Shown: positions 1-64,000, counted from the first letter of the stretch. The stretch: 64,000 nucleotides of DNA from Nannocystis bainbridge (GCF_028368995.1 NZ_JAQNDL010000001.1:3232001-3296000); one strand, 5' to 3'. Notes: a model not told the origin generated them from the letters alone. Made by a program: numbers and translations.

Positions 1-339
1 ACCGCGCATCCGAACGCAGCGGCGCAGAACGGATCTTCGGCCCAAACCGCCGCATAGTCGACCTCTGTCAGCCAGTAGTATGCGACCTGCTTCAGCCTCT
101 CGACCGACAGATCGAGCAACTCGGCCGCGCGTCGCGCCGTCGCGTCGTACGATGCGACGGTTCCTCCGCAGAGCTCGAGCCCCAAGCTGTAGTGATAGTC
201 GACGAGGTCGCCATGGACGACCTCCGTCTCAGGCATCTGCTCGTGGCAAGCCGCCACCAGAGCGACCGCGAGAAGACATGTCCGGCCCTGCATCGCAGAA
301 CGTTGTACCACCCTGGCTCGGCGCGAGTGCCGCACCCAG

Positions 340-1647
340 TCAGTTCGTCACCAAGGACAGTACTCCGAGAGTCCCCTCATGGGTGTAGCTCATCGTGAGC
401 GACAAGACGTCGTCTCGGAGCGTACCGGAGAGCTGTTCGACTTGAATCATGGACAGCAGGGGCCCGACATCGGGAACTGGAATGTCCAGGATACTCGCAC
501 CTTCCGCCCAGCCCCGTAGAACCGCCGAATCCAGGGGGAATGTCACGGACCCTCGCGCAAGGTACCACTCACCCTGCAGTTCCTCGGCGAGTTGGAAGTC
601 CGCGCCCCAAATCTCATAAGAGTACTGCGCACCCGCCGCATCGGTGTAGATACCGATCACCGGTGTACTGTGCATTTCCATCGCGTCGATCACGAGATCG
701 CACTTCGTCGCAGTGCAATTCTCTGCCTTCATGGCCAGATATCCCTGAAGACCAGTCTGCGACGAACTTCCTCCATCCGAACCGGCAACACTGAGCGTCG
801 CCGTGAAGCTCTTGATCGACGAGTCGCCGCCCCACACGGGCATCACGTAATTGCAGAATGCTTTCCCGTCGTCCGGGTCATGGAGATGGACATGCGAGTC
901 GAAGAAGGTTGTACTGCAGTCCCAGGTGTCTTGCTCCGGGAGAACGCTCTCATCCGAGAACAGACCGTCTTCACGGTTCTTGCGCTCCATCGCGCAGTCC
1001 ATTGCACACTCCATAGCAGCTTCCGATTTCGTGCCCATCCCACATGGAATCGCCGTTCCTAATTCCTGCCAGCACTTGCGGTGGTTTGCGGGATCCGCAA
1101 GGGCTTCTGCGCGCTTCATGGCATCCGTCATTTCATCGGTCTTCATGAAGTAGAAACACATGTCTCTGGCGCCAATTTCAAGATTCTCATCCCACTTACA
1201 ATACCAGGTCCCCGATTCCTCGGGCCCTTCGGTCTCGGTGCCTCCCGTCTCGCTGCCGCCGTCGCTGGTCGTGGGGTCGTTGTTCGGCAAGCTTGGAGGA
1301 TGGGAATTCTCGGCACAAGGCGTGATAATTTGCGCCTCGTTGTACCAATCGCAGGAGGCGCCATATTCAGCGTTCCACCCCCCGGGAACATCTTGTGGAT
1401 AATGGCCGAAATAATGATAAGCACACAGTTCCTCCTCGGTGTACCCTCCTCCATAGCCACACAAATGCGGCACGCAGAGCAGGTTTCCATCACAACTCAG
1501 CCATTTGGCCGTGAATGCATCGCCTGTCGCCGAGTCGGTTCCCCACCCCAGGGGACATCCGTCACAGCCATCACACGAGGCTGCAGCCATCGAGATTGTT
1601 ACGAATGCGAGCATGCGACGAGTTAAGAACCAGCGAGATGATGCCAT
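340..1647 (-). CDS. Cys-rich secreted protein/lipoprotein, unknown function
   Basis: 435-aa ORF with signal-like N-terminus (MLAFVTISMAAASC), many Cys/Trp and a Ser/Thr/Gly/Glu linker; DNA is visibly less GC-rich than the rest of the window. Confidence 0.7.
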   Translation of the reverse strand: MASSRWFLTRRMLAFVTISMAAASCDGCDGCPLGWGTDSATGDAFTAKWLSCDGNLLCVPHLCGYGGGYTEEELCAYHYFGHYPQDVPGGWNAEYGASCDWYNEAQIITPCAENSHPPSLPNNDPTTSDGGSETGGTETEGPEESGTWYCKWDENLEIGARDMCFYFMKTDEMTDAMKRAEALADPANHRKCWQELGTAIPCGMGTKSEAAMECAMDCAMERKNREDGLFSDESVLPEQDTWDCSTTFFDSHVHLHDPDDGKAFCNYVMPVWGGDSSIKSFTATLSVAGSDGGSSSQTGLQGYLAMKAENCTATKCDLVIDAMEMHSTPVIGIYTDAAGAQYSYEIWGADFQLAEELQGEWYLARGSVTFPLDSAVLRGWAEGASILDIPVPDVGPLLSMIQVEQLSGTLRDDVLSLTMSYTHEGTLGVLSLVTN

Positions 1648-1766
1648 GAGTCACTTCTACATCATATGATGTCTCTCTGTCAGCATGAACTCCGTGCCGA
1701 TTCAGTGGGTCGGCACACGGGGGCTTCGCTGAGTTCTCGTCGCGAGGGCTGAAGATTCGTTTTCGG

Positions 1767-2126
1767 TTGCGAGCTCCCGGCTTCTGTGCCAACTACGTCA
1801 CAGACCGAGACTGTAGCAATATCGCTCGCCCTGTATCCGACATCTGCGACCGGGGAAAAGCTCGGCGACTTCTCCAACGCTCGCAAGTACCTCGACCAGT
1901 ATCGGGCCTTCGCGCCGGACCCCAGACTCTCTATGAGTTCGACGACCCCACGTGTGGACGCGGCGTCGTCTGCATCGGCGCCGATAGCTACTTCGAAGCC
2001 TGCGCCGTCGAGTGCGACGACAACAGCGACTGCCCGCGCGAGGGCTACGAGTGCCGCATCATGCCGACCCTCGGCGTGCCCGACGACCCCAAATTCTGCC
2101 TCATGACCGACGCCCACGAGTTCTAG
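1767..2126 (+). CDS. Small Cys-rich protein or 3' gene remnant
   Basis: C-terminal half (CGRGVVC...CAVECDDNSDCPREGYEC...FC) has host-like GC3 codons and myxobacterial Cys-repeat character; the start is poor and the 5' half is atypical. Confidence 0.4.
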   Translation: MRAPGFCANYVTDRDCSNIARPVSDICDRGKARRLLQRSQVPRPVSGLRAGPQTLYEFDDPTCGRGVVCIGADSYFEACAVECDDNSDCPREGYECRIMPTLGVPDDPKFCLMTDAHEF

Positions 2127-2409
2127 TGGATGCCTCCCTGCACCGGTCGGCGGCCCGCTGCAGGCCGATGCCACGAGCTGCACGCCGCGCATGCCGGGAC
2201 GCAGCTCGCCCCGTCCGTGAGCAGCCCGCACGGCGCCGGCCTCGCGCTGGCAGTGACTTCCAAGCTCTTGGTGTGGAAGTTAGCGCCACGCTCAGCGAGT
2301 CGTCGACGACGAGCGGTGATGGGGCAGAGCGCTGGCGCACCTGCAAGAGCGCGCGAGACATGCGCTGCCGCCGATGAAAATGCCCGCGGCCGGCGCTATA
2401 CTGCCAGCG

Positions 2410-3495
2410 ATGCGGCGCCTCGCGCTCACGATCCTCACGCTCGCGGCTTGCAACGACCGCGACGGGCAGGGTTCGGGCTTCAGCACCAGCATCACCACCG
2501 CGCCGCAGAGCACCTCGACTTCATCCTCGTCCAGCGGCGAAGCTTCATCATCGTCGACATCCTCGGCAGGCACGAGCGAGGGCTCGACCGCCGCCGCCTC
2601 GACTGGTTCGACCACCGCGAGCGGCGTCCCCGACTTCGGCATGACCCCTGACGGCGGCGACGGCCCCCCGCCCGGCTGCAAGGGCAAGGTCGACTTCCTG
2701 TTCACGATCAGCGGCTCGTGGACGATGGCGCCCAAGCAAGCGCGGCTCAAGGCCAGCTTCCCCGGCTTCATCGACACGCTCGAGAGCGAGTTCGCCGACT
2801 TCGACTATCACATCCTGTCCGCCAACACGGCCCCCTTCTGGGGCTATCCGAGCTGCGCGGGCTGTCAGGACACCTGCGCCGAGCTGCCCGAATTCCCGTG
2901 CGGCGTGGCGCCGCAGCCGTGCGACCTCGTCCGCGGCGCCGGCATGACCTACCCGATCGGCAAGGACGCCAGCAACAAGCGCTGCCAGCTCGACAGCGGC
3001 CTCCGCTACATCACCGCCGGTCAGCCCGACCTCGAGGACGCGTTCACCTGCATCGCCTCGATGGGCACCAACGGCTCCGATCTGGTCGCACAAGTCACCG
3101 TGGCGGCCCTCGCCGAAGAGCTGAACGAAGCGCCGGGCGCCTGCAACGAGGGCTTCCTCCGCGATGACGCGCTGCTCGTCGTCGTCGCCATCCAGGACAC
3201 CTACGACGACCAGGACAGCGAGGGCACTCCGAAGGACTGGCGAGACGCCCTGGTGGAAGCGAAGGGCGGCGACGCCGACGCCGTGGTCCTCCTCGTGATC
3301 TCGACCGATGTCGACGATCCCGAGGGCCTGTGCGGCTACCATCCGCAAGGTGTCGAGCACGAGCTGCGCACCTGGACCGAGCTCATGCAGCCCAATGCCC
3401 TGTTCGGCTCGATCTGCGCCCCGGGCTATGGCGACTACTTCGCCACCATCGCCACGATGATCAAGGCGCAGTGCGACGTGTTCGTGCCGCAGTGA
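2410..3495 (+). CDS. Lipoprotein with Ser/Thr linker and vWA-like Cys-rich domain (paralog of 43691-44779)
   Basis: Lipobox LAAC, S/T-rich linker, GCKGKVDFLFTISGS (degenerate MIDAS-like strand), CNEGFLRDDALLVVV; ATG 2410 preferred over 2374. Confidence 0.8.
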   Translation: MRRLALTILTLAACNDRDGQGSGFSTSITTAPQSTSTSSSSSGEASSSSTSSAGTSEGSTAAASTGSTTASGVPDFGMTPDGGDGPPPGCKGKVDFLFTISGSWTMAPKQARLKASFPGFIDTLESEFADFDYHILSANTAPFWGYPSCAGCQDTCAELPEFPCGVAPQPCDLVRGAGMTYPIGKDASNKRCQLDSGLRYITAGQPDLEDAFTCIASMGTNGSDLVAQVTVAALAEELNEAPGACNEGFLRDDALLVVVAIQDTYDDQDSEGTPKDWRDALVEAKGGDADAVVLLVISTDVDDPEGLCGYHPQGVEHELRTWTELMQPNALFGSICAPGYGDYFATIATMIKAQCDVFVPQ

Positions 3496-3499
3496 AGCC

Positions 3500-5248
3500 C
3501 TACGGGTAGAGGCGCAGCGCGAAGGCCCGCGGCTGCAACGCGGCGAACTCGCTGCCCACCACGTACGTGTGGCCCCACGGGTCGACCGCCAGGCCCGCGG
3601 CCTCGTCGGGCCCCTGTCCCGGTCCGTTGCGGATCACCTGCCACGTCGGCGCTCCGACTGCCCCGGGCACGGCGAAGATCCAGGCGTTGGCGTCGGTCTT
3701 CGGCTGCTGCACCGCCCCGGCGATCACGATCTTGCCCTCTCGATCCTCACCGACCGCGAAGCCGACGGCATCGTTCGCTGGCGTCGGCTCGATCCGCATC
3801 GCCACCATCTCGCCCTCGGCCGAGAACCAGCGCGTCATCACCTGTCGGATCGAGCCCTTGTCGCGGGCCCAGCCGACGGTCACGAAGCCTCCGGCGCCCA
3901 GCGGTGCGACGGCCATCGCCCCGTCCTCGTCCAGCTGTTCGCCCGGCGAGGTCCACTCCGCGAGCGGCTCTCCGTCCAACGTGTGGCGCAGAACCACAGT
4001 CCGCTGGACGAAAGCCTGAGCGAGACTCTTGATCTCACGCTCGCCGACCACGACGACCTCGTCGCCGACGATCGCCACCCCACGCGCGACCTCGTCGCGC
4101 AGGTTCTGGGGATCCTCCACAGCCGCCATCGCGAACGAGCGCGACGCGACGATCTCTCCGGTGTCCGCCGCGACCCACCAGACCCGGAGGTCATGCGTCC
4201 CCGCGCCGGTCGTCAGCGATCCCGCGAGCACGAGCGTATCCCCGACCACCGCGAGCGCGTGGACCGACGTCTTGGCCGGCCCGGACCACACGGGACCCTT
4301 CGGCTCGCCGAACACCACCCGCGACACGGCCCAGCGCGTCGTCGGCCCGCTCGGTTGTGTCCACGCCACGAACGTCGCATCACCACCGACCGCCACCGCC
4401 GGCCCACGACCACCGCCGCTCGCTGCCACCGGGCCGAGCACGATCGGCCCGCCCTGCGGCAGCCCCGTCGTCCCGTCGATCCGCACCGCCACCGCCTCGA
4501 TCCCCTGATTCGTCTCGAAGAAGCCTGCCGTGTCGATCCCGTGCTTGCGCAGCGCCGCACTCGTAAAACCGCTGATCGGCCCCGCCTGCACGAAGGGCGT
4601 CCACGCGTCGCTGCCGCCGGGCTGCACGTCGATCATCAGCGGCGCCTCGCCCTCACCGACCCCGCCGTCGGCCGCGTGTGCCACGGCGCGGATCGTGTGC
4701 GGACCATCGCCCGGGGCCGCTTCAGAAGTCACCTCGAGCACGTGCAAGGGAGCTGTCGGCGCAGCCGCGAGCACCAGCGGCACATCGCCATCATAGAGAT
4801 CGATCGAGGTGACCGGCCGCGACGTCGAGACCGAGATCTGCACCTCGCCGACGGCGAGCGCCGGCGACGGGCTCACGAACACCTCGACCTCGATCGGAAG
4901 CACCTCCTCCCCGCCCGAGCCCGGCCCCTCGCCCGTGCCGCCCCAAGTTGTCGTCATCGTCACGCTCGACGTACTCGCGGTGCCACCCCAGGTCGTCGTC
5001 ATCGTGCTCGCGGTGCCGCCACCGGACCCGTTCTCGCTCTCACCGGAGCCGCTCGCGGCGCCCGACGATCCGGTCGAGCAGGCGTCGACCTCGGTGCAGC
5101 CGCTGGTGGATTCAGCCGAGGACGTGGCGTCCGTGCTCGGAAACAGCGCCTGGCCGCGATCCCACACGTCGTTGAAGCAACCGCTCGAGGACAGGACCAG
5201 CCCGCAAGCGAGCAGCGAGGAGCATGGCGCGGGGAGCTTCGGGGACAT
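3500..5248 (-). CDS. Lipoprotein with Ig-like domain and beta-propeller-like C-terminus (paralog of 44780-46474)
   Basis: Signal/lipobox (LVLSSSGC), S/T/G linker, HTIRAVAHAADG Ig-like strand, repeated beta-blade-like segments (DEVARGVA, DEAAGLAVD); ORF track allows start 5287. Confidence 0.75.
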   Translation of the reverse strand: MSPKLPAPCSSLLACGLVLSSSGCFNDVWDRGQALFPSTDATSSAESTSGCTEVDACSTGSSGAASGSGESENGSGGGTASTMTTTWGGTASTSSVTMTTTWGGTGEGPGSGGEEVLPIEVEVFVSPSPALAVGEVQISVSTSRPVTSIDLYDGDVPLVLAAAPTAPLHVLEVTSEAAPGDGPHTIRAVAHAADGGVGEGEAPLMIDVQPGGSDAWTPFVQAGPISGFTSAALRKHGIDTAGFFETNQGIEAVAVRIDGTTGLPQGGPIVLGPVAASGGGRGPAVAVGGDATFVAWTQPSGPTTRWAVSRVVFGEPKGPVWSGPAKTSVHALAVVGDTLVLAGSLTTGAGTHDLRVWWVAADTGEIVASRSFAMAAVEDPQNLRDEVARGVAIVGDEVVVVGEREIKSLAQAFVQRTVVLRHTLDGEPLAEWTSPGEQLDEDGAMAVAPLGAGGFVTVGWARDKGSIRQVMTRWFSAEGEMVAMRIEPTPANDAVGFAVGEDREGKIVIAGAVQQPKTDANAWIFAVPGAVGAPTWQVIRNGPGQGPDEAAGLAVDPWGHTYVVGSEFAALQPRAFALRLYP

Positions 5249-5443
5249 CGGGGGCCTCGTGGGGCATTGGCGCAAAAACGCGCACAAAATGCAAGCCCCG
5301 CCCAGACGCCGCCAGAACCCTGCCTACGGGCCCCCGGGCGACGTGCCAGGGGCGGACCTCCTCGGCGAATGGGCCGCGGCGCACCCGATGATCGGCCCCA
5401 GCGTGGCCATGCGGATCTCCGCCCGACGCGCGAGCGCCACGTC

Positions 5444-5508
5444 GACATGGCCATGAGAGCATGTCCATTCGGACATGCCCTTTTAGACATGATGCATCGA
5501 ACATGTCC
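5444..5508. repeat. 14-bp-period CATG array (TGTC-N6-GACA family)
   Basis: CATG at 5446, 5460, 5474, 5488, 5502. Confidence 0.9.
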
Positions 5509-5575
5509 TCTGACCCATCGCGTCGTACTCTACCCGGACTGCGGCGGGACCTCTTCGCCTGTTCGGTGACTGTCG

Positions 5576-5862
5576 CAGCAGCGGCCGCGGGCGGCTCCAG
5601 ATCCGGCGGCGCCAATCGAGCCGAATCAGCGCTCCCGTTCGAACAGCGGCAGCGGCGGCTCCAGCTCCGGCGGCGCCAGTCAAGCCGACTCAGCGCTCCC
5701 GCACAGCGGCGGCCTCTGCTCATGCGGCGCCAGTCGAGCCGACTCAGCGCGCCCGCTCGAACAGCGGCAGCGGCTCCTGCTCCTGCGACACGCTCGAGCC
5801 GAATCAGCGCTCCCGTTCGAACAGCGGCAGCGGCGGCTCCAGCTCCTGCGGCGCCAGATAAG
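5576..5862. repeat. Degenerate ~55-63 bp tandem repeat derived from the 3' end of gene 5804-7828
   Basis: tcagcgc(t/g)cccg...acagcggc...gcc starts at 5626, 5689, 5743 and 5804 (the gene's own stop); partial copy at 5576. Confidence 0.85.
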
Positions 5863-7828
5863 CCCCGTCGACCACCACGAACCTCGTCGTCGTCGCCCCA
5901 CGCTCGTTGTCCGTGTACTCGACCTCGAGCCGCTCTCCGCCGTCCTCCGTCACGAACCGGCACCGGGCCGCGCGCAGTTGTCCCGCCGCCGTCACCGAAT
6001 TGCAGACCTCGCCGCGCATCAGCAGCGCATCGCTGCCGGGCGACAGGCGGACATCGAAGTGGCGGCGGTCGACCAGCCGGCTCATGCGCGCATCGACCTC
6101 ATAAAAACGATCGGCGTCGACGAACGCCACCTCGATCGGCAGCTCGCGCAACGGGCGACGCGCCACCCACCAGCCCTCCGGCGCCGGCGACAGCGCGTAC
6201 TCGCCTTCGTCTGCGTCCCCTTCGATGCGCAGCCGCTCTCCCTTCGCCGAGATCGTCCAGCGCACGGGCGGCTGGCCTTCGCGCTTCGACCACGTGCCCG
6301 TCAGCGCCGCGCCCCTCTGCTTCGCCTCGCTCGCCGTCGGCGGCCTCGGCTTCGGCATCGGCTCGCGCACCGCGTCCGACCACGCGCTCACCAGCGCCGC
6401 CGGCGAACACGCGCGATCGGCCTCGAGCATCACCGGCGTCATCGCCGTGCACAGCCGCTGCGCCAGCGGCTGCGACGCGCACCGCACGACCTTCTCGCGG
6501 CTCTTCTGCAGGTAGTGGAGCCGCGCCACCGCGTCGGTCGGTGCTCCCGCGAACGCCAGCGCCGGCACCATCTCGTCCCATGTTCGCTCGGCCGCGAACT
6601 GGCACTGTCCCTCCGCGGTGAACGGCCCGGCGCGGCGGTCGCGATGCACCGCCTTGCGAGCGGCCAACCCGTCCGCGTACTGCTTCGCGACCACCAGCTC
6701 GCCCGCGAGTTCGCCGTCGAAGCCGAACGGATCGGTCGTGCCCTTGCAGACCACGCGCGGGGGCAAGAACGCCTCGCGGACCTCGCACGTCGCGGGCTCC
6801 GGTCGCCAGCGCCGATCCGGGTCCACCTTCCAGCGCACGCTGGTCCCGTCGGCCGCGCGCATGAACACCCCGCCGCTGTCACACACCAGCAGCTCGCCGC
6901 CGGCGCCGCGCCAGCCGCCGGCGACCTCGTAGACCGCGCCGCCGCGCGCCACCACGTTGCGATACGACCAGCCGGCCGGCTCGCCAGGCGCGCTGCGCAG
7001 CAGCAGCAGGCACGGCGCGATCAACTCGAACGGCTCTCGCGCCCCGTCAAGCCGCACCCGCACCGCGCCTTCGACCAGGCCGCCGTCGATCAGGTGACCT
7101 TCGAGCGTCGCCGCGATCGCTGCGAGGTCCTCGCCGAGCGCCAGCGGCGACGACCGCGACGCCGGCACCCGCAGCTCGGCGACGACAGCCTGCGGCGCCA
7201 GCTCCTTCCACGTCGGATCCATCGCAGCGGCGCGGAAGCAGACGTCGATCCCCGGCCTCGCCGCGAACTGGGCGCACACGACGAAGCCCGCCGGCTGCCA
7301 GCTGTGCTCCGGCTCCCCGTAGACCGCTCGCACGCGCTCCAGCGTCGTGCCGACGCCCACGCCCTCCGCGGTGGTCGGCACCGGCCCGACCGCCCGCAGC
7401 GACGCCACGCGCATCTGGGCCGGGTCGACGTCGGCCACGACCTGCGGCTGACCGTCCTGCGCGAGCGTCCAGGTCCCGCTGACGCGGAAGGTGATCGGTC
7501 TGGGCGCGCCGTCCTGCACGAAGGAAGCGCTGCCTTGTGAGCCGTTCGCCTGCAGGCCCAGCGCGGCGAGCTCCGCGTCGCGCATACCGAGGCGCAGCGG
7601 TCCCACGCCGTGCTCGTCGACTTCGTGCGGCCCGCGAGCACGCGCCGCCGCCGACGCGGGCGTCGATGCAGACGCGGGAGACGATGCCGTCGACGCGGGC
7701 GTCGGTGATGAAGCGGGAGACCTTGCCGCGTGCGCCGGCTGCGAGGCCGCGAGCGGCCCTTCCACGTGCGGAGCCGACGCCTCGCAAGCGAGGGCCAGCA
7801 GGATCGCAAGAGAAGCGAAGCGTCGCAT
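5804..7828 (-). CDS. Hypothetical lipoprotein
   Basis: 674-aa ORF, MRRFASLAILLALAC lipobox, Ala/Ser/Pro linker, host-like codon usage. Confidence 0.75.
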   Translation of the reverse strand: MRRFASLAILLALACEASAPHVEGPLAASQPAHAARSPASSPTPASTASSPASASTPASAAARARGPHEVDEHGVGPLRLGMRDAELAALGLQANGSQGSASFVQDGAPRPITFRVSGTWTLAQDGQPQVVADVDPAQMRVASLRAVGPVPTTAEGVGVGTTLERVRAVYGEPEHSWQPAGFVVCAQFAARPGIDVCFRAAAMDPTWKELAPQAVVAELRVPASRSSPLALGEDLAAIAATLEGHLIDGGLVEGAVRVRLDGAREPFELIAPCLLLLRSAPGEPAGWSYRNVVARGGAVYEVAGGWRGAGGELLVCDSGGVFMRAADGTSVRWKVDPDRRWRPEPATCEVREAFLPPRVVCKGTTDPFGFDGELAGELVVAKQYADGLAARKAVHRDRRAGPFTAEGQCQFAAERTWDEMVPALAFAGAPTDAVARLHYLQKSREKVVRCASQPLAQRLCTAMTPVMLEADRACSPAALVSAWSDAVREPMPKPRPPTASEAKQRGAALTGTWSKREGQPPVRWTISAKGERLRIEGDADEGEYALSPAPEGWWVARRPLRELPIEVAFVDADRFYEVDARMSRLVDRRHFDVRLSPGSDALLMRGEVCNSVTAAGQLRAARCRFVTEDGGERLEVEYTDNERGATTTRFVVVDGAYLAPQELEPPLPLFERER

Positions 7829-7969
7829 CGGCTCGCCCCAGCTTCGCCGATTTTACGCCCGAGACCGAGCCCACCTGCCGCGAACCGGCGATTCCGCTCG
7901 GGCTTCCCCCTCTTCGCACCGCCAGGAATTCACCCGCCGCTGTCGCCCCGCCGAACATCGTCTCCGAGC

Positions 7970-8047
7970 GGCATGCCCCGAAGAACATGCCCGACAGCAC
8001 ATGCCCCGTGGGACACGTCCCGAGGGACATGCCCTCGCGGACATGTC
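7970..8047. repeat. 14-bp-period CATG array, six units
   Basis: CATG at 7972, 7986, 8000, (CACG 8014), 8028, 8042. Confidence 0.9.
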
Positions 8048-9634
<1,587 letters not shown>

Positions 9635-9787
9635 CTTCAGCTCCCGGCGCTCTTCAGCCTACACGAGGAAACCAAGTCGGCGAGCCCGCCGCAAAAAATC
9701 CGCGCCCCGCCGCCGTCCTCGCCGACCGTCCTGAACCGTATGCCAGCGGCGATGGAGCCACGATTGCGGACGTTTGCCCCGCCTGGC

Positions 9788-11260
9788 TCACATCTCCTCC
9801 ATCACCGTGTCGAAGCGGAACCCGCCCCCGTCGGAAACGATGGTCCAGCGGATCACCGGCGCCGTGGTCTCCTCCGTCGCCGGGTCGTAGTCCAGCTCGC
9901 CCGAGGCGCCGCTGACGTTGATGCTCCGCTTGGCCTTGAAGGCGGTCTTGATGCCGTTCCAGGTGTTCGAGACGATGTCGTAGGTCTCGCCGGCGCTGAT
10001 CTTCGTCAGCCCCTCGGCCATCGCCGGACCCTCGATCTTCTGCCCGTTCTGGAAGAACGACCAGGCCGCGCCGTAGATGGCCAGCCAGGTCGCGTCGTAG
10101 GTGTGCGACGCGTACGAGGCGTCCATCGCCTTCTCGGGGAAGGTCGCGTCGTAGGTGGTGTTGAAGAACTGATAGACCTTGCGCGCCGTCGGCTCGCCGG
10201 GGAACACGCCGCGGACGTTGGGGTACAGCCCGGCCGCCTTGGTCTGGGTCTGTGTGATCACGTCGACGTTGTAGGCCGTGTCACCGAAGAAGATCTTGAC
10301 CGCGGGGTCGGCATAAAACGGGTTGGCGCCGGCCGCATTGAGGAAGCTCGTGACCTGGGCGACGTCCGAGGCGATGAAGACGATGGCGAAGTCCTCGGGC
10401 CCGGCGTGCTGGTTGGCGATCTCGACGACCTTGCTCGGGATCTCGCTCGGGCTCTGGTACTCGTCGAGGGTGATCGTGGCGCCGAAGTTCTTCTGCAGCT
10501 CGATCGCCAGGCCCTTGCCGTAGGTGTTGCCCTCGTAGACGACGACGGCGTCGCTGACGGCCTCGTCCTCCATGTACTGGGCCAGCTTGGCGCCGAGCAC
10601 CGAGTCCGGCGGCGCGGTGCGCCAGAACAGCCCCGGCTTGTCAGGGTCGATGTCGCTGAGGCTGGGGCTGGTCGCCGAGGGCGAGATGATCAGCGTGCGC
10701 TCGGCGTGCTCCGCCTTGGCCAGCTCCTTGTAGACGGCCTCGGCCAGGCCCGAGGTGCCGGGCCCGACGATCGCCGGCGTGCCCAGCTCGTCGACCAGGT
10801 ACTTCGCCGCCGCCACCGCGGCCTCTTCGGCGGTGAGGTCGTCGATGCTGGGGTCCTGCTGGTAGTCGCAGTGGACGATGGCGAAGTTGCGGCCGCCGAG
10901 GCCGCTCTTGTTGGCCTCCATCACCGCGAGGGTGGCCGCGTTGACGAGGATCCGGTCGCCGGTGGTCTCGGTGTGGTCGAACAGCGAGCCGAACACGATG
11001 AGGTCGCGGGACTTGTCCGGGGCCTCGAACAGGTCGACGGGGTACACCTCGTCGCAGCGCTCGAACACCTCCGCCTTCTCGCACAGCTGCTGCTCCCCGC
11101 AGGCGTACCCGAGCCCGAAAGCACCCCGGCAGTCGGCGCTGCTCGAGCAGGGCGCGTAGTCGACGCTGGAGACCGCCGAACAGCCGAGAATCGCCGCGAC
11201 CGCGGCCCCCAACACAGGCGGGCCGGCGCGACGAGAGAGGAGGTGCTGCATCGGCGGCAT
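9788..11260 (-). CDS. Periplasmic binding protein type 1 (LivJ/K-like) lipoprotein with Cys-rich N-terminus
   Basis: AIVGPGTSG, LIISPSATSPSL, FWRTAPPD, YGKGL, YDATWL, GASGELDYD motifs; lipobox ILGC. Confidence 0.85.
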   Translation of the reverse strand: MPPMQHLLSRRAGPPVLGAAVAAILGCSAVSSVDYAPCSSSADCRGAFGLGYACGEQQLCEKAEVFERCDEVYPVDLFEAPDKSRDLIVFGSLFDHTETTGDRILVNAATLAVMEANKSGLGGRNFAIVHCDYQQDPSIDDLTAEEAAVAAAKYLVDELGTPAIVGPGTSGLAEAVYKELAKAEHAERTLIISPSATSPSLSDIDPDKPGLFWRTAPPDSVLGAKLAQYMEDEAVSDAVVVYEGNTYGKGLAIELQKNFGATITLDEYQSPSEIPSKVVEIANQHAGPEDFAIVFIASDVAQVTSFLNAAGANPFYADPAVKIFFGDTAYNVDVITQTQTKAAGLYPNVRGVFPGEPTARKVYQFFNTTYDATFPEKAMDASYASHTYDATWLAIYGAAWSFFQNGQKIEGPAMAEGLTKISAGETYDIVSNTWNGIKTAFKAKRSINVSGASGELDYDPATEETTAPVIRWTIVSDGGGFRFDTVMEEM

Positions 11261-11447
11261 CTTATGCCAAAAAACCAGCGTCTTCCCACCTCGCCACCGT
11301 GACCCGGCACGCACGACCGTCAACCGTTTTACGGGCAACATCCGTGTTTACACCGTCGCGGACGGCTGCTCCCGTGGCCTTTGAGCCCCCGGCGGCGCGA
11401 GCGCGCGCACACGGGCGGCCGGCACGAACCGGGGCCGCGAGCCCTGT

Positions 11448-11524
11448 CGCCTGGCCTCGAGGGCATGTCGCGAAGGGCATGTCACGGAGGACATGTCAGA
11501 AGGGACATGCCCTCAGGGCCAGGC
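11448..11524. repeat. 14-bp-period CATG array
   Basis: CATG at 11464, 11478, 11492, 11506, with in-phase CCTG 11450 and CAGG 11520. Confidence 0.9.
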
Positions 11525-12325
11525 GTCGACCGGCGCGGTGGCCTCGGCGACCAACGCCGCGGCCTTGAGCGCCCCCTCGAGCGCGCGCGAGCCCTGCAGG
11601 CGATCGCCGGCCGCGAGGTGGCCGGCGGCGGCCGATCTGAACCAAGGGCCAGCCGCGGTCGCGGCCCGCCAGGCCCGCGCCCGCGCCCGCGCGGCGAACA
11701 CCCACGCCTCCGCGGCGCCGACAGTGCCGGGGGCATGCGAGGCCGTGTCGGCATGCGTCGATCGCGAAGCCTCGGAGGTCTCGCCCAGCGCCGCGGCTGC
11801 CTCTGTCGGCCCCGCTCCCGCGGTCCGCGAGGCATCACCTGCCGCTTCGGGGACCGCGCTTCCCAGCGCCGCGGCCGCGTCGCGGCTGAGCGCGGCGCGC
11901 CGCCAGTGACCGGCGGCTTCGAGGGCACAGCGGCCCGCGGCCAGGCGCGACGCGCCGACCTCCTCCTCGGTGAGGCTGGTCGGGCGTGCGGGGTGACGCG
12001 CCCGCACGGCCTCGATCTCGCGCTCACGATCGCCGGCGATCTGCTCGTACAACGCGGCGGCCGTCTCCGCGGCGATCGCGGCTTGCACCTGCGCAGCGGC
12101 GTGGACCGCCTGCGCGGCCGCCTGCGCCTGCCGCAGCAGCCCGGGCGTGACCTCGCCGGTGACCGCGAGCCCGAGGCGTCGCTGCAGGCCCGCGATCGCG
12201 GCGCTCTCGGTCGAGACGTCCCCCTCGTCGGCGAGCACCGCCAGCGCTTCGAGCAGGCTGCGAACCGCGCGTCCGGCGGGTCCTGGAGCGAGCTGCGGTG
12301 CGGTGGGCTGTGGCGCCTCGCTCAA
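11513..12325 (-). CDS. Ala-rich hypothetical protein with possible peptidoglycan-binding-like motif
   Basis: Part of ORF 11513..12529; STESAAIAGLQRRLGLAVTGEVT resembles the PG_binding_1 pattern; TTG start chosen to avoid overlap with the divergent kinase. Confidence 0.45.
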   Translation of the reverse strand: MSEAPQPTAPQLAPGPAGRAVRSLLEALAVLADEGDVSTESAAIAGLQRRLGLAVTGEVTPGLLRQAQAAAQAVHAAAQVQAAIAAETAAALYEQIAGDREREIEAVRARHPARPTSLTEEEVGASRLAAGRCALEAAGHWRRAALSRDAAAALGSAVPEAAGDASRTAGAGPTEAAAALGETSEASRSTHADTASHAPGTVGAAEAWVFAARARARAWRAATAAGPWFRSAAAGHLAAGDRLQGSRALEGALKAAALVAEATAPVDAWP

Positions 12326-12362
12326 GCGTCCTCGGCGAGCGGGATGGTACACTGCCCGCCCG

Positions 12363-15611
<3,249 letters not shown>

Positions 15612-16110
15612 CGAGATGTCCCGAGGGACATGTCGATCTCGGGCCGCGCGACGGCCGAACGACATGACTCGCGAGACAGGTGTCGTTAGTCAGCGCTGAC
15701 GCGCGTCGACGCCTGGCTCAAGAAGCAGGGCCAGCGCTGATAGGCTGTCCCGAGGGACATGTCGATTTGCGGCCGCGCGACGGCCGAACTGCATGGCCCG
15801 AGAGGTAGCTGTCTTCAGGTCGATCGTCGACCTGGCCCGAGAGACAGCCGCGTCGTTCTGTCCTGAGAGACATCCGCCGGGCTCGGCGTCACGCCATTCC
15901 GACATGTCATCCCGGACGCGTCATACTTTATAGAAAAAATAGGTCGTCTCGATGGACATGGATAGGCGTTAGCGTCCATCGAGACCGCGATACGAATAGA
16001 GGACACGTGACATCTTCGGTCCGCTCGCATAGCGCGAGAGCGGCGCGCGCCGGGGCCGGTTCGTGGCAGGACCCGGCGCGCGCCCGAGGAACCCCTGGCG
16101 AGGCGCGAGC

Positions 16111-17124
16111 TCAGGGGGCTTTGGTCCAGAAGAGGCCGTCGGAGAAGTCATCGAGATCGGAGCTCTTGCAGTCTGGCAGCGCCGCGCCGTTGCACTCGAC
16201 GCCGGTCAGCTGGAATTCGGGGCGACGCGGGCGGGTCACGCAGGCGGCGCCCTTGGGGCCGAAGATCGCCTCGGTCTTGAGGGTCGAGTTGGCGAAGTTG
16301 TGGATGCCCCACTTGTCCTCGAGGTCGATCGCCGTGCCCGATTTGGTCCACGAGTCGCCGTCGCCGCAGTAGTCGGCGCGGATCGTGCGGATGGCGCCCA
16401 TGAACTCGTAGTAGCCGATGTCCCACGGGCGGTAGCCCCACAGCGCGGCCTTGCCGATGCCGCCGTCGAGACAGGCGATGTTGATCAGGTCTTCCTTGTG
16501 GTCGACGTAGCCGTCGTCCATGTCGACGTGCAGGCCCTCGTAGACCACCGCCTCGAGGCCCTCGCCGTTGAGGTCGCCGCACGCGGCCAGCAGCGAGGTG
16601 TTTTTGATCGACTGGTACTTCTTGGTGTAGAAGTGCATCCCGTAGGCCGGGTCCTTCGGGTACGCGAACACGTACTTGTGATTTTGGTCGGCGCTGTCGA
16701 AGCGATACGAGTGGACGTACATCGTGCGCTTGCCCAGGCCGCCGCCGAAGGTGGCGAGCTCCCAGCGCGAGCCGGTGAAGTCCTTGCCCTTGTAGACGGT
16801 CCCCTTGACGCGGCCGTACAGCTGGCCCTTCTCCGACCACTGCTCGTCGAGCTTCAGCCAGGTGACCTGGTCCTTGTACATGATCTTGAGGTAGACCCCG
16901 AGCAGCTGGACGTCCTCGTGCTTCTCGCCCTTGCGGTTGATCTCGTGCAGCAGGTGATCGCCGATCGCGCTGGTGTTGAGGAGCAGGCCGCCGTTGCCGA
17001 AACCACCGGGGCGAAAGTCGACATCGCCGGGTGCGCCGAACTCGTCGTCGAGGGCCTCGTCACAGGCAGAAGCGGCCGAAAGGGACAGGGCGAGGGCGAG
17101 GAGGAGTTGGGTGCGGGACATCAT
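16111..17124 (-). CDS. ADYC-domain secreted protein/lipoprotein
   Basis: Signal peptide plus SAC; IRTIRADYCGDGDSWTKSGT and EAIFGPKGAACV match the myxobacterial ADYC domain. Confidence 0.85.
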   Translation of the reverse strand: MMSRTQLLLALALSLSAASACDEALDDEFGAPGDVDFRPGGFGNGGLLLNTSAIGDHLLHEINRKGEKHEDVQLLGVYLKIMYKDQVTWLKLDEQWSEKGQLYGRVKGTVYKGKDFTGSRWELATFGGGLGKRTMYVHSYRFDSADQNHKYVFAYPKDPAYGMHFYTKKYQSIKNTSLLAACGDLNGEGLEAVVYEGLHVDMDDGYVDHKEDLINIACLDGGIGKAALWGYRPWDIGYYEFMGAIRTIRADYCGDGDSWTKSGTAIDLEDKWGIHNFANSTLKTEAIFGPKGAACVTRPRRPEFQLTGVECNGAALPDCKSSDLDDFSDGLFWTKAP

Positions 17125-17321
17125 GGGCTCCGGGTCGGGGCGACGCTTTCGCGTTCCTCCTTAGAAGTGATCGGGCCCCCACGACCAATTGCGTGGCCCG
17201 ACGATTTTCTTTGCCTGGGCCCGCGGGCTTGATTTCGGGCGCCCCGCGGGCCCGCGCGCAGTTTTTGGCGATCCGCCCGGGCCTGACGGACCACTCACGG
17301 TGGGGTATGATGTGGACGCCG

Positions 17322-17936
17322 ATGCATGACGATCAGCAGCTCCTCGAGTCCTGGCGCCGAGGCGACGACGACGCCGGCGAGCAGCTGTTCGAGCACTACT
17401 ACGAGGGGCTCTCTCGCTTCTTCCGCTCCAAGGCCGGAGACGGGGCCGCGGACCTCATCCAGCGCACGTTCCTGATCTTGCTGGAAACAAAGTCGCGGAT
17501 GCGCGAGGGCACCAGCTTCCATTGCTACCTGTACGGGATCGCCCGCAACGTGCTCTACGAGCACTACCGCGGCAAGCGGCGCGACGGCGAGCGCTTCCAG
17601 CCCGACGAGAACTCGGTCGAGGACCTCGGCCCGACGCCGACGACCCTGATGGCGCAGGCGCAGGAGACCCGGCTGCTGCTGCAGGCGCTGCGCCACATCC
17701 CGCTCGAATCACAGCTGATCCTCGAGCTGTATTACTGGGAGCAGATGACGGCCAAGGAGATCGCCGACGTGCTCGAGGTCCCCGAGGGCACGGCCCGCAC
17801 GCGGATCCGTCGCGCCAAGCAGCTGCTCGAGGCCCAGCTCGCCGCGCTCGCCGACACCCCTCAGCTCCTGCAGAGCACCGTGACCGACCTCGACAGCTGG
17901 GCTCAGCATCTGCGCACGGCCCTCAAGCCGCGCTAG
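17322..17936 (+). CDS. ECF RNA polymerase sigma factor
   Basis: DDQQLLESWRRGD, DLIQRTFL, YLYGIARNVL (region 2); LELYYWEQMTAKEIADVLEVPEGTARTRIRRAK (region 4). Confidence 0.93.
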   Translation: MHDDQQLLESWRRGDDDAGEQLFEHYYEGLSRFFRSKAGDGAADLIQRTFLILLETKSRMREGTSFHCYLYGIARNVLYEHYRGKRRDGERFQPDENSVEDLGPTPTTLMAQAQETRLLLQALRHIPLESQLILELYYWEQMTAKEIADVLEVPEGTARTRIRRAKQLLEAQLAALADTPQLLQSTVTDLDSWAQHLRTALKPR

Positions 17937-18039
17937 CCGCTATCATCGCGAGGTGTCCGCCCGGGGCCCGATTTCGCGCCGATCGCAATCGTACGATCGG
18001 CGCAATTGCCGGGGCCCCGGGAGTCACTGAAACGGGGAG

Positions 18040-21000
18040 ATGGTCCCTCTCCGCCGCGTCCCCATTTTGACCGCCGACAAGGACATCAGCCTCGAGCAGA
18101 CGGCCATCTCGGCGGACGGGCACCTGTCCGAGCCGCCGGACCGCTCGCGGGCGAGGATCGCGTTCGAGGAGACCCGCATCGGCGAGTCGAGCGCGGGCGA
18201 CGAGCCGCTCGACTCGCGCCCGCCCGAGGCCGACATCGGCCTGCTCGAGACGCGCCACTCGGCGGCGCCGCACGGCGACAAGCTGCCGCGCCTCGGCGAC
18301 GGCGGCGACGAGCAGCGGATGAAGGCCCTCATCAAGGGCAAGCTGTTCCGCGCCCGCAGCACGCCGATCAAGATCGGTCGCTTCACGGTGCTCGACCGCC
18401 TCGGCGAGGGCGGCATGGGCGTGGTCTACACCGCGTACGACGACAAGCTCGAGCGCAAGGTCGCGGTCAAGGTCCTGCGCGGCGAGACCACCCGCGTCGA
18501 CGAGACCGGGCGCCACCGACTGATGCGCGAGGCGCAGGCGATGGCCCGCCTGTCGCACCCCAACATCGTCACGGTGCACGAGGTCGGCGACTTCGAGGAC
18601 CAGGTGTTCGTGGCGATGGAGTTCGTGCGCGGCATGAGCCTCGACGCGTGGATGCGCCGGCGCGACCGCTCGTGGCGCGAGGTCCTGGCGGTGTTCGTGC
18701 GAGCCGGCCGCGGCCTGCAGGCGGCCCACGCGGCCGGCATCATTCACCGCGACTTCAAGCCGCACAACGTGCTCGTCGGCGACGACGGGGCGGTCAAGGT
18801 CCTCGATTTCGGCCTGGCCCGGGCGATCGAGCACGCCGGCAGCGACGACCTGGCGATCACGGCCTCGAGCGGCGAGTCGGCCGGCCACGCGCTGATGGTG
18901 CCGCTGACGCAGACCGGCGCGATCATGGGGACGCCGGCGTACATGGCCCCGGAGCAGCACGAGGGCCGCACGGCCAGCGCCGCCAGCGATCAGTTCGCGT
19001 TCTGCATCTCGCTGTACGAGGGGCTCTACAAGCGCCACCCGTTCTCGACCGACTCGCTGGCGAGCCTGATCAGCGACGCGATCCTCGGCCGGGTCGCGCC
19101 GGCGCCGGCGGGCTCGAAGGTGCCGTCGCGGATCTACAAGGCGCTGCAGCGCGGGCTGTCGGTCGCCACCGATCGCCGGTTCGCGTCGATGGCCGACCTG
19201 CTGACCGAGCTGGAGCGCGACCCCGAGGTCCGGCGCCGGCGTGCATTCGCCGGGACCGCGCTGGCCGGGCTGGTCGGCGCGGCCGGCTTCGGCGCCGCCG
19301 CCATGCAGCAGCCCGTGGCGGCGCCGATCTGCGACGCCGCCGCCAGCGAGCTGGCCGGGGTGTGGAGCGGCGAGCGCGGCGAGGCTGTCCATTCGGCCAT
19401 GTTGGCGACCGGGGTGCCGTACGCCGCCGACACCTGGTCCAAAGTACAGCCGCAGCTGCAGGCCTACGCCGACGCGTGGGTCGGCATGCGCGGCGAGGCG
19501 TGTACGACCCACGCCTCGGGCCACCAGTCGGACCCGCTGTTCGACCTGCGCACCGCCTGCCTCGACCAGCGCCGGGCCAGCTTCGCCGGGCTGGTCGACA
19601 CGCTGGCCTCGGCCGACGCGGTGGTGATGGAGAAGGCGATGCAGGCGCTGGCGTCGCTGCCGACGATCGAGCGCTGCGGCGACGTCGCGGCGCTGACCGC
19701 CGAGGTCGCGCCGCCCGACGATGCGCGGGCGCGGGTGCGGGTGCAGGCGGTGCGCGAGGCGCTGGCGCGGGCGGCCGTGCAGGAGCAGGCGGGCCGCTAC
19801 CACGCCGGGCTGGCGACGATCGCTTCGATGGAAGGCGAGACGGCGGCGCTCGCTTACCCGCCGCTGCGCGGCGAGGTGGCGCTGCGCCGGGGCAGCTTGC
19901 AGATGGAGGCTGGCGACTTCCCGGCCGCCGACGCGGCGTTCGGCCAGGCGCTGTGGACGGCGGTCGCCGCCGACGACGCCCGCACCGCGGCCCAGGCGGT
20001 GTCGAAGCGGATGTTCCTGCGCGCGGCTCGCATGAGCCAGCCGGCCGAGGCGCTGCGGGACCTCGAGCTGGCGCAGGCGCTGCACGTGCGGGTGAAGGAC
20101 GACGTCGAGCTGACGGCCGAGTTCGAGAACAACCTCGGCGGCGTGGCGATGATGACCGGCGACTACGCCGGGGCCCGCGAGCACATGCTGGCCGCCGTGG
20201 CCGCGCGCACCGGGGCCGGCCGCCACGACACGGTCGCCAACGCGTTCACTTACAACAACCTCGGCTACCTCGCGGCCTACCTCGGCGACGCCGACGACGC
20301 GGCCCGCTACTACGGCAGCTCGCTGCAGCTCGGCGAGCGCCTGCTGGGCGCCGCCCACCCGAACGTGCTGCTGGTGCGCAGCAACGTCGGCACCGCGCTG
20401 CAGATGCAGAACCACCTGGCCGAAAGTACATCCGTGCTGCAGGCCACGGTCGACGCCCTGCGCGAGGCCGGCGCGACCGAGACGCCGACCTACGGGTGGG
20501 CGCGGGCCCGGCTCGGCTACAACGCGCTCACCGTGCGCGACCTGCCGCGCGCGCGCGCCGACTTCGAGGCCGGCCGGGCGGCGTTCCTGGCCACCGATCC
20601 CGACGAGACCAGCGCCCGCGAGGCCCTGTTCGGGCTCGGCCTGCTGGCCGCCGCGGAGCGCGACGTGAGCGGCGCGCAGGCGATCTACGACGACATCGTC
20701 GATCGCATGGAGCGCCGCTTCGGCGCCGACCACCCCGAGGCCCTGGTCGCCCGCGTGCGCTTCGGCGAGGCGCTGCTGCGGGCCGAGCGCCCGCGCGAGG
20801 CGCTACCGCAGGCCGAGCGCGTGACCGCGAAGTGCGAAGAGGCGACGCCCGACATGGCGGTGCTGTGCGCCGACGCGGCGCGTTTGACCGGCGACGCCCG
20901 CCTGGCCCTCGGTGAGGGCGAGGCGGCGAGCGAGCCGCTGCGCCGGGCGCTGGCGCTCTACGAGCAGGTGCAGGGCGCGTCGAGCCCGGAGATCGTGGCG

Positions 21001-21288
21001 ACGCTGCGGCTGCTCGGCGAGTCGGCGCTGGCGCTGGGCCGCCGCGAGGAGGCGGTCACCCACCTGCGCCGCGCCGCCACGCTCGCGGCCGCCGGCTTCG
21101 ACGCCGACCACCCGGACCTGGCCCGCACGCAATTCAGCCTGGCCCGCGCGCTGGCCGACGGCGGCGCAGCGACCCCGGAGGCCCGCGACCTGGCCGACAC
21201 GGCGCTGGCCGCCTACAAGCGCCGCGGCGAGGCGTTCGCCCCCGAGTCGCAGGCGATCGCGGGCTGGCTGGCGACGCTCCCGGCCTGA
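18040..21288 (+). CDS. Ser/Thr protein kinase with TM segment and TPR repeats
   Basis: LGEGGMGVVY, VAVKVL, HRDFKPHN, DFG, GTPAYMAPE; TPRs (LGAAHPNV, FGADHPEA); start uncertain. Confidence 0.93.
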   Translation: MVPLRRVPILTADKDISLEQTAISADGHLSEPPDRSRARIAFEETRIGESSAGDEPLDSRPPEADIGLLETRHSAAPHGDKLPRLGDGGDEQRMKALIKGKLFRARSTPIKIGRFTVLDRLGEGGMGVVYTAYDDKLERKVAVKVLRGETTRVDETGRHRLMREAQAMARLSHPNIVTVHEVGDFEDQVFVAMEFVRGMSLDAWMRRRDRSWREVLAVFVRAGRGLQAAHAAGIIHRDFKPHNVLVGDDGAVKVLDFGLARAIEHAGSDDLAITASSGESAGHALMVPLTQTGAIMGTPAYMAPEQHEGRTASAASDQFAFCISLYEGLYKRHPFSTDSLASLISDAILGRVAPAPAGSKVPSRIYKALQRGLSVATDRRFASMADLLTELERDPEVRRRRAFAGTALAGLVGAAGFGAAAMQQPVAAPICDAAASELAGVWSGERGEAVHSAMLATGVPYAADTWSKVQPQLQAYADAWVGMRGEACTTHASGHQSDPLFDLRTACLDQRRASFAGLVDTLASADAVVMEKAMQALASLPTIERCGDVAALTAEVAPPDDARARVRVQAVREALARAAVQEQAGRYHAGLATIASMEGETAALAYPPLRGEVALRRGSLQMEAGDFPAADAAFGQALWTAVAADDARTAAQAVSKRMFLRAARMSQPAEALRDLELAQALHVRVKDDVELTAEFENNLGGVAMMTGDYAGAREHMLAAVAARTGAGRHDTVANAFTYNNLGYLAAYLGDADDAARYYGSSLQLGERLLGAAHPNVLLVRSNVGTALQMQNHLAESTSVLQATVDALREAGATETPTYGWARARLGYNALTVRDLPRARADFEAGRAAFLATDPDETSAREALFGLGLLAAAERDVSGAQAIYDDIVDRMERRFGADHPEALVARVRFGEALLRAERPREALPQAERVTAKCEEATPDMAVLCADAARLTGDARLALGEGEAASEPLRRALALYEQVQGASSPEIVATLRLLGESALALGRREEAVTHLRRAATLAAAGFDADHPDLARTQFSLARALADGGAATPEARDLADTALAAYKRRGEAFAPESQAIAGWLATLPA

Positions 21289-21660
21289 CCCGAAGGACAG
21301 GCGATCGGAGGTCGCCGCCGGCCTGACCCGAAGGACAGGCGAGCGCAGGTCGTCGCCGGCCTGACCCGAAGGACAGGCGAGCGCAGGTCGTCGCCGGCCT
21401 GACCCGAAGGACAGACGAGCACAGGTCGTCGCCGACATGACCCAAAGGACATGCGGACGGAGGTTGGCCCGACCTGACTCGAGGAACAGGGGAGCACAGG
21501 TCGTATGGACATGACTCCAAGGACATGTGCGTGCGGCGCCGGACGGCAGCGCTGCCGATGACCCTAAGGACAGGCGAGCACAGGTCGCCCGCGACATGAC
21601 CCGCAGGACATGTAGTCGGGACGTCTCGCCGCGGCGCCGCGGCTGGCCCGAAGGACATCT
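21280..21660. repeat. 38-bp tandem repeat array, degenerating rightwards, each unit carrying TGAC-N6-GACA
   Basis: ccggcctgacccgaaggacaggcgagcgcaggtcgtcg-type units at 21280, 21318, 21356, 21394, then about five decayed copies; the first unit overlaps the kinase stop codon. Confidence 0.92.
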
Positions 21661-21669
21661 CACCGGAAC

Positions 21670-21710
21670 CACAAAAGCGAACGCCGCCCGGGCGTGGCCA
21701 GGGCGGCGGA
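21670..21710 (-). terminator. Probable intrinsic terminator of the RT operon
   Basis: Minus strand reads cgccgccc-tggccacgccc-gggcggcg then ttcgcttttg, ~35 nt after the RT stop; second hairpin ccgccgc-atc-gcggcgg at 21723-21739. Confidence 0.55.
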
Positions 21711-21744
21711 TCGTCAGCCAGTCCGCCGCATCGCGGCGGCCGGG

Positions 21745-23046
21745 CTACACGCGGTCGAGCGCCGCGAGCAGCTGCTTCCCGAGCTTCTTGTCGGTCATGT
21801 AGATGTAGGCGATCCGTCCGGCCAGGCTGGACAGCGTCTCGCCTTCCTTCAGCGGCTTGCCGTGGGCCAGGTTGTGCACGGCGGCCCGGACCTCGCGCTT
21901 GAACTCGCGGGTGACCCGGGGACCCTGCTTGCCGTTGACCACCAGGCCGGTGACCTGCTGGCGGCCGCCGGAGCGGTGCACGCGGGTCTTGTCCGGGTGG
22001 ACGGTGAAGCCCTCGGCGGCGGCGATGATCGAGATCCCGCCGAGCAGCCCGCCGACGTGCGGCTTGCCCTTGTGCTCGTTGGGCAGGCTGAACGTCAGGT
22101 CGTCGGCGTAGCGCGTGTATCGCCAGCCGAGCTTCTTGGCCAGGCCCTGCAGGCGGCGGTCGAGCCGCAGGCACAGCGTGTTGGTGATCGCCGGGCTGGT
22201 CGGGGCCCCCTGCGGCAGGCAACGTGGCCCGAGGGACAGGTAGTAGGTCGTGCCCTCGACCTCGGCCACGTGGCGCGGCGCCTCGGTGCACAGCAGCGCC
22301 AGCAGGGTCGCGATCTGCTCGCGGTAGCCGGCCTTGCGGAACACCCCCTTGACCCGCGGCAGCGTCACCGTCGGGAAGAAGTCCTTGAGGTCGACCTTCA
22401 GCAGGATCTGCGAGTCGCGGTGGACCGCCGCGTTGGTGGCCGTCGAGCGGCCGTGCAGGAACCCGTGGGCCGCCCCGTGGACCGGCAGGCGCTCCACCAC
22501 CTCGCGCAAGATCCACCGCTGCGCCGCCTTGAGCGTGCGGTGCGGGGCCCAGATCGCGCGCTTGCTGCCGTCGCGCTTGGGGATCTCGAACCGGTAGTAG
22601 TTGAGCTTCGTCGCCGCGTCGCGGTGGTACGCGAGGCGGCGCAGCTCGGCGATGCTGACCCCGAGCGCCTCGGCCAGCTCCTTCGGCTTGTCGAGCCTCG
22701 GCAGCTCGTTCTCCGCCTGGCGCTCCTCGGCGCCGGGCAGGTCCCACTTGTCGTGGTCGAGCTGGTCGTTCCAGAACACGCCCTCGCCGAGGTGGACCAG
22801 GTGCGAGGCCTTGTAGGCGAGCCACGCCTCCTTGGCCAGGCGCCGCTTCTCGGCCGCCTCGTCCTTGAGCGTCTTCTTGTAGCGCTCGAGCTCGGCCTTG
22901 CTCATGCTGTCGGTCGGCTTGCGCTCGACCAGGTAGCCCTTCTCCTTGAGCTGGGCCTCGATGTACTTGTCGCGCCCGCCCGCCGACTCGACGGCGCGCC
23001 AGGTCTCGAGCATGCGGCTGTAATCAATGCGGTTGGTATTCGCCAT
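21745..23046 (-). CDS. ret: Retron-type reverse transcriptase (Mx162-like)
   Basis: IPKRDGSKR, LPVHGAAHGF, region X NAAVH, DLKDFFP, LPQGAPTSP, catalytic YADD, region Y RQQVTGLVVN; N-terminal extension resembles my recollection of the Myxococcus Mx162 RT. Confidence 0.95.
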   Translation of the reverse strand: MANTNRIDYSRMLETWRAVESAGGRDKYIEAQLKEKGYLVERKPTDSMSKAELERYKKTLKDEAAEKRRLAKEAWLAYKASHLVHLGEGVFWNDQLDHDKWDLPGAEERQAENELPRLDKPKELAEALGVSIAELRRLAYHRDAATKLNYYRFEIPKRDGSKRAIWAPHRTLKAAQRWILREVVERLPVHGAAHGFLHGRSTATNAAVHRDSQILLKVDLKDFFPTVTLPRVKGVFRKAGYREQIATLLALLCTEAPRHVAEVEGTTYYLSLGPRCLPQGAPTSPAITNTLCLRLDRRLQGLAKKLGWRYTRYADDLTFSLPNEHKGKPHVGGLLGGISIIAAAEGFTVHPDKTRVHRSGGRQQVTGLVVNGKQGPRVTREFKREVRAAVHNLAHGKPLKEGETLSSLAGRIAYIYMTDKKLGKQLLAALDRV

Positions 23047-23052
23047 GATGGT

Positions 23053-24959
23053 CTACCCCGCGCTCCCGTCGAGAAACCCGCGCGCCTCGAGGTCGTCGAC
23101 GCGCTCGAAGAAGGCCGCTCGCGCCTCGGCGACCGAGCCGAACACGAAGCTCTGGACCCGCAGCTTGGCCGCTCCACGCGGGCCCCAGCGGATCCGGAGG
23201 CGCTGGCGGTCCAGCGACAGCTGCACGATCTCCTCCGACTCGCCCGTCGCCCCGGCCGCCACCGGCAAGCGCCGCGCGTAGGTCCGGGTCTCGAGCGTGA
23301 TCGTCCCGCGCTCCGAGCCGCGGGCCTGACGGCGCCGCTCCTCCTCCTGCGCCTGGGCGATCCGCAGCGCGATCAGGTGGGCGCACGGGCCCTCCTTCAG
23401 CTTGTGCTTGCGGTAGAACGCGCAGGTGCACTCGGCCCCGCGCACGCGGCCGTCGTCGTCGAGCGTCAGCTGCGGCCGGTAGTCGCGGCGGTCGGCGGTC
23501 ACGGTGACCTTGCCGGTCAGCTCGAGGCCGACGCCGTAGATCCGGTTCTCGCTGGCGATCTTGACCGCGCCCTTGGCCACCAGGTCGTGCGCCACCTTCT
23601 CGCGAGCGTTGCGGTAGACCAGGCGGCTCAGGTCGATCGCGCCGCCGAGCAGCGGGCGGTAGCGGTAGCGGTCTTCGGACAGGTCGTACATCACCTGGCC
23701 GTGCTGGCAGGCCTTCTGCAGCGCCGCGCGCACGTCGGCGATCGGCTTCTTGGTGCTCTTGGCCAGCTCGTCCGCGGACGCCACCCACACCTCGCCGAGC
23801 TTCTTCAGCACCGCCGAGAGCACGGCCGCCGCCTCCTCGCCGCGGTCGCGCGGCAGCAGTTGGTCGAAGCCGACCGCCTGCGACCAGTTGGCCGAGGTGA
23901 AGCCCGACAGGCCGAGCGTGAAGGTCACCGGGCCGGCGCGCAGCACGTAGAAGCTGGGCAGGCCCGAGCCGAGCAGGTGGATGTCGACGGTCTCGACGAA
24001 CGGCAGCAGGCGGCGCAGCAGGCTCAGGCGCCGGCGGCCCCAGATCCGCACCAGCGCCGGCTGGCGGCCGGTGAACGGGCCCGCGCTGGTGGCGAGCACC
24101 AGCTCCCACGGCTCGAGCACCAGCCGCGGCGGCTCGCCGGGCACCAGCTCGACGCGGACGCCGCGGCCGCCCTGCTTCTTGTCGGCGTTGAGCCGCAGGT
24201 GGCGCAGCACGTTGTAGAGGTCGATCGCGGCGATGCGGACCGCGGTGGTCGGCAGCGTCGCCGCCGCTTGCACCTGCAAGAACCCGCGCAGCCAGCTGTC
24301 GGGCAGCTGGATCGACTTCTCGATCACCGGCGGGCGCGTCGCGTCGCTGGCGACGCTGACCGCGTCGACGCCGATCGACAGCTTCGTCTCACGATAGCTG
24401 CGGATCCGCTGCACCCCGTCGAACAGCGCCTTGCTGTAGTCGACGTTGGTGGTGCCGTGCTGCAGCTCACCGCTGCGGTCGATGGCCGACCAGTCGATCG
24501 CCATCTGCGCGTAGGCGCCCTCGTCCTTGCTGAACACCTCGAACAGCAGCTTGTCGGGGTGCACGGTGACGACCGGGTCGAGCACCACCCACGCCGACGG
24601 GTCGTTGCGCGCCAGCCAGTCGAAGTAGGCCTGCTGGGCCTGCCACGCGCTCTGCCCGGCGGTCTGCTTCTTCAGCCGCTGGTAGGCGAGGTAGGCCGTC
24701 CTGTCCTTCGGGACATAACGGAAGTCCGAGCTGACGACCTCGTACATCGCCGACAGCGCCTCGCGCACCAGCAGCGGCTGCTTGACGGTGCCCTCGGCCC
24801 GCACCGGCGGTCGCTCGGTGTTGACGAAGATCTGTAGCTTCGCCGAGCTCTCGCCCGCCTCGAGCTGGCTGGCGCCGGCGTAGCCGAGGCGGACCGGCGT
24901 CCGCGGGTCGGTGAGCTGCTCCTCGGGCTTGCTCGACTCCGGTTCCTTGGTTTCCTCGC

Positions 24960-24963
<4 letters not shown>
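23053..24963 (-). CDS. SWIM zinc-finger protein with C-terminal WGR-like domain (retron-associated)
   Basis: CTC-x12-CAH SWIM motif; RLRIRWGPRG...FGSVAEARAAFFERVDDLEARGF WGR-like end; GTG start overlaps upstream TGA. Confidence 0.88.
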
Positions 24964-31651
<6,688 letters not shown>

Positions 31652-31652
<1 letters not shown>

Positions 31653-34600
31653 CAGGCGGCCTCCGGCGAGAGCTTGAGCTCGGGGTGAGCGGCGCCGACG
31701 CGGGCGAGGGCGACCAGGCAGGCCGCGCGCTCGCTGGCGCCGCGCGAGCCCATGAATTCGACCAGCACCGGCCCGGCCAGCGCCGCGAACACGGCGTCGG
31801 CCTCGGCCAGGTCGCGCATCGCCTCGACCAGCGCCAGCTTGGCCTTGCGCGCCGGCAGCGGCCGCAGCTTCCTGGCCTTCGGGGCATGTTCTTCGGGCAA
31901 GGTCACGACCTCGGCGTCGGCCTGCTTGGCCTCCGCGCTCGGCTTGGTCGGCGGGATCGTGAACAGCAGCCGGCGCATGAAGTCGCGCAGCGCCTCACCC
32001 GGGGCCGGCAGCCCGGTCGGGCGGACCGGCGCGCCCCGGCCCTCCGGCGGCTCGAGCTCCGCCTTCTTGGCAGTCGCGCCCGCGCTCGCCTTGGGCCCGG
32101 GCGCGGCCTTCTGCTCGGGCCGCGGCGCCGGCTTCCAGCCATCGGTGATGCCGCGGTCGCGGTACAGGTGCCAGATCGTGCGGACCACGAAGGCGACGAC
32201 GTGGCGGTCGGGGCTCTCGCTCAGGCGGAACAGCTCCTCGGGGATCGCCAGGCGAGCGTCGCGGCGGACCAGGCCCATGCCGATCGCGCGCACCTCGGGG
32301 ATCAGCGACTCGCAGAACGGGTAGACCGCGGCCGGCGTCAGCGTGGTCGGGTCGATGCGGAAGCGCTTGTTGTCGGCGTTGTCCTCGGCGAACAGCGCCT
32401 TGGCGAGGAACTCGCGGACCTCCGAGTACGGCGACTCGACCACGCCGAGCAGCTCGGACAGCGGCGGCGACCAGCGGGCCAGCTCCCAGCGCGCGAGCTC
32501 GAGGCCGAACTGGCGCACGGGCGCGCGGGTGTCGGTGAGCAGCGGCTTGACCCGCGCCCACGACAGGAACTCGGCCGGGATCTCGGCGCCCGGATCGACC
32601 GGGCGATCGGTGGTGGCGAGGCTGATGTCGGGGTGATGGCGGCGGATGTACTGGCGGGCGAAGTCGGCCTGCGGCGCGTCGGCCGGGCCGGGGCCGGTGG
32701 CCATCTCCCACAGCCGCTCGCAGCCGGCCTGCACCGAGTCGCCGCTGAAGCTGCGCTGCTCGCCGGCCAGCATCTGCAAGAACGCGGTCTCGGAGATGAT
32801 CTTGATCGGCGCGCCCTTCTCGACCAGCTTCTCGGCGGCGACCTGCTTGCTGCCCTTGCGGCCCTGGCCGTACAGCGGCGAGCCGTCGTCGCCGATGACC
32901 AGGTAGTCGAGCTTGGCGGTGACGCTGCCGGAGTTCTTGCCCTTGGCCGCGGTGACCTTCTCCTCGGCGTCGTCGCGCTTCATCGTCGCCAGCTTGCCGG
33001 TGAAGAGGAAGGTCTTGCCGCCGAGGTCGATGGTCTTGCTGCCCTTGGCCGCCTCGGCCTTCGGGGCCTCCTCGGACTTGGGCGCGAAGTCGGCGGGCAC
33101 CAGCGCCTTGGTCATGTATTCGAGGGCGAAGTTGCGGTACTGCGACTCGGGCCGCAGCGCCAGCAGCATCAACCAGTCGAACCCGAGCTGGCTCGGCCGG
33201 AACCGGCGCACGTCGCTGAGGAAGGCCAGCGCGGTGGCGGCCAGGCCCTCGTCGAAGCGGAGCTCGCGGGCCCACGGGCGGCCGCTGGCGATCAGCTCCG
33301 CGATCCACTTGTCCTCGGCCCAGGTCGGCTGGAACGCGACCGCGCGCCAGAACCCGGCGTCGATGTCCTCGGCCTTGATCTTGTCCTCGGAGATCCACTT
33401 CAACAGGGTCGGCCGCGCGTGCGGGTGCAGGACCATGCGGGCGAGGAAGTCCTTGCCGAGCTCCTCGCGCGGGAACTGCGACAGGGCGTCGAGGGCGAAG
33501 CTGGTGGCGCTCGCGGAGATCCGCGGGTCGTCGAGCAGGTCGCGGAAGAAGTCGGCGCCGAGCGTCTTGAAGCTGTGGACCTTGGTCAGCAGCTCCGAGG
33601 CGAACGCGAACACCTTCTGCCGGCTATCGAGCAGGCGGTCGGCGAACCACGCCGGGGTCAGCTCGCGCGCGCTGAAGTGCTTGCGCAGCGCGGCGACGGC
33701 GAGGTCGTGGCCGTGCTGGGTGCCGAGCAGGCGACCCCAGGCGTCGAGGCCGATGTCCTTGCGCGGGTCACGGTCGCCGAGCAGGGTCGCGACCAGCTTG
33801 CGCACCTCGGCGTTGCTGTTGTTGGCCAGCAAGATCAGGCGGTCGAGCGGCAGGTCGCGCGCGTGGGTGCGGGCGTAGTTGGCCGCGTAGGCGCGGGCCG
33901 CGTCGGCGCGCGAGTCGAGCAGCTGCAGCACCGGCTCGTGCAGGCCGAGCTCGCGGAAGCTGCCCTGGTCGAACTTCGGCACGTTGCCGAGCAGCCAGAT
34001 CACGAACTCGTCGACGGTGCCCGAGCCGACCGCGATCAGCCGCGCCGCCCACGGCGCCTCGACCTCGCGCAGGTTGGCGCGGAAGTCGGTCTTCAGCGCC
34101 TGCACCGTGAACTTGCGGACCTGCTCCGAGCGCGCCCGCTCGAGCAGCTGCAGCACCGGCCGCGGGGTCCGCCGCCACAGCTCGGCGAAGGCGCGCTCGC
34201 TCAGCTGCGGCTGGCCCGAGCGGTACAGCTTGAAGTTGCGGCGCGTGTACTTCTTGGTCTCGTGATGGAGGATGTGGTTGTAGACCCACGTGTTCTGCCA
34301 CGTGGTGCTGTCCTCGTAGTGGCGCAGCACCGCCACCGCGCCGTCGACGTAGGCCGGCGCGGCCGCCTCGCCGAGGCGCCGCAGGTACCGCCACGCGCGC
34401 CGCACCAGGTAGCCGAGCGTCGGCCGCGAAATCTCGCCGACCTTGCGCTGCTTGGTCGCGAACGCGTGGTCGAAGCGGACCGCCAGCGCGCCGAGGATCT
34501 CGACGTCGCCCTTGGCCTCGGCCTCCTTGAAGATCTGCTTGAGCCCGCGCCACGGGCCCCACCGCAGCGGGACCTTCTGGATCACGTCGAGCAGCGCGGC

Positions 34601-34930
34601 CCGCTCGTAGGCGCCGTCCGAGCGCTTCCACAGATCGAGCAGGACCTCGTGCAGCTGCAGCCGCGGCGGCAGCGGGGTCTCGGCCTCCTTGGCCTCGAGC
34701 GCGCGCATGCTGTCGATGCGGTAGCGGGCCCGCTCCTGCGGCTTGGAGCGCGTGAACTTCCAGCTCGTCAGGTGCTGGCTGAAGCTCGCGAAGGTGAGCG
34801 CGCCCTCCCGCGGCGGTTTGTCGGGCCGCGGGTCGGCGGCGCCGGCGAGGCTCACGATCAAGGTGGACAGTTCCGGGTCGCGGCTGTCCCACGCGCGGCG
34901 GATATCATCGAGGCTGAGTTCGAGGGCCAT
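31652..34930 (-). CDS. Helical-repeat protein with an internal BRCT domain (retron-associated)
   Basis: LGGKTFLFTGKLATMKRDDAEEKVTAAKGKNSGSVTAKLDYLVIGD is a ligase-type BRCT (~32770-33030); ATG 34930 has a GGAG RBS (frame open to 35014); TGATG overlap with next gene. Confidence 0.88.
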
Positions 34931-34956
34931 CGCCTGCTCCCGAGAAGGGGAGCCGG

Positions 34957-34986
34957 AGCATGCCGCGATACGTCGTAGGCTTTCAA
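34957..34986 (-). promoter_or_regulatory. Candidate sigma70-type promoter of the RT operon
   Basis: Minus strand TTGAAA (34986-34981), 18-nt spacer, CATGCT (34962-34957), ~27 nt before ATG 34930; TGTC-N6-GACA at 35008-35021 just upstream. Confidence 0.4.
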
Positions 34987-35148
34987 CTGTCGCGGTCGCG
35001 CCCAGGCTGTCCATTTGGACAGGTGATGCGCTCGATCCCGCGCCGCGATCGGGGCATCCCCCGGCATTTGGGTGGCGCTCGCGGGGCCATCCTTGCAGGT
35101 ACAGATCGCTCCGAGATCCTCCGCGCGGCCCGTGATAAAAGCTTCGGC

Positions 35149-35619
35149 ATGACGACCTCCCGGACCCCGTGGACCCTCGCGCTGTGCCTCGCCTCCCTCG
35201 TCGCCTTGCCGAGCTGCAAGAAGGAAGCGACGACGTCCCCCGACGGCGACGGCGGCAACGGTGACGCGGCGGCGGGCGACGGCGGGGGCAACGGCGGCGG
35301 CGGGGGCGGCTCCGGGGACGTGAACGAGGAGCCCCTCACCGCCGACTCGTTCGAGGAGGCGATGCAGGCCAAACAGGGCGATGTCGCCGACTGCTTCGCC
35401 CAGGCCAAGGCGGCCAAGCCCGAACTGGCCGGCAAGCTGGCGATCGACGTGACGGTGGCCGGCGACGGCACGGTGTCGGCGATCAAGTTCACCGACTCGA
35501 GCACGATCAAGGAGGCGAGCATCACCTCCTGCATCGAAGAGAAGGCCCGCGGCTGGAAGTTCGGCAAGACCAGCGACGGCAACCCGATGACGCTGGGCTA
35601 CTCGCTCAATCTTTCATGA
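35149..35619 (+). CDS. Lipoprotein with AgmX/PglI C-terminal (TonB-C-like) domain
   Basis: Lipobox LPSC, Gly-rich linker, CFAQAKAAKPELAGKLAIDVTVAGDGTV...SCIEEKARGWKF. Confidence 0.82.
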   Translation: MTTSRTPWTLALCLASLVALPSCKKEATTSPDGDGGNGDAAAGDGGGNGGGGGGSGDVNEEPLTADSFEEAMQAKQGDVADCFAQAKAAKPELAGKLAIDVTVAGDGTVSAIKFTDSSTIKEASITSCIEEKARGWKFGKTSDGNPMTLGYSLNLS

Positions 35620-36128
35620 GGCCCGACGCGCGGGGGATCTCCTCGCCTGTCCTCGAGGACAGGCCGATACCGACCGCCCGCGCCGCGCTGCTCGCCTGCC
35701 TCCCCCTCGCCTGCAGCTCAAAGACCGAAGGCAGCGCGAGCGCGACCACCGACCCGGGCACCACCCAGCCGGAGTCGACGTCGACCACCGGCACCTCTGC
35801 CGCACCGACGTCGGCCACGGGCTCGTCGTCGACGGCGACCACTACCGCCGGCCCGAGCACCTCGACGACCTCGATGACGACCTCGACCTCGACGGGCGTA
35901 GAGACCGGCCCGCTCGGGGCCTGTGCCCTCGAGCCCGTCACGGTGCGCTGCGACAACTTCCTCGTCGGCTACTACTTCGATCCAGTGACGATGACCTGCA
36001 AGTCGTTCGACCACGGCGAGTGCGGCGGCGAGGTCGTCCCGTTCGAGACGCTCGCGGACTGCCTCGTCGCGTGCGAGGGCTGCGAGACCGACTGTGAGAC
36101 CTCGACAGGCTCTTCGAGCGGCGCTTGA
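35616..36128 (+). CDS. Lipoprotein with BPTI/Kunitz domain
   Basis: Lipobox PLAC, T/S linker, Cys spacing C-x8-C-x15-C-x7-C-x12-C-x3-C with YYFD, CxxF, GxCGG, FxTxxxC. Confidence 0.85.
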   Translation: MRPDARGISSPVLEDRPIPTARAALLACLPLACSSKTEGSASATTDPGTTQPESTSTTGTSAAPTSATGSSSTATTTAGPSTSTTSMTTSTSTGVETGPLGACALEPVTVRCDNFLVGYYFDPVTMTCKSFDHGECGGEVVPFETLADCLVACEGCETDCETSTGSSSGA

Positions 36129-36234
36129 GCACGCGTCGGCACGATCGCGGCACCGAACGAGCGAGCGCCAGTCGCCGCCCTGGGGCGCGTTCGCGTGACA
36201 GATCCGAACCCCGGTGGCATGCTGTGCGGCGTTC

Positions 36235-37461
36235 ATGTCGATCGCCCGCCTCCAGCTCAAGGACTTCACGGTCTTCAAGCAGGTCAGCTTCGAGTTCTGC
36301 CCGGGGATCAACGTGCTCATGGGCGAGAACGGCACGGGGAAGTCGCACGTGCTCAAGGCGATGTACGCGGCGCTGCGTGGGACCGAAGAGGTCGCCGAGT
36401 CGAAGAATGGTCCACTGACCGACGAGACCCGCCCTGAGATCCTGTACTTCGTCAAACTCATGTGGGTCTTTCGCCCAGATTCGCTCTCTCCTCGTCGCCT
36501 GCTCCGCCGCGGAAGCGACAAACTCTGGGAGGTCCAGCTCGTCGATGCTCGCAGAAACAAGCTGAACATGCGCTGCGAGCCGCGGGGACGCGAATTCGCG
36601 TCGGTGGACTCCGACCTGCAACCTCAGCGCTCCCTGTTCGTCCCGCCGCGCGAAGTCCTGGCGATGTACAAGGGCTTCGTCGCCGCCTACGAGGGCCGCG
36701 AACTCGACTTCGACGAGACCTACTACGACATCTGCAAGGCCCTCGGAGCAGCCCCGCTCCGCGGTGCGCGTGCAGAAGCGATCCGAAACCTGCTCGCGCC
36801 CTTGGAAAAAATCCTGGGCGGGAAGGTGCTGCTGAAGGGCGATCGCTTCTACGTGCAGCAAGGCGACGCCGAGACCGAGGCCCATCTGCTCGCCGAAGGA
36901 TTGCGGAAGATCGCCGGCCTCGCCTACCTCGTGGCCAACGGTTCGCTGACGCGTGACACGGCGTTGTTCTGGGACGAACCCGAGGCCAGCCTGAACCCGC
37001 GGCTCGTCGTACAGGTGGTCGAATTCCTGCGCGCGCTGGCACGCGCCGGCGTGCAGGTGTTCCTCGCCAGCCACGACTTCTTGTTGTTGCACCGACTCTC
37101 GCAACCGACCGAGCATGCGCTCGATTCGGAGGTGCCGATCCGGTTCTTCTCGTTGCATCGGCCGAAGCCGGACGCGCCGGTCGAGGTCGAGACCGGGGCG
37201 ACCCTCGCGGACATCGAGCACAACGCGATCCTCGACGAGTTCGCTCGCTACTACGACGACGAGCGCGCGTACTCCTGGCGAGAGATGACGGCCGATGCGC
37301 CCCCGCCCCCGCCGTCGAGGCAGCCGGGCAAAAAGGTCCGCAGGGCCGCCGCGAAGACTCCTGCGCGATCCGTCACCGCCAAGGTCCGTACCCGGAAGGT
37401 CCCAGCGGGGCGATCGAAGAAGCAGCCTTCAGCGCGCAAGAAGGCTGCGAAGAAGTCATGA
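36235..37461 (+). CDS. ABC-type (AAA_15/AAA_21-like) ATPase with basic C-terminal tail
   Basis: Walker A GENGTGKS after INVLM, signature-like LAEGLRK, Walker B/D-loop FWDEPEASLNP, H-loop ASHD; Lys/Ala/Arg-rich tail. Confidence 0.88.
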   Translation: MSIARLQLKDFTVFKQVSFEFCPGINVLMGENGTGKSHVLKAMYAALRGTEEVAESKNGPLTDETRPEILYFVKLMWVFRPDSLSPRRLLRRGSDKLWEVQLVDARRNKLNMRCEPRGREFASVDSDLQPQRSLFVPPREVLAMYKGFVAAYEGRELDFDETYYDICKALGAAPLRGARAEAIRNLLAPLEKILGGKVLLKGDRFYVQQGDAETEAHLLAEGLRKIAGLAYLVANGSLTRDTALFWDEPEASLNPRLVVQVVEFLRALARAGVQVFLASHDFLLLHRLSQPTEHALDSEVPIRFFSLHRPKPDAPVEVETGATLADIEHNAILDEFARYYDDERAYSWREMTADAPPPPPSRQPGKKVRRAAAKTPARSVTAKVRTRKVPAGRSKKQPSARKKAAKKS

Positions 37462-38060
37462 CCGATCCGAGCCGGACGTTTCGCGAGGAGGACCTCGACT
37501 TCAGCTTCGACGCGAGCTGGACGGTCGCTCGCCAGTGGGACAAGGAGTCGGTGTTCCTGGCCTTGCGCGATCGCGTGCCTGGGTCGCACGGGGTCGACTT
37601 CGTCGGTGTGCGGGCCGGCAAACCGAGCCTCTTCCTCATCGAAGTGAAGGACTACCGCACGAGCGAGGACCGCGGCTCGACCCGCGACAAAGTGGAGAAC
37701 AGCGGGGAGAGGCTGGCCGAGCTCGTCGGCGCGAAGGTCCGCGATACCGTCGCGGGGCTCATCGGTGCGGCCCGAGCGGCCCGAGACCCGGACTGGCGAT
37801 CGGCCCGGCTCGCGCTCGCCGGTGAGCAAGGCGATGTGTGGGTGGTGTTGTGGATCGAGCACGCCGGTCTGGCCAGCCCAGCAAAGGTCCGCCGTCAGCG
37901 CGAGAGCGTGGGAGCCGGGGTCCTGCAAGAGAGCATTCGCAGACGCTGCCGCTGGTTGCACGCTCGCGCTCTCGTATGCTCGCGCGACGGCGAGTGTTTG
38001 CCTGGCCTCACTGTGCGGAGCATCGCTCAAGCCGAGCGTGCCCCAGGCCGTCGACGCTGA
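37458..38060 (+). CDS. Putative PD-(D/E)xK-fold protein coupled to the ATPase
   Basis: ATGA overlap with the ATPase; GVDFVG...LFLIEVKDY fits a D...ExK nuclease motif. Confidence 0.65.
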   Translation: MTDPSRTFREEDLDFSFDASWTVARQWDKESVFLALRDRVPGSHGVDFVGVRAGKPSLFLIEVKDYRTSEDRGSTRDKVENSGERLAELVGAKVRDTVAGLIGAARAARDPDWRSARLALAGEQGDVWVVLWIEHAGLASPAKVRRQRESVGAGVLQESIRRRCRWLHARALVCSRDGECLPGLTVRSIAQAERAPGRRR

Positions 38061-38209
38061 CCGGCGCCCGTCCGACGAAAAACCCCGGCGCAAGTCTCTC
38101 GCAACCGACAGCGGGCAGGCCTGGCGATAGCCCGCGCTCGAAGCGCGCGACCCCTCTGCAGACGATGTCCTGTTGAAAGTCGAGGGCACGCGGGGTGTAC
38201 CGTGGCAGC

Positions 38210-40354
38210 ATGCCTCGCTCGCGGTCTCTCACCTTCCCTCGCATCCTGTCTGTCGCGTCGCTGCTCGCTCTCGCCTGTGGCGGCGACCCTGCGACCACGA
38301 CCGGCACGGACGGCGAGACCGGCGGCAGCGAGACCCAGGCGACGACCACCGCGGGGCCGACGGGCGGCGAGACCGAGACGCTGACCGGGCCGACCACCGG
38401 CACGCCGACCTCGAGCACGAGCACCGATTCGACCGCGAGCACCGGGCCGACCTCCACCTCGACCGACGCGACGACGACCGAGGGCACGACCACCGGGGGC
38501 GTGACCGAGGGCGGTCTGTCGCAGCGCGGCAGCGATCCGGTGGTGCTGGTCGGCGGGCAGGTGCCGGGCCTCGCGGGCGTGGCGGCCGGCGATGTCGTCG
38601 GCTTCGCGCGCAAGGACGGCGCCTGGCTGCAGATCCCGCTGCAAGTGGACGAGCGGGTGCTGGTCGATTTCTGCACGATCTACGCCGAGGAGCTGCTCGG
38701 CGAGAACGCGCCGTGCAAGACGGCGAAGACGATCCAGGCGCTGTTCTACGCCGACCCGAACACGTACACCGGCGCCGACACCGACCCCGCGCTCGACCTC
38801 GACGACGAGGTCGTGTTCATGGCCCGCGACGCCGGCGATCGCACCGCGCCCGGCGACGAGCCCGAGGGCGTGGTCGCGGGCTCGGGCGTGGAGGTCGAGC
38901 TGCTCGACGGCGACGAAAAGGCGTGGGTCTATCTGTTCGCGCGCGCCGGCGGCGAGCTCGAGCCGGGCGCGGGCGTCGACCTGATCGGCTACGAGCTCGT
39001 GTTCGCCGGCGACATCGACTACAAGACCGAGTACCCGTTCATCGGCAAGGGCAGCTGCGGCAACGCGACCTGCGACCCGCCGATCCTCGAGGACTCGACG
39101 GTCACGAGCCCGCACTACCAGCGTCACTTCTCGGCGCGGTGGGTGACCGACAGCCTGCGCATTACCTTGCCGGAGTCGACCGGCGAGGACATCCTCGACA
39201 TCGCCCAGGCCCGCTTCGCGCCCAGCTACTGCGGCCGCCACGTGCTGACGTTCTCGACGTCGGAGGGGGCGTTCGCGGCCAACATCGACGGACCGGTGCG
39301 GGCGATCCGCTCGTACTTCGGGGCCAACAGCGGGCCGCTGACGCAGCGCACGCACCTGTTCTACGACCGCGTCGAGGTGGTGCAGACGTTCCTGCGCGTG
39401 CACCCGATCCCCGCGATCATGGAGCTCATCGACTACGCGCCCGAGGCCGGCGGGATGACGTACTACAACGAGCACAACGAGGCGGGCCTGCCGATCGACG
39501 GCGAGCCCGACTTCGGCTTCGACGACACCCGGTTCTCGTGGGAGCTGGTCAGCGGGCCGCACGGCAGCGTGGTCAGCGTGCTCGACCCGCGGCTGTCGCA
39601 GCCGCTGACGGTGGTCGGTTACTTCGAGGACAACCTGAACACGCCGAACGACCAGTGCTCGGCCTCGAACACGCTCGACGCGCCCGACGACGCGGCGTTC
39701 GGGACGTCGGGGGTGTGGATCACTTCGGCGATCCCCGAGACCGACCCGCGCAACGGGGCGCAGGACCACGTGTTCATCCAGCGCACGAGCTTCTACGAGC
39801 CGCCGAACCTGTCGGTCGCGGACGCGAAGCTGCTGGCGGGGCGGATCCAGGCGCCGCTGCAGCCGCTGGCCCGCAGCTTCTCGGCGGCGCTCGGCGAGAC
39901 CTGCGGCGACGGGACGTGCGCAGCCGGGGAGGAGGCGAGCTGCCCGCTCGACTGCAATCCGTTCGCGGCGAGCTGCGGCGACGGGCTGTGCGACCCGTGG
40001 GAGACTTCGGTGAGCTGCGGCGAGGACTGCGGCGGCGGCGTCATGCCGGGGCCGGGCTGCGGCGACGCGACGTGCGACGCGGACGAGCACGAACTGAGCT
40101 GCGCGGCCGACTGCTGGATCGGGCCGTTCGAGCCGCTGGTGGGCTGCATGGAGCAGGCGTGCCCGGCGCAGAAGGGGGCGTGCAGCGACGAGCAGGCGTG
40201 CGTCGATCGCATCGTGTGCGTGGCGGAGTGCGTGGGCGGCGGGGGAGCGATCAACGCTTGCGCGGCGATGTGCGCGATGCAGGTGCCGGCGACGCCCGAG
40301 CAGGCAGGGTTCGCGAATGCGCTGATGATGTGCACGCAGCAGAACTGCTTGTAG
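38210..40354 (+). CDS. Large lipoprotein with Thr-rich linker and C-terminal CGDGxC Cys-rich repeats
   Basis: Lipobox LALAC; three CGD(G/A)xC...SCxxDC repeats; host-like codon usage. Confidence 0.82.
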   Translation: MPRSRSLTFPRILSVASLLALACGGDPATTTGTDGETGGSETQATTTAGPTGGETETLTGPTTGTPTSSTSTDSTASTGPTSTSTDATTTEGTTTGGVTEGGLSQRGSDPVVLVGGQVPGLAGVAAGDVVGFARKDGAWLQIPLQVDERVLVDFCTIYAEELLGENAPCKTAKTIQALFYADPNTYTGADTDPALDLDDEVVFMARDAGDRTAPGDEPEGVVAGSGVEVELLDGDEKAWVYLFARAGGELEPGAGVDLIGYELVFAGDIDYKTEYPFIGKGSCGNATCDPPILEDSTVTSPHYQRHFSARWVTDSLRITLPESTGEDILDIAQARFAPSYCGRHVLTFSTSEGAFAANIDGPVRAIRSYFGANSGPLTQRTHLFYDRVEVVQTFLRVHPIPAIMELIDYAPEAGGMTYYNEHNEAGLPIDGEPDFGFDDTRFSWELVSGPHGSVVSVLDPRLSQPLTVVGYFEDNLNTPNDQCSASNTLDAPDDAAFGTSGVWITSAIPETDPRNGAQDHVFIQRTSFYEPPNLSVADAKLLAGRIQAPLQPLARSFSAALGETCGDGTCAAGEEASCPLDCNPFAASCGDGLCDPWETSVSCGEDCGGGVMPGPGCGDATCDADEHELSCAADCWIGPFEPLVGCMEQACPAQKGACSDEQACVDRIVCVAECVGGGGAINACAAMCAMQVPATPEQAGFANALMMCTQQNCL

Positions 40355-40669
40355 AGGTGGGGTTCGCTGGGGGGTCGCGGGGGGCCGGGGTGGTTCGCGA
40401 ATTGCCGACTGCGCCTCGCGGGGGGTCCGGGGAAGGGCCGGCCGCGAGTTAACCGGCTGCATGGACGCTCGTTCCTCGCACCCATGCCGCCTCTAATTCG
40501 CGGCCGGCCCTTCCCCGAACCCCTGGCACGGCTGCAGCCGTGAGGGGCCGACTCGCCGTCGTCGGCTTCGATGGGGATTTGTGCTTGCGAGCAAGGCGTG
40601 GGGCGACTGTTCGACGGCCAGGGCTGGCCGCCGAACAGACGCCTCTTCGCGACCATAACGGCGTGTCCT

Positions 40670-41000
40670 CGGACCGCGACGATTCGCCGCTCGAAGTTCT
40701 GACGCGTCGGTGACGGGACGTCCTCGGGCCGCGGTGAGTCTCTGCTCGAAGTTCTCGATGCGTCAGTGACGGAGCGTCTTCGACCGCGACGAGTTACCGC
40801 TCGAAGTTCTCGGCGCGTCAGTGACGACGAGTTCTCGACCGCGACGAATCTCCGCCCGAAGTTCTCGGCGCCTCAGTGACGGCGAGGTCTCGACCTCGAT
40901 GAATCACCGTCTCGCGACAATGGCCGGCGAGTCATCGGACCGCGGCGACTCACCGCCGAAGTCTCGGGCTGCGGCGAGTCACCGCTCGACCATCGGCGCG
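40670..41000. repeat. Degenerate ~57-bp tandem repeat
   Basis: ccgcgacga...c(t/c)cgaagttct...gc(g/c)tc(a/g)gtgacg recurs four times plus decayed copies running up to the stop of 40979-41491. Confidence 0.8.
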
Positions 41001-41491
41001 CCTTGCTGCTGCATCCGCGCGAGCAGCTCCGGCTGCGAGGTGCCGCGGTCGGCCAGGTACTCTTGCGACCACTCGTTCGGCCGTGCCGTCACGCGGACGA
41101 CGTGGCGCAGGTTGTGGCCGAGGGCCTCGCGGAGCTCGGGGTGTCGCTCCACCATCGCCGGCGGATCGATGCCGAACAGCTTCGGCAAGAACCAGCTGTA
41201 GTGGTAGATCGCCAGGTCGTCGTGGCTCATCTCGATGAAGGCGTCGACGAGGTCGCGGTAGGTCAAGCGGCGCATCAGCGCCGGTAGTTGCACGATCACG
41301 CCCTCGGCGAGGCTGCCTTGAAAGACCGTGAAGGCGGCGGCGAGGACGGAGGCGCTGGGGAATCGCTCGACCTCGGCGCCGAAGACCGTCTCCATCGCGG
41401 GCAGGCTTTCGTCCCCGTACCGCGCCTGCTGATGCACGCGCATCCGCGCGAACATCTCTTGCACCCGGGTCGGGACGGTCGTCTGCGCCAT
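40979..41491 (-). CDS. Hypothetical protein
   Basis: 170-aa ORF with protein-like composition and GC3-biased codons. Confidence 0.65.
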   Translation of the reverse strand: MAQTTVPTRVQEMFARMRVHQQARYGDESLPAMETVFGAEVERFPSASVLAAAFTVFQGSLAEGVIVQLPALMRRLTYRDLVDAFIEMSHDDLAIYHYSWFLPKLFGIDPPAMVERHPELREALGHNLRHVVRVTARPNEWSQEYLADRGTSQPELLARMQQQGAPMVER

Positions 41492-41600
41492 GCGGCCATG
41501 ATAGCCGCTCGGCTCCGGATCGCAGTCCAGGGAGAAGTCCGGGAAGCATCCGGGGCGCGCCGGCGACCTGTCCGATGAGACATCCTACGGGCGCAGGGCG

Positions 41601-43358
41601 TCACTCCGGAGCCGGCACCGCGAGCACGGCGATCTCGCCCTTCTCGGAGCCGACGGCCATGCGCGCGCCGGCCGGGTCGAAGGCGATCGCGGTGACGCGG
41701 CCCTTCTTTTCAAAGACCTTCTGGCTGGCCAGCAGCTCGCCGCCCGGGTAGGCGAGCAGCACCAGCTCGCCGTCGAGCTTGCCGATCGCCACTCGCTTGC
41801 CGTCGGGGTGGAAGGCGAAGGTCGTCACGCCCTGGCTGGCCTTCTGCAGGGCGGCGTGGGCGGGCTTGCCCTTGGCGAGGGCGTAGCTCTGCAACCACTG
41901 GGCGGTGGCGGACCAACCGCTGAGCCGGCACAGCACGACGAGGTGCTCGCCGGACGGATCGAAGCACAGTTGATCGAGCGCGCCGCCGTTGTGGGTCGGC
42001 TCCTGCTTCCAGACGGTGCGTCCGCCAGCGACAGCGACCCAGCGGATCTGGCTGCCGCCGTATTCACCCCACAGCACGTGCTGGCCGTCGGGAGACACCA
42101 GGGCGATCGGGTAGGTGCTCGGCGGGGGACCGCCGACGCGCGCGCGCTCGGGCCAGACAGCAGCGCCGGGCTTCGAGATCGTGCGCAGCGCGACGCCGGT
42201 CCCCGTCACCAGCGCGAGGATCTCGCCGGCGGCATCGATGCTCGAGAGCGAGACGCTCGTCAGGGGCGAGTACTCGTCGTAGGCGACCTCGCGCTCGACG
42301 TCGCGGTCCGGCTCCCACACCAGCACGCGCGCGCCGCTGTCTTGCAAGCTGAACACCATGCGGCCGTCGGGCAGAAAATCGATGCCGCCGCACTCCCACG
42401 CGTCGCACTTGGGCGCGAAGGTCCGCTGGCGCTCGCCGGTGGCGATATCGACGCGGCTCAGCAGATGATCGGGCCCGCCGCGATCGGGCGACTGCGCGAC
42501 CACCAGCCAGGTACCGGACGGATCGAAGCGCAGGCGATGAATCGGCTTGGTGCGATCGGGGCCGCGATAGCGGTGTAGCGCGGCGAACGGGCCGGCCGGG
42601 GCCTTCGCCTTGCGAGCAGGCTTGGCAGCGACGGGGGCCGGGTTGGCAGCCAGAGCGTCGGCGAAGCGCTCGATGTCCGGGGCCTCGCTGCCGGTCGGCC
42701 GGACGACGATCGACTGCTGGTCCGACTTCGGCCGATCGACGACGAAGCCGGCCTCGACCAGCGCATCGCACACGCGCCCGGCGTCGCCGCGCCAGTGGAG
42801 GTGGAGCTTCCCGGTGAGGCGCCCGAAGGCGTCGAAGGCGTCGTGCGACTGCTCGTGCCAGAACACGGCGGTCTGCTCCGGGCTGCGCTCGCGCTCGGCG
42901 ACGATCTCCCAGCCCGCGCTCTGGGTCGAACCGGCGCACGGGAAGGCGAGCACCTTGCGCTTGCCGAGCGCCGCGAACACTTCGATGAGCTCGATCAGAT
43001 CGGAGGTGGCGCCTTCGGAGGCCGGGCTGAGCACGAGGGTGCCGTGCTCGGCGTAGTCGTCGCGCTGCTTCTTGCTCTCCTCGATGCGCACGACCAAATT
43101 GCGCCGCGCAAAGGCCATCTGCAGCTCGGCCCGCGAGGCGCCCCACCACATCGGCAAGGGCCGCACGAGCGCGCCCTTGCTGTCGAAGGCCCCGTCGGCC
43201 GCCCGACCCCAGTAGACGAAGCCGTACCCCTCACCCTCGTCGCGCGGGGAGAACTCGGCGAGGGCGTCGTCGTCGACCGCGGCGAAGACGTCGATGCTCT
43301 CGACGTCGCGGAGGGTCCGCTTGAGGAGCGTCCGGGTGATCGTCACGCGACGGAGCAT
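41601..43358 (-). CDS. Protein with two related N-terminal domains (DUF6891-like) and C-terminal WD40 repeats
   Basis: GFVYWG...AFDSKGALVRPLPMWWG parallels AVFWHEQ...AFDAFGRLTGKLHLHWRG; WD-like blades (VTTFAFHPDGKRVAIG, VTAIAFDPAG). Confidence 0.75.
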   Translation of the reverse strand: MLRRVTITRTLLKRTLRDVESIDVFAAVDDDALAEFSPRDEGEGYGFVYWGRAADGAFDSKGALVRPLPMWWGASRAELQMAFARRNLVVRIEESKKQRDDYAEHGTLVLSPASEGATSDLIELIEVFAALGKRKVLAFPCAGSTQSAGWEIVAERERSPEQTAVFWHEQSHDAFDAFGRLTGKLHLHWRGDAGRVCDALVEAGFVVDRPKSDQQSIVVRPTGSEAPDIERFADALAANPAPVAAKPARKAKAPAGPFAALHRYRGPDRTKPIHRLRFDPSGTWLVVAQSPDRGGPDHLLSRVDIATGERQRTFAPKCDAWECGGIDFLPDGRMVFSLQDSGARVLVWEPDRDVEREVAYDEYSPLTSVSLSSIDAAGEILALVTGTGVALRTISKPGAAVWPERARVGGPPPSTYPIALVSPDGQHVLWGEYGGSQIRWVAVAGGRTVWKQEPTHNGGALDQLCFDPSGEHLVVLCRLSGWSATAQWLQSYALAKGKPAHAALQKASQGVTTFAFHPDGKRVAIGKLDGELVLLAYPGGELLASQKVFEKKGRVTAIAFDPAGARMAVGSEKGEIAVLAVPAPE

Positions 43359-43690
43359 ACCCGCGCCTCACCGCCGATGTGTGGTGCAGTGAACGGCATC
43401 CGCGGATCCACAACGATGCACCCGGAGAGCGGCGGAGCACGAGGCCGTCCAAGGGCTGGACCTCGAACTGCGCTGACGGCCACGGCGACGACCCTTGCGA
43501 TTCCCGCCGCAGTGGCCGCCAGGGGAAGAGGCGCAGCGCGACGCTCGCGGCTGGGGCCCATGCGCGGCCGGTTCGTCGCCACCGTCTCGAACGCGTCGGC
43601 CTCGTGGGAAAGAGCGGTTCCTGAGCCAATAAAAAAGGGCCCCGGTTCTGCCAGCTGCCCTGGGCCGGGGACTGCGCTATTGTGTGAGTC

Positions 43691-44779
43691 GTGGTGCGCC
43701 TCGTCACCCTCATCGCCGTCTCCCTGAGCGCTGCCGCGTGCAACAACGGCGACGGGCAGCAGACGGGCTTCAGCTCGAGCATCACCACCGTGCCGCAGGG
43801 GACCAGCTCGAGCGGCTCGGGCACTTCGAGCTCGACGTCGAGTTCGAACGGCTCGGAGGACTCGGCCGCGGGGAGCTCGGCGAGTTCCGACAGTTCGACC
43901 AGCACCACGAGCTCCAGCAGCGTCCCCGACCTCGGCACGATCCCCGACGCCGGCGACGGACCGCCCCCGGGTTGCAAGGGCAAGGTCGACTTCCTGTTCA
44001 CGATCAGCAGCGCGCCGACCATGGAGGTCAAGCAAGCGCGCCTGAAGGCGAGCTTCTCCAGCTTCATGGCGACGCTCGAGAGCGAATTCGCGGACTTCGA
44101 CTACCACATCCTGTCCTCGAACACGTCCGGGTTCTGGGGCTATCCGAGCTGCGTCGGCTGTCAAGACGTGTGCGAAGACCTGCCCGAGTACCCGTGCGGC
44201 GTATCGCCGGAGCCCTGCGACTCCATCCGCGGCGCCGGCGTCACCTACCCGATCGGCAAGCACGCCAGCAACGAGCGCTGCGAGCTCGCCAGCGGCCTCC
44301 GCTACATCAACGCTGGCCAGCCCATGCTCGAGGACGCGTTCACCTGCATCGCCTCGATGGGGATCAACGGCGCTGACGGCGTCGCCGAGACCACCGTCCT
44401 CGCGCTCGCCGACGACCTCGACGGGCCCGGCGGGTGCAACGAGGGCTTCCTCCGCGCGGACGCCCTGCTCGTCGTCGTCGCCATCCAGGACACCTACGAC
44501 AACTTCAGCGACGGCACCCCGGAGGACTGGGCCGCCACATTGGTGGAGGCAAAGGGCGGCGACGCGGACGCGGTCGTGCTCCTCGTCATCTCGACCGACA
44601 TCGATCTCCCGGGCGCCCTGTGCGGCAACACCATCGGGGTCGAACACAACCTTCGAACCTGGACCACACTCATGCCGCACTCCGTGTTCGGCTCGATCTG
44701 CGCCGAGGGCTACGGCGACTACTTCGCCGCCGCCGCCGCGAAAATCACGGAGCAGTGCGAAGTGTTCGCGCCGCAGTAG
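43691..44779 (+). CDS. Lipoprotein with vWA-like Cys-rich domain (paralog of 2410-3495)
   Basis: Long near-identical blocks shared with 2410-3495 (GDGPPPGCKGKVDFLFTIS, LESEFADFDYHILS, LLVVVAIQDTYD). Confidence 0.85.
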   Translation: MVRLVTLIAVSLSAAACNNGDGQQTGFSSSITTVPQGTSSSGSGTSSSTSSSNGSEDSAAGSSASSDSSTSTTSSSSVPDLGTIPDAGDGPPPGCKGKVDFLFTISSAPTMEVKQARLKASFSSFMATLESEFADFDYHILSSNTSGFWGYPSCVGCQDVCEDLPEYPCGVSPEPCDSIRGAGVTYPIGKHASNERCELASGLRYINAGQPMLEDAFTCIASMGINGADGVAETTVLALADDLDGPGGCNEGFLRADALLVVVAIQDTYDNFSDGTPEDWAATLVEAKGGDADAVVLLVISTDIDLPGALCGNTIGVEHNLRTWTTLMPHSVFGSICAEGYGDYFAAAAAKITEQCEVFAPQ

Positions 44780-46474
44780 CTACGGGTACAGGCGCAGCGC
44801 GAACGCCTGCGGCTGGAGCCCGCCGAACTCGCTGCCGGCGACATACACGTAACCCCAGCTGTCGATCGCAAGGCCCGCGGCCTCGTCGGGTCCCTGGCCT
44901 GGCCCGCTGCGGACCACCTCCCATGCGGGCGCGCCCGCCGGGCCAGGGATGGCGAGGATCCACGAGTCGGCGTCTTGCAGGGGCTTCACCGCCGCGCCGG
45001 CGACGATGATCTTGCCCTCGCGATCCTCGCCGACAGCGTAGCCGACCGAGTCACTCGACGACGGCTCGATGCGCACGGGCCCGGGCGCGCCCGCGGCCGT
45101 GAACCAGCGCGTCAGCAAGAGCCGGTTTTTGAAACCGAGGTCACGACCCCAGCCCGTGACCACGAACCCCCCCTCGCGCAGCGGCGCCACGGCCATTGCC
45201 ACGTCCTCGTCCATCAGCTCGCCGGGCGAGGTCCACGCGCCGAGCGACGCGCCGTCCAGGCCGTAGCGCAACACCACGGTCCGTTGGACCTCGACGTCGT
45301 CCTCGTTCTTGGTCATTCGTTCACCGACCACGACGATCTCGTCGCCGACGAGCGCCACGCCGCGAGCGACCTCGTCCCAATCGTTGAGCTTGTCCTCCGC
45401 GGGTGAGGCTGCGAACGTCCGTTCGTCCTGCTGTTCGCCGCCCGTGGCCGAGACCCACCAGACCTTGAGGTCGTGCGTGCCCGGCTTGACCTCGTCCGCG
45501 CCGACGAGGACCAGCGAGTCATCCACCACGATCAGGGCATTTACCGAAGTCCCGAGCAGACCGATCCACGTCTGCTCCTTCGGCTCGCCGAACTTCACCC
45601 GCGACACCGCCCAGCGCGTCGAGCCCTTGTCGGGGAACGTCCACGCCACGAACGCCGCGTCGTCGTCGCCGACCGCGATCGCCGGCCCACGCCCGCCGCC
45701 GGACACCGCGACCGGGCCGAGGTGGATCGGGCTGCCCTCCGGCTGGCCCTTCGTGCCGTCGACGCGCACCGCCACGGCCTCGAGGTCGTCGTTCGTCTCG
45801 AAGAAGCCCGCCACCGCGATCCCGTTGCCGAGCATCGCCGCGCTGGTAAAACCGTTGATCGGCCCGGCCTTGACGTAGGGCGGCCAGACGTCGCTGCCGC
45901 CGGGCTGGACGTCGATCATCAACTCCTCCATGCCCTCGCCGCTGACGCCGTCGGCCGCGTGGGCGACGGCGCGGAGCGTATGCGTGCCGTCGCCGGGGAC
46001 GACGTCCGAGGTCACCTCGAACACGTGCACGGGATTCGCCGGCGCTGCGCCGAGCACCAGCGGCACATCACCATCGAAGACATCGATGGACGCGACCGGC
46101 CGCGACGTCCACACCGAGACCTGCACCTCACCGACGTGGAGCATCGGCGACGGGGAATTTAGAATGACCTCGACCTCGACCGGTACCGCCTTGCCGTCGT
46201 CGTCGCCGGTGGTTCCGGTCGCGCCGTCGCTCGCACTCCCGCCGCTCGTCGCCGTGCTGACCGTCGTCGCCGCGCCGGATGTGGTGCCGTCGTCGGCCGT
46301 GCTCGCGTCGGCGCTCGTGCTCGCGTCCGGCGTCGTGGCCCCGTCGCCGGTCGAGCCGGTCGTCAGGGACGGCAGATCGTGGCCTTGCTGCGAGACCCGA
46401 TCCCAGTCGAGCGTACAACCGGCGAGGGCGATCAGCGGACCCAGGCCGAGGACGACAGGCGCGAGGCGCAACAT
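44780..46474 (-). CDS. Lipoprotein with Ig-like and beta-propeller-like domains (paralog of 3500-5248)
   Basis: Lipobox LAGC; shared blocks (IDVQPGGSD, DEVARGVA, GPGQGPDEAAGLA, AFALRLYP). Confidence 0.82.
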   Translation of the reverse strand: MLRLAPVVLGLGPLIALAGCTLDWDRVSQQGHDLPSLTTGSTGDGATTPDASTSADASTADDGTTSGAATTVSTATSGGSASDGATGTTGDDDGKAVPVEVEVILNSPSPMLHVGEVQVSVWTSRPVASIDVFDGDVPLVLGAAPANPVHVFEVTSDVVPGDGTHTLRAVAHAADGVSGEGMEELMIDVQPGGSDVWPPYVKAGPINGFTSAAMLGNGIAVAGFFETNDDLEAVAVRVDGTKGQPEGSPIHLGPVAVSGGGRGPAIAVGDDDAAFVAWTFPDKGSTRWAVSRVKFGEPKEQTWIGLLGTSVNALIVVDDSLVLVGADEVKPGTHDLKVWWVSATGGEQQDERTFAASPAEDKLNDWDEVARGVALVGDEIVVVGERMTKNEDDVEVQRTVVLRYGLDGASLGAWTSPGELMDEDVAMAVAPLREGGFVVTGWGRDLGFKNRLLLTRWFTAAGAPGPVRIEPSSSDSVGYAVGEDREGKIIVAGAAVKPLQDADSWILAIPGPAGAPAWEVVRSGPGQGPDEAAGLAIDSWGYVYVAGSEFGGLQPQAFALRLYP

Positions 46475-46611
46475 CCCCGCCAGGGTACCATGCGCGATTT
46501 CGATCGGCGAACGAAAAGCCCAGGGACGGCCGCCTCGCGCCCGCCCGGGCCGAACCGACAGCAGGCGCTCGTCCCCTCCTGCGACGGCCCCACCTGAACA
46601 TTCTCGCATGT

Positions 46612-46945
46612 GCGATCAGGCAGGTCGGCCGGGTCTTCGCAGCAAGGGAATCGACCGCGGCGACCTGGTGGAAAGGCCAGGTTGATTCGGCGCCCGCCGG
46701 CGCCGAGGCATCGGGCGCTCGGTCGCTTCCTGGCGAAGTCAATCCTGCGCGATCGGCAGGTCCGCCGGTGCTCGCAGCAAGGGAATAGAAGGCTGCGACC
46801 TGGCGGCAAGGCCAGGTCGATTCGCCACCCGCCGACGCGCCGAGGCATCGGCGCGCTCGGTGGTGCGATCGGGCAGGTCCGCCCGCGCGGAGGATCTCGC
46901 AGCAAGGAAATCGAACGCTGCGACCTGGAAATCAGGTCAATTCGT
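46612..46945. repeat. Three ~116-137 bp direct repeats each containing a hairpin
   Basis: gcgatc..gcaggtc at 46612, 46749, 46865; conserved tcgcagcaagg(g/a)aat and a gacctgg...caggt inverted repeat in each. Confidence 0.8.
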
Positions 46946-46951
46946 CACGCC

Positions 46952-48310
46952 TCACACGCCGGTGACGTAGACGATGCCGAGGCACATCTCGTCGCCGGTG
47001 CCCTCGCCCCATAGGATGTCCTTGGGCTGCATCTGCACGCCGTTTTCGACCGGCTGGTTGGCGGCCGTGTTGTCCCACTCGCACTCGAGGCGCAGCTGAT
47101 CGCCGGGACGGACGGTCACGGGGGCGGTGAGCTGGTAGCTGCCCTGCCAGTTGAAGTCCCAGCGCGGGATGTCCAGCAAACAACTGTTTTGCCCGCCGGT
47201 GACGGCCAGCGAGCCGCGCACGCCGCGGGTGTGCATGTGCAGCGCGGCGGCGTGGACGACGAAGGGATCGCCCGCCTGCAGCCCGCCGTCGGGGAACAGC
47301 AGCGGGAGGTAGTTGCTGACGTCGGCGGTGAAGCTGTGGACGACGCCGGCCTCGCCGGCGGGGATCAGCATCGGCTCGCTGCCCTGGACCCACGCAGGGT
47401 TGGTGAACGGCATCATCACCGCGACCTTGTCGACGCTCGCGGCGGTGCGGATCTGGATCCGCGACTGATCGGGCTTGGCGCCCGGGTAGGTGTGGTAGTG
47501 CATCTGCACCGCGACGAGCGAACCCGGCTGCACTTTGATTCCTGTCCCTTCGGGCATGTCCCCGGGGTCACCTCCGGGCACCCAGGCGCCGAGCCAGGGG
47601 ATCCGTCCGCCGACCTGATCGCCGCCCGGGCCGCCGTAGCAGAGATAGCCGGGATCGGGGTCGGCGTCGTCGAGCGCGCGATAGGTCTCAGCCTGCTCGG
47701 GCGGGACGGCGAAGGCGATCACGTGATGCACGATCTGCCGCTCGCCCGGAGTCACGCTGAGCGCGGTGATGAAGGTCTCCTCGTCTTCGGGCCAGGGCAG
47801 CAGGAAGCAGCGGTACTCATCGGGCGCGATCGTCGGGGTGTAGGGCTCGGGCAACTGGAGGTCGATGTCGAACTCGATCGGCTCGGGCGCCTGCGCGGGC
47901 GCGGGAGCGTCGGCTGGGTCGCCCTCGGGTGCGCCGAGCTCGACCCAGTCGAGCAGGGTCTGGCGCGCTTCGTCGTCGATCGAGCGGTCGTGGAGATAGG
48001 TGCCGCAGGCGGCGTCGGGCGGCCACGGCGGCATGGTCCCGGTCATGAGCGAGGCCGGCAGCGCGCTGGCGACGGCGCTGGCTTCGGCGTACGACGCGAG
48101 CGAGAACGGGGCGAGGTTGCCGGGGCTGTGACAGCCGACGCACTTGGCGTCGAGGATCGCCTTGACGTCGCGCCAGTAGGTGACGGCCGCGGCCTCGCCG
48201 GTGGTCGAGGTGCTCGCGGCGTCGACGGCAGTGTCGGAGCCGTCGCCCGGGGCGTCGCCGCAAGCGACGAGGAGGAGGCCGAGCGGGAGGATGGCGGTGA
48301 TGCGCTGCAT
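46952..48310 (-). CDS. Copper type II ascorbate-dependent monooxygenase-like lipoprotein with N-terminal CxxCH cytochrome c-like domain
   Basis: Lipobox LVAC; CVGCH; MPPWP; VHHVI, QMHYH, LHMH, WDFNWQ, DEMC. Confidence 0.85.
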   Translation of the reverse strand: MQRITAILPLGLLLVACGDAPGDGSDTAVDAASTSTTGEAAAVTYWRDVKAILDAKCVGCHSPGNLAPFSLASYAEASAVASALPASLMTGTMPPWPPDAACGTYLHDRSIDDEARQTLLDWVELGAPEGDPADAPAPAQAPEPIEFDIDLQLPEPYTPTIAPDEYRCFLLPWPEDEETFITALSVTPGERQIVHHVIAFAVPPEQAETYRALDDADPDPGYLCYGGPGGDQVGGRIPWLGAWVPGGDPGDMPEGTGIKVQPGSLVAVQMHYHTYPGAKPDQSRIQIRTAASVDKVAVMMPFTNPAWVQGSEPMLIPAGEAGVVHSFTADVSNYLPLLFPDGGLQAGDPFVVHAAALHMHTRGVRGSLAVTGGQNSCLLDIPRWDFNWQGSYQLTAPVTVRPGDQLRLECEWDNTAANQPVENGVQMQPKDILWGEGTGDEMCLGIVYVTGV

Positions 48311-48359
48311 GACCTCGAGTTCAGCACGCGAGGTATGGAGAGTGTGTGGAGGCGCCGCG

Positions 48360-49754
48360 CTACGACGACTGCGGCGGGCCGCTGATGGGGCCGCGGAGCG
48401 TCGCTCGCAGGCCGCGGGGCAGCTCACCCGCGAGCGTCAGCGTGAAGCCGGCGCGGCTGCACACCTCTTGCGAGATCGCCAGGCCGAGGCCGCCGCCCTT
48501 CGGGTCGCGGCGGCGGGCCTCGTCGGTGCGGAAGGTGCGGTCGCCGATCTTCGGCAGGTCGGCCGGGGGCACGCCGGGGCCGTCGTCGACGACCGTGAGC
48601 GTGAACTCGGCCCCGGAATCACCCGTCTCTTCGAGCAGGATCGCCACGTGGCCGCCGGGCTCGCCGTGGGCGACCGCGTTGTGCACGAGGTTGGCCAGCG
48701 CTTGCTCGGCCATCGCCGGGTTGCAGCGGGCCCACAGCGCGGCGTCGGGGCGGGCGTCGTGGACCTCGATGCCGCGGGTGCGTCCGAGCGCGGCGAAGCG
48801 GCGGGCGACGCGGTCGACGAGGGCGCAAAGGTCCACGCGGAGGTCGCCGTGGAGCGGGTCGGCGCCCTCTTGCAGGCGGCACGCCAGGTAGAGGTTGTCG
48901 ATGAGCGAGCCCATGTAAACGACATCGCCGATCGCCCCGCGGACGAGGCCCTGATCCTCGGCCGGGCGCGCGTCGGCGGCCACCTGCTCGAGCGCGATCT
49001 GCAGCGAGGCCAGCGGGGTGCGCAGGTCGTGGGCGATGTTGGCGAGGTGCTGCTCGAGCGCGCGGTGGCGGGCCTCCATGCGGGCGGCGTCGGCGGCGAT
49101 GCGCGCGTGGGCCTGGTCGAGCAGGGCCGACAATTGGCCGAGGTCGTCGCGCGCGGGGTCGCCGGCGGACGCGTAGCCGGCGGCCTGCCCGACCTGCTCG
49201 GTGGCGCGGCGCAGCTTCTCGAGCCGCAGGGCCATCGGCCGCACGGCGAAGAAGCTGGCGAGGCCGACCGCCGCGGCGACGCTGAAGGCGAGCAGGCCGA
49301 AGATGATGAGCAGGGCGAACCGCCGCTCGGACGGGCTGAGCCGCCAGCGCAGCTGGACCAGAGCGCACGGGCCGTGGTCGGCGGCGCGGCGCAGACTGGC
49401 GCCGCCCCACGGCTGGAAGAAATACATGCGCGCCGGCGCGGTCTCGCCGGCTTGCAGGCGCGCGAACAGCTGCAGATCGATCGGTTCGGTGCCGGCGACC
49501 GCGGGCCGCAGGTCTTCGTCGTAGACGACGAGGTCGAGCTCCGGACCGTGCTGCGCGATGAAGCGGCCCGGGTCGCGCTCGCACTGCGCCAGCGAGATCG
49601 CGTCGAGCTGCGGCGTCAGCACGCCGATGCGCCGGATCGCCTGCTCGATGAACAGCGACGGCATCACCACCGCGACCACGGCGACGCTGAGGCCGGCGCA
49701 GATCGCCGCGGCCAGGAACACCCGCCCGGACAGGCCGCGGAGGATCCGGCTCAC
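48360..49754 (-). CDS. Sensor histidine kinase (HAMP)
   Basis: Two TMs, HAMP, H-box IAHDLRTPL, N-box NLVHNA, DDGPG, GGGLGLAI; GTG start overlaps the regulator stop. Confidence 0.92.
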   Translation of the reverse strand: MSRILRGLSGRVFLAAAICAGLSVAVVAVVMPSLFIEQAIRRIGVLTPQLDAISLAQCERDPGRFIAQHGPELDLVVYDEDLRPAVAGTEPIDLQLFARLQAGETAPARMYFFQPWGGASLRRAADHGPCALVQLRWRLSPSERRFALLIIFGLLAFSVAAAVGLASFFAVRPMALRLEKLRRATEQVGQAAGYASAGDPARDDLGQLSALLDQAHARIAADAARMEARHRALEQHLANIAHDLRTPLASLQIALEQVAADARPAEDQGLVRGAIGDVVYMGSLIDNLYLACRLQEGADPLHGDLRVDLCALVDRVARRFAALGRTRGIEVHDARPDAALWARCNPAMAEQALANLVHNAVAHGEPGGHVAILLEETGDSGAEFTLTVVDDGPGVPPADLPKIGDRTFRTDEARRRDPKGGGLGLAISQEVCSRAGFTLTLAGELPRGLRATLRGPISGPPQSS

Positions 49755-50449
49755 TTCGCCTCCGGGGCGTCGAAGCGGTAGCCGATGCCCCACACCGTGG
49801 CGATCCGCCCGCCGGCGGCGCCGAGCTTGCGACGGATGCGGGCGACGTGCGAGTCGACGGTGCGCTCGCTGCGGTCGCCCCCGGCCGGCAGCGCGGCCTC
49901 GGCCAGCTGTCGCCGGGTGATCGCGCGAGATGGCCTTTCGACCAGGTACGCGAGGACGTTGAACTCGTGGGCGGTGAGGCCGAGCGGCTCGCCGGCGAGG
50001 GTGACGCTGCGAGCGTCGAGGTCGAGGACGGCGTCGTCCCAGGCCAGGCGGCGGGTCGGCCCGCCCGCGTCGGGCAGGCGCAGGCGGGCGCGCACGCGGG
50101 CCAGCAGCTCCTCGAACCAGAACGGCTTGGGCAGGTAGTCGACGGCGCCGCCGGCGAAGGCCTGCAGGCGGGCCTCGAGCTCGGTGCGGGCGCTGAGGAC
50201 GATCACCGGGGTCGACAGCCGGCCGCGCCACAGCTCGAGCACCTCGAAGCCGCCGAGCTCGGGCAGCATGAGGTCGAGGATGACGAGGTCGAACGGGCGC
50301 GCCAGCGCCTGCTCGGCCCCGCGGCTGCCGTCGTGGGCGAGCTCGACTTCGAAGCCGGCGCCCTTGAGCCCCCGCACGACGCCCGCCGCGATCGCGGGGT
50401 CGTCTTCGATGACGAGGATCGCCGGGCTGGTGCGTTCACGAGGCGACAT
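49751..50449 (-). CDS. OmpR/PhoB-family response regulator
   Basis: ILVIEDD, LDLMLP, DYLPKPF, wHTH RTVDSHVARIRRKL...TVWGIGYRF. Confidence 0.95.
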   Translation of the reverse strand: MSPRERTSPAILVIEDDPAIAAGVVRGLKGAGFEVELAHDGSRGAEQALARPFDLVILDLMLPELGGFEVLELWRGRLSTPVIVLSARTELEARLQAFAGGAVDYLPKPFWFEELLARVRARLRLPDAGGPTRRLAWDDAVLDLDARSVTLAGEPLGLTAHEFNVLAYLVERPSRAITRRQLAEAALPAGGDRSERTVDSHVARIRRKLGAAGGRIATVWGIGYRFDAPEAK

Positions 50450-50531
50450 ACGCGGGCTCTCGTTCGACGGTAGCAGCGCGCTCGCGGCGAAGTGTGGAGG
50501 ATTTGTCGAGCCCGTGCGAAGCTCGTCGGCG

Positions 50532-50954
50532 ATGACCTCAGGCGGCCCGGAGCATGCGCGCTCGATCCTCCCCGACGGCTGGCAGCGGCCGCGCGGCTAC
50601 AGCAACGGCATGGCGGCGCGCGGCGAGCTGCTGGCGATCGCCGGCATGATCGCCTGGGACGCGCGCGAGCAGCTCGTGTCGGACGAGTTCGCGGCGCAAT
50701 TCCGCCAGGCGCTGGCCAACGTGGTGGCGGTGGTGACCGCGGCGGGCGGGCGGCCGGAGCACGTGATCTCGCTGACGGTCTACGTCACCGACAAGCGCGA
50801 GTACATCGCCGAGCTGGCCGCGGTGGGCGCCGCGTACCGCGAGCTGATGGGGCGCCACTATCCGGCGATGGCGCTGGTCGAGGTGGCGGGGCTGCTCGAG
50901 CCGCGGGCGAAGGTGGAGATCCAGGGGCTCGCCGTGCTACCAGATCGGGCGTGA
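50532..50954 (+). CDS. RidA/YjgF family protein
   Basis: PRGYSNG, GRHYPAMALVEVAGL, KVEIQGLAVL. Confidence 0.88.
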   Translation: MTSGGPEHARSILPDGWQRPRGYSNGMAARGELLAIAGMIAWDAREQLVSDEFAAQFRQALANVVAVVTAAGGRPEHVISLTVYVTDKREYIAELAAVGAAYRELMGRHYPAMALVEVAGLLEPRAKVEIQGLAVLPDRA

Positions 50955-51796
50955 CCGACCCCGACCTGCGTGCCCTGCCGCTGCCGCGCCCCGAGAGCTT
51001 TTCGTACGAGGAGCGCGAGCGCGTCGGGGTCATCACCCTGACGCGGCCCGATCGCTTCAACGCGCTGACGTTCCAGGTCTACCGCGAGCTGACCGACCTG
51101 TTCACGGTGATCGACCGCCGGGCCCACGCCGAGGGCGGGGCGCGGGCGCTGGTGCTGCAGGGCGCGGGGCGGGCGTTCTGCGGCGGCGGCGACGTCGACG
51201 ACATCATCACCCGGCTGTTCGAGCGCGACGCCGAGGCGCTGCTGCGGTTCACGCGGATGACGGGGGAGCTGATCCACGCGATGCGCCGCTGCAAGCTGCC
51301 GATCGTCGCCAGCGTCAAGCGCGTGGCCGCCGGCGCCGGCGCGGTGATGGCCCTGGCGAGCGACCTGCGGGTGATGGGCAAGGGCTCCTTCTTCTCGTTC
51401 CTGTTCCCGCAGGTCGGGCTGTCGGGCGCCGACATGGGCGCGAGCTGGCTGCTGCCGCGGGTGGTCGGCCTCGGCCACGCGAGCGAGATCCTGCTGCTCG
51501 GCGACCGGGTGACGGCCGACCGCTGCGCGCAGATCGGGCTGGCCACCCAGGTGGTCGAGGACGAGCCCGACCGCGACGCGGTCGACCGGGCCGCGTTCGC
51601 GCTGGCCAAGCGGGTGGCCGACGGGCCCCACTTCGCCGCCCGCATGACCAAGACGATGCTGCAGCAGGAGCTCGACATGGACTTCACCGCGGCGATCGAG
51701 GCCGAGGCCCAGGCCCAGACCCTGTGCATGCAACACCCCGACTTCGCCGAGGCCGACCAGGCCCGCCAGGCCAAGCGCCCGCCGACCTGGCGCTGA
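50951..51796 (+). CDS. Enoyl-CoA hydratase/isomerase family protein
   Basis: ITLTRPDRFNALT, GRAFCGGGDV, AAGAGAVMALASDLR, VGLSGADMG. Confidence 0.92.
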   Translation: MTDPDLRALPLPRPESFSYEERERVGVITLTRPDRFNALTFQVYRELTDLFTVIDRRAHAEGGARALVLQGAGRAFCGGGDVDDIITRLFERDAEALLRFTRMTGELIHAMRRCKLPIVASVKRVAAGAGAVMALASDLRVMGKGSFFSFLFPQVGLSGADMGASWLLPRVVGLGHASEILLLGDRVTADRCAQIGLATQVVEDEPDRDAVDRAAFALAKRVADGPHFAARMTKTMLQQELDMDFTAAIEAEAQAQTLCMQHPDFAEADQARQAKRPPTWR

Positions 51797-51853
51797 GAGC
51801 ATGTCTTCGAGAGCATGTCTTCGAGAGCATGTCCCCGAGAGCATGTCCCGAGA
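51797..51853. repeat. 14-bp tandem repeat gagcatgtc(tt/cc)cga x4 (CATG array family)
   Basis: CATG at 51800, 51814, 51828, 51842; in-phase CCTG at 51786. Confidence 0.92.
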
Positions 51854-51961
51854 GACGAGCCCACCCCGCGCCGACGCCCGATGTCCTGAGGAGCCCGCCC
51901 CGATGAACCGCCTTCACCCGCACGCCGGCATCATCCTGTCCGCCTCGAGGAGCCTGTCCCG

Positions 51962-53164
51962 ATGAACATGTTGCACACGCCCTACGTGACCGAGCGGGCG
52001 CTCGGGCTGCTGGACGCGGCGCGCTGGCGGCCGCTCGAGGACGCGCTGGCGGTCTTCGTAACCGACCTGCGGGCCCGGCCGGTCGACGAGGAGGCCGGCG
52101 AGGACGCCGCCGCGCGCGTGTACCTCAAGCGGCTGGCGACGGCCGGGCTGCTCGAGTGGGTGGTGCCGGCGGCCTGGGGCGGCGCCGAGCTCGGCGAGGG
52201 CGAGGCCCGGGCGTCGGCGCTGTCGTCGACCGCCATCTGCCTGATCCGCCAGTGGCTCGCGCGCGAGAGCGGGGCGCTCGACACCGCCTTCGTCATGCAG
52301 GGCCTGGGCTCGTTCCCGCTGGCGCTGGCCGCCGACGAGTCGCTGCGCCGCTACGTGCTGCCGCGCGTGGCCAGCGGCGCGACGATCTGCGCGTTCGCCC
52401 TGACCGAGCCGGAGGCCGGGTCCGACGTCAAGAACCTGCGCACGCTGGCGACCACGGTCGACGGCGGGGTGGTGCTCGACGGCAGCAAGTGCTTCATCAG
52501 CAACGCCGGGCTGGCCGACAGCTACGTGGTGTTCGCCCGCGAGGCCGGCGAGGGCAAGCCGCGCTTCTCGGCGTTCTTCGTGGCCGGCGACGCACCTGGC
52601 CTTTCGGTCATCCGCACGCGCGTGCTGGCGCCGCACCCGATCGGCACGGTCAAGCTCGAGCGGGTGTTCGTGCCCGCGGCCCACCGCGTCGGCGAGCCCG
52701 GCGCGGGCCTCAAGCTGGCGCTCGGCAACCTCGACGTGTTCCGCGTCAGCGTCGGCGCGGCGGCCCTCGGCCTGGCCGACCGCGCGCTGGCCGAGACGGT
52801 GGCCCACCTCAAGCGCCGGGTCCAGTTCGGCAAGCCGCTGGCGGAGCAGCAGGGCCTGCAGTTCGCGCTCGCCGACCTGGCGACCGATCAGCTGGCGGCG
52901 CAGCTGCTGGTGTACCGCGCGGCCGGAGCCCGCGACGCCGGACACGCGACGTCCGACATGGCGGCGATGGCGAAGATGCACGCGACGGAGTCGGCGCAGC
53001 GAGCGATCGATCGCGCGGTGCAGAGCTTCGGCGGCCTCGGCGTGACGGTGGGCGAGGTGCCGGAGCGGCTCTACCGGGAGATCCGCGCCCTGCGGATCTA
53101 CGAGGGCGCGACCGAGGTGCAGAAGCTGGTGATCGCCCGCGCGCTGCTGGACGAGCGCGGCTGA
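51962..53164 (+). CDS. Acyl-CoA dehydrogenase
   Basis: [51 protein letters not shown]. Confidence 0.95.
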
Positions 53165-53390
53165 GGCCGTTCGGCGATCGTGGCCGTCGCGGCAGCCGAG
53201 GTCGGCTCCGCCAGTGCGGCCTGGGCTGCTGCGCATCGGCCGAGCTCGACGCCATGCGACAGCGAGGCCGCGGCAGCCGTGTGCCAGGCGGGCTGCCGCA
53301 GCGCGTCGCGCCGTCGGGCGGCCGGGCGGCCGCGTGAGCGCGCGACAAAGCGCTTGCCGGCCGGCGCGCGGCCTCGCTACGCTTCGCGGC

Positions 53391-54155
53391 ATGACCAGGC
53401 CCCGAAGCGCCGCGCGCCGCGTCGTCCTGCTCGGGGCGCTGACGCTGGGCGGCTGCTCGGGCGCGCCCGCCGAGCGCGTGGTGCATGTCGCCGCGGCCAT
53501 GTCCCTGAAGGAGGCCTTCACCGACCTCGAGGCCGGCTTCGAGGCGCAGCACCCGGGCGTCGACGTGGTCTTCAACTTCGCCGGCTCGCAGACCCTGGCC
53601 GCGCAGATCGTCGCCGGCGCGCCGGCGGACGTGTTCGCCTCGGCCGACCGGGCGCAGATGGAGCGCGCGGCCGCGTCGAGCCGGATGCAGCCGGCGCGGG
53701 TGTTCGCCAGGAACAAGCTGGTGATCGTCACGCCGGCGAACGATCCGTCGATCCAGGGGCCGGCCGACCTGTCGCGCGCCGGCCTGCGGCTGATCCTCGC
53801 CGGCGAGACCGTGCCGGTCGGCGCCTACGCGCGCGAGGCCCTGAACCGCCTCGGGGTGCGCGAAGCGGCCCTCGCCAACGTCGTGTCCAACGAGGAGAAC
53901 GTGCGCGGGGTGGTCGGCAAGGTCGCCACCGGCGAGGCCGACGCGGGCATCGTCTACGCCACCGACGTCACCGCGGAGCTGGCGGACAAGCTGCGCACCG
54001 TGACCCTGGCCGGCGCCGACGACGTCGTGCCGGCGTACGAGATCGCGGCCCTCGCCGACAGCCGGCAGCCCGAGCTCGCCGCCGCGTTCGTCGACCTGGT
54101 CGCCGGCCCGGCCGGGGCCGCGGCGCTCGGCAAGCGCGGCTTCCTCCCGCCGTGA
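53391..54155 (+). CDS. modA: Molybdate ABC transporter substrate-binding protein
   Basis: AAAMSLKEAF, FAGSQTLAAQI, GAPADVFASA, VPVGAYA, GEADAGIVYATD. Confidence 0.92.
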   Translation: MTRPRSAARRVVLLGALTLGGCSGAPAERVVHVAAAMSLKEAFTDLEAGFEAQHPGVDVVFNFAGSQTLAAQIVAGAPADVFASADRAQMERAAASSRMQPARVFARNKLVIVTPANDPSIQGPADLSRAGLRLILAGETVPVGAYAREALNRLGVREAALANVVSNEENVRGVVGKVATGEADAGIVYATDVTAELADKLRTVTLAGADDVVPAYEIAALADSRQPELAAAFVDLVAGPAGAAALGKRGFLPP

Positions 54156-54188
54156 TCGGGCTGTCCCGAGGTACCTGTCTTGGACGAC

Positions 54189-54989
54189 ATGTCCTTGAAG
54201 CCCGGTCGCCCCGGGCACGCGAACCTGGCGATCGGCCTGCTCGCCGGCGCGGCGGTGGTGTTCTTCGCGCTGCCGCTGGTCGGCCTGCTGGTCCGGGTCG
54301 CGCCCGCCGAGGTGTGGCGGCAGCTGACGGCGCCGGCGGTGCAGACGGCGCTGCGGCTGTCGCTGACGGTGTCGCTGACCGCGGCCGGGCTGTCGCTGCT
54401 GCTCGGGCTGCCGCTGGCGTACGCGCTGGCGCGGCTGCCGTTCCCGGGCCGCGGGCTGGCGCGGGCGCTGGTGACGCTGCCGATGGTGCTGCCGCCGGTG
54501 GTCGGCGGCACGGCGCTGCTGGCGGCGTTCGGCCGCCGCGGCCTGCTCGGCGGTCCGCTGGAACATGGCCTCGGGGTCATCTTGCCGTACACGACCGGCG
54601 CGGCGGTGCTGGCGGCCACGTTCGTGGCGGCGCCGTTTTTGGTGATCACCGTCGAGGGCGCGCTGCGAGGGCTCGACCCACGGCTCGAGCAAGCGGCGGC
54701 GACGCTGGGCGCGAGCCGGCTGCGCATCGTCGCCACGGTGGTGCTGCCGGCGATCCGCCCGAGCCTGGTCGCCGGCCTGGCGCTGTGCTGGGCCCGCGCG
54801 CTCGGCGAGTTCGGGGCGACGATCACGTTCGCCGGCAACCTGCAGGGCCGCACGCAGACGATGCCGCTCGCGGTCTACGAGGCCCTGCATACCAGCCCCG
54901 ACGGCGCGGTCGCCCTCAGCCTGATCCTGCTGGCGGTGTCGCTGGCCCTCCTCGCGGCCCTGCGCGGCCATTTTTTTAAAGGGGGGTGA
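54189..54989 (+). CDS. modB: Molybdate ABC transporter permease
   Basis: LPMVLPPVVGG, EQAAATLGAS, WARALGEFGATITFAGN, TQTMPLAVY. Confidence 0.93.
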   Translation: MSLKPGRPGHANLAIGLLAGAAVVFFALPLVGLLVRVAPAEVWRQLTAPAVQTALRLSLTVSLTAAGLSLLLGLPLAYALARLPFPGRGLARALVTLPMVLPPVVGGTALLAAFGRRGLLGGPLEHGLGVILPYTTGAAVLAATFVAAPFLVITVEGALRGLDPRLEQAAATLGASRLRIVATVVLPAIRPSLVAGLALCWARALGEFGATITFAGNLQGRTQTMPLAVYEALHTSPDGAVALSLILLAVSLALLAALRGHFFKGG

Positions 54990-55055
54990 GCGATGCGGGA
55001 CTCGGAACACAGCGATCGCGCTCGACCCGACCGCGCATCACGAAGCACCTCGGCG

Positions 55056-55781
55056 ATGACAGCAGGCCTGGTCGCCGACATCGCGGTGCGGCGCGGCGGG
55101 TTCGCGCTCGAGCTGCAGTTCGCGCTGGCGCCGGGCGCCACGGTCGCGGTGCTCGGGCCCAACGGGGCCGGCAAGTCGACCCTCGTCGAAGCGCTCGCCG
55201 GGCTGGTGCCGCTCGCGCGCGGCGAGGTCGTGCTCGCAGGGCGCACGCTCGAGCGGCCGGCGGCGCGCGTGCGCCTGTCGCCGCAGGAACGTGGCCTCGG
55301 GGTCATGTTCCAAGGGTACTGTCTGTTCGGACATCTGAGCGCGCGCGACAACGTCGCCTACGGACCGCGAGCGCGTGGGGTCGCGCGGGCGCGGGCGCGG
55401 GCCGAGGCGCAGGCGTGGCTCGAGCGGCTCGGCGTCGGCGAGGTCGGCGACCTGCGGCCGGCCGCGCTGTCGGGCGGGCAGGCCCAGCGGGTCGCGTTGG
55501 CGCGGGCGATGATCTGCCGCCCTGCCCTGCTCCTGCTCGACGAGCCGCTGGCCGCGCTCGACGTCTCGGCGCGCGCGCAGGCCCGCAGGCTGCTGGCCGG
55601 CTGGCTGGCCGAGGCCGCTGCTATCTGCGTGATCGTCAGCCACGACGTGCGCGACGCGATCGCCCTCGCCGACGAGCTGCTGGTGGTCGAGGCCGGCCGC
55701 CTCACGGCCCGCGGCACCGCGGACGAGCTGCGCGCGCGGCCGCCGACGGACTACGTCGCGGCGGTGCTCGGCGAAGGTTGA
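55056..55781 (+). CDS. modC: Molybdate ABC transporter ATP-binding protein
   Basis: GPNGAGKST, LSGGQAQRVALARA, LLLDEPLAALD; follows modAB; frame open from 54993. Confidence 0.88.
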   Translation: MTAGLVADIAVRRGGFALELQFALAPGATVAVLGPNGAGKSTLVEALAGLVPLARGEVVLAGRTLERPAARVRLSPQERGLGVMFQGYCLFGHLSARDNVAYGPRARGVARARARAEAQAWLERLGVGEVGDLRPAALSGGQAQRVALARAMICRPALLLLDEPLAALDVSARAQARRLLAGWLAEAAAICVIVSHDVRDAIALADELLVVEAGRLTARGTADELRARPPTDYVAAVLGEG

Positions 55782-55794
55782 TGCGTGCGTCGCG

Positions 55795-56085
55795 GCGATC
55801 GCGTGGCGCGTGCCGGCGGACCGCTGCGATCAACCTGGCAGCGAGACCTCGAACCATCCCACAACATGTCCCCGAGGACATGTCCATACGTGCCTAGCGA
55901 TGATCGCGTGGCGCGAGTGAGCACCGGCGACCCGTGGCGAGGAACCTGCCCGCGGGACCTCGAACCAGACCTGTCCCCGAGGACATGTCCATAAGCACAA
56001 CGCAGCGACCGCGTGGCGCATCGATGAGATGCTCGCGGGGCATCGACCGGGCCGAATCAGCCTGTCCCCGGGGACATGTTCATGA
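55795..56085. repeat. Degenerate ~105-bp repeats carrying TGTC-N6-GACA between convergent genes
   Basis: cgcgtggcgc...gacctcgaacca...tgtccccgaggacatgtccata twice plus a decayed third copy; motifs at 55867, 55972, 56063. Confidence 0.8.
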
Positions 56086-56154
56086 TACCGGCGTGATTCA
56101 AGAAGGCGCGGATCCCCGCGAGCACTCGGGCCGCCGTGCCTCGCTATCACCGGC

Positions 56155-57258
56155 TCACTTGCGGCGCTTCTGCTCGAGATCGCTGTAGAGCGCGTCGTAG
56201 CGGCTCGCCATCTGTGTCAGCGAGAACTCGCGGGCCGCCAGGGTCGCGGCGGCTTCGGACCACGAGGCGACGTGGTCGCCGTGGACCACCTCCGCGATCG
56301 CGCGGGCGAACGCGTCGGGCTCGGCCGGCGCGGCCAGGCCCGCGCGCAGGCCCGCGCCGTGGCCCACGTGCAGCAGCTCCGCCGCCGGCGAGACATCGAC
56401 GATCGCGGCCGGCACCCCGCGGGCCAGGCCCTCGAGCAGCGCCAGCGGCAGATCGACCTTCTTGCGCGTGTGCGTGGCCGCGAACAGCTGCAGCGCGCTG
56501 CGGCGGTACAGCGCGTCCATGTCGGCCACCTCGGCCAGCAGCTCCACCCGGCCCGACGCCAGCTCGCCGGCCAGGTCGCGCTGGATCCCTGCGCGCGCCT
56601 CCGCGTCGCCCTCTGCTTTCGGTCGGCACGCGATCGTCAGCGACCAGCCGCTCGCCGCGGTCGCGCGGGCCAGCGCCACCAGGCGCGCGGCGATGTCGCG
56701 ATCGAGGTCACCGGCGTAGAGCAGGCGCTTGCGGCCGGCGACCTCGGTCGGGTGGTCGGCCGCGGTGGCGGCCACGGCCGGGCGGATCGTGGCGATCTTG
56801 TTCTCGGGCACGCCGGCGTCGCGCAGGCGCCGGGCTGTCCCGTGGGACAGGGCGACCACCGCGTCGAGCGGGCGCAGCAGCGGGGTCCAGGCCTCGGCCT
56901 CGTGCGACGACATCAAGCTCTGCACGAACAGCCGCCGCGGCTGCAGCCGGCGCAGCAGCGACACCACCGCCGCCGTCGCCTTGCCTGGCGTAAAGGACAG
57001 GTGCACCGGCATGCCCGGGTGGCGCAGCATCGCCGCCAGCGCCCGCAGCTTGTCGGTCATCGTCGGCGCGTAGCCGGCCGGCGGCGCGCCGATCACCCGG
57101 TCGCCTGTGGGCCGCAGCGGCGCCGCCGGGTCGCCGAGATAGGCCAGCTGCCGGCTCTCCGGCATGTGCTGCACCAGGTCGCGCAGCAGCACGGTGCTGC
57201 CGTCGCGGAACGGCGTCCGCAGCGGCTTGGAGATGATGAGCCAGGGCTTTTGGGACAT
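56155..57258 (-). CDS. GT-B (family 4-like) glycosyltransferase
   Basis: LLYAGDL, DLPLALLEGLARGVP, AAREFSL...YDALY. Confidence 0.82.
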   Translation of the reverse strand: MSQKPWLIISKPLRTPFRDGSTVLLRDLVQHMPESRQLAYLGDPAAPLRPTGDRVIGAPPAGYAPTMTDKLRALAAMLRHPGMPVHLSFTPGKATAAVVSLLRRLQPRRLFVQSLMSSHEAEAWTPLLRPLDAVVALSHGTARRLRDAGVPENKIATIRPAVAATAADHPTEVAGRKRLLYAGDLDRDIAARLVALARATAASGWSLTIACRPKAEGDAEARAGIQRDLAGELASGRVELLAEVADMDALYRRSALQLFAATHTRKKVDLPLALLEGLARGVPAAIVDVSPAAELLHVGHGAGLRAGLAAPAEPDAFARAIAEVVHGDHVASWSEAAATLAAREFSLTQMASRYDALYSDLEQKRRK

Positions 57259-57261
57259 GTC

Positions 57262-58734
57262 CTAAGGAGCACGCTTCTTGCGGAGCTCGCGGAGCTCCGC
57301 CGGCGTGACGGCGCGGGTGACGGCGACGGCGCCGAGGAACACGGCGGCGAGCAGCGCCAGCTTGACGATGATGAGGAGCTTGCTGGTCGGCGCCCACGCC
57401 CGCGACGCGGCCTCGACCAGGGCGACGGCCGCCAGCAGCTTGAGCAGGTAGACCGGCGAGAGCGCCGCCCCGAGGCTGCGGGCCAGCGCGATCAGGCTGA
57501 CGACCGCGCCGGCGGCCCCGCCGATCGCCACCGCCGTGGCCGCGCCCGAGGTGAAGCTCTGCGGCACCAGCACGAGGCCGGCCGCGCCGACGACCAGCAG
57601 CGGCACCGCGATCAGCAGCAGCGCCAGCCGCGAGCGGCGGGTGCTGTTGAAGATCCACGCCGCCGTGACCGTGAGCGAGTAGCCCGACATGCCCCACACC
57701 AGGAGCCGCAGCTCGCCCGCGGCCTCGCCGTAGGCGGCCGGGAACAGCAGCCGCTGGACCTCGGGCGCCGCGCCGGCGCCGACGCTGCTCATGAAGCACA
57801 GCAGGAACACGCTGATCTTGGCGGTCGCGGTGACGTAGCGCTCGATCTGGGCCCGGTCGCTCTGCGCCTGCAGCGTCGCGATCAGCGGGAACATCACCAG
57901 GCTGACCGCGTTCATCATGCTGTAGGGCACGCGCGCGACCAGGTTGGCGCTCGAGTAGAAGCCGACGGCGTCCTTCTGCGCCTGCGAGGTGGTGAACTGC
58001 TTGAGCAGCACCAGGTCGAGCGCCTGCAGCAGGTTGACGCCGGCGGTGAACACCAGCAGGAGGCCGGTGAACTCGGCCATCGCCGGCAGCGGGCCGGCGG
58101 CGCCGCCGGCGGCGCGCGGGCGGCTGCGGCTGACGAACACGATCGACAGGCCGAAGGCCAGCAGCGACGCGAAGGTGAAGCCGCCGAGGATCTCGGCCAG
58201 CCCGAAGCCCATGGCCGCGGCGCCGACGATCAGCGTCGTCTTCGTCATCGCCATGAAGATGTCGAGGCCGGCCTGGAACTGGAATTTGCGGACGGCGTTG
58301 AGCGTGCCGACGTTGACCGCGTAGGCGGCGTAGATCAGCGGGATGATGCCGACCACACGCAGCGCGCCGGCCAGCGACGGGTCGCGCAGCGCGTGGGTGG
58401 CGAGCAGGTCGGCGCCGAGGATGAAGACGAGGGCGACCAGACCGCCGAGCACGCCGGCCAGGCGGAAGCCCCGCCGCCGGAGCTCGTCGTAGGACGGCAG
58501 GCCGGCGTCGAACTCGGCCGACATCGGACGACTGACCGCGAACAGCAGCGTCTGGATCAGCACCATGTTCGGGATGGCGATGATCTGGCTGACGACCGTG
58601 TAATCGCCGAACGTGCCTGGAGGCACGAGGCGCGTCAGGGCGATCGAAACGGCGTAGCCGGCGAGCAGGAAGAAGAGCTTGGCAAAGCCGAGAGAAAGGC
58701 CGCCCTTGCTGAGTTCGCTGGCGTCTGTGGCCAC
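57262..58734 (-). CDS. Oligosaccharide flippase (Wzx/MurJ-like MOP family)
   Basis: About 14 hydrophobic segments; DLVLLKQ...VGFYSSANLVARVP...VMFPLIA; adjacent to glycosyltransferase. Confidence 0.85.
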   Translation of the reverse strand: MATDASELSKGGLSLGFAKLFFLLAGYAVSIALTRLVPPGTFGDYTVVSQIIAIPNMVLIQTLLFAVSRPMSAEFDAGLPSYDELRRRGFRLAGVLGGLVALVFILGADLLATHALRDPSLAGALRVVGIIPLIYAAYAVNVGTLNAVRKFQFQAGLDIFMAMTKTTLIVGAAAMGFGLAEILGGFTFASLLAFGLSIVFVSRSRPRAAGGAAGPLPAMAEFTGLLLVFTAGVNLLQALDLVLLKQFTTSQAQKDAVGFYSSANLVARVPYSMMNAVSLVMFPLIATLQAQSDRAQIERYVTATAKISVFLLCFMSSVGAGAAPEVQRLLFPAAYGEAAGELRLLVWGMSGYSLTVTAAWIFNSTRRSRLALLLIAVPLLVVGAAGLVLVPQSFTSGAATAVAIGGAAGAVVSLIALARSLGAALSPVYLLKLLAAVALVEAASRAWAPTSKLLIIVKLALLAAVFLGAVAVTRAVTPAELRELRKKRAP

Positions 58735-58904
58735 GGGTCGCGCACACTATCACGATGCACACCGAGCAACGGCAGCGCGGGCCACCTGGGCGGCCGCGAC
58801 GAGCAGCGGAAGGCGCGCCCGCGGCGAATGCGCAATGGCGTCGAGTTTGACGTCCACGCCCTCCGTTACCTACTCTGGCGATGACGATCCCCCCAGCGTC
58901 GCAC

Positions 58905-58982
<78 letters not shown>

Positions 58983-58994
58983 CAGGCGTCCCCC

Positions 58995-59807
58995 ATGACA
59001 GATATCCACCCGCAAATCCCCGCCCTTCGTACGCTGCAACGTCAGGACCGTCGCCTCACCCTGATGGAGCGGCGCCTGAGCGAGATCCCCAGCCGGATCG
59101 TCACCCTCGACACCGACCTGCACAAGCTCGAGCAGATGCTCTCCAGCGAGCGCAGCAAGCTCGACGACACGCGCTCGTTCCAGCAGCGGCAGGAGATGCA
59201 GCTCCACGACGAAGAGGACCTGATCCGCAGCAGCAAGGCCAAGCTCGGCGCGATCAAGACCGCCCGCGAGCTCAACGCCCAGCAGCGCGAGCTCGAGACG
59301 ACCCGCCGCATGGTCCAGACCCGCACCGGCGAGATCGGCAAGCTGCAGGAGGCGGTCCACAAGACCGAGGCCCAGATCGCCAAGATGGACGCCGCGCTGC
59401 AGGCGCTGCGCCAGACCGCCGATGCCGAGAAGACCAAGCTCGGCGAGGAGCAGGGCCGCCTGAACGAGTCGATCGACAAGGCCAAGAAGGTCCGCACCCG
59501 CCTGGTCAAGGACATCGACCGCGAGACGCTGGCCTCCTACGAGCGGATCCGCAGGCGCCTCGGCGGCGTGGCGTTCGTCGCCGCCCACCGCGAGCGCTGC
59601 ACCGCCTGCAAGATGGTCATCCCGCACATCATGTACACCCGCCTGCTCAAGGGCCGGGAGATCCCCGCCTGCGAGTCCTGCGGCCGCCTGCTCTACTGGT
59701 CAGGCCACTTCCCCGAGGACCACAACACCTTCGAGGCGAAGAAAGAAGAAGACACCAGCAAGCCGAAGCCCGCCGCGGACGTGATCCCCGGCGTGCGCGA
59801 GTTCTGA
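58995..59807 (+). CDS. Coiled-coil protein with C4-type zinc ribbon (DUF164-like)
   Basis: Long coiled coil, YERIR, CTAC...CESCGRLLY. Confidence 0.88.
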   Translation: MTDIHPQIPALRTLQRQDRRLTLMERRLSEIPSRIVTLDTDLHKLEQMLSSERSKLDDTRSFQQRQEMQLHDEEDLIRSSKAKLGAIKTARELNAQQRELETTRRMVQTRTGEIGKLQEAVHKTEAQIAKMDAALQALRQTADAEKTKLGEEQGRLNESIDKAKKVRTRLVKDIDRETLASYERIRRRLGGVAFVAAHRERCTACKMVIPHIMYTRLLKGREIPACESCGRLLYWSGHFPEDHNTFEAKKEEDTSKPKPAADVIPGVREF

Positions 59808-59904
59808 TCGCCGCCGGCGCGGCCGGGAGCCCGGCCGCGCGAGCGCTCGGTCGAAGCCCGCGGCCGCATGAGCCGGTCCGCGTGGGCTGAGCGACTCGCT
59901 CGGC

Positions 59905-60115
59905 GGCCTGTCCGTCGGGACAGGCTGAGACGGGCAGGCAGGTCCGCGAGGACGGCTCGAGTCGTTCCGGCGGGGCGACCGACCTGTCTGTCGTAACAGG
60001 CTGAGACGTGCGAACCTGTCCATGCGGACAGGTCGGCTCGCTGCGAGCGAGCGACACGTCTTTCGGGACAGGCTGATACGGTGGCGCGAAGGGACCTGTC
60101 CGTGCGGACAGATCG
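59905..60115. repeat. Cluster of TGTC-N6-GACA palindromes in short degenerate repeats between convergent genes
   Basis: Exact motifs at 59909, 60017, 60097; variants at 59985, 60057; caggctga(g/t)acg recurs three times. Confidence 0.82.
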
Positions 60116-60117
60116 CC

Positions 60118-60825
60118 TCACACGTAGCGCGTCGGGTCTTCCACGCCGGCGGCGACGAAGCCGTCGCGGCGCAGGCGGCAGCTTTCGCAGCGGCCGCAGG
60201 CGCGCGGGCGGTCGTCTTCGACCCGCGGGTCGTAGCAGGACACCGTGTCGGCGTAGTCGACCCCGGCGGCCTGGCCCGCTTCGATGATCTGGCGCTTGGA
60301 CCAGTCGATCAGCGGCGCGCGCACGCGCAGCGGCTTGCCCTCGACCCCGGCGCGGGTGGCCTCGGCGGCGAGGCGCTCGAACGCGGCCAGGAACTCGGGG
60401 CGGCAGTCGGGGTAGCCGGAGTAGTCGACCGCGTTGACGCCGACCCAGATCTCGCCAGCGCCGAGGACCTCGGCCCAGCCGAGCGCGTAGGCGAGGAAGA
60501 GGGTGTTGCGGGCGGGGACGTAGGTGCTGGGGATCTCGCCGGCGACGGGCTGGCTGTCCTTGGGGACAGCTGCGCTGCTGGCCTGCAGCAGCGAGGTGCC
60601 GGCGGCGACGAGGCGGCCGAGGTGGGCCAGGTCGACGACCTCGTGGGCGCGCGCGCCGAAGCGGGCCGCCTGGCGCGCGGCGCTCTCGAGCTCGACCTCG
60701 TGGCGCTGGCCGTAGCGGAAGCTGAGCGCGTAGGTCTCGCGCCCCTCGCTGGCGGCGAGCGCCAGCACGGTCGTCGAGTCGAGGCCGCCGCTGAGGAGGA
60801 CGACGGCGCGCACTGGTTCGGTCAT
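60118..60825 (-). CDS. queC: 7-cyano-7-deazaguanine synthase
   Basis: [47 protein letters not shown]. Confidence 0.96.
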
Positions 60826-60856
60826 GGCGACCTCGAGGGGCGGAGGACCGCCGACC

Positions 60857-61768
60857 TCACGCGGGCGTGAAGGTCGAGTCGATGGAGTTGACGATCTCGA
60901 CGTTCATCTGCCCGGCCGAGATGTTGGTGGTCGACGACGAGGTGCGGCGGACCGGCAGCTGCTCGTCGAGGTTGAACAGGACGGTGCCCTCGGCGGCGAC
61001 GTCGAGGGTGATCATCTGCTTGCCCTGCTCGACCGCGCCGGACGACTCGGACTCGTACTTGACCTCGGCGATGCGCTTGCCCGAGGAGCTGTCGATCTTG
61101 ACCAGCGTGAACTTGCTGGTGGTGTCGACCGGGATCACCAGACCCTGCAGGTTCTCGTCCTTGCGCTCGGTGGTCTCCACCGTCTTGCCCTCGACCAGCG
61201 CGGCCTTCGGCAGCTCCGGCAGGCCGAGCACGCCGGTGGCGAAGCCGCCGACCGCGGCCTCGACGCCCTTCTTCTCCTTGGCGGCCGCCGTCTCCGGCAG
61301 CGCCTTGGTCCCGGCCTCGTCGAGCTCGCCGCGGTTGTCGGCGACGAAGGCGCCGGTGAAGCTCTGGACCGCGGCCTTGGGGTCGACCGGCGTCTCACCC
61401 TCCTTGGGCGGCGGCAACATGTCCTTGCCGAGCACGAACTCGCGGACCTCGGCCACGGTCAGGCCGACCTTGAGCTTGCCGCCGCCGGCGTCGCTCACGT
61501 CGAGCAGGCCGGACAGGTCGCCCGAGGCCTCGTTGACGCCCTGGGGCGAGGTCGCCTTGAAGCTGAACTTGACGTCGGCCCGCAGCTTGACCGGGCCGGC
61601 CTTGTAGCGCAGCTCGGTGCCCCCCTTGGCCACTTCGCCGGAGCCGCCCGCCCCGTCCGGACCGGCCGAGTCGGCGCCCTTCTTGCAGGCGAGCGGGGAC
61701 GAGGCGAGCGCGACGAACAGGGCGAAGACCGCAGGACGGCGGCCGAGGAGGGTGCGTGAGGTCGACAT
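60857..61768 (-). CDS. Hypothetical beta-rich lipoprotein
   Basis: Lipobox PLAC followed by KK; strong GC3 bias; ATG 61768 preferred. Confidence 0.75.
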
Positions 61769-61865
61769 CGGCGGCAACGCTAACCGCGCGAGCCAGGCCG
61801 TGCAACCGGGCCGCAGGCGCACGCCCGTGAAAAAGCTCTGCCCCTCTGCTAAGAAGTCGCCGCCC

Positions 61866-62810
61866 ATGGTCCTGGCTCTCTTCAAGCGCCTCCTCGGCCG
61901 CCGGCCGACAATGCCGCGCGACCAGATCACCCGCATCCCACGGGCAGTCCGCAAGGCCACCGAGCCGCAGGTCGCCGCCATCCAGGCCGCCCTCGACGAG
62001 CTCGCCGCGCTGCCGGGGCTCGCCGACATCGCCCTGAACAAGCGCGCCCCCAAGGGCTTCTACGCGGCCGCCGCCCGCTTCGTCGCCGCCTACGACGCCT
62101 ACGTCGAGGCTGTCTCGAAGCACATGAACCTCGGGTCAGCCGCCCGCCCCGGCACGCCGGAGGGGTTCCGCTGCTGCCACGAGCAGCCGGTCGGCGTCAG
62201 CGGGGTCGAGGCGCTGCTGATCTACCGCACGATCCGCCCGTGGCGTGACTTCGCTGAGGTGGCCAAGCGCCTGGCCGAGCTCGGTGAGGCGCAGTTCAAG
62301 GAGATCCAGCAGCGTCACACCGGCAAGGACCCGGAGAAGATCGCGATGACGGACACGGCGGTCGAGCAGGGCCGGCTGGCGTTCGCCCAGCGCGGCGACC
62401 TGTGCCCGCTGCTCGACCCGCAGACCCACCGCTGCCGCGTCTGGGACGTGCGACCCAACGTGTGCCGCATGCACTTCGTGGTCGGCGACCCCGAAGCCGC
62501 GGACCCGCGCAGCCCGGGGTTCGCCAAGGTGCAAGCCCGCAACATCCGCCTGCCGGTGCGCCAGCAGGTGGCGTTGATGCAGATCGAGAAGCGGATGATG
62601 CTCGGCGTGGCGCCGTTCCTCAACGCGGGCCTGCTGCAGATGCTGCAGTTCTGCGAGGGGCAGACGATCCCCGAAGTCGGCGAGACGGCGCCGCGGTTCG
62701 CCCCCGACGGCCAGCCCGCGCCGAAGGCCAACCGCAACAATCCGGCCGCCAAGAAATTTCAGAAGGAGCGCGCGCGAGAGCAGCGGCGCGCGCCCAGCAA
62801 GAAGAAGTGA
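61866..62810 (+). CDS. YkgJ-family (CxxCxxCC-like) cysteine cluster protein
   Basis: FRCCHE, CPLLD...CRVWDVRPNVCR. Confidence 0.8.
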   Translation: MVLALFKRLLGRRPTMPRDQITRIPRAVRKATEPQVAAIQAALDELAALPGLADIALNKRAPKGFYAAAARFVAAYDAYVEAVSKHMNLGSAARPGTPEGFRCCHEQPVGVSGVEALLIYRTIRPWRDFAEVAKRLAELGEAQFKEIQQRHTGKDPEKIAMTDTAVEQGRLAFAQRGDLCPLLDPQTHRCRVWDVRPNVCRMHFVVGDPEAADPRSPGFAKVQARNIRLPVRQQVALMQIEKRMMLGVAPFLNAGLLQMLQFCEGQTIPEVGETAPRFAPDGQPAPKANRNNPAAKKFQKERAREQRRAPSKKK

Positions 62811-62814
62811 GGGC

Positions 62815-63130
62815 CCGCAGGCGGGCGCTCGGTCGCGCGGGTGCGTCACGGCTGCGAAGTCGATGCGAGGCCCGCGGCCTCGCGCGAGCGCGGCGCGCCG
62901 AAGTTGCGAAGCCCCGCGGTCTCGCGTGGTGCGACGCGGCTGCGAAGTCGATGCGAAGACCGCGTCGCTCGCTCGCGTGAGCGCGGCGCGGCTGCGAAGT
63001 CGACGCGAGGCCCGCGTCCCTCGCTCGCGTGAGCGCGGCGCGGCTGCGAAGTCGATGCGAGGCCCTCGGTCCTTGCTCGCGTGAGAGCGCGCGACCTCGA
63101 AGATGATGCGAGGCCCGCGGGCCCGCGAGT
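62815..63130. repeat. ~51-bp degenerate tandem repeat (REP-like) between convergent genes
   Basis: cggctgcgaagtcga(t/c)gcga recurs four times, linked by ctcgcgtgagcgcggcgc, plus decayed copies. Confidence 0.85.
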
Positions 63131-63240
63131 GCTCGCCCGCGCGAGGCGCCAGCCAACTGCTGGAAGAAGGATGCGGGCCCCGCACCGGGGCACGTCGACC
63201 CCGCGCTCGCGGGCTCTCGACCTCCGCCGACGATGCGGCC

Positions 63241-63762
63241 CTAGGGCGCGGCCGGCGGAGGTTGCGTCCAGCGGTAGCTGACGAAGGACGTGAGCGTGCC
63301 GTTGGCGTCGCCGCACATGAACATGACGTGCTGCTCGGCGGTGTCGCCGGTCAGCGTCACGCGGCCGTCCTTCTCCTCGCGCTGCACGGTGGGCACGATC
63401 TTCGCCAGCGCCGCGGCCAGTGGGTCGACGCAGTCTTTCAAGGTGGCGCCGGCCGGAAAGGCGAACAGAATTTGCGACGTGAAGCGGCCCTGGTCATCGG
63501 TGGGCGAGCGCCCCTTCTTCGTCACGCTCGCGCCCGGCAGCAACGCCGGCGAGAACCATGACGGGTCGGCCACGGACGAGGCCGGTGCATTGGTCGAGAG
63601 CTGCACCCCCCCCGCCGGGGCCGGCGTCGGCGCTGCCGCGGGTGTCGTCGACTTCACGGGCTCGGCGGTCGGCTTCGCCGGCGCTGCTTCGGGCGAGGGA
63701 CCACAAGCGACGAGCGCGAGGGTCAAGACGGACAGGGCGCGTGGCACGGACCGAAGGGGCAT
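63241..63762 (-). CDS. Hypothetical lipoprotein
   Basis: MPLRSVPRALSVLTLALVAC lipobox, Pro/Ala linker, small globular domain. Confidence 0.72.
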   Translation of the reverse strand: MPLRSVPRALSVLTLALVACGPSPEAAPAKPTAEPVKSTTPAAAPTPAPAGGVQLSTNAPASSVADPSWFSPALLPGASVTKKGRSPTDDQGRFTSQILFAFPAGATLKDCVDPLAAALAKIVPTVQREEKDGRVTLTGDTAEQHVMFMCGDANGTLTSFVSYRWTQPPPAAP

Positions 63763-64000
63763 GCGCGAAAGTGTAGCGGAAACTGTCAGGAGGGAGCCGG
63801 TATGAGGAGCGGGCCGTCGGTCACTGCCACTTCGCCGTCGTCGTCGCCCCGCGAGCAGGCGCAGCCGGTGCGCCACGGGGTCGTCGTCTGTTACAACCAT
63901 CGCGAGCGCGATCTGCTCGGCGAGCTGCAGGTGCACCTGAAGCCGCTGCAAAAGCAGTGGATGCTCGACCTCTGGGACGACGTGCGCGTCGCCGGGGCGG

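Follow-up and report, generated by a model that had tools for sequence, protein, structure and literature searches.

A type XIII retron operon of Nannocystis whose template is probably supplied in trans by unlinked msr-msd genes

The minus strand of the window, by which is meant the whole 64,000-nucleotide stretch of the Nannocystis bainbridge genome analyzed in this study, carries a four-gene type XIII retron operon in the order HEAT/WGR, HEAT/ARM, SWIM and RT (Table 1). All four proteins matched the PADLOC models of type XIII retrons, and the locus combines the features that characterize this type, namely an RT of retron clade 10 (RT_XIII), a linked gene for a SWIM zinc-finger protein of cluster 114, and preceding HEAT/ARM and WGR-like genes. 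The retrons Mx162, Mx65, Sa163 and Ne144 are of the same type (Mestre et al. 2020, PMC7736814). RT_XIII was the top of the 51 PADLOC RT models for the window RT, which is full length with an N-terminal extension and whose translation includes YADD, NAAVH and VTG. The product of the first gene, HEAT1, additionally gave a weak BRCT match, and the gene probably starts at the ATG at 34930, since alignments with relatives begin only at residues 23-35. The Pfam SWIM match of the SWIM protein was weak (E 0.0042, under the cut-off). The C-terminal tail of this protein (about 96 aa, 23053-23343) contains an RWG..RG motif and is conserved as protein across 20 loci; no named family in Pfam (E<=10) or NCBIfam matched it, and from its motif it might be read as WGR-like.

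Only 6 nt had been reported in the earlier note on this DNA to separate the SWIM gene from the RT gene, and the ORF ends and the sequence bear this out: the SWIM stop is the TAG at 23055-23053, the RT start is the ATG at 23046, and the six bases 23052-23047 lie in between. The overlap claimed for the other junctions was found as well, HEAT1 ending and HEAT2 starting at the same base (31652) and HEAT2 ending at 24960 where SWIM starts at 24963. Likewise, the terminator-like hairpin 3' of the RT was recovered by the terminator scan, with sites at 21695-21675 on the minus strand and a count of 4 where shuffles gave an expectation of 0.2. The plausible promoter that had been suggested before the first gene was not reproduced, as a strict sigma-70 scan called none in 34880-35200. 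The four genes are all intact here and are conserved in 30 loci. Moreover, in a set of 31 related loci from Nannocystis, other Polyangia and Planctomycetota (L001-L031; RT 64-98% identical), the estimated SWIM-RT gap was -7 to +53 nt in 30; the remaining locus, L026, has no gap estimate, its SWIM match ending early.

Table 1. Coordinates of the operon features in the window and of the two msr-msd genes on contig C5 of the same genome.
Feature	Position	Strand	Evidence or remark
GC-rich hairpins plus T-run, 3' of the RT stop; likely operon terminator	21675..21746	-	inverted repeats I15, I17; terminator scan
Retron reverse transcriptase (type XIII), 433 aa	21745..23046	-	PADLOC RT_XIII E 3.1e-159; Pfam RVT_1 E 1.2e-19
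Spacer between SWIM stop and RT start, 6 nt	23047..23052	-	too short for an ncRNA
SWIM zinc-finger protein of type XIII retrons, 636 aa	23053..24963	-	PADLOC SWIM_XIII E 9.1e-194, residues 24-540
Large WD40/HEAT-repeat protein (HEAT2), 2230 aa	24960..31652	-	PADLOC HEAT-ARM_XIII 2313.7 bits; Pfam HEAT_2 E 2.1e-71
HEAT/ARM protein with WGR-type region (HEAT1, first gene), ORF 1120 aa	31652..35014	-	PADLOC HEAT-ARM_XIII 1218.8 bits; WGR_XIII E 1.1e-45
Divergent intergenic region before the operon	34931..35151	-	msr-msd site in relatives; none here
Full-length msr-msd, copy 1	G000:C5:226168-226407	same as copy 2	profile E 1.1e-47
Full-length msr-msd, copy 2	G000:C5:226496-226734	same as copy 1	profile E 4.9e-46

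None of the searches applied to the window returned an msr-msd. The cognate-family profile described below, run over the whole genome with nhmmer at E<=10, gave zero matches in the window; covariance model R1, which represents the msr part, reached a best E of 0.79 over all 64 kb with filters off; and Rfam at gathering score found a tRNA only. At E<=1 over 20500-36500, Rfam returned only two sub-threshold miRNA-type matches, both on a GAC-repeat (poly-Asp) coding stretch whose fold is no more stable than those of shuffles (z -1.49). Furthermore, 21000-35300 contains no long inverted repeat of the msd type, the best arms being 18-30 nt long with 71-89% complementarity. These results agree with the earlier observation that neither a long msd-type stem nor a convincing a1/a2 inverted repeat is seen at either end, and the two intervals singled out in advance for a canonical msr-msd, 34931-35148 and 21289-21744, were both negative. 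Retrons have been described as 'contiguous transcriptional cassettes' of ncRNA and RT (Mestre et al. 2020, PMC7736814), and the contiguity of msr-msd with the RT that belongs to the general retron definition is not seen in the window.

The situation upstream of HEAT1 homologues was inspected at 29 loci, for each of which 2.5 kb were fetched. A clear msr-msd stands directly before HEAT1 in 12 of them, 60-100 nt from the gene, and is made up of paired ends, a GCGGCGTTGCGCCG hairpin, a CACAAGGAAGGCT box and a long variable stem. These 12 cis loci belong mostly to Pirellulaceae, Gemmataceae and other Planctomycetota, together with one Myxococcales MAG, and some of them (L101, L106) have 2-3 tandem ncRNA copies. 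In the remaining 17 loci, among which are all 10 Nannocystis loci, no such element lies within 2.5 kb, and nhmmer gave no match for L083-L090, the eight other Nannocystis upstream loci. When cis genomes were tested for the RT, all five had one that was 63-67% identical to the window RT, 11-12 kb downstream of the ncRNA on the same contig and strand, and their SWIM-RT gap was short too and free of ncRNA. The same cis layout is found in two complete Tundrisphaera genomes, with the ncRNA 11.7 kb ahead of the RT start.

A profile built from 14 of the cis ncRNAs was run over the whole genome to which the window belongs. It detected two full-length msr-msd copies in tandem, about 90 nt apart, on contig C5, which is a different contig from that of the operon (Table 1). 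Both copies fold canonically (z -8.25 and -8.16 against shuffles), with the terminal duplex, the two msr hairpins and the long msd stem-loop that the general retron definition names, and the sequence of the msd stem differs between them. Compensatory changes were present at 35 of 61 consensus pairs in an alignment of 34 ncRNAs of this family (hereafter the C5 family), and pairing that is kept through two-sided changes identifies a real structured RNA family. The only Rfam families matched by the C5 ncRNAs were of the miRNA and CRISPR-repeat types, far under the gathering score, and Rfam is therefore without a model for the family. Counted on the sequence, the spacing of the conserved landmarks on either side of the msd is 158-159 nt in the C5 copies. 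By eye, a GC-rich hairpin with a T-run follows each copy; the sigma-70 and terminator scan of the surroundings called neither promoter nor terminator. A few short partial matches to the ncRNA profile were seen elsewhere in the genome.

The unlinked arrangement of the ncRNA is stable in the family. In all five further Nannocystis genomes there are exactly two tandem ncRNA copies, far from the RT operon. On the complete chromosome of G052, for example, 3.4 Mb separate the copies, near 7.77 Mb, from the RT, near 11.15 Mb, and in the N. exedens DSM 71 record (G051) the corresponding positions are about 9.29 Mb and 3.66 Mb. Of 41 family genomes sampled evenly, 11 had an RT at least 69% identical, and the ncRNA was found in 10 of these, never adjacent to the RT; it was on a separate contig or, in G040, 3.2 Mb off on the same contig. 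The eleventh, G032, has the window-type RT in a genome that is 88% complete, and no ncRNA was found in it. The planctomycete and myxobacterial orthologues resemble the window in their four-gene operon, short SWIM-RT gap and ncRNA family, but their ncRNA adjoins the operon, whereas in Nannocystis it is megabases off.

Other placements occur as well. A distance of 1.87 Mb separates ncRNA and RT in Minicystis rosea, the ncRNA of one Polyangiaceae MAG is found 8.6 kb past the RT stop, and in G037 and G044, which represent another genus of the family with a more distant RT, two ncRNAs stand directly 3' of the RT. The variety of these sites indicates that within this group the ncRNA is unusually free in its placement relative to the protein genes. 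The RT tree has too loose a backbone inside the window-type clade for the moves of the ncRNA to be counted. That the unlinked site is old is shown by one gene of 238 aa, which is found just upstream of the ncRNA loci in three Nannocystaceae genera (10 of 19 loci). This gene had no match in Pfam or NCBIfam; considered as a part of the system, it was set aside as a neighbor, since cis loci in other phyla lack it.

In classic retrons, a single promoter serves ncRNA and RT together. In the cis loci of the present clade, a terminator-like hairpin with a T-run lies between the ncRNA and HEAT1 (14 pairs in L108, 15 pairs in L107), and each of the tandem copies at L106 comes with a promoter-like site of its own, a third one standing before the protein gene. 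These hairpins and promoter-like sites suggest that the ncRNA of the window-type clade is an independent gene even when it is adjacent to the operon, so that the RT would always meet its ncRNA in trans. Assembled contigs from environmental samples were also compared over 701 bases at a locus with C5-type ncRNAs. RNA libraries X7, X17 and X20, from three studies, contained short contigs over both ncRNA bodies; those of X7 covered L122:10200-10384 with 0 differences and 10526-10715 with 3. The spacer between the copies was uncovered in the RNA libraries of the three studies, and on the flanks they gave a single weak contig at 10100-10149, from X17 and on the opposite strand (depth 2.2). All 30 bins of the compared stretch were covered by a DNA run. 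Because the contigs are environmental and DNA can occur in RNA libraries, this cover is a weak hint of ncRNA expression.

A close counterpart with a classic layout is Mx162 (Retron-Mxa1) of Myxococcus xanthus. As in the window, a SWIM protein with the same C-terminal tail is followed there by the RT, which is about 50% identical, and the window-type and Mx162-type RT clades are sisters (98/96 and 98/85). Moreover, the two ncRNAs are homologous, the C5-family profile matching Mx162-type loci at E 1e-4 to 3e-6. However, the Mx162-type loci of Myxococcus and Corallococcus hold their msr-msd in a SWIM-RT gap estimated at 381-509 nt (27 of 29 loci, the SWIM gene of the other two being missing on truncated contigs), compared with 6 nt in the window. 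They also differ in the upstream genes. At E<=1e-5 and within 4 kb upstream of the RT, HEAT2 went unmatched in 28 of the 29 loci, with one short piece in L039, and the HEAT1/WGR protein had no match in any of the 29.

The earlier note had listed a template supplied in trans among several possible solutions, and this is the one that gains support, from the two full-length msr-msd genes on C5 and from the linkage of their family to orthologous operons elsewhere. We therefore consider it likely that a type XIII retron is split here, with its protein half in the window and its template coming in trans from unlinked ncRNA genes. The operon HEAT/WGR, HEAT/ARM, SWIM and RT would be transcribed alone, with termination past the RT. 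The RNA half would consist of the two tandem msr-msd genes on C5, each of them probably a small transcription unit of its own. The RT may find the C5 RNAs in trans through their conserved msr hairpins, prime from the conserved G just past the terminal duplex, and copy the msd part into an msDNA that, estimated from the landmark spacing, would measure about 160 nt. We infer that msDNA is made from the C5 genes.

The assignment of the C5 RNAs to the window RT depends on the other RT_XIII gene of the genome, since there are only two, the window RT and L078 (C1:2369405-2370817). The distant msr-msd genes could belong to L078, or be relics, and the window RT would then be templateless and act in another way; in favor of such an explanation are the existence of a second RT_XIII and the genome G042, which combines the ncRNAs with an L078-type RT and in which a window-type RT was not found. 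L078 resembles the window in being of type XIII (RT_XIII E 3.4e-185) with a SWIM gene upstream, but its RT is 45% identical and it has, in the classic place, an msr-msd of its own with a different sequence, which occupies the roughly 400-nt gap ahead of the RT and to which the C5-family profile gives no match. Furthermore, 7 genomes show physical linkage of the C5 family to window-type operons, the window-type RT is the sole RT_XIII match in G024 and G034, which have the C5-type ncRNA, and G042 is only 84% complete. This explanation is therefore held to be improbable, and the earlier suggestion that the RT works without canonical msDNA becomes superfluous, because a cognate ncRNA exists. We infer instead that the window RT, rather than L078, uses the C5 RNAs.

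A retron that has been domesticated or is decaying, with an RT that has ceased to make msDNA, is less probable again. Type XIII has been found to correlate with the host 16S, and possible domestication has been proposed for it (Mestre et al. 2020, PMC7736814), but an RT of full length with YADD, within an operon of four intact and widely conserved genes, does not look like a decaying one, and the associated ncRNAs are conserved with compensatory changes and are present in RNA libraries. Least credible of all is a template concealed in the window itself, whether in coding sequence such as the 3' end of the SWIM gene, whose ORF extends about 290 nt past the PADLOC profile match, or in the hairpins and the hairpin-bearing 38-nt repeat array after the RT, as the operon gave no model or Rfam match and no long stem, the SWIM tail behaves as a protein and the DNA 3' of the RT is not conserved among relatives. 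Over the last 96 codons of SWIM, beyond the profile match, changes numbered 434, 450 and 779 at codon positions 1, 2 and 3 (1759 codons, 20 loci), and with this excess at the third position the tail was rejected as an ncRNA and taken for a conserved protein segment. The array (about 21280-21660) was rejected as a template as well, being made of a genome-wide hairpin motif whose two forms number 662 and 929 copies genome-wide, compared with 0-6 for control motifs. The earlier proposals of an embedded or a downstream template thus find no support.

A template supplied in trans also offers a link to an older observation. In the passage on Retron-Nex1 (Ne160) of N. exedens in the review of Simon et al. 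(2019, PMC6868368), duplicated msr-msd repeats are described 'without an RT within a kilobase', and the RT is left as 'a distant RT or alternative element', with Lampson and Rice 1997 cited; that passage assigns no RT to Ne160. As far as this description goes, Ne160 is like the C5 pair and the copies of G051 in having duplicated msr-msd and a distant RT. The tandem copies and the landmarks 158-159 nt apart fit it, and we therefore propose, on one sentence of the review, that the window RT is the missing RT of Ne160 and that the C5 genes are the Ne160 genes. Literature searches returned no paper linking the window-type RT with Ne160, and for a naturally trans-encoded retron ncRNA they returned nothing beyond Simon 2019 and Mestre 2020, the supplementary tables of the latter lying outside the search. 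As a guess, L078 would be Retron-Nex2 (Ne144).

A further reading concerns the number of templates, and we hold it tentatively, at slightly less than an even chance. One RT may serve at least two unlinked, separately transcribed ncRNA genes, so that two msDNAs would be made with one HEAT/SWIM set; the variable stems would then provide specificity, and the scattered partial msd copies would be traces of integrated msDNA. If this is true, Nannocystis would possess a natural 'multiplexed' retron.

In conclusion, retrons are defined and sought as an RT with an adjacent ncRNA, and here a whole clade appears to keep its ncRNA as a separate gene, which adjoins the operon in some phyla but in Nannocystaceae and Minicystis lies megabases from it. 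Pipelines restricted to the neighborhood of the RT would label such RTs as lacking an ncRNA, and such ncRNAs as orphans. The window operon provides a concrete RT candidate for the Ne160 msr-msd repeats of N. exedens. Moreover, Nannocystis would offer a natural case of what is practiced in retron genome editing, namely the supply of the template in trans and possibly of several templates to one RT.

In the Nannocystis loci a conserved GGCATGCTC element is located 40-100 nt 5' of the first gene of the type XIII operon, both in the window (34940-35010) and at loci L083-L090, L093, L098 and L100. In the window TTGAAAGC stands ahead of it, and this element may be the promoter of the operon; a sigma-70 scan made no call on it. 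The divergent gene beside the operon is likewise conserved in close Nannocystis loci. Within the operon, a long poly-Asp stretch of GAC codons (26850-26990) in the gene of the 2230-aa HEAT protein accounts for the sub-threshold Rfam matches of miRNA type. On the 3' side of the RT gene, every unit of the tandem array carries the small hairpin [CA]TGTCC-N4-GGNCA[GT]. In its two forms this hairpin reaches genome-wide counts of 662 and 929, compared with 0-6 for control motifs. The array looks like a locally amplified REP-like element of Nannocystis.

Features of the window, of the tandem ncRNA locus on contig C5 (L122) and of the rest of the genome (G000)
Feature	Location	Strand	Remarks
Tandem array, about nine units of 37-38 nt	window 21280-21660		after RT, between convergent genes
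Divergent gene	window 35152-35619	+	lipoprotein-like signal MTTSRTPWTLALCLASLVALPSC at start
238-aa gene	L122:9355-10071 (G000:C5)	same as ncRNA genes	directly upstream of ncRNAs
Partial msd copy	G000:C1:725768-725829		
Partial msd copy	G000:C2:867074-867137		
Partial msd copy	G000:C1:1547849-1547925		
Partial msd copy	G000:C1:1154788-1154847		
Partial msd copy	G000:C1:3879060-3879122		
Partial msd copy	G000:C2:1810518-1810559		

The two ncRNAs on C5 are followed by a gene for a CDF cation transporter. The 238-aa gene on their other side, which had no match in Pfam or NCBIfam, was kept beside the ncRNAs in three genera of Nannocystaceae (10 of the 19 ncRNA loci), and the cis loci of other phyla yielded no such gene. 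Short, incomplete copies of the msd part of these ncRNAs are dispersed over the genome, one of them sharing 98% identity with the first C5 copy over 60 nt. These fragments are reminiscent of the "retrotransposed msDNA" named in titles by Lampson, as they appear in the reference list of Simon 2019 (PMC6868368). The small library of soil RNA in run X7 gave short contigs that, at a depth of 466-750, matched L122:10234-10377 only in the conserved boxes flanking the msd stem, and their joint left out the stem itself. Other strains, with abundant related retron RNAs or msDNAs that carry a different stem, are the probable source of these contigs.

The same genome harbors a second type XIII retron of classic layout (L078; G000:C1:2367905-2372317), in which the SWIM gene is followed by approximately 400 nt containing a long-stemmed msr-msd whose inverted ends are clear, and then by an RT of 517 aa; this may be the Ne144 retron. 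In a genome from another genus of the family (G037; L150:5226-9065), the SWIM gene precedes the RT, and two ncRNAs lie directly 3' of the RT, which is a third ncRNA position within type XIII. Before the first operon gene of two relatives, three (L101:2-1104) and two (L106:1392-2229) tandem ncRNA copies were found, the msd stems differing at each locus. The presence of several templates per RT is recurrent in this clade.
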